From NCBI GenBank assembly GCA_038087875.1, contig CM075984.1, positions 44,950,001 to 45,014,000 of the forward strand: a DNA stretch of 64,000 nucleotides, written 5' to 3'. The notes beneath the pieces were generated by a model. The model was not told where the DNA came from, did not search any database, and was given only the letters and a program-made list of their open reading frames with translations. Shown here in pieces: positions 1 to 64,000 of this stretch; the stretch's first letter is position 1, and every line of letters begins with the position of its first letter. Source of the DNA: Malacoraja senta (Eukaryota). A program made the position numbers and the translations under genes.

Positions 1-194
1 AAGATTTCATTTTTGAATGCTTTCTATTTAGAAGCTAATCCTATTATATGTTTTCTTTATGACATTAATCTCCAGTGCTATTTCTTGTAATTTCTGCTTC
101 CTGTTCTTCCCCTCCATTTAAATTCTTATTTTCCATGTAAAAGGTGATCTCTTTATTTACCTTTTAAATGTCATTCCTCACACATATCTGTTAC

Positions 195-450
195 AGCGAG
201 AGGGGAAAGATTTAATAGGAATCTGAGGGGCAACATAGGGTGGTGGGTATGTGGAATAAGCTTCCAGAGGAGGTAGACGAGGCAGGTACTATCATGACAT
301 TTAAAGAAACATTTAGACAGGTACATGGATAGGAAAGAATATGGGCCAAATGCAGACAAATGGAACCAGTAGAGACAGGGCATCTTGGTTGGCATGGGCA
401 AGTTGCGCAAAATGGCCTGTTTCCATGCTGTATGACTCTGTGAATCTATA
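195..450 (+). mobile_element. CR1-clade LINE 3' fragment
   Basis: Matches the CR1 ORF2 end/3' UTR seen in other copies (gaggtag..gaggcaggtactat..tttagacaggtacatggatagg..gcctgtttccatgctgtatgactct). Confidence 0.8.
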
Positions 451-492
451 GACCATCCTTAGCAGGCAAATACTTGTCCAGTGCATAATGCC

Positions 493-610
493 TTGGAAGG
501 AACTGCAGATTCTATTTACGAAGATAGACACAAAATGCTGGAGTAACTCAGCAGGTCAGGCAGCACCTCTGGCAAAAAGGAATCGGTAACGTTTCGAGTC
601 GGAACTGCAG
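493..610 (-). mobile_element. Penelope-like terminal repeat fragment
   Basis: ggaaggaactgcagat...gatagacacaaaatgctggagtaactcagc family repeat. Confidence 0.75.
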
Positions 611-2289
611 TTAGAGAAGTTGATCCAGATTCTGAAAGATTCTAATTTTTAATGCTCTCTCGTTCGAAATTAACTCCATCGTATGTGTTCTTCGTGATAT
701 TAATCTCCAATGCTACTTTTTGTCATTTCTATGCTTTCATCCCCTCCATTTAAATCCTTATTTTCCACGTAAAAGGTGATCTTTTTATTTGCCTTATAAA
801 TTTAAATCCTCGTGTCTGTTCAAATTCACTTCCAAATATAATTCAACAATATTTTATTAATGTCTGCTAACAGTTTATGTTCTTTTCATTTATGACTATC
901 TAACCCTTTCTATTAGCTGTCATTTGTAAATTTAGATCATTGTGTTTTTTGCTGACAAATTCTACATCATGAATATACTGCAGTGAAACACCAGTGCTTG
1001 GCCTGTGTTAAGCCACCAGTTTCTACTTTCTCTTATTCTAAATAGCTATCTTTTCCCACGACTATTTATTTTATCTGGCCTTTTGATGCAGGGTGCAAGG
1101 AATTAACTTTTTTAATTGCTCATCACTTCCTTTTACTTCCTGCCCAAAGACTTTATACAACGGTTCAGCTTCATGCACAAACAGTGAGATAGAGATATCT
1201 GGGATTTTATTCAAATATATTCACGTCGTTCTTAGATGAAGGCAAAATTATTAAATCCGTTTGGAATTACTTTCCCCTTCCATTATCAAAATAGTGGAAA
1301 CATCACTCCAGACGGAAGTGTTTAGAAAAAAAATACATTGAGGCACTCACGAGTTGCATTAACTCAGCCATGATTGAATGGCACAGTAGACCTGATGGGC
1401 CAAATGGCCTAATTCTGCTCCTATGACATGGGCCTATTAACTGTGGATCCAACGTAATAGTATTATTTTAAGCGAAACTGGAGGAAAGTTTATTTTCATT
1501 CATGCTAAGCGTACGAATAATTTCTAAATGGTTACTGTTTGCATTTAATATACGGGAGAAAGAAACACGGACTTTGCAGACAATTCAGCAGAATGGGTCC
1601 TAAATTAAAATCTATAAGCTTTTCAAGCTGTCTCTCTTCTGCAGCAGGAATCCCCCAGGTCAAAGAGCTTGGCTGGAAATATCATTTGACTCGCCAGCAT
1701 ACCTCTTTGCCTTTAAGTAAACCTACCAGCATTTTTGTATGTCTGATGCTGAAATGCCCTCCACTTTAAATTTTCAATGTGATCTGGGGCCAATTTGTAT
1801 GAGATCCTCGCAAAAGCAAATAACGCACATTAATTTCAGCAACACTAAATTGACCACACTTACTGATTCCTTGGCAGTGTGGATTCTGTGGGATGTGTGG
1901 GACTAGGTCAGTCCTCTTTTTGTGCTGGAGGGTAATGCCATAATCTGCATCTCTGGAGGTGATACATGGACTCCAGAATGTAGATCCGTGCATGCTATTT
2001 GCCTAATATACTGAGGAGTAGGGCTTGCTGTTTGGCATATCACATTGTCCTGAGAAATGGCATCATTCCACTGAACACTGGATCTGAGTTCCCAATGATT
2101 ACCAGACACGTTAGTCCAATGGCATATGTTTGATCTTGAAAGATCAATCCAAGACGGCAACCCAAGATGGGGCAACCCAAGATGGCGCAAAGCCAGGCGA
2201 CCCCTTGAATGTTGGTTCCAGAAGGGGATCTGCCAACATACATTACAATTGTTCTACTCTTTTAAATCTTCCACAGCAATATTTCTTAC

Positions 2290-2465
2290 ACAAGTTATGC
2301 TATGATATACCTCTTAACCTGTATCTGTACACTGTGGACAGCTTGACTGTAATCTTGTATGGTCTTTTCGTTAACTGGATAGCATGCAACAAAAGAAGCT
2401 TTACACTGTACCTCGGTACATGTGACAATAATAAACTAAACTAAACTAACCTAAACTAAACTAAG
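2290..2465 (+). mobile_element. Rex1/Babar-type LINE 3' UTR with (ctaaa)n tail
   Basis: Same tail as the 11730-12265 copy (gtacactgtggacagcttga..cactgtacctcggtacatgtgacaataataaa). Confidence 0.7.
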
Positions 2466-2699
2466 CTTTGAAAGATAGAAACTTTCATCCTGATCCATTG
2501 TATTTAAAAGCTAATGGGAAGATTGCAGAGTCATAGACACCAGGGAGTAGTCTAGGTTCTGCATTTAAAAGAGACAGAATTCCAGTTGTCCATCGATGTA
2601 CCTTTTTGGACACTGTCGGCATTATTTCATGTAGGTGGGATTGTCCTTCTCTACCTCATACTAATTAGTCCCAGAGTCCTCAACTCCAAGCCCATTTTA

Positions 2700-2926
2700 C
2701 ACAACTTTTTTACACAAAGGGTGGTGGGTGTATGGAACGAGGTAGTTGAGGCAGGGATTATCGCAACGTTTAAGAAACAATTAAGCAGGTACATGGATGG
2801 AACAGGTTTGGAGGGATATGGGCAAGCAGGTGGGACTAGTGTCGATGGGACATGTTGGTCAGTGTGGGCAAGTTGGGCCGAAGGGCCTGTTTCCACGCTG
2901 TATCACTCTATGACTCTTTGACTCTA
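2700..2926 (+). mobile_element. CR1-clade LINE 3' fragment
   Basis: Translates NFFTQRVVGVWNE...FKKQLSRYMD, the CR1 ORF2 C-terminus. Confidence 0.85.
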
Positions 2927-3077
2927 GAAGCAACGTATTATAGAAGCTTGGTAAAAAGAAGACAGATGAAGGTGCAATAGTTTCTTCCTGTCCTCACACG
3001 ATACAATGAAATTTCTAGGCATTTCTCTTCAACTTTCACCAGCACTTACCCCATCCCTGAGCGCAGAATATTTTTGG

Positions 3078-3410
3078 AAAGAACGTGCTTTTAAATTATT
3101 GTACTTACAACCTTAAAACATCAGAAAGCACTTAATAGTCAATGAAGTCCTTTAAAGCGTGAATGCTGCTGTAATGTTGGGAAACAAGGCTGCCATTTTA
3201 CACACAAGATCCCAGAAATAGACAAGCTTTAAATGATAATCTTGTTTTCCGATGGAGGTTGAGGTTAAGTTGTAGAAAGACACAGCCCCCTCGATGTCAT
3301 GCAGATCAGGATAATTATGCGTCCTTTAAAGGATCAAACTCACAACATTGTGACTGAGGCTGCGGGATCATGAATGGCGCTATATAAATGCAAGTCTGTT
3401 TCCTTTCCCT
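3078..3410 (-). mobile_element. Old DeuSINE (SacSINE1/AmnSINE1-like) fragment plus an opposite-strand L2-type tail
   Basis: caatgaagt..gctgtaatgttgggaaacaaggctgccattt..cacaagatccca resembles the recalled antisense Deu domain. ggcgctatataaatgcaagtc is the typical tail. Confidence 0.55.
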
Positions 3411-3893
3411 TTTAGCATGCCATCACTGGACAAAGGTCGATACCCCACTTTTTCCTACTTTACAATGAATTTCTTTGTGCGTTTCTACCAGATCTTTGAC
3501 TGGGAGACCTACTATGAAAATGGCTTATGAACCATCCATTATGGCAGCCTGAAAGGCAACTCACTGTGCCAGACATTGCCCACCGTACCTGCTGCTGTTT
3601 AGCCAACTGATGAAGTCTTCATATTTTTTTTTGCCTTTCAGAGACAACCATCCCCACACCGCACCACTCAGAATTACTCTACTTAATTTCAAATGGAAAT
3701 ACAAATGAACTGAACCCTCCCTTTGGAGAACTTCAAAGGGTGAACATTTTGCCTCTAGTCACAACACCTCTACGGATAGTCACAACCTGTAAATTTATTC
3801 AAGATATGTGATTTTAATATGGAACAAAGGTTTTGTTCTCCAGTAGAAGTATTCAAACAATGAAATTCACTGTAAGGGGACAATCATATAGAA

Positions 3894-5528
3894 CAGGGAC
3901 GGATTTAGATGAAGAGAGGCCCTAGGCTATTCCACTTGTGAGGCCCCTCCCTATCCCCCACCCCCACGACGAGAGGAAGATGGAAGAGTCCACCAGATTG
4001 ACACCGATGTGCAGCCGAGCGTGGCCAATGAGATAAGGGCTGGAAAGCTGCGCTTTTTATTTATTGCCAGTGCTAGTGTCGAGTTTTCGGCTTAAAACAC
4101 TATTATTCTGAAATGCAGGGCAAGGAACATTACTGAAGTGTTGTTTAGAGACTACAGTGCGTTGTGACAGCATATGTAAGAAAGGCATATGACAAAAATA
4201 TTATACACCAGGCCTGTATGACGCTTTTCAAAAAGGGGCTGGCATGGCAGGATTACAAAATTTTTATGTGAAATAAGTGCACGCAGCGCATATCACAAGC
4301 GTGAAACTTAAAGACCCTTGAGGTCGGGGTCCGGGGTTTTAGATGCTCTATGGTGCATTCTGAGCCTTACTTTGGTGCATTTTTGCACCAAATTTATGAC
4401 CAATATTTCAGAAATAATTTTGGTTGAGTCGAGAGTAATGAGTGGTTGGAATGGGATGATTGGGGTCATTGTTGTATACATTTTTTTAAATCAAGAATTG
4501 AAGCTGTTTTAATAATCAAGTTGTACTGTAAAATGTTATAAAGGAGCATGCAAACACTGCAAATAAAATACTGTAAGTTTTTGCAGTAAATAAAATGTTT
4601 GTGTGTTGATTTGATTGCCTGTTACTGTTCGACTGTGTTAGTGTGTGCACATTAAAAATATGATGCAAAATGAAAGTCGCAAACTATGGAAAACATATTT
4701 TTCAGTATTGTTATCAAGGAAAAGAAAGCAGTTCCAATTGTTTGATATTATTCATATGGATGAGAAAATATAATTGCTCTAAAACCTATCTTAATTTTTC
4801 AATATCACTAAAGATAATCCCCCTTTCCCTCTCCCCCTCCTCCTTCCCCCTCCCTCTCCCTCCACCTCTCTCTCCCTCCCCATCTCTCTCTCCCCCTCCC
4901 CTCCCTCTCTCTGCTCTGTCTCAACTCCCCCTTTCTCCTCTCATCCCCCCCACTCTACCTTCCTTCCCTCCCCCTCTCTTTCCCTCCCACGCAGCGAGGC
5001 TCCGACTCAGCACCGCAGCCCCCCCCGCCCCACCCCGGAGAAACGTGCACTCCTGCAACGCAATATTCCACTACTTACCTGCAGTAGACACCTAGGATCT
5101 TTGGTAGACACGAGGCATCGAGGTGATTGTGTGGAGTGCAAATGGAGATCTGAACCCGCCCGGGCCCACTGCGTACGCGGGGTGAGACAGCGTCATTTTG
5201 CGTCGCTACTGCGTCGCCGGTTTCCCCCAACTGCACAGGCGCTGATGGTCACAATTTTTCCCCCCAAAACTTCCAGCGGGCCGGAACCAGAATTTCAGGT
5301 AATTTCAGGTAATTTCCGTCAAAGTGGAAACGTTGATAGTGCTACAATTTCTTTTGTCGGGATTTTTTTACTCTGGGAAAAAAACACCTTGGCCGGAGGC
5401 CCCCTAGATTTTGAGGCCCTAGGCTTCAGCCTATGAAGCCTATAGGTAAATCCGGCCCTGCCAAAGCCCCCCTAGATCTCGAGGCCCTAAGCTTAAGCTT
5501 GTGAAGCTTATACGTAAATCCGGCTCTG
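3894..5528. mobile_element. Non-autonomous hAT DNA transposon
   Basis: Terminal inverted repeats cagggacggattta / taaatccggctctg and a perfect 8-bp TSD ATATAGAA at 3886-3893 and 5529-5536. No transposase ORF. Confidence 0.88.
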
Positions 5529-5770
5529 ATATAGAAGCATTCACTGTCAATGAACAAAAAGGGGGAAATTCATTGGATGTAGACAAAGAATACACAGTGC
5601 ACAGTGATGCAGTGGTAGTGTTGCTACCTTACAGTTCCAGAAAACCGGGTTCGATCCTGGCCATGGGTGCTGTCTGCATGGAGTTTGTATGCTCTCCCTG
5701 CATGGGCTTTCTCCGAGAGCTCCAGTTTCCTCTCACACTCTAAAGACATACAGGTTTGTAGGTTGTTAAA

Positions 5771-5931
5771 GAAGGAACTGCAGATGCTGGAAAATCGAAG
5801 GTACACAAAAATGCTGGAGAAACTCAGCGGTTGCACCCTGAAGAAGGGTTTCGGCCCGAAACGTTGCCTATTTCCTTCGCTCCATAGATGCTGCTGCACC
5901 CGCTGAGTTTCTCCAGCATTTTTGTGTACCT
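5771..5931. mobile_element. Inverted Penelope-like terminal repeat pair with a hammerhead ribozyme motif
   Basis: Inverted arms of about 37 bp; caggtttgtaggtt is duplicated on both flanks; the CTGAAGA...GAAAC core is at 5838-5865. Confidence 0.75.
5838..5865 (+). ncRNA. Minimal type I hammerhead ribozyme motif (best-preserved core)
   Basis: CUGAAGA-A-GGGU(UUCG)GCCC-GAAA-C-GUU. Stem I is not evident in this copy. Confidence 0.6.
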
Positions 5932-6064
5932 CAGGTTTGTAGGTTAATTGGCTTTGGTAAATGTGTAAAGTGTGCCTGGTGTATGAGGGTGATCGCTGGT
6001 CGGCGCGGACTTGGTGGGCCAAGGGCCTGTTTCCATGCTGTATCTCTAAAGTCTAAAGCCGAAA

Positions 6065-7010
6065 AGTCTAATACAGCAGAAGGTTTCTCCGTAAATATAT
6101 AGCTCACATTAGCATTGCATGAAGATTCACAGTGAGTAATAACTTTTCTCAAAGGGAGATCCAACATAATTCCATACTTCATTTACAACCTCGCTCTTGG
6201 CCTTAAGTACATACTTATAATAAATTTCTGCTGCATAAGATGTTCATTTACAGTGAAGTTCCTTCATCAACCACCCCTGACTTACATAGTGTCAGCTTTC
6301 AGTAAGTCTTCTAGCACAGACAGTTTATACAGTGGAAGGATTTGTTGTAAATGGACAAGTTGAACAGGGAATTTACTGTAAATTGACAATTCCTGCAGGG
6401 GATTCACTGTAAATAGACACTCAGTACAAAGTGAATTCTTTTTGAATGGACACATTATATAGCGGGGAGATTCACTAATTCAATATGTTATACACGGGGT
6501 ACACTATGAAAGGCCATTTTATTTTAAGGAGATCCGCAGTAAATGGATACTTTTTACAAGGAAACATCCAGTAAATACTTGAGTTATGTCGGAGACCACC
6601 ACAAGCATACCATTTATACATGGAGATATACTGTAAATAGAGCGCTTATATGGAAGATTCCACTTAATAGGATGCTTCATGGAGCAGTGGTTTACGGCAA
6701 ATGAACAGTCATTACAAAGCAAACTCACTACTAAGTACATTCAATGCAGCAGGAGGCTGCGCTGACTCTACAAAATGTGTCTGTAGGGGATTCATGGTCA
6801 GTGATCACTCTAAATTCAAAGTAAACTGACGCTGTACACAGAGGTTCACTGTAAACAGCTGCTTCTGTGCAGGAAAGGTCGTTGTATAGCAATACTTAAT
6901 ACAGCAGGGACTCACCCTGTAAATGAGCACTTATGTAAATTGACACTTATTGGATGCTGATTGAATCTGAATCACAGTTAATACCGGAAGATTCAGTATA
7001 ATTAGATGCT
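6065..7010 (+). repeat. Degenerate tandem array with a unit of about 33-36 bp
   Basis: Recurrent (g)attcactgtaaatggacac..atacagc motif. Confidence 0.75.
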
Positions 7011-7237
7011 GCAGGTTAATTAACGACTTTCATGAACATCAGCGACTGAAAATCTTCCCTTCCTGATCTTAAAATGCTCCAACTCTGCATTCTACTCAGA
7101 TTAATCTACATTCAATTTTTCTATTTATATCATCCACATTAATAACAATTATTTCAGTCATTTCACCTTGGTACTCGTATACCTTGTAATTCCCTGCATC
7201 GAATTCAATCTTTGCACCTGGAACATTCAAAGATTTT

Positions 7238-7620
7238 TGTAGGAAGGAACTGCAGATGCTGGTTTAAACTGAAGATAGACACAACAAGCTAGAGTAACTC
7301 AGCAGGACAGGCAGCATCTCTGGAGAAAAGGAATAGGTGACGTTTCGGGTCGAGACCCTTAGTTTGCAGCGATCAAAATTCATGATCTAAATTTTTTAAA
7401 TGTACATAATCCCACTCAGCGACTATCTTTAACTATTGTGTTAACCAAGAAATACAGCTTTTACCCACTGTTAATGTTCTAAAAATTGGAAAAAGTCTGA
7501 AGAAGAGTCTCTACCCGAAACGTCACCTATTCCTTTTCTCCAGAGATGCTGACCCGCTGAGTTGCTCCAGTTTTTGTGTCTATCTTCGGTTTAAACCAGC
7601 ATCTGCAGTTCCTTCCTACA
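7238..7620. mobile_element. Inverted pair of Penelope-like terminal repeats
   Basis: 7238-7360 and 7495-7620 are reverse complements around a spacer of about 130 bp. Confidence 0.8.
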
Positions 7621-8635
7621 CTAAAAATTTGTATCTTTGGTTGTTCCAACAAATTGTTTCAATGGATCCAAAGATTCAGGCAGGTTACAATTTAGTGAAT
7701 CCAATAATAAGGTTGAGTTCAAACCAGTGAACATTCAGATTAATTTGAATTACTGATTTAATATCTGAAGAGCATATTCCACCATTATGTTACGGCCCTG
7801 CCTTTATATCAATTGTGTATTTAACAATGTGGTTAAACCCTTTGTGCGCATATACTGAAGTACAGCCCATATATCTCAGTGTTTAAAATCTATTCTGTTT
7901 TTTTGTTGAGAGGAGTTATTAGCAATGTGATTGAAACATTTTAATCACAGGCCACACAAGTAAGTTGTTTCCTCTAATAAATTGTTTCAGGATCCATGGA
8001 GGCTCATTAGCAACCAAGATCCTTTGAGGTAAGACTCAATGTAGACAAAAACCAACATTCTTGGCTTTGATTCTGTTTCAAGTTGTTTAATTGGTTTAAC
8101 ACTTCTTTAATTGCTGAATACAATTAATTGCTCTTTTGTGGAAATGGTTGGGGAATATTACATTAAATATGCATGAAAACAGAGCTTTCATTCATTTGAA
8201 TCATACCGAGTGTAAAAACAAAATATGGAAAATACAATTATGCATGGGTGCAATGGGAAAAAACGTGTTGGGTTCTGACTGCTGCTTAAAACAGTAAGCT
8301 TCCTAATGTTAACACTCAGACCATTTTCAAGTGATGGGGCTGATAAATCAGACACATGATCAGGCCAGGCTCAAGTGGAGAGATCAGACGTATATTTAAG
8401 CTGGAGTACAGTGATCGGGAGCCCAGAAGATGGTTCAATGGTTCTTTATAGTTAGCTTAAGATAAGGTATACAAAAATATATTTCACTGTACCTCGGTAC
8501 ATGTGACAAATAAAGTTCCCTACCATAACATCAGTGGGGATGAACTGGGGAACAGGGTGGATGAGATAATAAAACAAACAAAAAAAATAATTCTGTAAGG
8601 AAATTTATATTTCATAAACTGGCTCCCTGGCAAAG

Positions 8636-8812
8636 AAACAGATATGCACATAATGCTGGAGTAACTCAGCGGGACAGGCAGCATCTCTTGAGAGATGGAA
8701 TAGGTGACGTTTCGGGTCTCGACCCAAAACATCACCTATTCCTTCTCTCTGAGTTACTCCAGCATTTTATGTCTATCTTTGGTATAAATCAGCATCTGCA
8801 GTTCCTTCCCAC
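8636..8812. mobile_element. Inverted Penelope-like terminal repeat pair
   Basis: atgctggagtaactcag ... ctgagttactccagcat. Confidence 0.75.
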
Positions 8813-8879
8813 AAATAAATGCTTGGCCACTTTTAAATAATGTTATAGCAAACCTCATCTCTTTGTTTAAGGCCTGATT

Positions 8880-9535
8880 CATTGTGAATGGCAGTGCATG
8901 AAGTGAACCATAGTGTTCTGCTGCTGAGGTAGATCTAGGATTGTGCAGGGCAATTCAAGAACCTGATGGTTGTAGGAAAGTGACTCTTCCCAAATCTGGT
9001 GATGTGAGACATCAGGCATCTGTACCTCCTGGCCAAGGGTAGCAGTGAGTAGAGGGATGGGGCAGATGGTGATGATAGATGCTGACTTCCTGAGGCAGCT
9101 CCTCATGTAGGTGCTTTCATTAGTGTGATGGGCTTTGACTCTGGAGAATGGTGGAAATGTTATGACCAATTCTAACGGAATGAGGTCTGCCTGTCAGGAA
9201 GTCCATAAGCCAAGTGTAGGTAGAGATCCCAAAGTCAAGGAGCAAAACTTTAGGGATGCGCTTATTTGGAATGATGGTGTTAAAGGCTGAGCTGTAGGCA
9301 GTGAATAGTTTTCTAGCATTGTCAAGGTGATGCAAAGCTGAATGGAGTTCAATGGAGATGGCATCCTCTGTAGACCTATTTTTCCTGTATGCATATTGCA
9401 AGGGCTCCAGACTATCTGGGGGAATAGTATTGAATTGGGCCATTCTGATCTTTCCAAGCACATCATGGTGAATGTCAGAGCTATTGGGTGGGAGTCATTG
9501 AGACAGGTCACCATATTATTCCTGAGGACTGGAAT
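8880..9535 (-). mobile_element. Rex1/Babar-type LINE reverse transcriptase fragment (degenerate)
   Basis: ORF 9120..9461 reads LEPLQYAYRKNRSTEDAIS..LH.ALHHLD...SSAFNTIIP; frameshifted. Confidence 0.85.
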
Positions 9536-9934
9536 TACTTCTTTTTTAATCCGCGTAATATTCTCTGGAATTCTACAATTACAGAAATCATATTTTCTGT
9601 GCTTTTATTGAATTTTGCTGATTGCACAATTTGGCAAATTACTTGTGAAAATGTCAATTTTTTAAATTGGCACCCCTCTGGTTATAATGCAACTAAGAAT
9701 AAAGATTACACTGATGAATATTAGCAGTTTCCTTACATTGTCAAATTCAACTCCCCTATAGCACCTCTTCTAATGTGAAAAAGACATTTAAAAAAACATA
9801 AAAATCAAATTACAATTCAGTTTTTAAAATCCTACTTTCCACAATTGAATGATGAAAGTCTGCAATGTGGTGAATACTTATTATTATACACCCTGTTGAA
9901 CTTGGTATCATTTGTGAGGCACAGCAATATTGGA

Positions 9935-10240
9935 CTAAAAGGGGTCACAGTTTAAGTATAAGGGGTAGGCTATTTAGGACTGAGATGAGGAAAAACCTTT
10001 TCACCCAGAGAGATGTGAATCTGTGGAATTCTCTGCCGCAGAAGGCAGTGGAGACCAATTCACTGGATGTTTTCAAGAGAGAGGTAGATTTAGATCTTAG
10101 GAATATGGGGAGAAAGCAGGAACGGGGTACTGATTTTGGATGATCAGCCATGATCATATTGGATGGTGGTGCTGGCTCGAAGGGCTGAATGGCCTATTCC
10201 TGCACCTATTTTCTATGTTTCGACGTTTCTACATGTTTCT
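9935..10240 (+). mobile_element. CR1 LINE 3' fragment
   Basis: ggggtcacagtttaag...ttcacccagagag.tgtgaatctgtggaattctctgcc...cctgcacctattttctatgttt. Confidence 0.85.
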
Positions 10241-10544
10241 AAAATGAGGAAATCCAAGCTGATTTAATTTTCTTTTCATGGCGACAGTGTCAATGATATA
10301 CCAGAACACTGAGGCATTATTCTGTTGACAGTTCTTGGTTATTTAGTCTTCCTAAAATGAGACATTTGTCTGGCCGATAAGAGTTCCAACATGCATGGAT
10401 GATAAATGCCCACTTTAGATGAATTCTGGTATTTCTTTACTTAGAGTTGATCTATCTGAGGCTTGGATTTAATACACATTGGAAGCTGACCATTGACACT
10501 GGGATTTTTTTTTAAAGCTGCAGCAAAGATATTGATTACTGTGA

Positions 10545-11400
10545 TTCAATTCAATTCAATTTTGTTTATTTGTCTTTTGGACAAATTTGTCATTTGGATC
10601 CCTTGAGGTCCAAACGAAATATCGTTTCTGCAGCCATACATCACAAAACGAAGAAGACCCGAGACACAACACAATTTACACATACATCCATCACAGCGCT
10701 GTGATGGAAGGCAAAAAAAAACGTATCTCTCCACTGCACTCCCCCCCCCCCCCGATGTCAGAGTCAAAGTCAACGCCCCCGGCGGGCGATGGTGATCATC
10801 CCGCGGCCATTAAAGCCACGCCGGTTAATGCAGGGTCGCGCACCGGGTCTTGGTGTTAGAGCCCCGGCGCGCGCCCGCAAAGTCCAGCGGCCATTCCAAG
10901 CCGCGCGGGGCGGTTATGTAAAGCCCCGCTCCAGGTGCTTTTCAACCCCGCAACTCGGGCGGGAGAAATCGCCGCTGCGGAAGCCCCTCAGGGGAACCGC
11001 GGGCTTCCGGTGTTGCCGTCCGCCAGACCCGCGGTTGTAGCCTCCGAATCTCCGGGGGTCGGGTCGCAGCAGCGATTATTTCCACCACAGCTCCACCCGC
11101 TCCGGACTCGGCCAGCCCCGTGACGGTGAGCAGTCCGCAGCTCCGCAACTGGATCACCAGGTCGCTCCTGCTGGAGGCTGCTCCACGTCGCCCAGCCCCA
11201 ACGACAACGGAGACCCGACAAGAAAAGGTTGGGTCTCCCGTGCAGGGGGAAGATTTCAAAGTTTCCCCCCACCCCCCCACACACATACCCCGACAAAAAA
11301 AAAAAAAAAAAACTACATAAAAACGAGACAAAAATAATAAAAAGACAGACGGACTGCAGAGGCCGCTGCAAACGAGAGTCGCGCCGCCCGCCGATCACAT
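10545..11400 (-). mobile_element. GC/CpG-rich non-coding retroposon with a LINE-like (ttgaa)n tail
   Basis: Sharp GC-rich block; the minus-strand 3' end is ...tgacaaat..aataaacaaaattgaattgaattgaa; no credible ORF. Confidence 0.65.
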
Positions 11401-11509
11401 GAAGCTGCAGAAAATAAATGTAATGAGCCAAGTATATTCTGCATTTTTAGAAGTAACCGCTCCAGAACACAAACTGACATACCACTTAGTTAGCCACTAA
11501 CATTCCATG

Positions 11510-11672
11510 GATGTAGAACAGTACAGTACAGCACATCAACAGGCCCTTCGGCCCATAATGTTTGTGCTGTACACATTGCCAAGCTAAACTGATCCGTATT
11601 TCTCTGCACATGATCTGTATTCCTCTATTCCCTGCACATCCATGTGCTCATATAAAAGCCTCTTAAACGCTG
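11510..11672 (-). mobile_element. CR1 3' UTR fragment
   Basis: acaggcccttcggccca...catgtgc..ataaaagcctcttaaac. Confidence 0.65.
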
Positions 11673-11729
11673 CTATCGTATCTGCCTCTGACTTGTTAGT
11701 GTTCTTTTCATAGCACCTTTTCTTATAGC

Positions 11730-12265
11730 AAGCTTTTTATTGGGATGCATCACAGCATGGTTTGGGAACAGCTCCATCCAAGACCGCAATAAATTGCAGG
11801 GAGTTGTGGACGCAGCCCAGACCATCACGCACACTAACCTCCTTTCCATTGACTCCATCTGCATTTCGCGCTGCCTCAGTAAAGCCACCAGCATGATCAA
11901 GGACCAGTTTAACACCGGTCATTCCCTCTTCTCTCCTCTTTCCCATCAGGCAATGGTACAGACATTTGAAAACACATCCTACAGATTCAGGGACAATTTC
12001 TTCCCAGCTGTTGTCAGGCAACTGAACCACCCATGCACCAACCATAAAACGGTCCTGACCTCCACTTACCTCATTGAAGACCTTTGAATTGTCTTTAATT
12101 GGACTTCACTGGACTTTATCTTCCACTAAACGTTATTCCCTTTATCCTATAGCTGTACACTGTGGACAGCTTGATTGTAATCATGTATGTCATTGACTGA
12201 GTAGGACGCAACAAAACTTCTCACTGTACCTCGTTACACGCGACAATAATAAATGAATAAACTAA
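11730..12265 (+). mobile_element. Rex1/Babar-type LINE 3' fragment
   Basis: ORF 11740..12087 reads CITAWFGNS..DR.KLQ.VV.AAQ...GHSLF.PL...RFRDNFFP, followed by the 3' UTR. Confidence 0.85.
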
Positions 12266-12492
12266 TGCAAAAGCAAATATATTTTAAATGATCCCAAGAT
12301 GCTTTTGGTACTTCATGTTTATCAAGTTCATGTTTATGGTGTAATGCCAGCAGCAACTGGGAATACCTGGCATCAACAAATGTTGTTTGGCCATTTCATG
12401 AAGTGCACTACCAATCCTCCATATAAATAACTATTTATCATTATACTTTTGGAAGCAGATTTTGACTAATTTTATCGGTGCCCTGGTTTCAA

Positions 12493-12722
12493 GTCATGTC
12501 ATAAGTGAAAGGAGCAGAATCAGGCCATTCAGCCCATCCAGTCTACTCCGCCATTCAATCATGGCTGATCTATCACTCCCTCCTAGCCCCATTCTCCTGC
12601 CTTCTCCCCATAACCCCTGACACCTGTACTAATCAAGAATCCATCTATCTCTGCTTTACAAATATCAATTGACTTGGCCTCCGCAGCCTTCTGTGGCAAA
12701 GAATTCCATAGATTCACCACCC
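12493..12722 (-). mobile_element. CR1 LINE 3' fragment
   Basis: ccattcaatcatggctgatcta...gaattccatagattcaccac. Confidence 0.8.
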
Positions 12723-12968
12723 AGATCCAATATAACTATAATGTAACTCACAGTAGCTTAACCTCCTGTACAAATTAGCATGAACTCAATCATAATTCCA
12801 TTGAATGGTCAAGCTGTACCCAAATGGTAAATTTAAATATAGCGGTCATTTATATTCTATGTAGGAAAATAAGCCAAGGCTCATTAAACGTTGGAAAGTT
12901 GCAATGAAAATGTGTCCACTTCATGAACTGAAACAAAACATTATTAACATGAATATGATGCATAACAG

Positions 12969-13262
12969 CAGCGGAATGGTGGCGTAGCAGTAGCCGCCAG
13001 AGACCCGGGTTCGATCCTGACTACAGGTGCTGTCTATATGGAGTTTGTACGTTCTCCCCGTGACCTGCGTGGGTTTTCTCCAAGATCTTCGGTTTCCTCC
13101 CACACTCCAAAGATGTACAGGTTTGTAGGTTAATTGGCTTGGTATAAATGTAACTTGACCCTAGTGTGTGCAGGATAGTGTTAGTGTGCAGGGATCGCTG
13201 GTCGGTGCAGACTCGGTGGGCCGAAGGGCCTGTTTCTGCATTGTATCTCTAAACTAAACGAA
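12969..13262 (+). mobile_element. HE1/V-SINE-like element
   Basis: tRNA-like head (ggttcgatcc), conserved body and (ctaaa) tail. Confidence 0.88.
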
Positions 13263-13974
13263 ACAAAAGCAGCTTGAGATACGTTCAAATATAAGAAAAG
13301 ATAGCATCAAAAGAACACTAAGAAGCCCATGTTTGTACCCATGACATTCTTCCTTAGTGAGGTTTGATGTAGCCAATTGCTTTTGTCTGGACAGGGCCCA
13401 GTCTAGGGATAATGAAGCTAGGAGAAAACAGGAAAGATAGCAATTAGTAAAGAGATCAAGTACAGGAAAGCAATAACTCTCCATGGGATTACAAATTCTT
13501 CACGATAGGAACAAATGAAAAAGGGAGCGAAGCCATAAGTACCACCAGTGGACATGCCACGAAGTTTAATTAAACAAGGAATTAAGGAATTAAAGGCAGC
13601 TCTTTCTGCTCTGACCTTTACTGGGATTTCAGGAAATATTTGGCTTTGTTAAGGCAGTGATGTATGAACACTTCAACCAATTTCATAGGGAACTAAACAC
13701 AGCATGACGTGACATTTTAGCGAGATCTCTTTCACTTTAAACCAATTATGGAAGTGCAATTGTTGATATAGAGTTGATAAATGCGTAAGCAGTGGTGCTT
13801 GAAATATAAATTTATGAGGTAGCTCCTATTTTGTAGAGTTGGAGAGAATAATTTTCAAAGATAACTGTCCTGCACCAGAGTATTTTATCTCAAAACCAAA
13901 AAATATTTCTCTGTCCTAAATTATTGCTTCTGCAAATATTAGTATGTCTGAAAGCATTTGTGAAGGAAAATCTT

Positions 13975-14495
13975 TAGTTATTTCGTTTTATTTAAAGATA
14001 GTGTGGAAACAGGCCCATCGGCCCACCGAGTCCATGACGACCATCGATCACCCCTTGGTACAGATGCTATGTTGTCCCACTTTGAATGAATGAATGAATA
14101 AATGAATGAATGAATAAGTTTATTGGCCAAGTATTCACATACAAGGAATTTGCCTTGGTTCTCCGCCCGCAAGTGACAACGACATACAGTGACAGTTAGG
14201 AATGACACATAAAACATTAAACATTAATAATAAAACATTATTGATTAAACATGTGAATTAAGTAAAATACCAGAGCAAAAGGACGTCCATTCCTTACACA
14301 GTATGGGGTAATTTATAGAGGCTAATTAACCTACAAACCCACATGCCTTTGGAATGTGAGAGGGAAGCTGAGTACCTGGAGGAAACTCACGCGGTCACAG
14401 GGGGATCGTGCAAACTCCACACAGACAGCACCTCAGGTCAGGATCGAACCCGAATCACCGGCGCTGTGAGGCAGCAGCTCTACCTCTGTGCCGCT
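13975..14495 (-). mobile_element. HE1/V-SINE-like element with a nested LINE-tail insertion (about 14082-14282, (tgaa)n)
   Basis: The SINE body breaks at gtcccacttt and resumes at ccattccttacac. Confidence 0.8.
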
Positions 14496-14964
14496 GAGGA
14501 TGGATAATAAGCTGTGAGGCTGACAACTGAAAAAAAAGTTTCAAACGTACTACTGTTTGATAAACCTTTCCAATTGTGAACGAGGGATTGTCAAACAATG
14601 GCTGGTTGTTCTGAATTAACAGTTTGATACAGTTCAAGATATATTATTCTGCTTGTTGGAAACAACAGTGATAATGGACAATTACGAATCCCACAATTAT
14701 GCTGGAGCAATTATTTATTATTATGTTAATTTTTTTTTTAAAGCATATCCTGGAAATTGGAAATACAAACAGAAAATGGTGTAAACATTTTGCACATCAA
14801 ACAGTGTAACCGTGAGGAAAAAGAAGTTAAGGTTTAAGGTCTAAGTTCCATTAGAACAGAAAAAAAGAGAAAAGTAGAAAAAACAAAATGCTGGAAATCT
14901 AAATTAAAAGCAGGTAATATTCAACTGGCCAGACCACATCTGTGGGAAGAGAAACTGATTTTAA

Positions 14965-15095
14965 CAAAGAAGGGTCTCAACATGAAACATCACCTGTCCA
15001 TTCCCTCCAGAGATCCTGCCTGAGCCGTTAAGTTACCGCCGCACTTCGTGTTCTCCACAAGATTCCAGCATCTGCAGTTCCTTGTGCCTACATGT
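14965..15095 (+). mobile_element. Penelope-like terminal repeat (older copy)
   Basis: aagaagggtctcaacatgaaacatcacc...gcatctgcagttcctt. Confidence 0.7.
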
Positions 15096-16130
15096 GACTA
15101 CTCCACTGCAAAGAGTCTTTAACCTGTTTCTCTTCCCATAGATGAGACCTGACCTTTTGAGTATTTCCACCTTTTTCAGTTTTTATTTTTACTTTGGCAT
15201 CTCAGCTCAGACTGCTGTTCATGTATGAAAGAACACAAGCTTGTTTTCAACCTTTCCCAATTCTGGCCAATGGCCCTGGACCTGAAATGTTAGTTCTCTT
15301 TCGCTTCCTGCACATATTGCCTCGTCTGCTGAGTGTTTCTGGGGGGGGGGGTTTCTTTGCTTTTATTTCAGATTTCCATCAGCTGCAGCTTTTTTGACTT
15401 TCCCTCTTTTTTAAAGCTTTCATTGTCCCCTGAGATCACACTAACTGGAGCGCCAGGCGACCTTCCAGCTACTTAAAATGGCGCCATAGGTCAAGGGACG
15501 TTTAAAGACTATTTGAATCAATCTGGACAAATACGGAAATAAAATGTATTTAAAATATTAATTTCATTAAAAATATTAAGACACAAAGAAATAATATAAA
15601 AACTAACATAAAGTAACATCATTGAAGCACCCCCATTAAAAATGAACAGAGTCACAACTTGCATAGCCGCCCTCCCTGGCATTAAGCTGAGGGTCAGATG
15701 TGATGTCCTCGCAGTCCCACCCCCTGAGTGATTCAATATCCCATGTCTGGGTTTGATGGCGAGTTCAAAAGCAGAGCAGAGAGTCAAATGCACTGGCAAA
15801 TGACCTCCAGTTCATTTCAGGCTTCTGCCCTTTCACTGTTGAAAGCAAACAAGGCGATGACCTCGGGGCCCCCAGTCATCTGTCCAAGTCTCTTACCCGC
15901 CCGCCTCCACAACCCTCGGAGTATGGTCCTATAGGATCTTTGGTTGCCGGTGCAATCTGGACAATCATCTATCGGCTGCCCGGCCCACGACGCTGGCTTC
16001 ACCTCCCGTTGGAGTGCCAGAAATAGCAGAATTCAAGCCCTTAAACCTGGTACAAAGCCCGTGGTCTACCGACATGAACTATCTCTAGCAAGTATCTTAA
16101 AAACACTGCAAAAAACCCCCACTAATACCA

Positions 16131-16260
16131 CAGAAGAAGGATCTCAACCTGAAACGTCACCTATTCCTTTTCCCCAGAGATGCTGTCTGACCCACTGCGT
16201 TACTCCAGCTTTTTGTGTCTATCTTCCGTTTAAAACAGCATCTGCAGTTCCTTCCTACAC
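16131..16260 (+). mobile_element. Penelope-like terminal repeat
   Basis: Family consensus; ccactaatac is duplicated on both flanks. Confidence 0.8.
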
Positions 16261-16381
16261 CACTAATACTATCTCTCGACAGTCCTGCGAATCCATTGGC
16301 AGGGTACGTTGAAGAACAAAAATGTATTCTTCTAACTAATACATCTAACTAAGAGAGTTAGATGTATTCAAGAGAGAGTTA

Positions 16382-17143
16382 AAGCCCTGTCCCACGGTAC
16401 ATAGATACATAGATACATAGAAAATAGGTGCAGGAGTAGGCCATTCGGCCCTTCGAGCCTGCACCGCCATTCAATATGATCATGGCTGATCATCCAACTC
16501 AGTATCCCGTACCTGCCTTCTCTCCATACCGCCTGATCCCTTTAGCCACAAGGGCCACATCTAACTCCCTCTTAAATATAGCCAATGAATTGGCCTCAAC
16601 TACCCTCTGTGGCAGAGAGTTCCAGAGATTCACCACTCTCTGTGTGAAATTTTTTTTTCTCATCTCGGTCTTAAAGGATTTCCTCCTTATCCTTAAGCTG
16701 TGACCCCTTGTCCTGGACTTCCCCAACATCGGGAACAATCTTCCTGCATCTAGCCTGTCCAACCCCATAAGAATTTTGTAAGTTTCTATAAGATCCCCTC
16801 TCAATCTCCTAAATTCTAGCGAGTATAAGTACCTGTTCATTCCAAGAGCTCTCCCGAGTTTGCCTTGATTCGAATTCTGAGATTTACGGTAATGGCCACT
16901 CGTCGGTACTCGGGGCTCTTGTGGACATTTTTCAACATGTTGAAAAATCTTCACGAGTCTTCCCGTGCTTACCTGCCATTAGCGAGTCTTCCCGAGTACC
17001 TGCCGTTAGCGTTACGAGCCGCTAAGAGATGTCCCCGAGCTCCGACGTACCCGCTATGTTCATTCTCCGTGCTTACCATGAGTTCGATTTTTTTTTAACT
17101 CGGGAGAGCTCTTGGAATGAACTCGTACCGTGGGACAGGGCTA
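16382..17143. mobile_element. PIF/Harbinger-like MITE, interrupted by CR1
   Basis: TIRs of about 46 bp (agccctgtcccacggtac..ttcattccaagagctctcccgagtt and its reverse complement) and a 3-bp TTA TSD at 16379-16381 and 17144-17146. Confidence 0.8.
16401..16828 (-). mobile_element. Young CR1 LINE 3' fragment
   Basis: ORF 16499..16954 reads LYSLEFRRLRGDLIETYKIL.GLD...FTQRVVNLWNSLP; tandem tail. Confidence 0.92.
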
Positions 17144-17300
17144 TTAGATATAGCTCTGAGGGCTAGGATTCAGGGGATATGAGGTGAAAGCAGGAATGGG
17201 GTAATGATTTTGGATGATCAGCCATGATCATATTGTATGGCGGTGCTGGCTCAAAGGGCACAATGGCCTACTCCTGCACCTATTTTCTATGTTTCTATGC
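17144..17300 (+). mobile_element. CR1 3' UTR (host of the MITE; 5' part at about 16365-16381)
   Basis: ttcaagagagag|tta|gatatagctct rejoins across the MITE. Confidence 0.8.
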
Positions 17301-17593
17301 AACGGTGTTCCATTCAGTCCACTGTGCCTGCTATAGTTTCCCGAAAGATCATGGCTGACCTTTTACCTCAGAAAGAAGACACAAAGTGCTGGAGTAACAC
17401 AGTGGGTCAGGCAGCATCTCTGGATAGATAGTTGACCTCAGTACCACTTTCCTCTACAAATCCTCTAACTCTTGATCGCCTTATGATTTAAACCAATGTC
17501 ACCACCCTCCCTCCTAGGCAAACATTGCCATGATTAAACCCCAATTACACAGTTTGCAGACCAATTCTTTCACCAGATGCTCAAGCTTGTTGA

Positions 17594-18050
17594 GTAGGAA
17601 GGAACTGCAGATGCGGGTTTATACCAAAGATAGACACACAATGCTGGAGTAACTCAGCGGGTCAGGCAGCATCTCTGAAGAGAAGGAAAACGTGACTTTT
17701 CGGGTGGCAACCCTTCTTCAGACTGATAAGAAGGACAGAACAAATCAGGGCCGGCAACAGGTGACAGGAAGGGTGGCGTCCATTCTGGCCCATTGTTGGC
17801 TGGGGAAGATGTGCTAACAACAGAGATACAAGGATGCGAACAGTGGAACTAGCAGGACAACTGGGGTGGGGGAGTTGAGGATGGAATACAGGAGTTACTT
17901 GAAATTACAGAAATCAATGTTCATACTGCTGGTTTGTAAGTTCCCCAAGCGAAATATGAGGTGCTGTTCCTCCAATTTGGTTGTACCTTCACTCTGACAG
18001 TGGAGGAGGCCTTGGACCGAAAGATCAGTATGGGAATGGGTTTGCCAAAG
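17594..18050 (-). mobile_element. Penelope-like element 3' end: GIY-YIG endonuclease C-terminus plus terminal repeat
   Basis: HTDLSV.GLLHCQSE.T.KLEEQHLIFRLG.LQ...MNIDF.NF (ORF 17895..18095) is contiguous with the abundant CTGAAGAAGGG...CCCGAAA repeat. Confidence 0.85.
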
Positions 18051-18380
18051 TGTTTGGTAACCAGGAGATTGCATAAGCCAAGGGGGAATGAGCATAAATA
18101 TTCAGCAAAATGATCGCTAAGTCAAACTAGTTGCTCTACTTTGAGCCTCACCATGACAAGAGATTATTAGGTAACAAAGGGATGATTTAAGGATGTTGTC
18201 AGAAAAGGGTGCCTGTCCAATGACCATTCAAAATGGAGAAGAATCCCCAATGGCCTCCAGTCCATTTACTGGGAGCTTATGTAGCCCAAGAGCAAAGGTT
18301 GGAAGGGATCACTATCTCACGAACTACCTGTCCACCTGCCCCAACACTCTCACCCCACCTGCATAACATACATAGCATAG

Positions 18381-18672
18381 GGCGGCATGGTGGCGCAGTG
18401 GTAGAATTGCTGCCTTACAGAGCAAGAGACCCGGGTTTGATCGTGACTACAGGTCCAGTCTGTACGGAGTTTGTTCATTCTCTATGTAACCTGCATGGGA
18501 TTTCCCCAGGAGCTCTGGTTTCCTGCCACACTCCAAAGACGTACAGGTTTGTAGGTTAATTGGCTCAGTAAAATTGTAAATTGTCCCTAGTGTGTATAGG
18601 ATAATGTTAAGGTGCGGGGATCGCTGGTCGGCGCGGACTCGACTTAGACTGTATCTCTAAACTAAACTAAAC
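18381..18672 (+). mobile_element. HE1/V-SINE-like element
   Basis: ggcggcatggtggcgcagtggtaga A-box head and (ctaaa)n tail. Confidence 0.88.
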
Positions 18673-19314
18673 GAAATTCCTCTCAATCTATCCTATCCAA
18701 GTTCCTGTCCGATTGTTCTTTAAATGCTGTGAAAGGTCGCACTTTGGCCTCATCATTGGCCCTAGAATCCATAGAACTGGAGTGGAATTAAATTATCCTC
18801 AATCACAACCGACGGTCTAAAAAAGAGGATTGCATACAAAACTCAAGTCTTCATGCTTGATAAAATTTGTCGGTGGAGTGGCTTCATGTACAACTGCTGT
18901 GGGCCCATGGAATGCACCTAAGCTCTTGCTCCTAAAAATGGGCCACACCACTTTGTACAGCTAAACCTCAGGCCATATCCTCCTGTTCATTAAGTTCAGT
19001 GTAATGCAATGAATTGGATTGCAGAGCTGTGAAGTTGTGCCAGTGTTGATCATTTGAATTTAGCTCATTGCCACAGGCAGCATAAGGCATTGGCTGAACC
19101 ATTACCTGTACCCTGATTCATCATTATGTTGTCCAGTGCCCGTCCACATTACCTATCCAGAAGGTTTGACAGAAGTTCACAAAGAGTACAACAGCGTGCA
19201 GATGTTGCAAAATCCACTTGTTTTTCACGGCACTCCCAGGTCTCAAAGCAACAGAAGTATCTCCCATGCGAAGAGACATTTGGTTTACTGCCTCTATTCC
19301 TGCCTCCCAATTAG

Positions 19315-19455
19315 AAGGTAGACACAAAATGAAGGTAGAAAATCTCTGGAGAAAAGGAATAGGTGACGTTTCGGTTCGAGACCCTTCTTCCGACCGAGAG
19401 TCAGGGGAGATGGAAACGAGAGATATAGGAGGTACGTAGACCAAATCAATGCAAT
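19315..19455 (-). mobile_element. Penelope-like terminal repeat
   Basis: ggaataggtgacgtttcggttcgagacccttcttc. Confidence 0.75.
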
Positions 19456-22400
19456 ATATCTGAAGATGTGTGTGTGCTCCAGATAGTTACGGCAAATGGA
19501 GTACCGGCTCTAAATTCTGCGTTGATATGCTGTAGAATATTCATATCTGATGGGTCTGATTGTATCTTCTCCAGCCCTTTGGCCCAAGTACCCTACACAC
19601 AAGACTAGGAGGGTTACAGCTGTGGAAAAGGCACACATTCAGGGTCTTTCAAGACTATTAATCACCCTGTGAATCTTTCCACTGCTCCCCATTATTGCCC
19701 AAGGGTGAGAGATTTTTTTTAAAGCAACATTGTCTGTTCTTCCACAGCTGCTAGGCTGTCAGCGCAAATGTTTAAAAAAAAATATAATCCTTAAAAGGCA
19801 CATTGAGTGTGTGGAAGAAGATACTCACAAAAAGATGTGTCATTTAAAAGCATAAGAAAATTTCACTTATAGATCTGAATTTTTTTTTTACTTTTCAATT
19901 AAATACTTTATTAACCTAGACAGCCACACCATGGGTCTAAAAGTTGTTTCTGAGGAGATCCATTAATCACATTCATTGTGTTTCATTTTCCACTTTTCTT
20001 TGTCCCATTTCATTTGTGAATGCTTATCAAAAAAAAAAGTTAAAAAAAATTAAAAAGATTTTGCTGGCCCCATAATAAAGCTAATTCAGATAAATCCTTA
20101 AACAAAATTCCAACATGTACAAGATAGTATAATGTTTCCAGCTGAAAGTACCGGAAAAAAAAATTTGCAGTCTGCCAAAAGCCACCTGTTCTCTAAACGA
20201 AACCAAACTTCTCATTCTAAAGAACCAGAACTATCATTTTTACTTGCCTGAAAACTAGGCATGCTTTAGTAACTCCGATACCCCATCACTGGATCAGAGT
20301 TAATGACAAATGACACTTTCCTCTTTGTGGTTCTCAGGATTTTTGTTGACATATTTGGCTCCTTTTGTTGGGGCCTAAGAAGTGGCCTATGGCAGAACCC
20401 TATTCTGCCAATTTCCACGCTCCATCTGTGGTATACATCAACAGGCCCTTCCTCACAGTAAGCATTCTGACACCTGCCCAGCACAAAGAGACACTTAAGA
20501 GGAATGGAGTAGAATAGTTGAGGGCTGGAGAAGAAAACTCAGCAGGGGTTAATCCAGCTCCCTGTTTTAGGATCACAAAGCACCTGGAGGCACTCATGTC
20601 ATGCAACGTTTCCATGTACTCCTTTTAACACAAGAAGTTGCTTTATCGGCGGCAAGTGTTAGTTTTTGCGTCTTGTTGCAAACAACATATATGTATTGCA
20701 GAAGGTACTGTTTTGGGGATTTTGGATTATCCATAACTTGCGATAATGCAAAAGTTTACATTTTTTATAACGGATGGTTTGGCTTTTATGTTCGTTTCGG
20801 GGAGGAAAGAGTGGCAGCGTGGCCGCTCGATAAAAATCTATCGAAGTGCTTTCAAGCTTTTTAAACTCGTGTGTCTTCAGTGAAGATGCATTTAATTTCC
20901 GCCATCCCCCCAACCAACTTTCCCTTCTTCCATTTTCCTGAGTCTCAGCTCCACAGCAAGGGGTCATTAATAACAAAATAACCCCTTGACAGCTCGGTGC
21001 TAACCAAAATGGTACAAATAAACTCTGACATCCAACAACTCCCACAGTGGTTTTACTGTGGGTGGAGAATACAGATTAAATATGAATATAGTAAACAACG
21101 GGAGACAAGTTCAGAAGGTCTAAAGTCAAGCAGGAGCTCCCCTCCAGCCTTACTGCATATAGGTTGATGGTTAACTCAAAACAAACATTGTTCAAACCAA
21201 TTTCAATTATTAAATCCAAGTGCAAGTTACAAAAGAGCACCCCTACTTTAAACTAGATTTACAAAAAAACATTTCTGTGCTGTCTGTTTCAATTCAAACG
21301 CTGATTGGAAGGATTTATAGTTGAAATCAGCCATATATTTTACTCAATTTTAATTTAAAATTTTAAAAAACTTCAAAGTGGCGCTTTACAATCTGTCACT
21401 TCCCTTTCCGTAACCTTAAAAATATGGCAGCATTGGGTATAATGTTCTTGCGACTATATTTTTACTGCGGTTTATTTTTTAAAGTCCGTACATTGGACAG
21501 TATATGAGAAAATCACAGCCTTAGCTTTATGCAATTTACCACACATTCTATTCAAACCTAAATATTTTACTGTGGCATTGAATTGAGATGTATGGAAACT
21601 TCCGAAAGAAAAATTAGGAAAGATAAAAAATCATCTAGTCAAAATTTGGATGCATACCATGAATAAAATTCCAGTTGGAAATTTACGTGTGAAAAATCAC
21701 AATTCAAACTTTTTTTTAATCTACTTGACCAGATATAGCAATATTAGCAGAGACATATTAAAGTTAAACAAAAATGCTGGGAATGTACCACCGTGTGTAG
21801 AAGTATCTTTGCGAAGGAAATCCAAATCAGGGAATACAATTAAAAACAGTTGCTTGCATTGTGAGGTGTAGTCCAAGTGAAGGAAATGCTGTAAATAAAG
21901 GCAGCAGTCATCTTCGTTTATATAACTATCAAGCACGAGGCCCTTACAGACCATATGTGCTCCAAACACAGTTGCTATCATAGGCAAGCCACTGAGTCTT
22001 TTGGGAGCTGTTAATGAACTGGGTAATTGAGCTGTCGACATGTGTTACCAAAACAAAACAAAAGGGAAAAAAGACAAATGAACAATTTATTTGCAGATCA
22101 GACCAGTTTAGCTTCTCAGCAAATGGAACAAAGTGATTGACTGAGTACATATAACAGTACATTGAACTAAAGCAGATGTACTCATGGCTATGATGGGGTA
22201 ACAGCTTCTGGCCCATCTGTGCCTCGCGTTCTGCTGCTGGGGCTACATGATCCACTAAAGATTTTAATTTTACACCTGCCTAGGTTGCCTTTAAAATTGA
22301 TAAATCGTAGGTAAAAGTACTTCATAAATATTGTAGCGAAAGAGCATCAAGCGTTTATTAAAAATTTAACGTCTCCACTGCCTGATAATCTAAAGCTATT

Positions 22401-25400
22401 AAAGTGGGACATAATGAAATCATTTCACTTTATTTAATGGCGTGCACCCACTAAGTAATAATATGTTTAGTTTAGAGTTAAACTCATTTAGGTTATTTAA
22501 AATGTAAATAAACATCTAGAGCCTATACAAGACGGGAGCATGTTGGCCAAACATGAAGTTTGTTGTTTATTAACCCATTCACCACCAAAAAAAATATTAT
22601 CTGTTTTTTTTCAATGTAATTACTATAACATAATTTGTAAATTACATGTAAAGTACATGTTAATTCATAAATTAAAGTATCATTCATTCACTCATTCACA
22701 AAATAAATATTAATAACCCCCACCAACTTCTAGCTATTTGGGGTTCTAATAAATCTGCTGTAACAGATATGATTGTATATGTTATTGTGTTCAAAATTAG
22801 ATGTAGGATGTTGCAAAATTGTGTTGGGTTTCAGAAATTATAAAACGTGGAAACTCGGATTGGATGATGGCTGCAAAGCATTGAAAAGAGTTGACTATTG
22901 GCCTTTTACCCTTACTGAGTTTCTCCTCTCCATTAGGAACAGATTTGCTTTTGAAATCATTTTGTCTTTGTTGCCAAAATGTTACAAGAAGAAACATGCA
23001 ACAATGTTTTAAAGTTCACTCAACTGTATCTAATGGCCTCTTTCTACGATTACTGTTTATTTTTTAGGGGGTGGGGAGCATTGAAGGAAGCATGATTGCA
23101 AATAGATATGATCGCAGCAACAATCAACAGTCACATGTGGAGATCGGACACATGTTTCACTCTGGTGTGGAACCACAAACAAATTTCCAATTGGCACCAC
23201 CCCAGGAAAGTTTGTTTATGTCATGCCAGAGAGCAGGACAATTAGAAAAAGCCATGTTGAAAAGCATAAAATGGACATTTTTATGGCCTCTCGGGGCCAT
23301 ATGAAAGTTGAATTTTAATTACGTATAACATGCAAAACTGATAGTTCTAATGACACCATAGAATTCCTTTTCACTATGATGCCAATCCCCCCCTTTCCCC
23401 CCCCCCCCCCCTTGTTCTTTGATTTTGTATTCTGATGTGGATTAATGAACCGTGAAAACATTTACTTTTTAAACATAGGAATGCTGAATATTTCCCTTGC
23501 TGGGGAAACTGCAAATTTACCATGAAAGTTCTATATGCAGGCCCCTGGTGTTAACATCAAAAAACAGCCTCCCCACAGTTTGTGCCCCATAACTATGGAA
23601 ATAACTGTGCTGTTATTCACACTCGTTTCCTCGCATAAATCTGGTTATTGAACGTTATAAGTGTTGATTGTAATTACAGAAATCTCGCTGTGTACATTTC
23701 AGGGATTATACTTTTCACTGCCAGTCAAAAGTAAATGATCAGTTAATTGAAACTCAAACTGGGCAACACTGATAGAAATTGACCTTATGATAAACTTTGA
23801 CCTGGCTGAATGTTCCAAGCATGCCTTCAAAAGTTGTGCTGATAGATTTCCTGCCATCTAGATGAACAACTGGCTACTGGTTGTGCTCCAAATTAAAACC
23901 CAAGAATATTTCACTTTTGATTTCTATATTCTTATGTTTTTCCATCTCTTTTGCAGGGTTTCAGTCAAGTAACACTATAAGCTTGGCTGATAATGCACAT
24001 CAGAGTCTGATGCTAAAGGCCAGTGATTTGAATACATTGTTAACATAAAATACTTTTAATAATAGTTTTAGTTGGCATGAGGTGTTGCAAATGAATCTTT
24101 ATAGATTTAATGTGAACGAATGCTCATGTTATCTTCCTTTTACATCCTGTTTTTTGTTTCATTTTTACTTTTGTTTACTTGAAAGCAAAATATAAAGAGG
24201 GGCACATTGCACCCCTTAATCTAATTTCTTCACCTTTGTCTTCAGAGTAATTAATTGATGGGCCTCTAAATTTTCATTCTCACACTAGAGGTTTCGCTTG
24301 CTTTTTAAAATCGACCGTGTACTTATCGGCTGATATTTTTTCGTGCAGGACCTGCTTCGAAGTTACTTGCAAAGGTGAACAGGCTAACGTAACCGTGTCA
24401 CATGACCACAAGAGGGCAATGGTCACGAACGTCTTTTCAGTGACTTAGTCTGTGCTTCGTTTCTCGTAGACTTGAACAGGTCAACAATTGCCAGCTATAA
24501 ACAAAGAGTTCATTCAGGCATTTTGGATTCACGGTTTATGTTAAAGCACTCCTACAACCGTACATAGTTCATCCAATATCCATATTTCAGTGATGCAGCT
24601 GAGGATGCGGCGCAATTGCTGGAATTCTTTGCACAACGAGCTAACGTGGGGATTATCGTACACCTCAATCACCAAACAATTTCCTGGATCTGATCAATAC
24701 TGTTGAAACACTGTTCCGCTGTAACACTGCACCTTCATCTGAACGAACATCCATTACCATATAAAACAAAACTGTAAAGTGGGTGTTTGACCAAAAATAA
24801 GACATAGCTACTTTCCTGGGAGTCAATGCAATGTGACATTTGTTTGAGGAATACACATGTAATATTAGATCAAATAGTTGAGATGTAAGTGAAATGAAGG
24901 AGAAAATTAATGTTTAACATCATTAATTAACAATAATTACAAAGGTTTATCAACTATCGGCTACCTCCTTGAAATAATCACTGATACACCTTCATAGTCA
25001 TCTGCAAAGTCACTTTAGTTTTTTTTCTAATATGGAGAAATACTATAAATATCTTCTGTGTTATTTAACTTGCTGGTCAGTTCAGCTCAGAACACACCAT
25101 CTCGCAGCACGGATATACTTCATTCAATTTATCCAACCATTTTTTTACTGGGAATGTGTTGTTTATGTTTTTCTTCATCTAACACGAACTGATAATCCAA
25201 ATCAGAACAATCCATATACTTCAATATTAATCTGGTGAAAAACAATTCTGTCTCTAGTACTGATACAATTGATGCTATGTCCCAAATCATCAAGATATCC
25301 AAACCTGGACTTTATTTTCCCAGGTCATGAATTCTAGTTCATGGTACAAATGTTCAAGTTATTATCCTTGAACTGTTCATACTGTATATTTGTTTTTAAG

Positions 25401-26519
25401 GTAAATGGTGTGATGTTCTGATCACTTCAAAGTTACAAATATTTATTTTGTCCTTCCTTGAGCACCATCATAAGATTAATTCCAGTATCTTAAACAGTTA
25501 TTCCTGAATATCCGTGGAAGGATTAATTTACCAAACTGTAATAATATGACTAAATGGCCACATGGCTGTATAGCTAATCAGAGCAGGCTCTTGCAAAGAT
25601 ACAGTAAGATTATCGTGCATATACGTACACATTTACATGTCGGCACATAGATGTAATTTTATTGTGTGGTTACCAAGGAAACTGCAATGGCAGGCTGAAG
25701 CCAAGGCAGTCCTTTGCACAGTGTTTTACTACAAACAAATAATGCTGCTGAGAAGATGCTATGAAGCCACTAAACCTGACAGAGCTGGCGTAGTTACATT
25801 AGTAAAACTTAAAATTAACAGCTACGCAAAAAAAAAAAGAACCCATGTCACTTTCAAAGTTTTAAATAACTTTAGTTGAAAATTTAAGAAAATGGGTGTT
25901 GGTTTGTTGGGCGTTAAAGTTACATTCCTTAAAGTTGAGCATTTCATTTGCTGATTTGCTTAAACGGCGAAAGCTGGTGAATGTGAAACATTTACTAGAT
26001 ATGGGGGAATAAAATCTTTATATATCGGTACTAAGATATGGAAAGCTAGCTGAATATTATCTTTGTAATTAATTAACAAACTCAGCAATCTGGAATAAAC
26101 ACATTATCATCACAGATGCTGAGTTTACCAAGCTAATTGGATAAAACAGTGGGCTCCAGTCTATTGCTTTCCAAGATTAGTGATTGACATGCTTCTGTCT
26201 GGCTTGTCTATTAACTGTGGTCATATTGTTGCTATTTGGAGTTTTGCTTGGCTAATACTTCTAACAAATAGAGTGCTTCTTTAGCCCTCTCTCCTTGACC
26301 TTCTCTTGTCCATTTTCTTTTAGTCAATTCAAACTGCCTTATGAAGGATTTGGTCACAGTAGAGTGAATCTCAATTCAGTGCATATAGTTAACAGAATGC
26401 AGCCAAATTAGCTCTTAGTCAACTCTACGCAACACCAATTCAGCAACTCCCAACACTTAGTGCAATTGAGTACAAATCGATCAATTTGGTGCAATCAATT
26501 GCAAAATAATAATAAACCC

Positions 26520-26900
26520 ACATCAGAACACGAAGCCAAAATGAGTGGAAACATTAAAATAAACTTTAGGTGCAATGGACTCCAGGCAGCCCGGCAAGTA
26601 CTCAATGCCATATAATGCAATTAACAAACACAGAATCAGCTGCGCTACATTAACCACAAGCTGAAACAAAACTCTCTGAACTGGATGTACCCTTATGAAG
26701 GGCGACTGAATGAATATAGTCCATTGGTGCCTCAGGTTCATCCTATTGCCTGCCCTGAATACCTCACTTCAAAGACAAGCCGCATTCATTAATTGGCCTT
26801 TGAATTAATATCAAAGGGTCACAATGCGAGTGCCAAAAGAGAAAGAAGCTTTAATGAAGCATAGAACTGCCATTCATTTGCAGATAAGCATGTTTTTATG
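26520..26900. promoter_or_regulatory. Candidate intron-4 Wnt-responsive enhancer
   Basis: Three TCF/LEF motifs in 50 bp (26768-26774, 26798-26804, 26810-26816), with TAAT homeodomain cores and a Sox-type ACAATG, inside a repeat-free block. Confidence 0.5.
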
Positions 26901-29254
26901 CTTGGATGGTCACCACGCTGAAGGCCTCAGGAAGGGGGAGGCAGAAAGAGTTGAAGAAGCTTTGCTCTAATGGTGATTTGTACTGTAAACAAACAAGAGA
27001 AAACCAACAAATATACTACAAAATAGTGGTAGTCCATTCAAGCCACAATGGCACAACAACTTTCTACTATTACGAACTACAGCAAAACAAAAGAATAGCT
27101 TAAGTCAGTCCTTCCTCTGTTCAGTATCATATTTTAATTAATATGTTATTCGGACAAACATTATACTTCAGTCTAACTTTTAAAGTCTTTGTAATCAGAG
27201 TCCTTAATATAAACCAAACTCATTCAATGTCACTGCTCACATGAATGAAATGATAACGTTGCATTTTAATTTACTAGATTCCTCTTGCAAATTCACACAC
27301 ATTTGGGTTTAAACGTTGCTTTCTTTATCTCTTTTAGTTTTGTGTGTTCATTGTTCTTTAGGGTTTTTGGGGAATTTTCTTTTCCTTAATATTAAATCAA
27401 AACTTGGCACAAAGCTGTTCCGAATCAGCTTACAACGCCATTTCTTATGACTATTACTTTTCAGTTCTCTTGTCTATTATATGTATTTTGACATGGAAAC
27501 ATTAACAAGTACGTTACCTCAGTCCAGCACCGAAGGATTTTTAATGCAATCTGCATTACACCATCAGTAAAATACAGCCTTACATTTTATATATCTGATA
27601 AGTTAAAGCGGCTGTACTGTTTGCACCGATGTGCTTATTGATCCTTTTTTTCGGTAAAAGTCTTGGAAAAACTATCGCCAAAAAAGTTTCAAATACCACT
27701 TGTTTTTTTCAGTCTATCAACAACAGACATTTGGGGAAGCACTTGCTGAAATATTGATGGCAAGTTATTCGCTTTATTTACACAAAGTTCTTCTCAGTTT
27801 CTTTGATAAAAACAGTTAAATCTTTTTACCCTTTCATGTTTTGTCAGAACTTGATTCCTTTTGTCCTCAGGCTATTTGCCTAGCTGCGAACAATGATGCG
27901 GGAAGAATAGAAGCAGATTGTCGGAATGGTCTTCAGTGAAACTAATTATGACACGTTGACTACACTCACCATGACATATTTCAGAGATCCAAGCTTATTC
28001 AATTACCCTTTCCAGATTTTCCTTTGAGAAATATTTTATCCTTTTCAATGTTTGTATTTCTGAAGTGCATTTATGTCCAATCTGTAAGCACAATCCCCTG
28101 ATCTGTGAGCGATGCTATTGTTACCATTATTGTACCCATTTCCAAATTAAGTAAACACCAGTGGGATATTGAAGACATAATTTTGTTTGAAAGGCTTAGT
28201 AGCAAAGAAAAAGTTTTTTTTCTCTCTCTCTCCTTGTATTTTTATAGCAACTGTGATATTTTGTAGTCCCCCCCTTAAGATATGGTTAAAAAACAAGGGC
28301 CATGAGGCTCAGGCTGACTTTTTTTTCCCTCGGAGTTCGCTTCTTGTTGGAATAAAACACATTTCATTTCATGTTGCTAATCACAACAGGCATTGACAGT
28401 TTGGTGAACACTGGACTTGTAATGCCTGATGATCCTGGTGTGGACTTTGCAGATGCCAACTAGCGGCAGCTGCTCAGCGAGCGTATATTAGAATAGGGCC
28501 AGTGAAAGAAAACAAAAATATCTTAGTTACATACGTCCTGAGAATATGAGCACTTAATAACTTAGGAAGCAAATTGAGACACTCTTCTGATTTAAGTTCG
28601 CAATCTGAATGCTGCTTAAAAAGTCTATATGGCGTTATCGTTTTAAATGAATAGGACACTTAGTAGGAATTATTTTGTTTTAATGTATTGCGTCTTTTAG
28701 GTCCGGTTGTATTCTGCAATGCCATCGGACTCGGAGGATGAATATACCCTGTTCTAGGGTCTCCTCTAACTGAACTGAACCTGTTTGTAAGAAATGCACA
28801 AAGCTTGATTTCGATAGACTGTCCTGATTATCTCCACTGCATTGTGAGACTCCGACCCACAGCCACTAACCACCACTCCACGCTCTCCAACAACTGCACA
28901 GCCATTCCCACCATCTCCACTACTGCCAGGGACAGCATGCAAAGAAGGTGGACTCTCTAACCTTCTTCCTACCTCTTGGAATTGTAGTTTATTCATGTAT
29001 AAAAATTTCTAAAATCCATGCAAACGTCTCGTATATCCTAAGGCCTTTCTGCACACAAATATGTCTTAGGACTTAAGAAATGTGACTCATAAAGGAAGCA
29101 CGACAGAGAAAATTTCTGAGCTTGAGAAATCTGCCACTGAAAATATAACAACATACCTTTCTGGTTTTCAGAATGGAGCGCTGCAGCAAACCAGAAATAC
29201 TATCCTGAAACAAGAAACCTGCCATCAAAATAGGCGATGTTTCATGTTGGGACT

Positions 29255-29835
29255 CTTCCTAACCTGAAACATTGCCTATCCATGTTCTCCATAGGTGCTG
29301 CTTGACCTGTTGAATTATTCCAGCACTTGGTGTCTTTTTTATTATACAGCAGCATCTGCAGTCCTTGTGTCTACTATCAAATTATACTTTTTAATAAAAC
29401 TTTTGGGTCACTTAAATTTGTTTTAATTTTAATAATGAGAAACTACGGTGGGGCTTATCGTTATAAATGACTTCTGATAAATTAAAGTTCATGGGAGCTG
29501 GAAATCAGCATTACATGAATCACGGTCTTTCAGTCAATCGTACCCCCAGTCCCATCAATGTACTCTTCAGTTCAGCTTAGCCTCACCCTAGTCATCCTGC
29601 CAGTTTCACTGTTCATATTCCTTCATTATCCCCTCCTCCACAGCCAACAATGAACCATTGTGGCCTTTGGCCATTGGTGCCGGCTCTGATTTATCCGTCC
29701 TGTTACATACCTCTAGTTTCCCTCTCCCCTGACTCTCAGTCTGAAGAAGGGTCTCAACCCAAAATGTCACATGTTCCTTTTCTCCAGAGATGCTGCCTGA
29801 CCAGCTGAGTTACTCCAGCATCTTGTGTCAACCTA
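29255..29835 (+). mobile_element. Two Penelope-like terminal fragments (about 29255-29375 and 29575-29835)
   Basis: ctgactctcagtctgaagaagggtctcaaccc...gagttactccagca; the upstream part matches the reverse complement of 17740-17880. Confidence 0.75.
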
Positions 29836-30703
29836 GAAGATGTACCTTTTTTGATAAGGGGAGCAATCGCAAGACCACTCTAATATATATCCCTGAAGTG
29901 ATTAAATAGAGGCACTAACCTAACAGACGTGTGCCTTCTCAAGAGCTCATCATATTGTACTTGAGTGATTGGAGAGGAATTTAAAGAGAATGTTTTAATA
30001 AGCTCATTAATAATGGATACAACAAATTTAAAATAAACTCTAGATGCCAAATAGGAGAAACTCAATAAGGTTTTATTGAATTCCTTTAGGTTTACCTCTC
30101 CCAAAATAGTAGTTCATTCCAACTAGGTGAAGACCTTTCGTAAAATAACAGCTACAAGAATTTCATATGAACCTACTAACTATGCATTGATATTCGGGCA
30201 TATTAATTGCAAGAACATAAATGTGCTGGTGCAGCCAAATCCAAGCCATTCATGTATTTATGTTCAACTTCTCTTCTCAGCATTTCTGCGGATTTCCCTG
30301 CGTCAATTTTTTTCGTAAAACCTTGTCCTCAAGTAACAAATTGGCCAAAAATGGGGTCCTCCTCTTTCACTGAGAACAATTAATCCCTTTTACTACTTTG
30401 AATTTTCCTGGGAGTAGCCAGGTTTCCAGCTGAGGCTTAACTTTACTGTCTCCATCAGGCAGACACTTCATCCACTTGGTGTTTGTATGAAGCACCTATG
30501 GCCCACAACATTCATCCAGCTCATTCTACAATAGCACCCATTGTTACACCACTCAAGAGCCTCTGTCTTCAGCAGTTATATAAGTAGGATCTGCAAACCA
30601 TTCTCCCGTGCCTTCATCTCCAACATACTGAATAAGTCAATATGAAGCAGGTTATTATCACACAATTAATCAAAGCATATAAATCACTGAATATCAAATG
30701 CAA

Positions 30704-30940
30704 TGTAGGAAGGAACTGCAGATGCTGGTTTACACCGCAGAAAGACACATAAAGCTGGAGTAATTCAGCAGTCAAGCAACATCTCTGGAGAAAAGGAATA
30801 GGTGACGTTTCAGGTTGAGACCCTTCTTCAGACCCTTTGCTCTGACTCTCAGATATCGACCCGAAACGTCACCTATGACTTTTCTCCAGAGATGCTGCCT
30901 AACCCGTTGAGTTACTCCAGCTTTTTGTGTCTCTCTTCGA
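30704..30940. mobile_element. Inverted Penelope-like terminal repeat pair
   Basis: An antisense copy followed by a sense copy of the family repeat. Confidence 0.8.
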
Positions 30941-31189
30941 ATATCAAATACATCTCTCATCCAAAATGTGAGATCTTGCTCTAAAATGTGACTCTTCTAC
31001 ATAAAATTTGGACTGCTTTATCAGGACAGACACACCATATGATTGGACTGGGCTACGTTATATATCTGCTACAGTTAAGTCCTAAAGTATTCTATTCAGT
31101 TATTATTAATCACACAAATTATGGAAATTAAGGCCGCAGATCAATTGTAGATAACTGGGATTATTATAGATGAATTGTGATGGACATTT

Positions 31190-31456
31190 TATTTAGTTTA
31201 GTTTAGTTTAACTGAGTCCAACCGAGTCCACACCAACCAACGATCACCCGCACACCAGTTCTATCCTACACACTAAGTACAATCTACAGAGGCCAATTAA
31301 CCTGCAAACCTGCACGTCTTTGGAGTACCTGAAGGAAACCTACACGGTCACTTGGAGAACGTGCAACCTCCATATAGACAGCACCCGTAGTCAGAATCAA
31401 ACCCAGATCCTTTGCGCTGTACGGCAGCAACCCTACCGCTGCGCCACCGTGCCGCC
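31190..31456 (-). mobile_element. HE1/V-SINE-like element
   Basis: (tttag)n tail, V-domain-like body and head ctaccgctgcgccaccgtgccgcc. Confidence 0.85.
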
Positions 31457-31890
31457 TGACATGGTGGGCTAAAGGGCTTGTTGTTCTCTATATAACTAAA
31501 AGTCTGATCTTGACCACTTCCTGTTGTTCTGTATATTAATTTTAGAAAAAACGCTGCCACTTACGGCTGTGATTTTTGGCCTTCTTACTCAGTCCCCCTC
31601 CGCTGCGGAGGACAAGAGGATTTTTTCCCATCGATGAAAAATAAAAGAGCTATTAGTGTTTAAAAAATGTTAAGATTCTCTCTCCTGAAGGCCAGGCCCC
31701 TTCCGGAGGGACTATAAAACCGGGAAGTGTTGAGTGCCTCAGTCAGTCTCTGCAAGATGGGGGAGCGAGAGGGTCACGTCTCTCAGTCTGTGCTGTGAAT
31801 AACACTGAACACATGTCTACTAAACTGTGAGTGTGGTTTTACTGACCTTGAGTGCCCTTAATGTGGTTTGAAAATGAAAATGTGGTTGAT

Positions 31891-32048
31891 TTGAAATAAA
31901 GCACAGCAAATGGTTGGTGGTGGTTGGTTTGAAATAAAGCACAGCAAATGGTTGGTGGTGGTTGGTTTGAAATAAAGCACAGCAAATGGTTGGTGGTGGT
32001 TGGTTTGAAATAAAGCACAGCAAATGGTTGGTGGTGGTTGGTTTGAAA
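31891..32048 (+). repeat. 38-bp tandem repeat, 4 copies
   Basis: ttgaaataaagcacagcaaatggttggtggtggttggt units. Confidence 0.95.
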
Positions 32049-32330
32049 TGGCAAATGATTAAAAGTCTAAACTTGACAACTTCCTGTTTGCACTGTATAT
32101 TGATTTTAGATAAAAACGCTACCACTTACGGCTGTGATTTATGGCCATCTTACTCAGTCCCCCTCCGCTCATCAGGTGCAGAAGATTTTTCCCATCAGTG
32201 AAAAATAAAAGTGTTATTAATGTTTAGAAAATGTTGAGAAACTCTCTCATGTCAATCATGCCATGAAGGCCACACCCCTTCCAGTGGGAGGGAGAAGGGA
32301 TTATAAAACCCGGAAGTGTGGGTGTGGCTC

Positions 32331-32623
32331 NNNNNNNNNNNNNNNNNNNNNNNNNNNNNNNNNNNNNNNNNNNNNNNNNNNNNNNNNNNNNNNNNNNNNN
32401 NNNNNNNNNNNNNNNNNNNNNNNNNNNNNNNNNNNNNNNNNNNNNNNNNNNNNNNNNNNNNNNNNNNNNNNNNNNNNNNNNNNNNNNNNNNNNNNNNNNN
32501 NNNNNNNNNNNNNNNNNNNNNNNNNNNNNNNNNNNNNNNNNNNNNNNNNNNNNNNNNNNNNNNNNNNNNNNNNNNNNNNNNNNNNNNNNNNNNNNNNNNN
32601 NNNNNNNNNNNNNNNNNNNNNNN
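32331..32623. other. Assembly gap (N run)
   Basis: 293 N. Confidence 1.
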
Positions 32624-32717
32624 GTGAATCAACTGAATGCACTGAATGTCTACTAAACTGTGTATGGTGTTTATGTGGTGTTTTGTGTGGTTTTATGGTG
32701 GTTTTATGGTGGTTTTA

Positions 32718-33064
32718 CCCTGCTTGAAATGGTATGAAAATGCATTTGAATTTGGTGGCCTTGCACCCTGCTTGAAATGGTATGAAACTGCACTTGAATT
32801 CGGTGGCCTTGCACCCTGCTTGAAGTGGTAGGAAACTGCACTTGAATTCGGTGGCCTTGCACAATGCTTGAAGTGGTAGGAAACTGCAACTGAATTTGGT
32901 GGCCTTGCACCCTGCTTGAAGTGGTATGAAACTGCACTTGAATTTGGTGGCCTTGCACCCTGCTTGAAGTGGTAAGAAACTGCACTTGAATTTGGTGGCC
33001 TTGCACCCTGCTTGAAATGGAAGGAAACTGCATTTGAATTTGGTGGCCTTGCACCCTGCTTGAA
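32718..33064 (+). repeat. 48-bp tandem repeat, about 7 copies
   Basis: ccctgcttgaa(a/g)tggta(t/g)gaaactgcacttgaatt(c/t)ggtggccttgca units; these explain the periodic spurious ORFs. Confidence 0.95.
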
Positions 33065-35299
33065 TTGATATTTCAAGGAATAGCCGTGAGTTAACTGCCA
33101 GCCCACCAGCCGTGAGTGAGCTGCCAGCACATCAGGCTTGAATGACTGAGCTGCCACCCCAAGAATCCATTTGGTCCACAGTCCATACTAGCCCTCTGGA
33201 AACCAGTCCCTTCAGCCACAACACCCATACTAGTGCTCCAGAAATCCCCCCCCCCCCCCCCCACTGGCCACCAATATTGGAATTGGTGGAGAGGTGGAAT
33301 ATTGCGTTGGGGGACCAGCCCTCCCGTGTGAACATGGGACCCAACAGATCCCACTTAGTCTAGTATTGTATAACACTATGAATCAATGGTTCCATCTGTA
33401 AGAAGCACATTTTAGATTAACTTCGACAAAGAACATAACTGGAAGCCAGCAATAATGTTGCACCACCCCAATTCATGGCAATGGTTCCTATACTTCTCCT
33501 TCAGAAATAAGTGAACGCTTTGGAAGATGATTAATTTACCATAACATATACCGTGGGGCATAAATAATATTCTCATTTTAACAATCTTATTTAGCCACAA
33601 CACTCCTGAATATCTATTAATCTCTGTTCAACTGTTTTTATAAAATATTTTGTTCACAAAATACTTTTAACCTAAGATAGACACAAAAGGCTGGAGTAAC
33701 TCAGCTGGTCAGACACCATCTCTGGAGAAAAGGACTGGGTGATGTTTCAGGTCGAGACCCTTCTTTTAACCTATATGTTTAAAATACGTTTTTTTTTTCC
33801 TGAGACTTTGTAGCATGTCGCTCCAGAACGATCTGATGTAAGACACAAGGAAATATTTATTAAAAATGGAGCAGGATGTATGTAATTCATCATGGATGCC
33901 TCCTGAACTGAATGTCAAATCACAGTGAGCAGCATGTTACAGTGCATGATGAATCAAAGAACATTGCTTAACCACAGAGCTCAAGGCTATGGAGTGAATG
34001 ATGTTTGCTTTGTAAGAAAGACATCAAATCTAAAGAGTCAGTAAGTGGCCAGCCTATGGAAAGTTATATCTACATCCATATCTTCCCTCTAACTTCACAA
34101 TCAGTAAAAACTAAAGCAAATCAACCAAAACAAGGAAATTTGAAAATCAATGAAAACCAAAGACAATACTTCATACTCAAACTCAAGCTATTGAGGTTTC
34201 ATAAGATGGACATTGCAGAAATCCTGTAGATTGTGCAACAATAAAATCTACAGTTATGAGGAAATTTCAACCAACTTTTCTCTGCCTAATTTTATCACGT
34301 GATGCTACAGACAATATTTTGGAGGTTAGGGCATTTGGAAACAAGGCTGGCATTCAAAGACAAGAATCCCGAAGTTTCGAGGGATTGTGGCAACATTATT
34401 ACTTATCAAAAAGAAATCATGTAAGTTATGTTCTATGAGAAAAGGATCGAAGTATACCTTAATTTGTGGCAAAGTTAAACCATTATATATCGGCTTAATC
34501 GGGAGATTACTGGGCCATCTTGACCTGAATTTACAGAATAATTGACAATGACTTAACCGAATAAAGTAAAATAGAGTCAAATAGAATAACAGTGAAAAAT
34601 CCTAAAGAACTCATCTGCTATAGTGTGAAGTTATTCCCAATAGGACACACCAATCTCCCTTTTGGTTAAATTGATAATTTATCCCAAACGTACATCTAAC
34701 TTGTTATTAATGTATAGTGTACTTAAGAACATTGATCTTTAGTTCCCTATATTCTCTTACCATATCATTTTACAAGGGGAATGATGAGAATAATTAAAGC
34801 TGAAAAGGCTCCTTGCTCCATTATAATTATTTTCTGGATTTTTTTTCTTGCTTCAAAGACGCTTCAGGAATGGTTTAAATGCATGGCCGTGAAAGGCTTC
34901 TTAGCAATTCCCCAAATCTGGTGTTAATTTTAGGTAGAAGGTTTGAAGAAAAGGACAGATAAAGAAGGTGCCTTGCAGATGGGATTTATACAATTGAGAC
35001 CACAAACAATTTAGATCACAATTATTTTGGTGAGAACTAGTACTGATAAGATGTTTACTTTAATACACTATTTTTGCTTTCCAAAATTTAAATTAACCAA
35101 GGTTGTATAAAATATTACATTAAACTTCTGCATGATTGTTCAGATACAAATTAATAGCGACATTACCTAATATTCAACTGAAAAGATTCATTAGAAATTA
35201 TACTATAGGATTGGCATGCTGTATATTTAGTTTTAACGTTTGTACTCAACTATTTCATTGGTGCTTTTCCATGGGTGCTTTTTGCATATCTTCCATTCA

Positions 35300-35483
35300 T
35301 TTCTCCTAAGTACCATCTATCTCTCTCGTTCCCCTTTCCCCTGACTCTCCGTCTGAAGAAGGGTCTCGACTCAAAACGTCACCTATTCCTTTTCTCATGA
35401 GATGCTGCTTGACCTGCTGAGTTGCTCCAGCCTTTTGTGTCTGTCTTCAGTTTTAAACCAGCATCTGCAGTTCCTCCCTACAT
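35300..35483 (+). mobile_element. Penelope-like terminal repeat
   Basis: gtctgaagaagggtctcgactcaaaacgtcacc...gcatctgcagttcct. Confidence 0.8.
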
Positions 35484-37039
35484 ATTTCATTAGTGTGTTC
35501 AGAGACCTAATTAAGTTAATGATTAAATTGAAAAGACCTATGTTAATGAAGTTTCCCATTTACAATATCCTACATTAGATACAATAAAGATGCCCTCTCT
35601 TTAATTGGTGTAAGCCAAAAACATAGAGCTTTGATCCCTGTTGTTAAAAGGCAATGACAATAGACGTTCAGCAACAAGGGGGCGAGCTGCTAGGCTCTCT
35701 TCACACAACAATAGCATCAGCATCAACAAACAAGCACTTGATCAATATTTGGCCAAGGCAACTGAAAAGTTCCTTTACAGATTTTAATTCAAGGTTGTAA
35801 AACAGCTGTAAGGCAAAAAGGGGACATAAAACTCCAGTGAATTCACTTGGGAAGAACCTTTCCTGTCTGCTTAGCATGTAATAACGGCACGACCACAACC
35901 ATCACCGGCAGACTCCACTCTACAGGTTTTCTCTGGTGATACAAACAGTGGCCAAACTTAAGCATTTTAATTCAGCTTGCAGCAATTCATACAGATTTCA
36001 AAAATATGGTATTGTTTGACAATGGAGTCAACGCTGTTTTGTGAACTCACTTGATCAAAATCATACCATGTGTTCCAAGTATACTGAACACAGAGACAAG
36101 ACTTTCATGTCATAATTGGTTGCTGGGTTATTTATATACTAAAGAGTTGCTTCAGGTGAACCCTTAGCTTGCATTATAATTCACTACTTCATCTCAAGTG
36201 AACTTATATTTGGGTAAACTAAACCAAACAAAATTAATGTTCACATGCAATAGCAAAATCTCATCATTTTGCAATACAGAATTACTTCTGGTATTAATTT
36301 GATACCCACGTTACCAGCCAAAACATATTGTAAAAAAGATACATTTATATTTTAGAATCAAGTTTCATACCTAATAAAAAAGAATGTCAGCTTTATTTTA
36401 ATTCATCGCATTAAATTGGCACAATATGGAGCACAATTGCTCTTAAATGATTTGATTTACTTCACAGAGTCGAATTATTAGATCTATACAAAACAAAATT
36501 CTCTTAGAGTTATGTGTACATTGACGCATCTGTTCTATTTTCTTTGGAATTGTTCCCAGCGAGATTGTTTGGTTTCGATCTTGCAGAGTTAAAAACCAGG
36601 GAGTTGACTATGACCAGAGTTTTAGAAATCAATAATGTGATATTTAACAGCATGAACTTTTTTTAAATCTGCCTCTTTAAAATACGTTACAACACACTGA
36701 AGGATACATCCAGCAAAATTATTTCTGTAAAATTTTAATTCCATGCTATGTATTTTTATATCCCATTTTTTCTCAGTTTTGTTTTTATTTCATTCTGTTT
36801 CTCATTATAGAACAGCATTTGGTGAGATGGTTGTTGGGGGTAAATTGGATCAAGCGTTTCAGATACGAGGCCAAACTCTCATTAATCCCTAGTCCATTTT
36901 GTTGCACTTAATATTTTTGAATTTAAAAGTATACTTTGCATTTTCTTTGCATGGAAAAGTAATTTATTGAGAATTGGATAAGCCTCATGCTTTAAACTTC
37001 TTATCTACAATAAATAAAACAAAGAACAGACTATTAAAG

Positions 37040-39895
37040 TATGTGTAGGAAGGAACTGCAGATGCTGGTTTACACCAAAGATAGACACAATTTGCTGGGG
37101 TAACTCAGCGGGACAGGCAGCATCTCTGGATAGAAGGAATGGGTGATAGACCATTAAAGTAACTTTAATTATAAACTTAATGTTAAAAAAATTACAAGAC
37201 CTGCAAATAAATTGATTTGAATAATATTGGGTTGTAAACTATTGACTCCGATGTAGAAAGCTTCGCTGATATACACTACCAAAGAAATGCTGCTGGCATT
37301 ACAGAGAGTGATGCCATAACCATGTGGCATTACATTGCAGTGTCTTGTGAGTGATGGGAGCATGAAATCTACCTCTGGAGGGGTGAAATTTCACGCTGGT
37401 AATTAGACAGGCCTATGTGACCAATTTCACCACACTACAGAATCCACACCAGGTTCCATCTTATTTAATGTGAACAATAAAACAATTACCACAGGTCTTG
37501 CTTGGGTCCAGTATTTCTCATATCTTCTCATCACATCAGAGCATTTGCTGAATGAGTGGACGAAATAAAACCGACTCTATTTGTAAAGCCCCGAGGGTGG
37601 AAGAGGGATACCTTACTTTGCTGTAGTTAGCAAAGGATCTGAAACACCTTAGAATGGATGTACGTTTACACTTAAATATTGTGTGTAGGAAGGAACTGCA
37701 GATGCTGGTTTACATCGAAGATAGACGCAAAAAGCTGGAGTAACTCCGCGGGACAGGCAGCATCTCTGGAGAAAAGGAATATGTGACGTTTCGGGTCGAG
37801 ATCTGAGATCAGAGCATAGATGGTAAATACAATGAAAGAATGACATTAAATTAAATATTGTTCCTTTCCTCCTCCTACATCTTGATGCTGTTAGCCTACG
37901 TTCGCATTCACAACTATGTCCCATCCACGTGGCCGTTTGTTGTGCCTGGAGTTTAGTAATTGGTGATAGCAAACCATTCAACTGTGTCCAGCGTTACATG
38001 TGCAGCGTTTCACATACACACCGACACGAATGCACAACACAAAGTGTGGGGATCCCGATCAAGGGTGGAAACGCCAGATAAGTATTCTTCTCAATGATCC
38101 AGGGGCTAATTAAAATTATCAGATCCCCTCGCCTTGTCCTAGCTCATTTCAGTTAGTACAAGCCATGAAGACGGGTCTCGACCGAACTTCTCTCCAGAGA
38201 TGCTGCCTGTCCCGCTGAGTTACTCCAGCTTTTTGTGTCTTTCTTCAGTACAAGCCATGAACCGAGCCTATTTGGGACGATTCGGTCTGTAGTTTAGTTA
38301 CACGTTTTCATATGAATTGTCAGCAAATATTAATAAACTGGGTAGGAAGGAAGTGCAGATGTTGGTCTACACCGAAGATAGACACACAATGCTGGAGTAA
38401 CTCAGCGGGTCAGGCAGCATCTCTGGAGAGAAGGAATGGGTGACGTTTCCTTCCTCAGACTCAATAAACTGGAACGCTAGCTGTGAGTCTTGTAATACAA
38501 GTTGCTTTTTATCCCTTTATATGTGTACATTTTCCATAACCTCGTGTTACAATGTCTTCCTTTTCGCACACATTTCCAATAATTTCGTTAAAACTCGTGT
38601 GCACAATATCGCTTGGTTCTTTCAGTCTTTCGTCGCTACACAGAACACAAGCCCGCCTTGATCCTTTCTCTCCAGAGATGCTGCCTGACCCGCTGAGTTA
38701 CTCAAGCGCTTTGTGTCTACCTTGGGTATAAACCAGCATCTTCCACACACTTTATGTAACACGGTCCTATGTCTTGCAGTGTAAGCAATGAACGGCAACT
38801 AGCTTGCACGGAGAAAAGAGAAATGACAATTGATTTGATAAGTGTAAAGGAAGTAGGCACTGCAGATGCTGGTTTAAACCGAAGATAGATACAAAAACCT
38901 GGAATAACTCAGCGGGACAAGCAGCCTCTGGGAAGAAGGGATGGGTCCGGCTATCGAGCTATTTCCTTACGGATTCTGCCAAGCAATTGGAAGAAACACC
39001 GATGAAATACCGCACAAGATATGCCCTGTCCTTGCAATATTTTCAACCATCCTAAACGGAAAGACGGCGTTCGCAGCAAGGCAGCACTCTCTCGGACCTG
39101 CAGATGAATTTCGTCTGTAATTTTCTCTTGCGAATTCCACCTCCTTTTTAGCATACATTTCATTCATTTATTCTATATCTCTCTACATCGCCGTCGATAT
39201 CTCTCGTTTCCATTTCCTCTGACTCTCAGTCTGGAGAAGGGTCTCGTCCCGAAACGCCTCCTATTCCCTTTCTCCAGAGATGCTGCCTGACCCGCTGAGA
39301 TACTCCAGTTTTTGGTGTCTATCCTAATGCAATGAAACTGCCTTGGCAGCATACTTTAAAACCATCCCATTAAATGGGCGTCGTGCAGTAAGACCTTGGT
39401 ATCCAAGACAGTCATTTTGATCTCTAGGTAAAATCTATAGTTTAATGCTTATGAACTCTAGGCTGCCTTTTGTTGCACTAAGGAATTTGGGTTTGTGTTT
39501 TGCATAGGTATCGGGATTAATGTGCAGAAAGTAACAGCAGATGCTGGTTTTCACCGGTGATAGACACAAAATGCTGGAGTAACTCAGCGGGACAGAATTA
39601 ACGATGAATGTATTGGGTTTTATTTTTGTCTATTATATATCATGTATGTGCATTGTGTTTTCAGGCCTGTTATTCGCATCCAAGGAAGAATTTCGTTATT
39701 CCGTTGCACGCACATATAGTAAACACCGAGGATAGACACAACATGCTGGAGTAACTCAGCGGGACAGGCAGCATCTGTGGATTGAAGGAATAGGTGACGT
39801 TTCGAGTCGAGACCCTTCTTGTCCCGCTGAGTTACTCCAGCAGTTTGTGTCTATCTTCGGTGTAAACCAGCATCTGCAGTTCCTTCCCACACATG
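37040..39895. mobile_element. Cluster of about 10 Penelope-like terminal repeat fragments in both orientations
   Basis: Copies near 37044, 37682, 38168, 38342, 38660, 38848, 39160, 39535, 39724 and 39820. Confidence 0.8.
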
Positions 39896-42800
39896 AACAG
39901 TTAAACAACAAGCTAAGTTCCAGACAACATAGCCGCAGCTACTGCAGAAAGCGAGGAACCAATGATGGCCCACGACTAAGTGAACCCGTACCGGGTCTAT
40001 TGTATGTTTTTATAATTGTTATCTTACCGATACAGATATAATTCGTTTATTTTATTTGTGTGAGTAACTGATAAGTGTGATTAGCTGGAAGGAAAACTGC
40101 CCGAGGACTCATGAAAAAGCTTGTCATGTATTTATGTCCCTGTCCACGAAAAATATGCTAATTTGTCAAAAATGTATTTATTTTTAACGAATAATAAAGG
40201 TAGAATCGAGTTACACCTAAGAGATGTATCGATAAGGAGGTTCATTCCACTACAATCACTGTTTCCTCAAAGCGGTTGTGGAGCGAAATCTAACGTCGGC
40301 CCGTGCACTAGTCCCTGTCCTAAGGGAGGTATAAGGCGAGAATATTGTATGTCTTCTTGGGCTGATAATCACCCAGCTCCTGTTCAACACAAGCACGACA
40401 CAAGTAGAAACCACTCATCGTCAATTTCCTATCTTGGAACTCCCAGCACATTGGTCTGCCCTCGTCACGCCGCATAGCCTTTGTAAGTGGAGAAAGACGC
40501 TTTATCTGATAGCATCGTGTTTTCAATCTAGTTGGCTTTCCCCCTCGTTCACCCTCTACAGTCCCCGGCTCTATCACTCCGCCGCAACTCTCAAGTGAAT
40601 GAACACAACTGTTTGGTTTGTAATCTTACATCTAAATATTAAGATAGGCTCCGGGAGTCGCGTGTCCGCTGTGCAGTTATCACTTGTCGGGGATTCATAT
40701 TACTACATGAAGCAAAAAATGCTTGGGCCCCGTTCAAAACTTCCCACATTCCGTAAAACTTATATCATCTCGCAGCTTTACTTTAAAAGCTGCAAAAGTT
40801 GCAAAACAGCGGTCGCTGCCAGAGAGACAAAACAGGGGACAGAAATTTCACGAATTTGTGCCCCAGGCGAATTGGGGGCGGGTCAGGGAGATGAAAGTCA
40901 GAAGAAATAAAAGGCTCGATTTAATCAGCTTTAAGAGGCTTCGGTCCGGGTTCTGATTGAATTTTGGACCCGCGCATGATTGCAGTAAATCGTGCTTGAT
41001 CACGCCTGAAGCTGCGCTAAAACAGTGTCCCATTCAATCAACAGCCGGCAACCTCAGTCACTTAAATACACTTCTAAATCATTAAGTATAACCCCGGCTG
41101 AAACATTTATAGCGACCCGTTTATATTTAAAATCGAATGGGTAACAGAGTGAATTAACCACGCGGTGAATTTAGCAAGCGGGTTCTGCACTAATCGTTCT
41201 TAATTACTCGACATTGCAAATAAAAAAACAACGGTGCATCATTTATTAATCTGGCTTTGAATAAAAACTGTCCCGTTCAAAGAATTGAAAAGTTCGCCTA
41301 AAGTTACTAAAGGTACTACAAAAAGCCCCCTAAGCACCAGCAAGTATTTTTTTTATAAAACATTTATTTTAAGGTCATTTCAGTAAATTGCATTTATCTA
41401 TTATTCTGATCTTGTGAGTTTGTCAGCTGTGCTTGCACAAGATGTTGCTATTAATGTGCAAACGGGGAGGCCTCTGGAAACTCCTTGCAACTTACAAGCT
41501 GCGCACTACATGGTCGGGTGCCTCGTATCACCGTGTGTATCTATGTAATGTTGCCAAGGCTGTAGCGAAAAATCTCCAGTGACTTGTACCATTTGTTTAC
41601 CTGTGAACCTAGGTTAATTACAAGCTAAATTGTTGACTGAAAAGATTAGAATGTATAACCCCCTTTCTAATAACTTATGGCCCCCGCTTTAAGCTAACGG
41701 TGCCAGAATTGACGAGACGCTCCTGGAATGAATACACTAACCTTTTTTTTTAAACAAGTCTTGAGCCGCAATGTTTTGCAAAATTAATTTGCAAAGGGGC
41801 TGATCTTTAATCTATTAACTACGAGGAAATCTCCGGCATTCTTTGCAGTTTTCTCCCCCTCTCCTAAAGCGAGCCCGCTAAATCAAAGACTTTGCTCGGT
41901 CGCACAGCACCGATTGTACTTTGTTTTTGAATGACACTTGGCATCTTGCGCGTCTAAAAAGATGGTAAAAGGAACATTTTGTAGGTGAAAATGGGTAGCT
42001 TTCCACGGTGGAAGCAGTCCATAAAACTCCGAGGACTAGCTGCTAGTGGCGGTCACTGAATAATTCATCCCTCATTGCAAACCCATAATGTCTCTTCTCA
42101 GCCTTTTGTTTGGACGGTTTCTGTTCTTTTTTTTCTCTGAATTACAAAAAGGTTGCCTGCTTTTGTTGCCACCAAGCTGTCACTGGCACCGGCTTTGTCC
42201 TTCCAAACCTAAAGTGTAACTTTCAATGGACTCACGCTTCTTTGTTTCCCAAGTTCATCTCCAAGTGTGGATTGTGTATTGAAGGACCTCTTTGTATAGC
42301 TGGAAAAGTTGTACAAATGTTTGACCAGCTCATTTGGTCGTTTTTGTCTACTCAAGATCGTATTTGCAGCGAATTTTGTGCAGGTCTATGGACTCCTGCA
42401 ACAAGCGACACGTTGTGTCAACGCTTGTGCGAGAGGCTAATGCTAAAAAGGGACTTAAATGTATCCACTCTCAACCAAGAGTTTTCCAGCCTCGTTTTAT
42501 TTAGTTTCGATGTTTTGATTAACAAATCGTGTCTTCGCGAAAAGGTACTTTGTTAGCGCGGAGAAAAAGATAATCAAATCGCAACAATGGCCAACAAGTT
42601 AAAGCGAGACAACGCAATACCTTTTTTCCCTGTTATTATAATCCATAATAGAGCTCGTTAAATACACACCCAGATTAATTCAAATGGTAAATATGGTGTA
42701 TTAATCAGATCAATAAACACTGCCGACTATAAACGGGCTATCACGGTTCATGAGTCAGATTACAGCTTCACCGTTCACAGCCTTCAGTCCCGCACCAGCC

Positions 42801-43184
42801 ACAGGGACATTGCGCCCATCTTTCAGACCAACTTTCCTGGTGCGATTTCACAAACAAATACAGGAAAATTAACATTTCTGCATTGCGCACAAATACGACC
42901 AAAACTCGTGTGGATAATAGAGGGAAACGTGTATTTCTGAATTAACGATAATATTTTGTAACTGATAACTTATCGAAGCGTGAACGAAATATAATTGCGG
43001 GATATTTGGGGTAGGTCGAGATTCCGATTTGAATCATGAAACTTGTACCGTGGTTATATTGCAGCTGTGTTAAACTTGAGCTCGGCCACATTTGAAGTAG
43101 TATGTGCAATTCCACTCATCGCATGGTGGTTCAGGATATCGCCGGGATTGGAAAATATTAGGTATTGGACTAACGGGTCGTTTT

Positions 43185-43570
43185 CTCTGGAGGAGCAACT
43201 TGTTGGAAGTATATAAAATTGTAACAGGTATTAGGGTAGATAGTTCGAGCGTTGCTCCCTCGGTGGAAAGATTAAACAAATACCAGAGGGCGTAGGCTTA
43301 AGGTGTGAGGGAAAGAGTTTAAAAGAGATAAGCGAATCAAGTTATTTTTTACAGAGAGTACTAGGTGTCTGGAACTCAACTGGAAAGTGGTAAAAGGAAA
43401 TGCCACAGCAACATTTTAGAGGTGTTTAGACATGGCGCACGAAGAGGCAACGGGTACAGGGATATGGACCATGTAGGGATAGATGGGATTAGTTTAGATG
43501 AGCAGCGTTGTTGGTGTGGACATGGTGGGCCGAAGGGCAAATTCCTGGGCTGTAGTGTTCTCTGGTCTAC
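43185..43570 (+). mobile_element. Degenerate CR1 3' fragment
   Basis: L.EVYKI..G.RVD motif and a ggtgggccgaaggg tail. Confidence 0.7.
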
Positions 43571-43579
43571 AAGAAGCGG

Positions 43580-44165
43580 CCTCAGTGGTCAGGCCATGTC
43601 CGCCCACGGGAGACGCCCTAGCATAGGCTATACCGAGCTCTGCCACGGCAAGAGTTTACCAGGTGGACAGGGGCAAAGATTCAAGGATGTTCCCAGAGCC
43701 TCCTTGAAAACGTGCAACTCTCCCGTAGATTCCAGGTAATTCTTGGCCCTTGGCTGCTCAACGTGAGGGAAGAGGCGGTGGCGATGGTATTGAGAAGCAC
43801 GGGCCCATGTAACGCAGAACCCCAGTATAAAGGGCAGAAGAAAGCACCTATCTTCCAAAATACCCATCATCAAGGGACATGCTAGACGGCGAGGTATGTT
43901 GCACATGTGGTAAGAAAACAGAGGTACTGTTGCAGGCGGGTGATCTTCTGTCTGGAATGTTAACTGCGTCTACTTCCACAGATGCTGCCCGATCGTTTCC
44001 AGCATGCCCAAATTTTATTTATGTATCGGAGTCATTGTTCCCCCAAATTGCCCACGTCCCGCCCCACCTGTCCCTGCAGCGACCCCATCAGCCAACTCCA
44101 ACCCAACAGAACTGAAGTGGACGCGAGTCCTCTAGTCTTGGGGACTGTCCACCAACAGGCTGGCG
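43580..44165 (+). mobile_element. RTE-clade LINE 3' fragment
   Basis: Y.EL.HGK..PGGQ..RFKD...ASLK.CN (ORF 43365..43739) is typical of the RTE C-terminus. Confidence 0.7.
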
Positions 44166-44632
44166 CAGTGCTCCAAGATTCATCCAGGAGATTTGCCATT
44201 TACTTTCAAATGATGGGCAGAGTTTGACCAACCTTCAATTATTTGCTTCAGCGATAATAGGTATCTTCAACCAAAGCAATGATGGAAGAGAAATTCTCCA
44301 CCATTTTAGAAAAAAATAATAATATGTCATTTTGTAAATATATTAACAAACTTTAAAAGAACTGGACAACTTCATATTTTATTTCTGAGAAACAAATCAG
44401 GGAATGAAGATTGATTTCTTGTGGCATATCGTTTTGGGGGGGAAATATCCAGAGTGTCTAATTGGTCTGATAACAAAAAAAATGACAGTGCAGTTTGATC
44501 CCAAAGAGTTGGACTGACTCACCTTGTCGCTTCTAAGAAAGAGAGCAGTGCCGAATATTGGAAACAACGCATGTTCCTTATTTCTTATGTATTATGTGGT
44601 ACTATTCAGTTACTGTAAAGTGGGTAAAGTTC

Positions 44633-44740
44633 TGTGTAGGTAGGAACTGCAGATGCTGATTCAAACCGAAGATAGATACAAAAAGCTGCAGTAACTCAGC
44701 GGGTCACACAGCATCTCTGGAGAAAAGGAACAGGTAAAGT
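44633..44740 (-). mobile_element. Penelope-like terminal repeat
   Basis: Family consensus; ggtaaagttctgt is duplicated on both flanks. Confidence 0.8.
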
Positions 44741-46406
44741 TCTGTCTTGCAAGGGATTTATAAAAAAGGAAGTATTGGGTGGATTTCACCTATACTTCCT
44801 GAAATTCAATCTGAGCATTCTCCTGGCGATCGAGTGTGCATGCAAAAATCACCAGCCGATTTTTTTCATTTAATTACACCTTGGAATTGACTTGAAATGT
44901 TTAGTAAACGACATGGGACGTTTGGTTTTCGTGTCGTTACGCACCCAGATGCACATAGAGTGACATTCGCGGTAATTTTTTCCAGAAAGCTAGATTTTAT
45001 TTAAGTCTCGTTTCTCGTTCTTAGTATATAATTTAATGCATGCCAAATATTTCGTCATTAAAGACAATTCGAATCACATCTGCACCGGATCACTTCCAAT
45101 TTTCAGATCTCGTTCAAGCGTAATTAACCAATCTTGGCCCAATTTAGATTTGACACCATGTTGAAATTAGTCGGGGTGTACGCTCATATATATTATATAT
45201 GATATTCCCCTCATCAGCGTATCATCACATTTCCCATTGTTTAGCAAATTCCATCAGCATAGTTGTCTGTTTAAAACAATAGTATCCGAAATAATAACGT
45301 CTAATATTAATTAATGTATATTATGTTAAATGTTACGACAATGGTCTGATTTGATTATTTGAAACATTCTTCATCTTCGAAAACAAGCTGAAAGATTACG
45401 GAAATGAAGACAGTTTGCAAATACTGCAACCTCAGTCGTTTAAGGAGTAGATTATAATTTAAAACAATATTATCTGGTCTTTGAAATCGACACTTAAAGT
45501 CGCGTTTTAATCCTCGAAATTACAGGAAGGTATTGGTAACATAATTGGATTGAATATATTTTCACCTGCTCCAAACGTACAGTTACGTGTTTGCAAATAT
45601 TATCCGCAATCTACGCGTGATTTCTGTATCATTTAATTTAACATAAATTTAGCAACAGTAAAGTGAAGTATCCAACGGGCGTGATCGGTTGATTTTCCTG
45701 ATGGCGTTGCCCCACTCACAATATGGTACTATCGCTCTGTGATAACCAATAGAAACGGTCTATACTGATAGTCTGTGCAACAATATTAAGGCTGATCCTC
45801 ACACAGCATTGCCTGCAAGTCAATGAAATTACAGTCAGATGGTAAGAGTTGAAAGACATTTGTTTATCTTTGCACACGCCGAAGCGGCAAACTATCTATC
45901 AACAGGTGCTGATAAGGATTGTCCTGGTTGCATTTCGATCTTTGATATCGCCGCCCTTTGCTAAACTCCGCTCAATTGTTTTAACACTTTGGCGTAAACT
46001 TTGCCACCTGAACAAGCTCAATAAAACTCACAGGGTGAAACAAAAGCAACACTTCCGTCCACTTTCCCTCACTCCGGGAAATACCAGAGCCGAAAAACAA
46101 AGCTAAGGGCACCTAGGCATTTTCAGCTGGAGGCAACTGTGTGTTCCTGGTCATTTTGATGAAACCACCAAGGGACACTGTGATTGCTTCCACCCCAGTG
46201 TTGGGCAAATGAACTTTCATTCTCAGTTACAGTCGTGTTTGATTCAAATCTGTACGAATTTGTCTTTCTGTGCAAAATATGTAACCAATACAAGCTTTCA
46301 GATTCTTTAATTAAAATCTATAAAATAATGAAGTAGTGACAGAAATATCAACACATTTTAATCACAAAACTATTTTACAACTGATTAATTAAGTGCCACC
46401 TCTTAC

Positions 46407-46541
46407 CCTTATCAGCCAAAATCCCGTCAATACTGTGCTTCGTTTTCTTATCGCCATCTTCATATTCTTTTCTTCCACAATCTTCCTCGTCGTCTTCTTT
46501 CTTTCCGAATTTGCTCCTCAGGATGCGGCTTATTGAACTCA
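46407..46541 (-). CDS. pax3: Pax-3 coding exon 4, end of paired domain plus octapeptide ([15 protein letters not shown]...[11 protein letters not shown])
   Basis: Lies in ORF 46375..46632. Acceptor caag|TG, donor AAG G|gtaaga. 135 nt, as in PAX3. ILRSKFGK is Pax3-type. Confidence 0.92.
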
Positions 46542-47056
46542 CTTGTTTGAAAGAAATGTTTTGAGACGATGAACAAAATGTTTCAAATTCCTGCGCGTTG
46601 TTCCGTTCGCGTAACAGAAGTCCGGAACACAAATATCAATCATTCATTTATAACTTCGGATCAAGCGGTTACATTTTACATTTGCGCATTAAAAATAATC
46701 AAATGGAAACATCTCTCTTGGGGAACGTTATATTCATGATCAACTCCATCGCGAAAAGCAGGTTCAAATTCCTGCAAGTACTGAATTTCCATTCCCGCAC
46801 TATAATACACGATCTGTACTCCTAATATTAGCACCGTGAAATGTTCCCTAACACATTTAATAATAATAAGTTAATGGACTGTCGAAGCAGTATTTTCGAA
46901 TTTGAGGCGCTGAAACGCCATAAGACACTGTTTCCTTTGGTATTAGTTGTGCAGCTGGGCGGTATTTACACTCGCAGCGAATTTCATGTTTAGACGAAAT
47001 AAGAGCAGCCATTATTATTTGGACTTTATTTCAATTCGCACAAATATTGTACCAAC

Positions 47057-47186
47057 CTGAGGGAATGGTATTTCGATCACACATGCCGTCTTTCAATAAC
47101 TTATCCCGGATTTCCCAGCTAAACATTCCAGGATTCTCCTTCTTGTATTCCTCGATCTTTTTTTCCACGTCTGGTATTGCCATTTG
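47057..47186 (-). CDS. pax3: Pax-3 coding exon 3, paired domain RED subdomain ([43 protein letters not shown])
   Basis: Lies in ORF 47031..47225. Acceptor gaag|CAA follows a polypyrimidine tract; donor TCA G|gttggt. 130 nt, the same as human PAX3 exon 3. Confidence 0.92.
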
Positions 47187-48805
47187 CTTCATTGGAAATG
47201 TTACCACAAGAGAGAAGATAAACAAAAAATATTTTTTTTCAGTTTTGCTACATTGCGACTCATAGCAGATGCATTCCGACTTTTACTAAATTTCTTATTA
47301 CCCCCGAAACAACAATTCCTTACACGAATCGGGGGGGGGGGGGGGAATCCTGTTGAATACATCATACAAAACAAAATAAAATATGATTTCTTAAAGTAAA
47401 GTTTAGAGTTGGAACTATATTTGCGTGTCCGATAACTCTGTCCAACTAAAGTATTATATATTACAATACATATACATTATATTATAATACATAATAATAT
47501 AAATGGGATACATAATACTTTATCAAGTATTAAATAACACTTTATATAATATATACAACTTTATTTGGACATAGTTATCGGAAACGCAAATATAGTTCCA
47601 AATCTAAACTTTACTATGAATTTGGCCTACAGTAAACGAAAATCAAACTGGGCACAAAAAAGTGTTTTATTGATTGATAACTTCACTGCGAGTCGCTACT
47701 TGAACTTTGCGGTCACGTTTATCGAAAATGCAGAGTCACCGGCGTACAATTCCTGTGTTTAATGACCTATATTACGATAATTGCGGGCCATTACAACCCG
47801 CGCGTTTAATTATCTGTGTCAAAACCACCGACATTAAAGATTGGATTACGAATCAAGGAATAATGTTGTCTCCATTACAAATATGGCATTTGCCACCCTG
47901 AATATCTGCGTTACAGTAAACCGCAGCATCGTCTGAAAAATTACCCCCCCCCCCATCCCATCTTTAGTTTTGCTGAAACCCATCAAAATTGTTCAACATT
48001 TCCTTTAATCTTATGTGTTTAAATATGCAGAATCGTACAACCCACGAAAAATATATATATTTTATTTCTGATTCTGTACAACGCAAATATTAAAAAGTCT
48101 TCAAGTGTTTAATATGGATAGTGCATGGAATATGGAAATTGAATCGATCATTAGCATTTTTAATAAACCGCATTTAATCACATTACCAAATTGAAACCTG
48201 TATTTGTTTTTGTTACTATATTTGTAATATTCTAATAATTAATCTAATATATAAATATCTTTACTCATTGGGTTATGATAACTAAAGAAATCCAAGGGTT
48301 ACAAGTACTTTCATTGCTGTTAGAAGTTTTATAATCTTAGCTTTTTGACTGCTGAAAGTTATTAACAATGCAACGATTAATCAAATCTATGCAACTTCTA
48401 ACATATCACCGGAACTAAAAAGCATTATCACAAAACACAATGTTGGCAAATGATCATGCTAAAAGTTTCGTTATTTTTTACGCCATGAATTCATAAACGA
48501 ATCTAAAATTGACTGCAGTGCCTCGATTATGACAGGCGTTGTGCATGTCTGCGTTGCCACAGATGGCAGATTCTGCAAACCCAGATGTTGATTTACAGTT
48601 TGGGGGAAATAAGTGCACGGTGTTACAATCCTCAGGTGGTTTTGGTCGATTTCACTGTCTGCTTTAGAGGAGCCTTCAGAGGCATGTACGGTTTCGCAGC
48701 GCCATCGGTGCACTTTGGAGATGAACCGTAACAACGCCTTTCATGACTGCGCATCAAGCAAGTTATAATGCAGAATATATGTATTTAATGAGTGGTCTCA
48801 CTTAC

Positions 48806-49038
48806 CCGGGGTTTGCTCCCAGTCGCCCCGGGTCTGATGGATCCTGTCTCCTGGTATCTGCAGAGGATTTTAGAGACACAACCGTGGGAGACCCTCAGCT
48901 GCCGGGAGATGACACACGGTCTGATACCGTGATGAGCCATTTCCACTATCTTGTGCCTGATATGATTTGGCAGAGGCCGGCCGTTTATAAAAACTCCTCC
49001 GAGCTGGTTCACTCTCCCTTGACCTAAAGGCGTTGACA
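48806..49038 (-). CDS. pax3: Pax-3 coding exon 2, paired domain PAI subdomain ([15 protein letters not shown]...[18 protein letters not shown])
   Basis: ORF 48785..49039 is an unmistakable Pax3/7 paired box. Acceptor aatag|TG, donor CGG|gtaagt. 233 nt. Confidence 0.93.
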
Positions 49039-49906
49039 CTATTTGCAGTAAAAATTCGCAGCGTCAATAAACATGTTGCAACTTAACCGATCACACAGAC
49101 AAGTGGAAATAAACTCTGAATATATTTCATCAACGTTTAAGTCAACAGAAGTGCTTATATATCGTGCCGAGTCCATTTGGAGAAATGATATTCAAGCAAA
49201 ACCATTCCTTGTTTCAGAATTAAAATTTATACATCTATTCAGGGGTGTCTCTTTCCGATGTTATTTTAACATGCACAATAAAAGTTAGAAGCAATGGTTC
49301 AGATTTATTGCAATAAAGCTTTGCCACTAGACTATTTAAATCTATGTTTTGTATCAATAGCTAATTTTTCCAGTCCCCCGTCCCAGTTGCTAAAAATTAA
49401 TATGATTTTGTGCATTTATATACTCTGATTCCGTAACTTGGGTTTACAGAAAAAAATGATTACATTACACAGATTACATTGACTACAAGCTGTAACACTG
49501 TTAAAACTAACTAAACCTCGTATATTTGAAACCAACCAAAAAGTATATTTGCTGCTATTAGATATCACAGTTTCTCTCCACCGACACTAACGCGACTCAG
49601 TCAGTATCAAACAGCAACGAACTATTCAACTATATTGGATTCTACTTACAGGATATACTGAACATGGTCGTCGTAGAAGGCGCGTTTATGGGCTCTAAGT
49701 AACTTTTTTTTTAAACAGGCATATATACTACATGGGCCTGCACGATCGCGGTCACATAAGAAGCATGACTGGGGGAAAAGTGTCATCAAGTATTGCCGTT
49801 GTCTCGCACAGAAGGTTCCCCGTGGTCCGCGCGTAAACGGCTTCTTTTCTGCTTCATGGTAGGGAGCTAAAGAAGCAGCGGATCAGTGAAAGCATGTGGG
49901 ACTCAC

Positions 49907-49994
49907 CTTCCAGTGGGAAGCCGCCGCTGCGAGGGTAATTCTGTCCTGGGGCAGGCCGCATCATTCTTGGGACGGGTCCAGCCAACGTGCTCAT
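49907..49994 (-). CDS. pax3: Paired box protein Pax-3, coding exon 1 ([29 protein letters not shown])
   Basis: Manual translation from ATG at 49994 matches the Pax3/7 N-terminus (human PAX3 [28 protein letters not shown]). Ends GAA G|gtgagt, a phase-1 donor. 88 nt. TLAG and PRSG favour Pax3. Confidence 0.9.
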
Positions 49995-50050
49995 ATTTTG
50001 GACACGTTCAGTCCCAGATTTTCAGTGGGTTAGCGAAGGAGGAGGAGAGA

Positions 50051-50076
50051 TTATATATATATATATATATATATAT
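50051..50076. repeat. (TA)n microsatellite in the putative 5' UTR
   Basis: About 12 TA units. Confidence 0.9.
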
Positions 50077-50178
50077 TTAAATTGAAAAAAGATAGTGACC
50101 ACTTTTAGATAAATCCACTCGGGCCAGTCGACTTCAGGGAAGCTAAAACGCAGCTTCGGTTTTGTTTTAGTTTTTTGT

Positions 50179-50223
50179 CCCCCCCCCCTACCCCCCACCC
50201 CCCCCCCCACCCCCCACCCCCCC
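50179..50223 (-). repeat. Poly-G tracts (mRNA sense) in the putative 5' UTR
   Basis: Five C-runs of 6 or more nt on the + strand, separated by 1-2 nt. Confidence 0.85.
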
Positions 50224-50389
50224 TACAGATGTGATATCTCCAGACACTTAACCGGCGATCTCAAGAAAGTTGACTTGAGTTTATGTTGCTGCTGCTGTTG
50301 CTGAAGTTGTGTTGATGGCGGCGCGGGGGCTGCTCTGTTGCATGTGACAGGTAGAACCGTGGTCCAGGCGCTTAGAGTTGTTGTGGTCA

Positions 50390-50540
50390 CAGGCACAAAT
50401 CGATGGGACGGTGACCTAGAGAATTTATCATTTCTTCCAGCCCTGACTCCATCGAGACCCCTGCCTTCTGATTGGCGAATAAGACAGATTCTTCTCTATG
50501 GAAACGTGTGCCTCCATTGGCCAATCCCTGCAATCTTCCT
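50390..50540 (-). promoter_or_regulatory. Putative pax3 core/proximal promoter
   Basis: CCAAT boxes (gattgg at about 50470; overlapping ccattggccaatc at about 50514-50526) and a TATA-like TGATAAAT on the minus strand at about 50423-50430, roughly 430 bp upstream of the ATG. The TSS position is inferred. Confidence 0.5.
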
Positions 50541-50889
50541 TTCCCATCACTGGAAATATATATTTTTTTTAATTTAAAAAAAAGTGAACGTGCCACTGCG
50601 AGAAGGATTAGAAGCCCCGCACTGGAGCCTTTCTCTCACACGACTGCTTTCGCTGGTTTATCTAACTGATATCTAAACATAATCACCATTTTGTGTCAGG
50701 GAAGATTGCCTGCAAGGCAAAGTCTAAGTTTCAAGTCGAAAGAAGGCGGACTCTTGGGGTTGAGAAAAAAAGCAGGGCTACATTCTTTGACACTCTTGGA
50801 GTTATTATCAGTAATGCAATTCACTAACAATTAGCAGTTGTCCCTCTGAAACGAACCCCTTGCAAAAATTGTGTTGTGGGGGGGGGGGG

Positions 50890-51330
50890 ATGTTATTAAT
50901 AAGAAAGAGCATTCCAACAGGAGATCTGTAAAACTAATGCCAGGCAGGTAATAACCAAGGCACTGGGATGATTACAGACGGATTCGGCATTCGACTTTTT
51001 GCTGGAGGTTATACAAGTAGTATTAAGAATCAAGGAAGGAGCGGAAAAAAAAGAAAGAAATTGTCTGGCGGGGTAGCAGAAACGCCACAGCAGGATATGA
51101 CGCCAGGACTGTTGTAAAGCCCGTCTGTCCTCTGAGAAGGTACCATTGTCTGAGTCCTCTATTTATAACTTGCTAACTGCCGGTAAACTCATCCTTTACA
51201 CTCTGATCTTGAAGCACAGCCATCGAACGGGGCTTTATTTGGAAGTGGCTATTCAAAAAAAAAACCCTGTCAGTCTGGCGCGGAACTTCATTCAAAGCCT
51301 TAATCAATCAAACGATGAGATAGTTAAGAC
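50890..51330. promoter_or_regulatory. Candidate upstream neural-crest/neural-tube enhancer
   Basis: TEAD MCAT CATTCCA (50910-50916), Meis CTGTCA (51267-51272), TCF/LEF TTCAAAG (51291-51297) and Pbx-Hox TGATTGAT on the minus strand (51303-51310), all within 1 kb of the promoter. Confidence 0.6.
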
Positions 51331-54091
51331 TGGGCTTTGTTTGAAAGGCGGTTCCAATAGAGAAACAACCTCCTTTTGGCAAAAAGTCATCGCTTTCACT
51401 TACTGATTCTTAATCTCGACAATTGTTCTCTTATCCCAGAACAGAATGATTACCCAGTGACGTAACAAAGAGAAAGATTAAACGCACCCAGTCGCTATTA
51501 TATTAATTCCCCCTTTTAAGTTGTTTAAAAAAAAGCAGCACTTAAACAACATCGCCCCGTTTGCAATGAGCATCCGACTGAACACCACATTTCAACCCAT
51601 GTTTCTGCAGTCCCTGAATTTGAGGGACTGAATCAGAAACCGGTTACTGTAAACAAAATCTACCAACAAAAAACACATTGATTTTTAAACGCCCTGTTTT
51701 ATATGGATCTGGAGAAAAAAATAGATTTTGCTCTCTTCCAAATATTATTCCGTGTTATTTTCATGAGTTTATATAATTACGCGCAGCGCACAATACTATT
51801 TCAAAACTGCATGCGGACTGTACAAATGTTGAAGGCACGTTATCTGGTTAAACTGTGGGTCATTTTATAACAAATTTCCTGGGGTGGAAAATTACCTTCG
51901 CAGTCAATGAAAGCATTCATTTTTTTAACGGGTTGGGTAAAATAGGTCATAAACTTAATGGATAACATGATATACCTGTACCGTTATCCAAGTCGCCAAG
52001 AGAGGTGCGAATTGTGTATTACCTATAAGGACAACTGAATGTGACCCAATCATTAAAGCGATCTTCCAGGGCAGGTGCGCTAAGTAGGATCAGGATTTAG
52101 AGTGAATACGGCCAGTGCCGGTGAAGTCCGCCAATCAAGCATGTACGGTAAAGGTAGATCTTGTAATACATGCAGTTTATTTCACTAGGGGAAATTCTTG
52201 CTTGTATGCATCGACAGATTTTATCAAAATTAAAATATATTTAACAAAAGCTTTAAAGGGATCTTCTGAAACATAAATAATAGCAACTTCAAAATGTGTA
52301 TGTCATACGCAAGAAAGCATTTATTTTCGCGTTATTTGTTTTATTTTATGTGGATGGGTTGTGATTTGGAGAGAGCAAAATCGCAAATCAGATGCTTCGT
52401 TCGTAATGAAAAAAGTGTATTCGTTTGTAAGAACGTCAGAGACACGGGGTTTTAACGGAGATGCAGGAGGAAAATCCATTCCGTCTGATCTAAGATCAAG
52501 CGTCAAGAGTCAAGAGTATTTTATTGTCATATGTCCCAGATAGAACAATGACATTCTTACTTGCAGCAGCACAACAGAATCTGTAAAAATGACATTCACC
52601 ACGGTAATATTAAGAATGACCGTCGCAGAGTTTATGACATTTGAGAATATTATTTGAAGCTTCAGTTAAAATAATAATACATAATGAAACTGCAGGTAGA
52701 TTGTTCATGGGTGTAGCGCAACGTGTCTCTGTAGACACGAATAACCTTTTTCAGATAGAGAATTATTTGTCTTATAATAAACTGAATTTTGGTGTCCAGA
52801 TTGTTTCCTTTCGTGAAATATTTCCAAGTGCGCTTGTCTTATTTTCAGTTAACACAGCATTTGTCGCAGCTAACAACCGATCTCGAACCTGATTATAATT
52901 ATTCGCTCTTTATCGGGTTACATAAACTACAGTTCAAGATTCAAGATGTGCCCCACTTATTGTTCTTGGATTCCATTAATATAATGTCACCATCTGTCAC
53001 AGTGCACTATTCTGTCGAATAGTTTGTTTTTGGGGACCTTATCTCAAAATAGGTAAGAACGTTAATTACTACAAATAATTAAATAAACGTACTGAATACC
53101 ATTTAACAGTAAGATCCCACTGCACTATAATGTTTAATTAGTATATATTGAAACTCTACCTCCACCTCAATCGATGAATCTATTATTGCACTTTTGTTTT
53201 CACTACTTCAGACTGCTTGCTATTTTGTTCAGATATGTTTATTATATATTATGTGTTTACAGACCTTTTTAACTGCTGCAAGTAAGAATTTCATTGTTCC
53301 CTTGTCCCTACATATAACAATTAAAAGTGAACGCTCTTGACACCACGATGATTGTAGCATTCTGCCGTTTTCCATTCTTAGCTGTATTTACCGTTGTCGC
53401 TGTCATTCCAATACACGGTTTACTCTATGAGCTTCGTGCTAATAAAGAGTTTAATTGCACCCTGGTGTGTAGGACAACAAAATAACCTGTGAATGGAATA
53501 ATAGCATTCGAGGGATTTTGTTTTTCCGAATTATAAAATTAACATAGTAAAACATTAATTTTGGTATTAATGGTTTAAAAAAATGGTATTAGAAGTCCAA
53601 CAAAATACTTCAGTTAAAATAATAAATAATAGCGATATTGTAGATAAACTTATCATATATTTTACAACGAATCCATAACTTTTTCAGTTAATGAATTATT
53701 TCATTTATAATAAAAGAAAGATAAACATCGCTGTTTATAATTATGAAATATTATAACAATCACGCCACTTAAATGCTCCACTAATTATATATCACGTGAT
53801 TGGTGCTTATTTCACCATATTCAGTATTAATTATTTCCCTACACCAACAGATAATTGCGACCTGCTTCTCCCCCTCACCTCCCCATGATACAAGAATTAG
53901 ATTTCAAACTCCATCCAATTGTTTTGATCGTTCTTTATTATCTGCTTGGAGAAGTATAGAATGAAGATTATTTTGCATGATGATGAAACATCCTGACTGT
54001 TCTATCTTCTTATTTTCCTCCAAGCTGTTAAAAATATATCTTTCAATCATATGGATATGTAGGCATGTTGCACTTGAATGGACATCCAGAA

Positions 54092-54192
54092 CAGTCTGAA
54101 GAAGGGTCTCGACCCGAAGCGTCACCCATTCCTTCTCTCCAGAGATGCTGTCTGCCCCGCTGAGTTACTCCAGCTTTTTGTGTCTATCTTCA
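54092..54192 (+). mobile_element. Penelope-like terminal repeat
   Basis: gtctgaagaagggtctcgacccgaagcgtcacc; cagaaca occurs on both flanks. Confidence 0.8.
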
Positions 54193-56029
54193 GAACAACA
54201 AAGTTGTCTTCAAAATAAATCACTGTATCTTTGGCACTCAATCAGACGAGGAATTCGTAGTGCTATGGGTGTGAAATACACTCATTTCAAATATCCACTT
54301 GTTAGCAATAATTATCCCAAGAACATACATGGCAATGATGCTGAATAAAGTTCCCTCCATACTTCTTAACAAATGTGTTCTTGTAGAGCACAGGGTGGTT
54401 TTGTTTTGCTTGCACCCACTTTGAGATCACCAATTATTGTTAGTGTACACAAAGTCTTGTGTCAAGTTACAGTCCCTATGCTCTTTCAGAACTGGATTAA
54501 GATTCCTTACAACCAGAAGATGGTGTGCATGAGATTTGAACTTGGATTCCATTAATATAAGGTCAACACCTGTCACAGTGCACTATACAGTGCCTATACA
54601 GAAACAGGAAGAAACATGCACATCAATAATAGTTGTTCAAAACAACTCTCTAAATTATATCACTAAACGGAGTAGAGGCTTCATGGTGAGATATAGGAAA
54701 AAAAAGAAAACAAAAATCAAGAAAGTGACATTTGGTTCGTGAGATTTTTCATTTCCACAGATTAAGTACAATTCTCTCTATTGGAACTTCTGGCCATCTC
54801 ATTTAAAACCTTTAAGGAAAATGCAGTAAATTTGATCTCTACAGTCTTTCGAAGAGTAAACTCAGTGAACTTTTACGTTTTAATAGCTAGGGAGGCAGTG
54901 CAGATATAAAATTAACATTAAAAGTAAAACAACCATATAGTTTTTCATGCAATATATTATTATCTACTAAACATCCTTTTCAAATTAACATCCAATAGTT
55001 TGAAAATTTAATATTGCATCATTTTTAGTTAATTGGCATTTGATGAATTTATTTAAACCTTTTATAATGTTATTTAATGAATAATCTTTCAGTATTTTGA
55101 GTTAAACAAGTGACTGAACATAATTCATCTAAACTATGTGGCAAGAACAGAAAGTGCTGGAGTAATATTCTGCACAAGTAACCAGCATCAGTTCCTTGTG
55201 TCTATATCAAACTGTGTGGCCATATAATTTGGCAAAATGTGGTGCACATTGTCATTTGAATGTTGATGTAGCAAGCAGTGAGTAATTATAGAAACAAGGA
55301 ACTGCGGATGCTGGTTTACTAAGGAAAGACACAAAATACGGGAGTACAGCATTGTTTGTCTAATCAGTGAATAATAATAATTTTTAAATTAACCAATTAT
55401 TAGTGTGCAACATTAATAAAAGCAAATACATGTGAAATTTAAATAAATGTATTTGGGTTGCCAGTCTTTCACATGTAAGTGTTTTTTAATTGTTGGTTGC
55501 CAAGATTCCAGTTGTATAATTGCTGAACTCTGGAATTCATTACCGAAACCTCATTACATTCACCTTCTCACTTAAAACTCTTGCTAAAACCTGCCCCTTT
55601 GACCAAGAGCTTGCCTATCTACCTCAGTGTGTTCTACTATGGAGACACAAGGGACGGCAGATGTTGTTAACTGGAGCAACAAACAATCCGGTGGACGAAC
55701 TGTGGAGGTGGGAACGGCGGAGGTGGGGTTAGGAATAGTCAACATTTCATGTTCAAACCCGGCACCAGGAGATAATATGTTTTCTTATGCCTTGGTATCA
55801 AATTTTATTTATTTGAGCTCAAATTCAGTGGTTTTGTATGTTTTTTATTTTTCTAACGCCGCTGAGACATGTTGTTATCACGACAATTCAGAATTCCATT
55901 ATTCTGACAAAGCTATTTAATCGGTTTATGTTAAATGTCTTAATCCTGTAAACATAGTGAACAAAGTAATTTAATATAACATCTAATAAACTGGACTGCA
56001 TACTATTATACAGCAACATTTCAAAGCAT

Positions 56030-56215
56030 GCACGTGGGTTTTCTCCAGGTGCTCTGGTTTCTTCCCACGCTCTAAGGATGTACATGTTTGTAAGCTAATT
56101 GGCTTCAGTAAAATTGTAAATCGTCCCCAGTGTGTAGGATAGGGGTGAATGCTGGTCGGCGTGGACTCGGTGCGCTGAAGGTCTTGTTTCCGCATTGTTT
56201 CCCCAAATGTCTAAA
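56030..56215 (+). mobile_element. 5'-truncated HE1/V-SINE-like element
   Basis: Body and tail match the other copies. Confidence 0.8.
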
Positions 56216-57051
56216 AAAAAAGATGGAAAATTAAAATTTAGCTGTAAGAATTAGAGAAACATTCACATCACGTCAACCCATTGCCAATAATTAATCATAT
56301 GAGGGTGGCTGATAAAAGGATTTTGAAAACTGATACTGTATTAGCCGGACATATAGGATATTGCTCCATGATTCAGTCTTTTGAGTCTATTTCATTATCA
56401 AATGAAGGAAATCAAATGAGAGATATTGCAATACAATAAAAAATAGTTTGAAACACACAAAACAAAAGTTAGAAGCAATTTGGAAATGTTAACAGAAATG
56501 GCATTTACCAATTGATCAAGGAAAAAATTATTGTATCTTAATTTCATGATCAAATTCTGCTTTTACTGTGGAATAAGAAATTGGACATTTTCACCACAGG
56601 AATCTCATTTTCATATAATTTCAACGATGTGAACAACATGACCATATGATGTGGTAATGTTATTTTGACTTTCTCCTGTCAAAAGAGTACTGCCTAAAGA
56701 TCCATAACAATTCATATTTTTTAAGCCTGCCCATTCAGTAGCTGTGAACCAGTGAACTCACATAACACACCGCTTCGTGGATTGAATTGAAACCAGGGTT
56801 ACACTGATGAAAGTTGTAAGTTTGTTTGACATCAAAGCCGATAACAAAAAAGCTGGGCTGCCCAAATTCCAACTTCTGCCAGCAGATGGCAGATGTGTAG
56901 TGGGAAACTATTCATGCATTCTCATCTTCATTTACTATCATTAGAGGAACCCTAGTCAATAATCTTCCTTACTAACCCAGTGATATAGGGGTAAGTAAAA
57001 TGAGTTAAGAACTGGCACAGTTTTGAGCAGATAATAAACAAATTCACTTAT

Positions 57052-57140
57052 TCATTCTTCCCCCCAACCATCCCCCCACATTCCTCCCCCAACCCATCCC
57101 CCCATATTCCTCCCCCAACCCATCCCCCCATATTCCTCAC
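57052..57140 (+). repeat. 27-28 bp C-rich tandem repeat, 3 copies
   Basis: attcctcccccaacccatcccccca(t/c) units. Confidence 0.85.
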
Positions 57141-57233
57141 TCTTTATCTTGCACTAAATTCACAAAGAAAAGTCTGACATACCAGCAAATGCCCACAAAG
57201 AAACTTGGCTACAGAGATCGTTAAGGCTGAATA

Positions 57234-57435
57234 GTGTAGGAAGGAACTGCAGATGCTGGTTTAAACTGAAGATAGACACAAAATCAGACAAATCAGACAA
57301 CATCTCTGGAGAAAAGGAATTGGTTATGTTTCAGGTTGAGACACTTCTTCAGGGATGCTGTCTGACCCGCTGAGTTACTCCAGCTTTTTGTGTCTATCTT
57401 CGATGTAACCCAGTATCTGCAGTTCCTTCATACAC
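57234..57435. mobile_element. Inverted Penelope-like terminal repeat pair
   Basis: tgtaggaaggaactgcaga ... tctgcagttccttcataca. Confidence 0.8.
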
Positions 57436-57619
57436 AAGAAAAACACGTTGGGGGTGGTTTATCTTGGGTTCGAAGTAGGTACAGGTTTAAAGCAAGCCAC
57501 TGTGAATCAGCTTGTGGCCTATTTTGTATTTGAATTACTCCTACTGCCTAAATTGTTGAGACAAATTTATAGCTCTTTCCAGGTGAACACCTGAATCAGT
57601 ACAAGGCTTCTTCTGACCC

Positions 57620-57887
57620 CATCTACATTTCACACTGCCTCAGAAAAGCAGCCAACACAATCAAAGACTTGTCCCACCCCGGTCATTCCTTCTTCTCCCT
57701 GCTCCCATTGGGCAAGAGGTACAGAAGCTTGAAAGGGCACACCACCAGTCTCAGGAACAGCTTCTTCCTCTCTGTAACCAGACTTCTGAACTGTCCTCCA
57801 TAAGCCAGGGTACTGTCCCTTTGCTCTATGGTACTTGAGTTTGAGTTAATTATATTTATGTATAGTATATCTGATCTGTTTGAACAA
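57620..57887 (+). mobile_element. Rex1/Babar-type LINE 3' fragment, split by CR1 (tail resumes at about 58745-58800)
   Basis: cccacccc ggtcattccttcttctccc..ggcaagaggtacagaagcttgaa..caccaccag.ctcaggaacagcttctt. Confidence 0.75.
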
Positions 57888-58745
57888 GTGAGTGGGCAGA
57901 TGCGTGGCAAATGCAGTATAATATAGATAAATGTGAGGTTATCCACTTTGGCGGCAAAAACAAGGGGGCAGATTATTATCTCAATGGGGTTAGGTTAGGT
58001 AAGGGGGAGGTGCAGCGAGACCTGGGTGTCCTTGTACACCAGTCACTGAAAGTTGGCTAACAGGTACAGCAGGCAGTGAAGAAAGCTAATGGAATGTTGG
58101 CCTTCATAACAAGAGGATTTCAGTATAAGAGTAAAGAGGTTCTTCTGCAGTTGTATAGGGCTCTGGTAAGACCATATCTGGAGTATTGTGTACAGTTTTG
58201 GTTTCCTAATTTGAGAAAGGGCATCCTTGTGATTGAGGCAGTGCAGCATAGGTTCACGAGATTGATCCCTGGAATGGCAGGACTGTCATATGACGAAAGA
58301 TTGAAAAGACTAGGTTTGTATTCACTGGAGTTTAGAAGGATGAGGGGGAATCTTATAGAAACATATAAAATTATAAAAGGACTGGACAAGCTAGATGCAG
58401 GCAAAATGTTCCCAATGTTGGGCGAGTCCAGAACCAGGGGCACAGTCTTAGAATAAAGGGGAGGTCATTTAAGACTGAGGTGAGAAAAAACTTTTTCACC
58501 CAGAGAGTTGTGAATGTGTGGAATTCCTTGCCACAGAGGGCAGTGGAGGCCAAATCACTGGATGGATTTAAGAGAGAGTTAGATAGAGCTCTAGGGGCTA
58601 GTGGAATCAAGGGATATGGGGAGAAGGCAGGCACGGGTTAATGATTGGGGACGATCAGCCATGATCACAATGAATGGCGGTGCTGACTCAAAGGGCCGAA
58701 TGGCCTCCTCCTGCACCTATTTTCTATGTTTCTATGTTTCTATGT
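57888..58745 (+). mobile_element. CR1 LINE 3' portion (ORF2 C-terminus and 3' UTR)
   Basis: ORF 58076..58456 reads KKANGMLAFI.RG...LYRALVRP.LEYCVQFW.P...RRMRG.LIETYKI; (tttctatg)n tail. Confidence 0.93.
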
Positions 58746-59194
58746 AACAGGCAAACCAAAGCTTTTCACTGTAAATGTGGCAATAATAATCATAAACCTA
58801 AAAGTTAGCAAACTTTTGCTAGCCTCCCCATATAGCCCCTGCTGTTACCTTGTCATAGTACCTACCTGAAAGAGTGACCAATGGAGCAACTGACTTAACA
58901 TTGATATATTTTCTTCACCAAGACAATGTCCCTTTCAGTTAAACTTCATTTGATAATTTACATCCAATCGCTTCTCATAGAAAAGCCTCCTCATCTCAAG
59001 AATTAATCCAACACAAATTTGTTGTACATCTTCTGAACCAAGTACTTCCTTCCTTAGTTATGGAGAATTATACTGCATAGATGATTCAAGGTGAGGCATC
59101 ATTAAGGCTGTACATAATTACAGCAAGATATTCCTATCCTTGCGCTCTGCCATAGCATTCATTGCAGGAAGGGGGTAAGAGGCTGTGGTTCTAT

Positions 59195-59515
59195 AATAGC
59201 AAAGATGGGGAATCAAGAAGCAGAGGATATCGATTTAAGATGAGAGAGCAAAGATTTAATAGGGACCCGAGGGGCAACTTTTTCACACAGAAGGCGGTGG
59301 ATATATGGAATGAGATGCCAGAGGTGGTAGTTGAGGCAGAAATAATAACAACATTTAAGAGGAATTTGGACCGGTACATGGATAGGAAAAGTTTGGATGG
59401 ATATGAGCCAAATGCAGGCAGGTGTGACTGGTGTAGTGGGGGAATTTTTGGTCGGCATGGACAAGCTGGGCCAAAGGGCCCGTTTCAGTGCTGAAGGTCT
59501 CTATGACTCCATGAC
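59195..59515 (+). mobile_element. CR1 LINE 3' fragment
   Basis: RGNFFTQ..V.IWNE.PE.VVEA...FKR.LDRYMD. Confidence 0.85.
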
Positions 59516-59639
59516 TAGTACAAATAAATAAGGCCATAGTAAATGTTAATGAACATGCTCTGTATGTCAAGCTCAGCTTGCACTTTTGCAATCCACAAAG
59601 GCTTGTATTTATCGAGTGTCATTAATGTTACAAATGCCA

Positions 59640-60055
59640 TCAAGACAAGCATACGATATGGATAAAGTTCAATATGAGGAGCAAGTAGTATGTGGTGGTG
59701 AAAGTGTTAAGGAAGAAAAAGTTTGTTGGAGAGACAAAGACATAAAGAGTGAATTCTAGAGTTTAAAGCTTTAGCGGCCAAAGGCACAACTGTTGATGGG
59801 GGATTGATTAAACTCGCAATGATTAAATGATTGGAATCTTAGGTGCACAGATACCTTGCGAGTTTGGTCGAGACCATGGCCATGGAAGGGCATGAAAACA
59901 AAGCTGTGAATTTTAAAATCAAGACACTGCTTCACTTGAAACTCATATGGGTCACTGAGTGTGGGCCGATGGGCTAAAATAACTTGATGCAGGTGAGGAC
60001 ATAACCAGCAGAAAGATAGAAAAGAGAGGCTGACCAGGCATGTGTTTAGAATTAC
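59640..60055 (-). mobile_element. Old L2-like LINE fragment
   Basis: ggccatggaagggcatgaaaacaaagctgtgaattttaaaatcaagac resembles the recalled antisense L2 ORF2 end. Confidence 0.5.
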
Positions 60056-60609
60056 AATGCATGGATGAATATATGACCTGTGCTTCCTCTTCCTTCATTA
60101 AATTGGTATAGACTTCTGATCAGCGACTTTTCCTCCTGAAACTTACAAGTGGATGTTTGGCCAGAGCATGGGCAAAAAAGAAAAAACATACCACTGTTGA
60201 ACGGACTGAAATACAGATGCTGCTTAATTACCATGGATTGCACTGTGGTTTTTAACTGCGCTTCAAGAACACTGTAGTTGGTTGTGCTGTAGGTTAGAAA
60301 ATTTCTCAGACACCATCTTTCTTAATATGATTCCCTCAGTTGGCACTGATGCTCAAAGATTATTTTCTGGATTTACACCATTTGCCTGCTTCCAGTTTGC
60401 TTTTAAACACTTCTACTAAATCTATTCATTTGGCTCTGCCTTAATAACCTAACTTACAGTCGTACTCACCATTTTACTTTTTCCCATCTGTGAAGCACAT
60501 TGGAGTTGCATTTAGTCAGGGATAGAGGGATGTAACTAACAGAGTTAATAAGGATAAGGGATAAGTAGGACTAAAGATAATGTTATGAATAATAAGGATA
60601 AGGAATAAT

Positions 60610-61210
60610 TAGATCATGGCTGATCTATCTTCCCCTCTTATATCTTGCCCTCTTGAGCCCATTCTCCTGCCTTCTCCCCATTAACCCTGACAACCATACT
60701 AATCAAGAATCTATCTATCTCTGCATTAAAAATATCCATTAAATTGGCCTCCACAGCCTTCTGTGGCAATGAATTCCACAGATTCACCACCCCCTGACTA
60801 AAGAAATTCCACCTCATTTCCTTCCTAAAAAGAACGTCCTTTAATTCTGAGGCTTTGACCTCTGATCCTAGACTCTCCCACTGGTGGAAACATCCTCTCC
60901 ACATCCACGATATCCCAGGGCTTTCACTGTTCGGTAAGTTTCAAGAAGAGGTGAAAAGGTTGCCCAGTTCATTCAAAGTAGAGGAAAATTTCATCTCTCA
61001 GTGGACTGTGAATCTTTTTAACTGTCTATCCCAAAGGGCCGTAGAGGCTGAATTATTAACTATACAAGATGAACAGGATTTTGAATGACAGAGAAGTTAA
61101 GAGTTACAGGGAAGAGGCAAGTATGTGGAACTGGGCAACATCATATTAGCCATGATATTCTTGTCTCAGTGGTTCTGTGACCTATTTCTGCTCCCATTTC
61201 TTATATGCTT
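60610..61210. mobile_element. Two opposed CR1 3' fragments (minus about 60610-60930; plus about 60950-61210)
   Basis: NFFSQ.VVNLWNSLPQKAVEA (ORF 60638..60904) and NF.SQ.TVNLFN.L.QRAVEA. Confidence 0.8.
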
Positions 61211-61442
61211 TTGTTCTTAAAAAAGGGTGGAATTGTGGAAATACAAATATACCATGATTTGAAGCAAATACTTAAGCCCGTTGGTTCCTTCCTCTGTCAC
61301 AAACTGTGATACTTCATTCTTGAGTACAACCTGAGGCCTTACAATATGATCGTATTGGACTTTGAATGTGTAATAGCTTACCAGCAGGGTGTAATAGATG
61401 TTATCGTTCTCAAGGGCATTTGTCTACAGTTCTCAGGTAAAT

Positions 61443-61735
61443 TGTGTAAGAAGGAACTGCAGATGCTGGTCTACACCGAAGATAGACACAATATGCTGGA
61501 GTAACTCAGCGGGTCAGGCAGCATCTCTGGAGAAAAGGAATAGGTGACGTTTCGGGTTGAGGCCCTTCATCTGACTGAGAGCCGGGGAGGGCCACAAAAT
61601 GCTGGAGTAACTCAGCAGGTCAGGCCCTCCTGAAAGTCTGATGAAGGTTCTCGACCTGAAACATCACCTATTCCTTTTCTCCAGAGATGCTGCCTGACCC
61701 GCTGAGTTACTCCAGCATATTGTGTCTATCAGGTC
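61443..61735. mobile_element. Compound inverted Penelope-like terminal repeats
   Basis: Outer arms of about 75 bp are near-perfect reverse complements; caggt(a/c)aatt occurs on both flanks; a CTGATGA core is at about 61638. Confidence 0.82.
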
Positions 61736-62526
61736 AATTTCTGCTTATTACAGATGCAACTTTCAAGCAGTTATTTTTCAAGGAGGCAAACATTTTCTGA
61801 CAAACGGGGCTGAAATGGACATGTCTTCATTTTATGAGCTACTGTGACAAGACCAAAGACTGAGCGGTAGCTGGCAACAAATAATAGGGTGTGTAACCCA
61901 ATCACGTAGACTGAGGGGAGGTAGGGAGTGGACAAGGCTAGTTTTCCATAGCTGTTGCTGAAAGGCATAAAGACAATGAACTCTGTTCTGTTGAAGGTAT
62001 CGTGCACTAATCACTTCCAGTTAGGGAAATTATTACAGATTCAAAACAATAACAAAGGTAGAGCTAGAAAAGTTTTATTGTTTGAATGATGCCGTGCCCC
62101 ACTTCATTTCCTGCAGGAGAAATGTTATGTCTCTAAACTTAAATAAATCCAGATAGGTTGATTAAAAAAAAAAAGAATTTGCAGTCTAGTGCACTCTCAA
62201 GTGGGAGAATTTCACGTTGCAGATCTGACAGCATAATTACATTGTGGTATCCCAATGGTATACACTTACAGGGTGGGTCAGACACATCCTACAACAGAAC
62301 AGAAAGCTTTTCGTTGCAAATCCCCGCTCCCCCTTCACCTCCCCCATTGCTTATTGGAGTTGAACAAGCGGAAGTCTAGTTTGCCAACTGCCCACTTGAG
62401 AGAGAAGCTACTTCAGTCTCACAGGCCCTCTGGTGAATTACAAGCACATGAAAGTTAGCTTATCTGATCATTACCTTCACTTTGTCAAGTTAGTGTCAAT
62501 AATTTCTTGCAAACCACATTTAAAGG

Positions 62527-63225
62527 GGCGGCACAGCGGCACGGCTGTAGAGTTGTTGCCTTACAGCACCAGAGACCTGGATTCGATCCTGACTACGGGT
62601 GCGGTCAGTACAGAGTTTGTACATTCTCGCTGTGACCATGTGGGTTTTCCCTGGGTGCTCTGGTATCCCTCCGCACTCCAAAGAAGTGCAGGTTTGTGGG
62701 TTAATTGGTTTTGCGAAAATTGTAAATTGTTCTTAGTGTGCAGGATGGTGCTAGTGTACAGGTTGATCGCTAGTCGGCGTAGACTCAGTGGGCTGCAGGG
62801 CCTGTTTCCCCGTTGTATCTCTAAAGTCTAAAGTAAAGAGAACGTGTAAACTCCACGCAGACAGCACCCGAGTCTCTGTCGCTGCGAGGCAGCAAGTTTA
62901 CCAGCTAGGTCACTGTGCCGCTGGTCAATTTGCATTCGTATCAATTTAAAAGAAATGCATAATTGCCTTACAGCGCCAGAGACCCAGGTTCAATCCTGAC
63001 CACGGGGCTGTCTGTATGGAGTTTATACCTTCTCCCTGTGACCTGCGTGGGTTTTCACCGAGATCTTCAGTTTCCTCCCACACTCCAAAGACGTACAGGT
63101 TTGCAGGTTAGTTGGCTTGGTATAAATGTAAATTGTCCGTTGTGTGTAGGGTAGTGATAGTGTGCGGGGATCACTGGTCTTGGTGGGCCGAAGGGCAGCA
63201 CTGTATATCCAAAACTAAACAAACC
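62527..63225 (+). mobile_element. Cluster of HE1/V-SINE-like copies (62527-62832 +, about 62835-62922 -, 62962-63225 +)
   Basis: tRNA-like heads, V-domain-like bodies and CR1-like tails. Confidence 0.85.
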
Positions 63226-63699
63226 CACAGTTCCCTGAAGTTAAACATGTATAAAATTGATACGCATTAAAGCCATTAAACAAATTCCAAGTCAAGTTAC
63301 AAACATTCAATTTACCGATGTACTTGTTTTTTAACTTACTTTTCTTCATGAGCCATACGATTTGAGGTTTAATGCTTGGAAAATCTACTCCCTTCTAAAC
63401 CGACTTGGCTATCTGCCAGTGGAGGGCAAACACTGAGGACAAAGCTTTAAATTGAAGCAGATGAAGTCAACTAGAAAAAGGACAGACAACAGGAGAGGAA
63501 TGAAGAAAGATTTGACCCTCGGGGTTTTTGCAGCCAAATTGACAGATTGAATGGTCTACAGGATATGCGTTTGCAATGGTGTATAGAAGATTGTCAGAAC
63601 TTTTGGAGAACAGGTCTCAAATATCCACACATCCACTCAGCTGCGGGAAATATATTGGAATGCGAACCTCGCAAAAACTTGCTCCTTTCTACAAAATTT

Positions 63700-63895
63700 A
63701 CTTGTATTGCAAAACCAAGTGCAGACTGGGTGATCGTCTCGCTGAAAACCTACGCTCAGTCCGCCTTGGCCTATGCAAACATTTTAACTCCCCTCCCCAT
63801 TTCCATACTGATCTTTCTGTCCTGGGCCTCCTCCACTGTCAGACTGAGGCCACATGTCAATTGGAGGACCAGCACCTCATCTTTCACTTGGACAA
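63700..63895 (+). mobile_element. Penelope-like GIY-YIG endonuclease fragment
   Basis: TK.RLGDR.AE.LRSV...HFNSP.H.HTDLSVLGLLHCQ.EAT..LE.QHLIF.L (ORF 63576..63974). Confidence 0.85.
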
Positions 63896-64000
63896 TGGCA
63901 CAGCGGTAGAGTTGCCGCCTTACAGCGCCAGAGACCCGGCTTCCATCCTGACTATGGGTGCTGTCTGTACATAGTTTGTACATTCTCCCCGTGACCTGCA
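63896..64000 (+). mobile_element. HE1/V-SINE-like element (truncated by the window edge)
   Basis: ggcacagcggtagagttgccgccttacagcgccagagaccc head. Confidence 0.85.

What the first reader, a model, noticed from the sequence alone, without database searches (positions are those of the whole stretch)
48806..48835. One-codon deletion plus I>T in the near-invariant paired-domain linker (GAIGGSKP -> GATGSKP)
Seen: exon 2 ends CCC GGG GCG ACT GGG AGC AAA CCC CGG|gtaagt and is 233 nt, against 236 nt in human PAX3; the frame is preserved. Known: PG.IGGSKP is conserved across Pax proteins, and this linker contacts the DNA minor groove between PAI and RED. Inference: if real, this is a lineage-specific change in Pax3 DNA recognition. 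The rest of PAI is intact, so it does not look like a pseudogene.
Basis: partly seen in the sequence, partly recalled or inferred. Interest (0 to 1): 0.75.

Follow-up and report, generated by a model that had tools for sequence, protein, structure and literature searches.

The report
Elasmobranch Pax3 has a shortened linker
Every shark, ray and skate checked has a working Pax3 developmental gene whose normally unchanging DNA-gripping linker lost one glycine and changed three neighbouring residues in their common ancestor, which makes a natural experiment on how this protein family reads DNA.

Summary
Minus-strand exon 2 (49038-48806) is 233 nt and ends ...[11 protein letters not shown], one residue shorter than every other paired domain examined.

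It is not an assembly error. Independent contigs of the same organism match. A spliced 5.3-kb RNA contig from a related species has the same 233-nt exon. Diagnostic 31-mers across the junction occur in DNA runs of at least 8 organism labels.

It is also not skate-specific. All 23 elasmobranch Pax3 proteins fetched carry [13 protein letters not shown]: both shark superorders, and skates, stingrays, an electric ray and a sawfish. In contrast, 422 other paired domains are canonical, including skate, shark and chimaera Pax7.

The derived changes cluster in the linker: I101T, loss of G102, V109M and T111I. There are none in PAI or the homeodomain. dN/dS is 0.01-0.05. The Q+/Q- tandem acceptor is absent, so a fixed Q plus the lost Gly gives the ancestral 14-residue linker in a shifted register.

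In PAX6 mutational-scan data the equivalent single changes alter or abolish binding. Re-tuned DNA recognition is therefore plausible but untested.

No paper found mentions this. A sibling note on this window (s1-187666) raised the Q-length idea. The scan has not noted this on other DNA.

The parts
49907..49994 (-). Pax3 exon 1 coding part (ATG at 49994-49992; [29 protein letters not shown] + 1 nt), donor GAAG|gtgagt
   Evidence: Sequence; tblastn to Pax3/7; RNA joint 49907>49038
48806..49038 (-). Pax3 exon 2, 233 nt: PAI subdomain and first half of the linker
   Evidence: Pfam PAX 9.9e-43; RNA contig piece of 233 letters with 0 gaps; 233 nt also in shark and sawfish genomes
48815..48826 (-). 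The variant itself: GCG ACT GGG AGC = Ala-Thr-Gly-Ser where other Pax proteins have Ala/Val-Ile-Gly-Gly-Ser (human PAX3 I101T plus loss of G102 or G103)
47187..47192 (-). Intron 2 acceptor ...tgaag|CAA: a single AG with no NAGNAG, so Q108 is constitutive
   Evidence: Sequence; RNA joint 48806>47186; same aag|CAAATG in Chiloscyllium and Pristis
47057..47186 (-). Pax3 exon 3, 130 nt: second half of the linker (QMAIP at 47186-47172, carrying V109M and T111I) and RED helices
46407..46541 (-). Pax3 exon 4, 135 nt: end of RED, acidic region, octapeptide HSIDGIL

Best explanation
Shown: this is exon 2 of the single, functional Pax3 orthologue of a skate. Its short linker is an ancient fixed character of crown Elasmobranchii. 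In the elasmobranch stem the paired-domain linker was rebuilt by four changes: Ile101 to Thr, loss of one of the two invariant glycines, Val109 to Met and Thr111 to Ile. The PAI subdomain and the homeodomain stayed untouched and RED took only conservative changes. The tandem acceptor that gives other vertebrates Q+ and Q- Pax3 isoforms is absent, so Gln108 is always present. The lost Gly returns the Pro98-to-Pro112 linker to 14 residues, the length of Q- Pax3, PAX6 and Drosophila Prd, but with the Ser-Lys-Pro-Arg segment shifted one position toward PAI. Inferred: these residues lie in the minor groove between the two half-sites, so the rebuilt linker most likely changes which central bases, and which PAI-RED arrangement, Pax3 prefers. 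That would be a hard-wired setting in place of the splicing-controlled one-residue switch. After the rebuild the new linker was frozen by purifying selection.
For: Real and expressed: (three Leucoraja RNA runs encode it). Clade-wide: 23 of 23 elasmobranch Pax3 proteins from at least 15 species covering Galeomorphii, Squalomorphii and four batoid orders, while Pax7 of Leucoraja, Amblyraja, Heterodontus and Callorhinchus is canonical. Orthology: Pax3 clade SH-aLRT 99, elasmobranch clade 98. Clustering: 4 of 6 fixed derived paired-domain changes fall in 15 of 128 positions, binomial P = 0.002. Selection: dN/dS 0.012-0.046 over exons 1-3, and in the 16 linker codons 2-6 synonymous and 0 non-synonymous differences per pair. 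No NAGNAG in skate, shark or sawfish. Contact role: PAX6 Gly72 contacts a base and the linker latches into the minor groove. PAX6 scan: I71 is 'the most striking position' for target-specific effects. Scores against nonsense at about -1.8, LE9/BLX: I71T +1.10/-0.34, V78M -2.01/-1.39, T80I -1.44/-0.10, G72A +0.14/-2.00, G73A -0.68/-2.10. In the same source data I71, G72, G73 and V78 fall in the 3 A DNA-distance bin. A one-residue Q+/Q- difference changes mouse Pax3 affinity for sites that use both subdomains.
Against: No binding or in vivo data exist for any elasmobranch Pax3. The PAX6 scan is from a paralogue without the Gln insertion and tests single substitutions, not the combination or a deletion. 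Because net linker length equals the ancestral 14, the set of changes could be mutually compensating and leave specificity unchanged. Elasmobranch proteins evolve slowly, so identity of the linker among species is weaker evidence than the species count suggests. The state in chimaeras is unknown, so the timing and the order of the four changes are not resolved.
Confidence: 0.55

Rival explanations
1. Compensated, functionally neutral drift. The Q- splice form was lost (or Q became fixed), making the linker one residue too long. Loss of a glycine restored the ancestral length, and the other substitutions re-fitted the shifted register. DNA specificity and affinity end up the same as in canonical Pax3.
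For: Linker length Pro98-Pro112 is 14, as in Q- Pax3, PAX6 and Prd. The NAGNAG is absent in three elasmobranch genomes. The PAI recognition surface is unchanged. Pax3 expression and gene structure look ordinary.
Against: The register of Ser-Lys-Pro-Arg relative to both subdomains differs from any other Pax protein. In PAX6 the equivalent single changes are far from neutral. Ile71 is a known specificity-tuning position. A full return to identical function through four changes at DNA-contacting positions would be a coincidence.
Confidence: 0.33
2. Relaxed constraint. Elasmobranch Pax3 binds mainly through PAI and the homeodomain, the linker and RED matter less, and the linker decayed.
For: All derived changes lie in the linker and RED, none in PAI or the homeodomain. 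Pax7 with a canonical linker is retained in the same genomes and could cover RED-dependent targets.
Against: The derived linker is identical in 22 of 23 proteins across the whole crown group (Narcine differs only at the variable position 110). It shows 0 non-synonymous against 2-6 synonymous differences per pair. RED has only conservative changes (R123K, V148I). Decay would not stop after four changes.
Confidence: 0.07
3. Assembly or consensus error at the G runs, or a change private to this skate, or a pseudogene or extra paralogue.
For: The site is flanked by G and C runs.
Against: Independent contigs, RNA contigs from two skate species, junction 31-mers in at least 8 organism labels, and two other genome assemblies all agree. 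The tree places the gene as the only elasmobranch Pax3. The ORF is intact with low dN/dS.
Confidence: 0.01

Closest known systems
Pax3 and Pax7 Q+/Q- isoforms of mouse, human and zebrafish (NAGNAG acceptor of exon 3; Vogan et al. 1996 as summarised in PMC5852603, and PMC10415112)
   Same: A one-residue change of length in the same linker, a few residues away. The elasmobranch linker has the length of the Q- form.
   Different: Here the change is genomic, fixed and constitutive. It removes a Gly of the invariant GG rather than the Gln. The Gln is always present and the tandem acceptor is absent. Three more linker residues changed with it.
PAX6 linker variants at Ile71, Gly72, Gly73, Ser74, Val78 and Thr80 in the paired-domain deep mutational scan (PMC11219921)
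   Same: Homologous positions. Ile71 substitutions, including I71T, shift preference between two DNA elements, and the Gly, Val78 and Thr80 substitutions reduce binding.
   Different: These are laboratory single substitutions in a paralogue lacking the Gln. No deletion or combination was tested. They are not natural fixed states.
Canonical Pax3 of bony vertebrates and Pax7 of cartilaginous fishes
   Same: Same gene family, exon structure and splice phases, an identical PAI subdomain, the octapeptide, and (in orthologues) the homeodomain.
   Different: They have PGAIGGSKP[KR]QV[TA]TP, whereas elasmobranch Pax3 has [14 protein letters not shown].
Pax7 GL+/GL- isoforms (PMC10415112)
   Same: A precedent that one or two residues inside the paired domain change what the factor does on chromatin without abolishing DNA binding in vitro.
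   Different: Different site (start of RED helix 6), produced by splicing, and in Pax7.

Membership tests
Paired-box (PAX) DNA-binding domain, Pfam PF00292 | Significant match to the PAX profile | tested here: met
   Exon 2 alone scores 145.5 bits against a cut-off of 22, E = 9.9e-43, profile positions 1-74
Paired-box (PAX) DNA-binding domain, Pfam PF00292 | PAI subdomain with the family's conserved DNA-contact residues | tested here: met
   Residues 34-97 are identical to other vertebrate Pax3/7, with no elasmobranch-derived change
Paired-box (PAX) DNA-binding domain, Pfam PF00292 | Canonical linker P-x-x-[IV]-G-G-[ST]-K-P of fixed length | tested here: not met
   PGATGSKP is one residue short, with Thr for Ile. 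422 other domains are canonical, and the 23 short ones are all elasmobranch Pax3
Paired-box (PAX) DNA-binding domain, Pfam PF00292 | RED subdomain present | tested here: met
   Exons 3-4 align to RED of Pax3/7 with only R123K, V148I and position 142 differing
Pax3 orthology group (as opposed to Pax7 or another paralogue) | Groups with Pax3 of bony vertebrates in a gene tree | tested here: met
   Pax3 clade SH-aLRT 99, elasmobranch Pax3 98. The window's protein is 99% identical to Leucoraja Pax3
Pax3 orthology group (as opposed to Pax7 or another paralogue) | Octapeptide and paired-type homeodomain downstream | tested here: inconclusive
   The octapeptide HSIDGIL is in exon 4. No homeobox exon lies in window 1-46406. 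The 99%-identical Leucoraja protein and the cluster representative carry PF00046
Pax3 orthology group (as opposed to Pax7 or another paralogue) | Q+/Q- tandem (NAGNAG) acceptor at exon 3, as in mouse, human and zebrafish | tested here: not met
   The acceptor is aag|CAAATG in the window, Chiloscyllium and Pristis. All 23 proteins and the RNA contig are Q+
Functional gene (not a pseudogene) | Open frame, consensus splice sites, spliced transcript, purifying selection | tested here: met
   GT..AG at all three introns with RNA joints, Leucoraja mRNA contigs from three runs, dN/dS 0.012-0.046

The most novel reading that the evidence does not exclude
Elasmobranch Pax3 recognises a different composite paired site than every other Pax3, with changed central bases or half-site register. 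In that reading its target enhancers have co-evolved with it since the origin of crown elasmobranchs, and a hard-wired linker replaced the splicing-controlled Q+/Q- switch of other jawed vertebrates.
Probability: 0.3. Interest if true: 0.75.

Novelty: new variant of a known kind. Interest (0 to 1): 0.55.

Why it matters
The Gly-Gly-Ser-Lys-Pro linker is among the most invariant stretches of the paired domain, and single changes at these positions damage or redirect PAX6 binding. A whole vertebrate subclass has lived with a rebuilt Pax3 linker since its common ancestor and keeps it under strong selection.

This gives a ready-made natural variant for asking three things: what the linker contributes to site choice, how far its length and register matter (the Q+/Q- question), and whether a master regulator's DNA-reading surface can change together with its targets. 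It also matters in practice. Motif models and antibodies from mammals, and variant-effect predictors trained on conservation, should not be carried over to shark and skate Pax3 without checking.

Tried and rejected
Hypotheses rejected:
- Assembly error was rejected.
- A skate-private change was rejected once shark and ray proteins were fetched.
- A pseudogene or extra paralogue was rejected.

Searches that gave nothing useful:
- The exon-2 fragment search and the search of representatives clustered at 50% identity found no short-linker protein. This is because elasmobranch sequences sit inside clusters with long representatives. These searches were useful only as a census of canonical linkers.
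- Chimaera Pax3 could not be found. It is not among the best 120 of either full-length search nor among the 15 listed members of the 88-member cluster.

Limits of the read data:
- Read laying tables were truncated, so the two base differences in organism D's exon 2 and the exact state in organisms C and E could not be read directly. The junction 31-mer query was used instead. C and E were not listed as holders there, which the tool says is not evidence of absence.

Papers and supplements:
- Xu et al. 1999 (PMC316729) and Vogan et al. 1996 (PMC231670) are not held. Their content is cited only through papers that summarise them.
- The first supplement search for 'I71T' failed because the files use three-letter codes (solved).

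Not run:
- Structure prediction was not run. Without DNA the linker is unstructured, and an alignment dominated by canonical sequences would not discriminate.

Full report
**Observation.** The gene lies on the minus strand. The reverse complement of 48835-48806 reads AGA CCC GGG GCG ACT GGG AGC AAA CCC CGG followed by gtaagt. The exon starts after aaatag at 49038, so it is 233 nt and translates to [11 protein letters not shown]...[15 protein letters not shown]. It matches Pfam PAX at E = 9.9e-43. Against the four solved paired domains (Prd 1PDN, Pax5 1K78, Pax8 2K27, Pax6 6PAX) HMMER places a one-residue gap exactly here and pairs the Thr with their Ile. Exon 1 (ATG 49994, donor at 49907), exon 3 (47186-47057) and exon 4 (46541-46407) complete the paired domain and octapeptide. 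No homeobox exon lies in the remaining 46 kb of the window.

**Is it an artefact?** No.
- Logan contigs of the same organism (run X1) are identical across the exon.
- Run X15 of a related organism D (about 4% diverged in introns) holds a 5,349-nt contig at depth 170. It joins 49907>49038, 48806>47186 and 47057>46541, all GT..AG, and its exon 2 piece is 233 letters with no gap.
- I then queried a 60-base stretch (48791-48850) in which every 31-mer spans the junction. All sampled words are held in full by DNA runs labelled as organisms A, B, D, F, G, H, I and J and by two unlabelled samples.
- Three RNA runs of Leucoraja erinacea each assemble an mRNA encoding the same linker.

**How unusual is it?** In the fragment search 103 of 103 readable linkers were the full PG[VAI][IV]GG[ST]KP. 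Of those, 422 carry x-x-G-G-[STA]-[KR], 23 carry PGATGSKP, and 4 are truncated or garbled models. The 23 are all elasmobranch Pax3.

**Whose character is it?** A full-length search with a turtle Pax3 brought in catshark and zebra-shark Pax3, and both have [18 protein letters not shown]. The cluster members with names cover:
- Galeomorph sharks: Scyliorhinus canicula and S. torazame, Mustelus, Chiloscyllium, Hemiscyllium, Rhincodon, Stegostoma.
- A squalomorph shark: Heptranchias.
- Batoids: the skates Leucoraja and Amblyraja, the stingrays Mobula, Hypanus and Hemitrygon, the electric ray Narcine and the sawfish Pristis.

All have the short linker, and only Narcine differs, at the variable position 110. 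Pax7 of Leucoraja, Amblyraja, Heterodontus and the chimaera Callorhinchus is canonical.

A maximum-likelihood tree puts the elasmobranch genes with bony-vertebrate Pax3 (SH-aLRT 99) as one clade (98). The window's protein sits next to Leucoraja at 99% identity, which agrees with the scan's notes that this genome is a skate. Genomic loci of Chiloscyllium punctatum and Pristis pectinata show exon 2 of 233 nt with the same boundaries and the codons ACT GGG AGC. The change is therefore a shared derived character of crown Elasmobranchii. By general knowledge that crown group is some hundreds of millions of years old; its age was not computed here. Chimaera Pax3 could not be retrieved, so whether the change is older is open.

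**Anatomy of the change.** I compared 13 elasmobranch Pax3, 16 bony-vertebrate Pax3, 11 Pax7 and an outgroup column by column. In human PAX3 numbering, the changes fixed in elasmobranch Pax3 and absent elsewhere in the paired domain are:
- I101T, loss of G102, V109M and T111I in the linker.
- R123K and V148I in RED.

Position 142 is variable everywhere. There are none in PAI (34-97) and none in the homeodomain. K107R and T110A are retained ancestral, Pax7-like states. Four of six changes fall in 15 of 128 positions, binomial P = 0.002.

The exon 3 acceptor is aag|CAAATG in skate, shark and sawfish, so there is no NAGNAG and the Gln is constitutive. Counting from Pro98 to Pro112, the linker has 15 residues in Q+ Pax3 and 14 in Q- Pax3, PAX6 and Prd. 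It has 14 in elasmobranch Pax3, but there Ser-Lys-Pro-Arg sits one position nearer PAI and Gln follows it. A sibling first-reader note on this window (s1-187666) had proposed this length equivalence. The acceptor and the count were checked here.

**Selection.** Over exons 1-3 (150 codons) pairwise dN/dS among the window, Leucoraja, Chiloscyllium and Pristis is 0.012-0.046, with dS up to 0.33. In the 16 linker codons there are 2-6 synonymous and 0 non-synonymous differences per pair. The rebuilt linker is conserved, not decaying.

**Likely mechanism.** The following points come from the literature.
- The linker latches into the minor groove between the PAI and RED half-sites, and PAX6 Gly72, the first Gly of the pair, contacts a base.
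- In the PAX6 deep mutational scan (PMC11219921), linker and PAI DNA-facing residues are the most sensitive, and Ile71 is called the most striking position for target-specific effects.
- From that paper's source data, with nonsense at about -1.8, the LE9 and BLX scores are:

| Variant | LE9 | BLX |
|---|---|---|
| I71T | +1.10 | -0.34 |
| V78M | -2.01 | -1.39 |
| T80I | -1.44 | -0.10 |
| G72A | +0.14 | -2.00 |
| G73A | -0.68 | -2.10 |

- I71, G72, G73 and V78 fall in the 3 A DNA-distance bin.
- In mouse, the one-residue Q+/Q- difference changes Pax3 affinity and activity on sites that use both subdomains. Two residues in Pax7 RED change its chromatin-opening activity.

From this I infer that the elasmobranch linker re-tunes minor-groove reading and PAI-RED coupling, fixing one setting where other vertebrates alternate two. 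This is inference. No binding data exist, the scan is in a paralogue without the Gln, and it tests only single substitutions.

**Rivals.** Neutral compensation is the serious alternative (about one in three): the Gly loss restores the length after the Gln became fixed, and the other residues re-fit. Relaxed constraint on the linker and RED fits the location of the changes but not their later conservation. Artefact, a private change, a pseudogene and an extra paralogue are excluded.

**Known or new?** The proteins are in public RefSeq annotation. I found no paper in the held library that mentions the altered linker; one phylogenetic study used the Scyliorhinus torazame sequence without comment. 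I class it as a new variant of a known kind: a bona fide Pax3 paired domain that fails one family hallmark, the fixed-length GG linker.

Noticed in passing
window 49920-49925 (minus strand, exon 1): Elasmobranch Pax3 has one extra residue before the paired domain (RSGGFPLE or RSSGFPLE against RSGFPLE). It is present in all elasmobranch rows that cover it and absent from all bony-vertebrate Pax3 and all Pax7 (column 24). This is a second clade-wide indel in the same gene.
   Followed up: partly
window 50179-50223 and 50051-50076 (minus strand, upstream of the ATG at 49994): There is a 45-nt almost pure G run about 190-230 nt upstream of the start codon and a (TA)n run about 60-80 nt upstream. 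Contigs of all runs break in this area (one search reports reads cut at 50041-50100). This could be a G-quadruplex-prone 5' UTR or promoter element.
   Followed up: no
window 1-46406: Intron 4 exceeds 46 kb, and no homeobox exon is found by tblastn. Orthologous genes span 85 kb (Chiloscyllium, Pristis) to 105-114 kb (Leucoraja, Mobula, Scyliorhinus).
   Followed up: partly
window 46375-46406 (read-through of the exon 4 donor): The annotated short Pax3 isoforms of Leucoraja and Amblyraja (199 aa) end ...ADKGNAV. They do not end with the intron-4 read-through GKRWHL... that another first-reader note (s1-187667) compared with human PAX3A. The annotated short form therefore uses another exon.
   Followed up: partly
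run X15 laid on window 46300-50100: The tool labels this run 'RNA? (probably DNA)'. It nevertheless holds a spliced 5.3-kb Pax3 contig at depth 170, plus intron pieces at depth 2-4. That pattern fits RNA with some pre-mRNA or genomic carry-over.
   Followed up: no
P0379 and P0381 (Mustelus asterias): Two RefSeq Pax3 entries with different names on one contig differ only at residues 196-199 (DPVA against ATAS). This looks like alternative junction use just after the octapeptide.
   Followed up: no
same genome, another piece (note s1-210410): An unchecked first-reader note says the Pax8 paired domain of this genome has lost two basic linker-region residues. If true, linker change in this lineage may not be limited to Pax3.
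   Followed up: no
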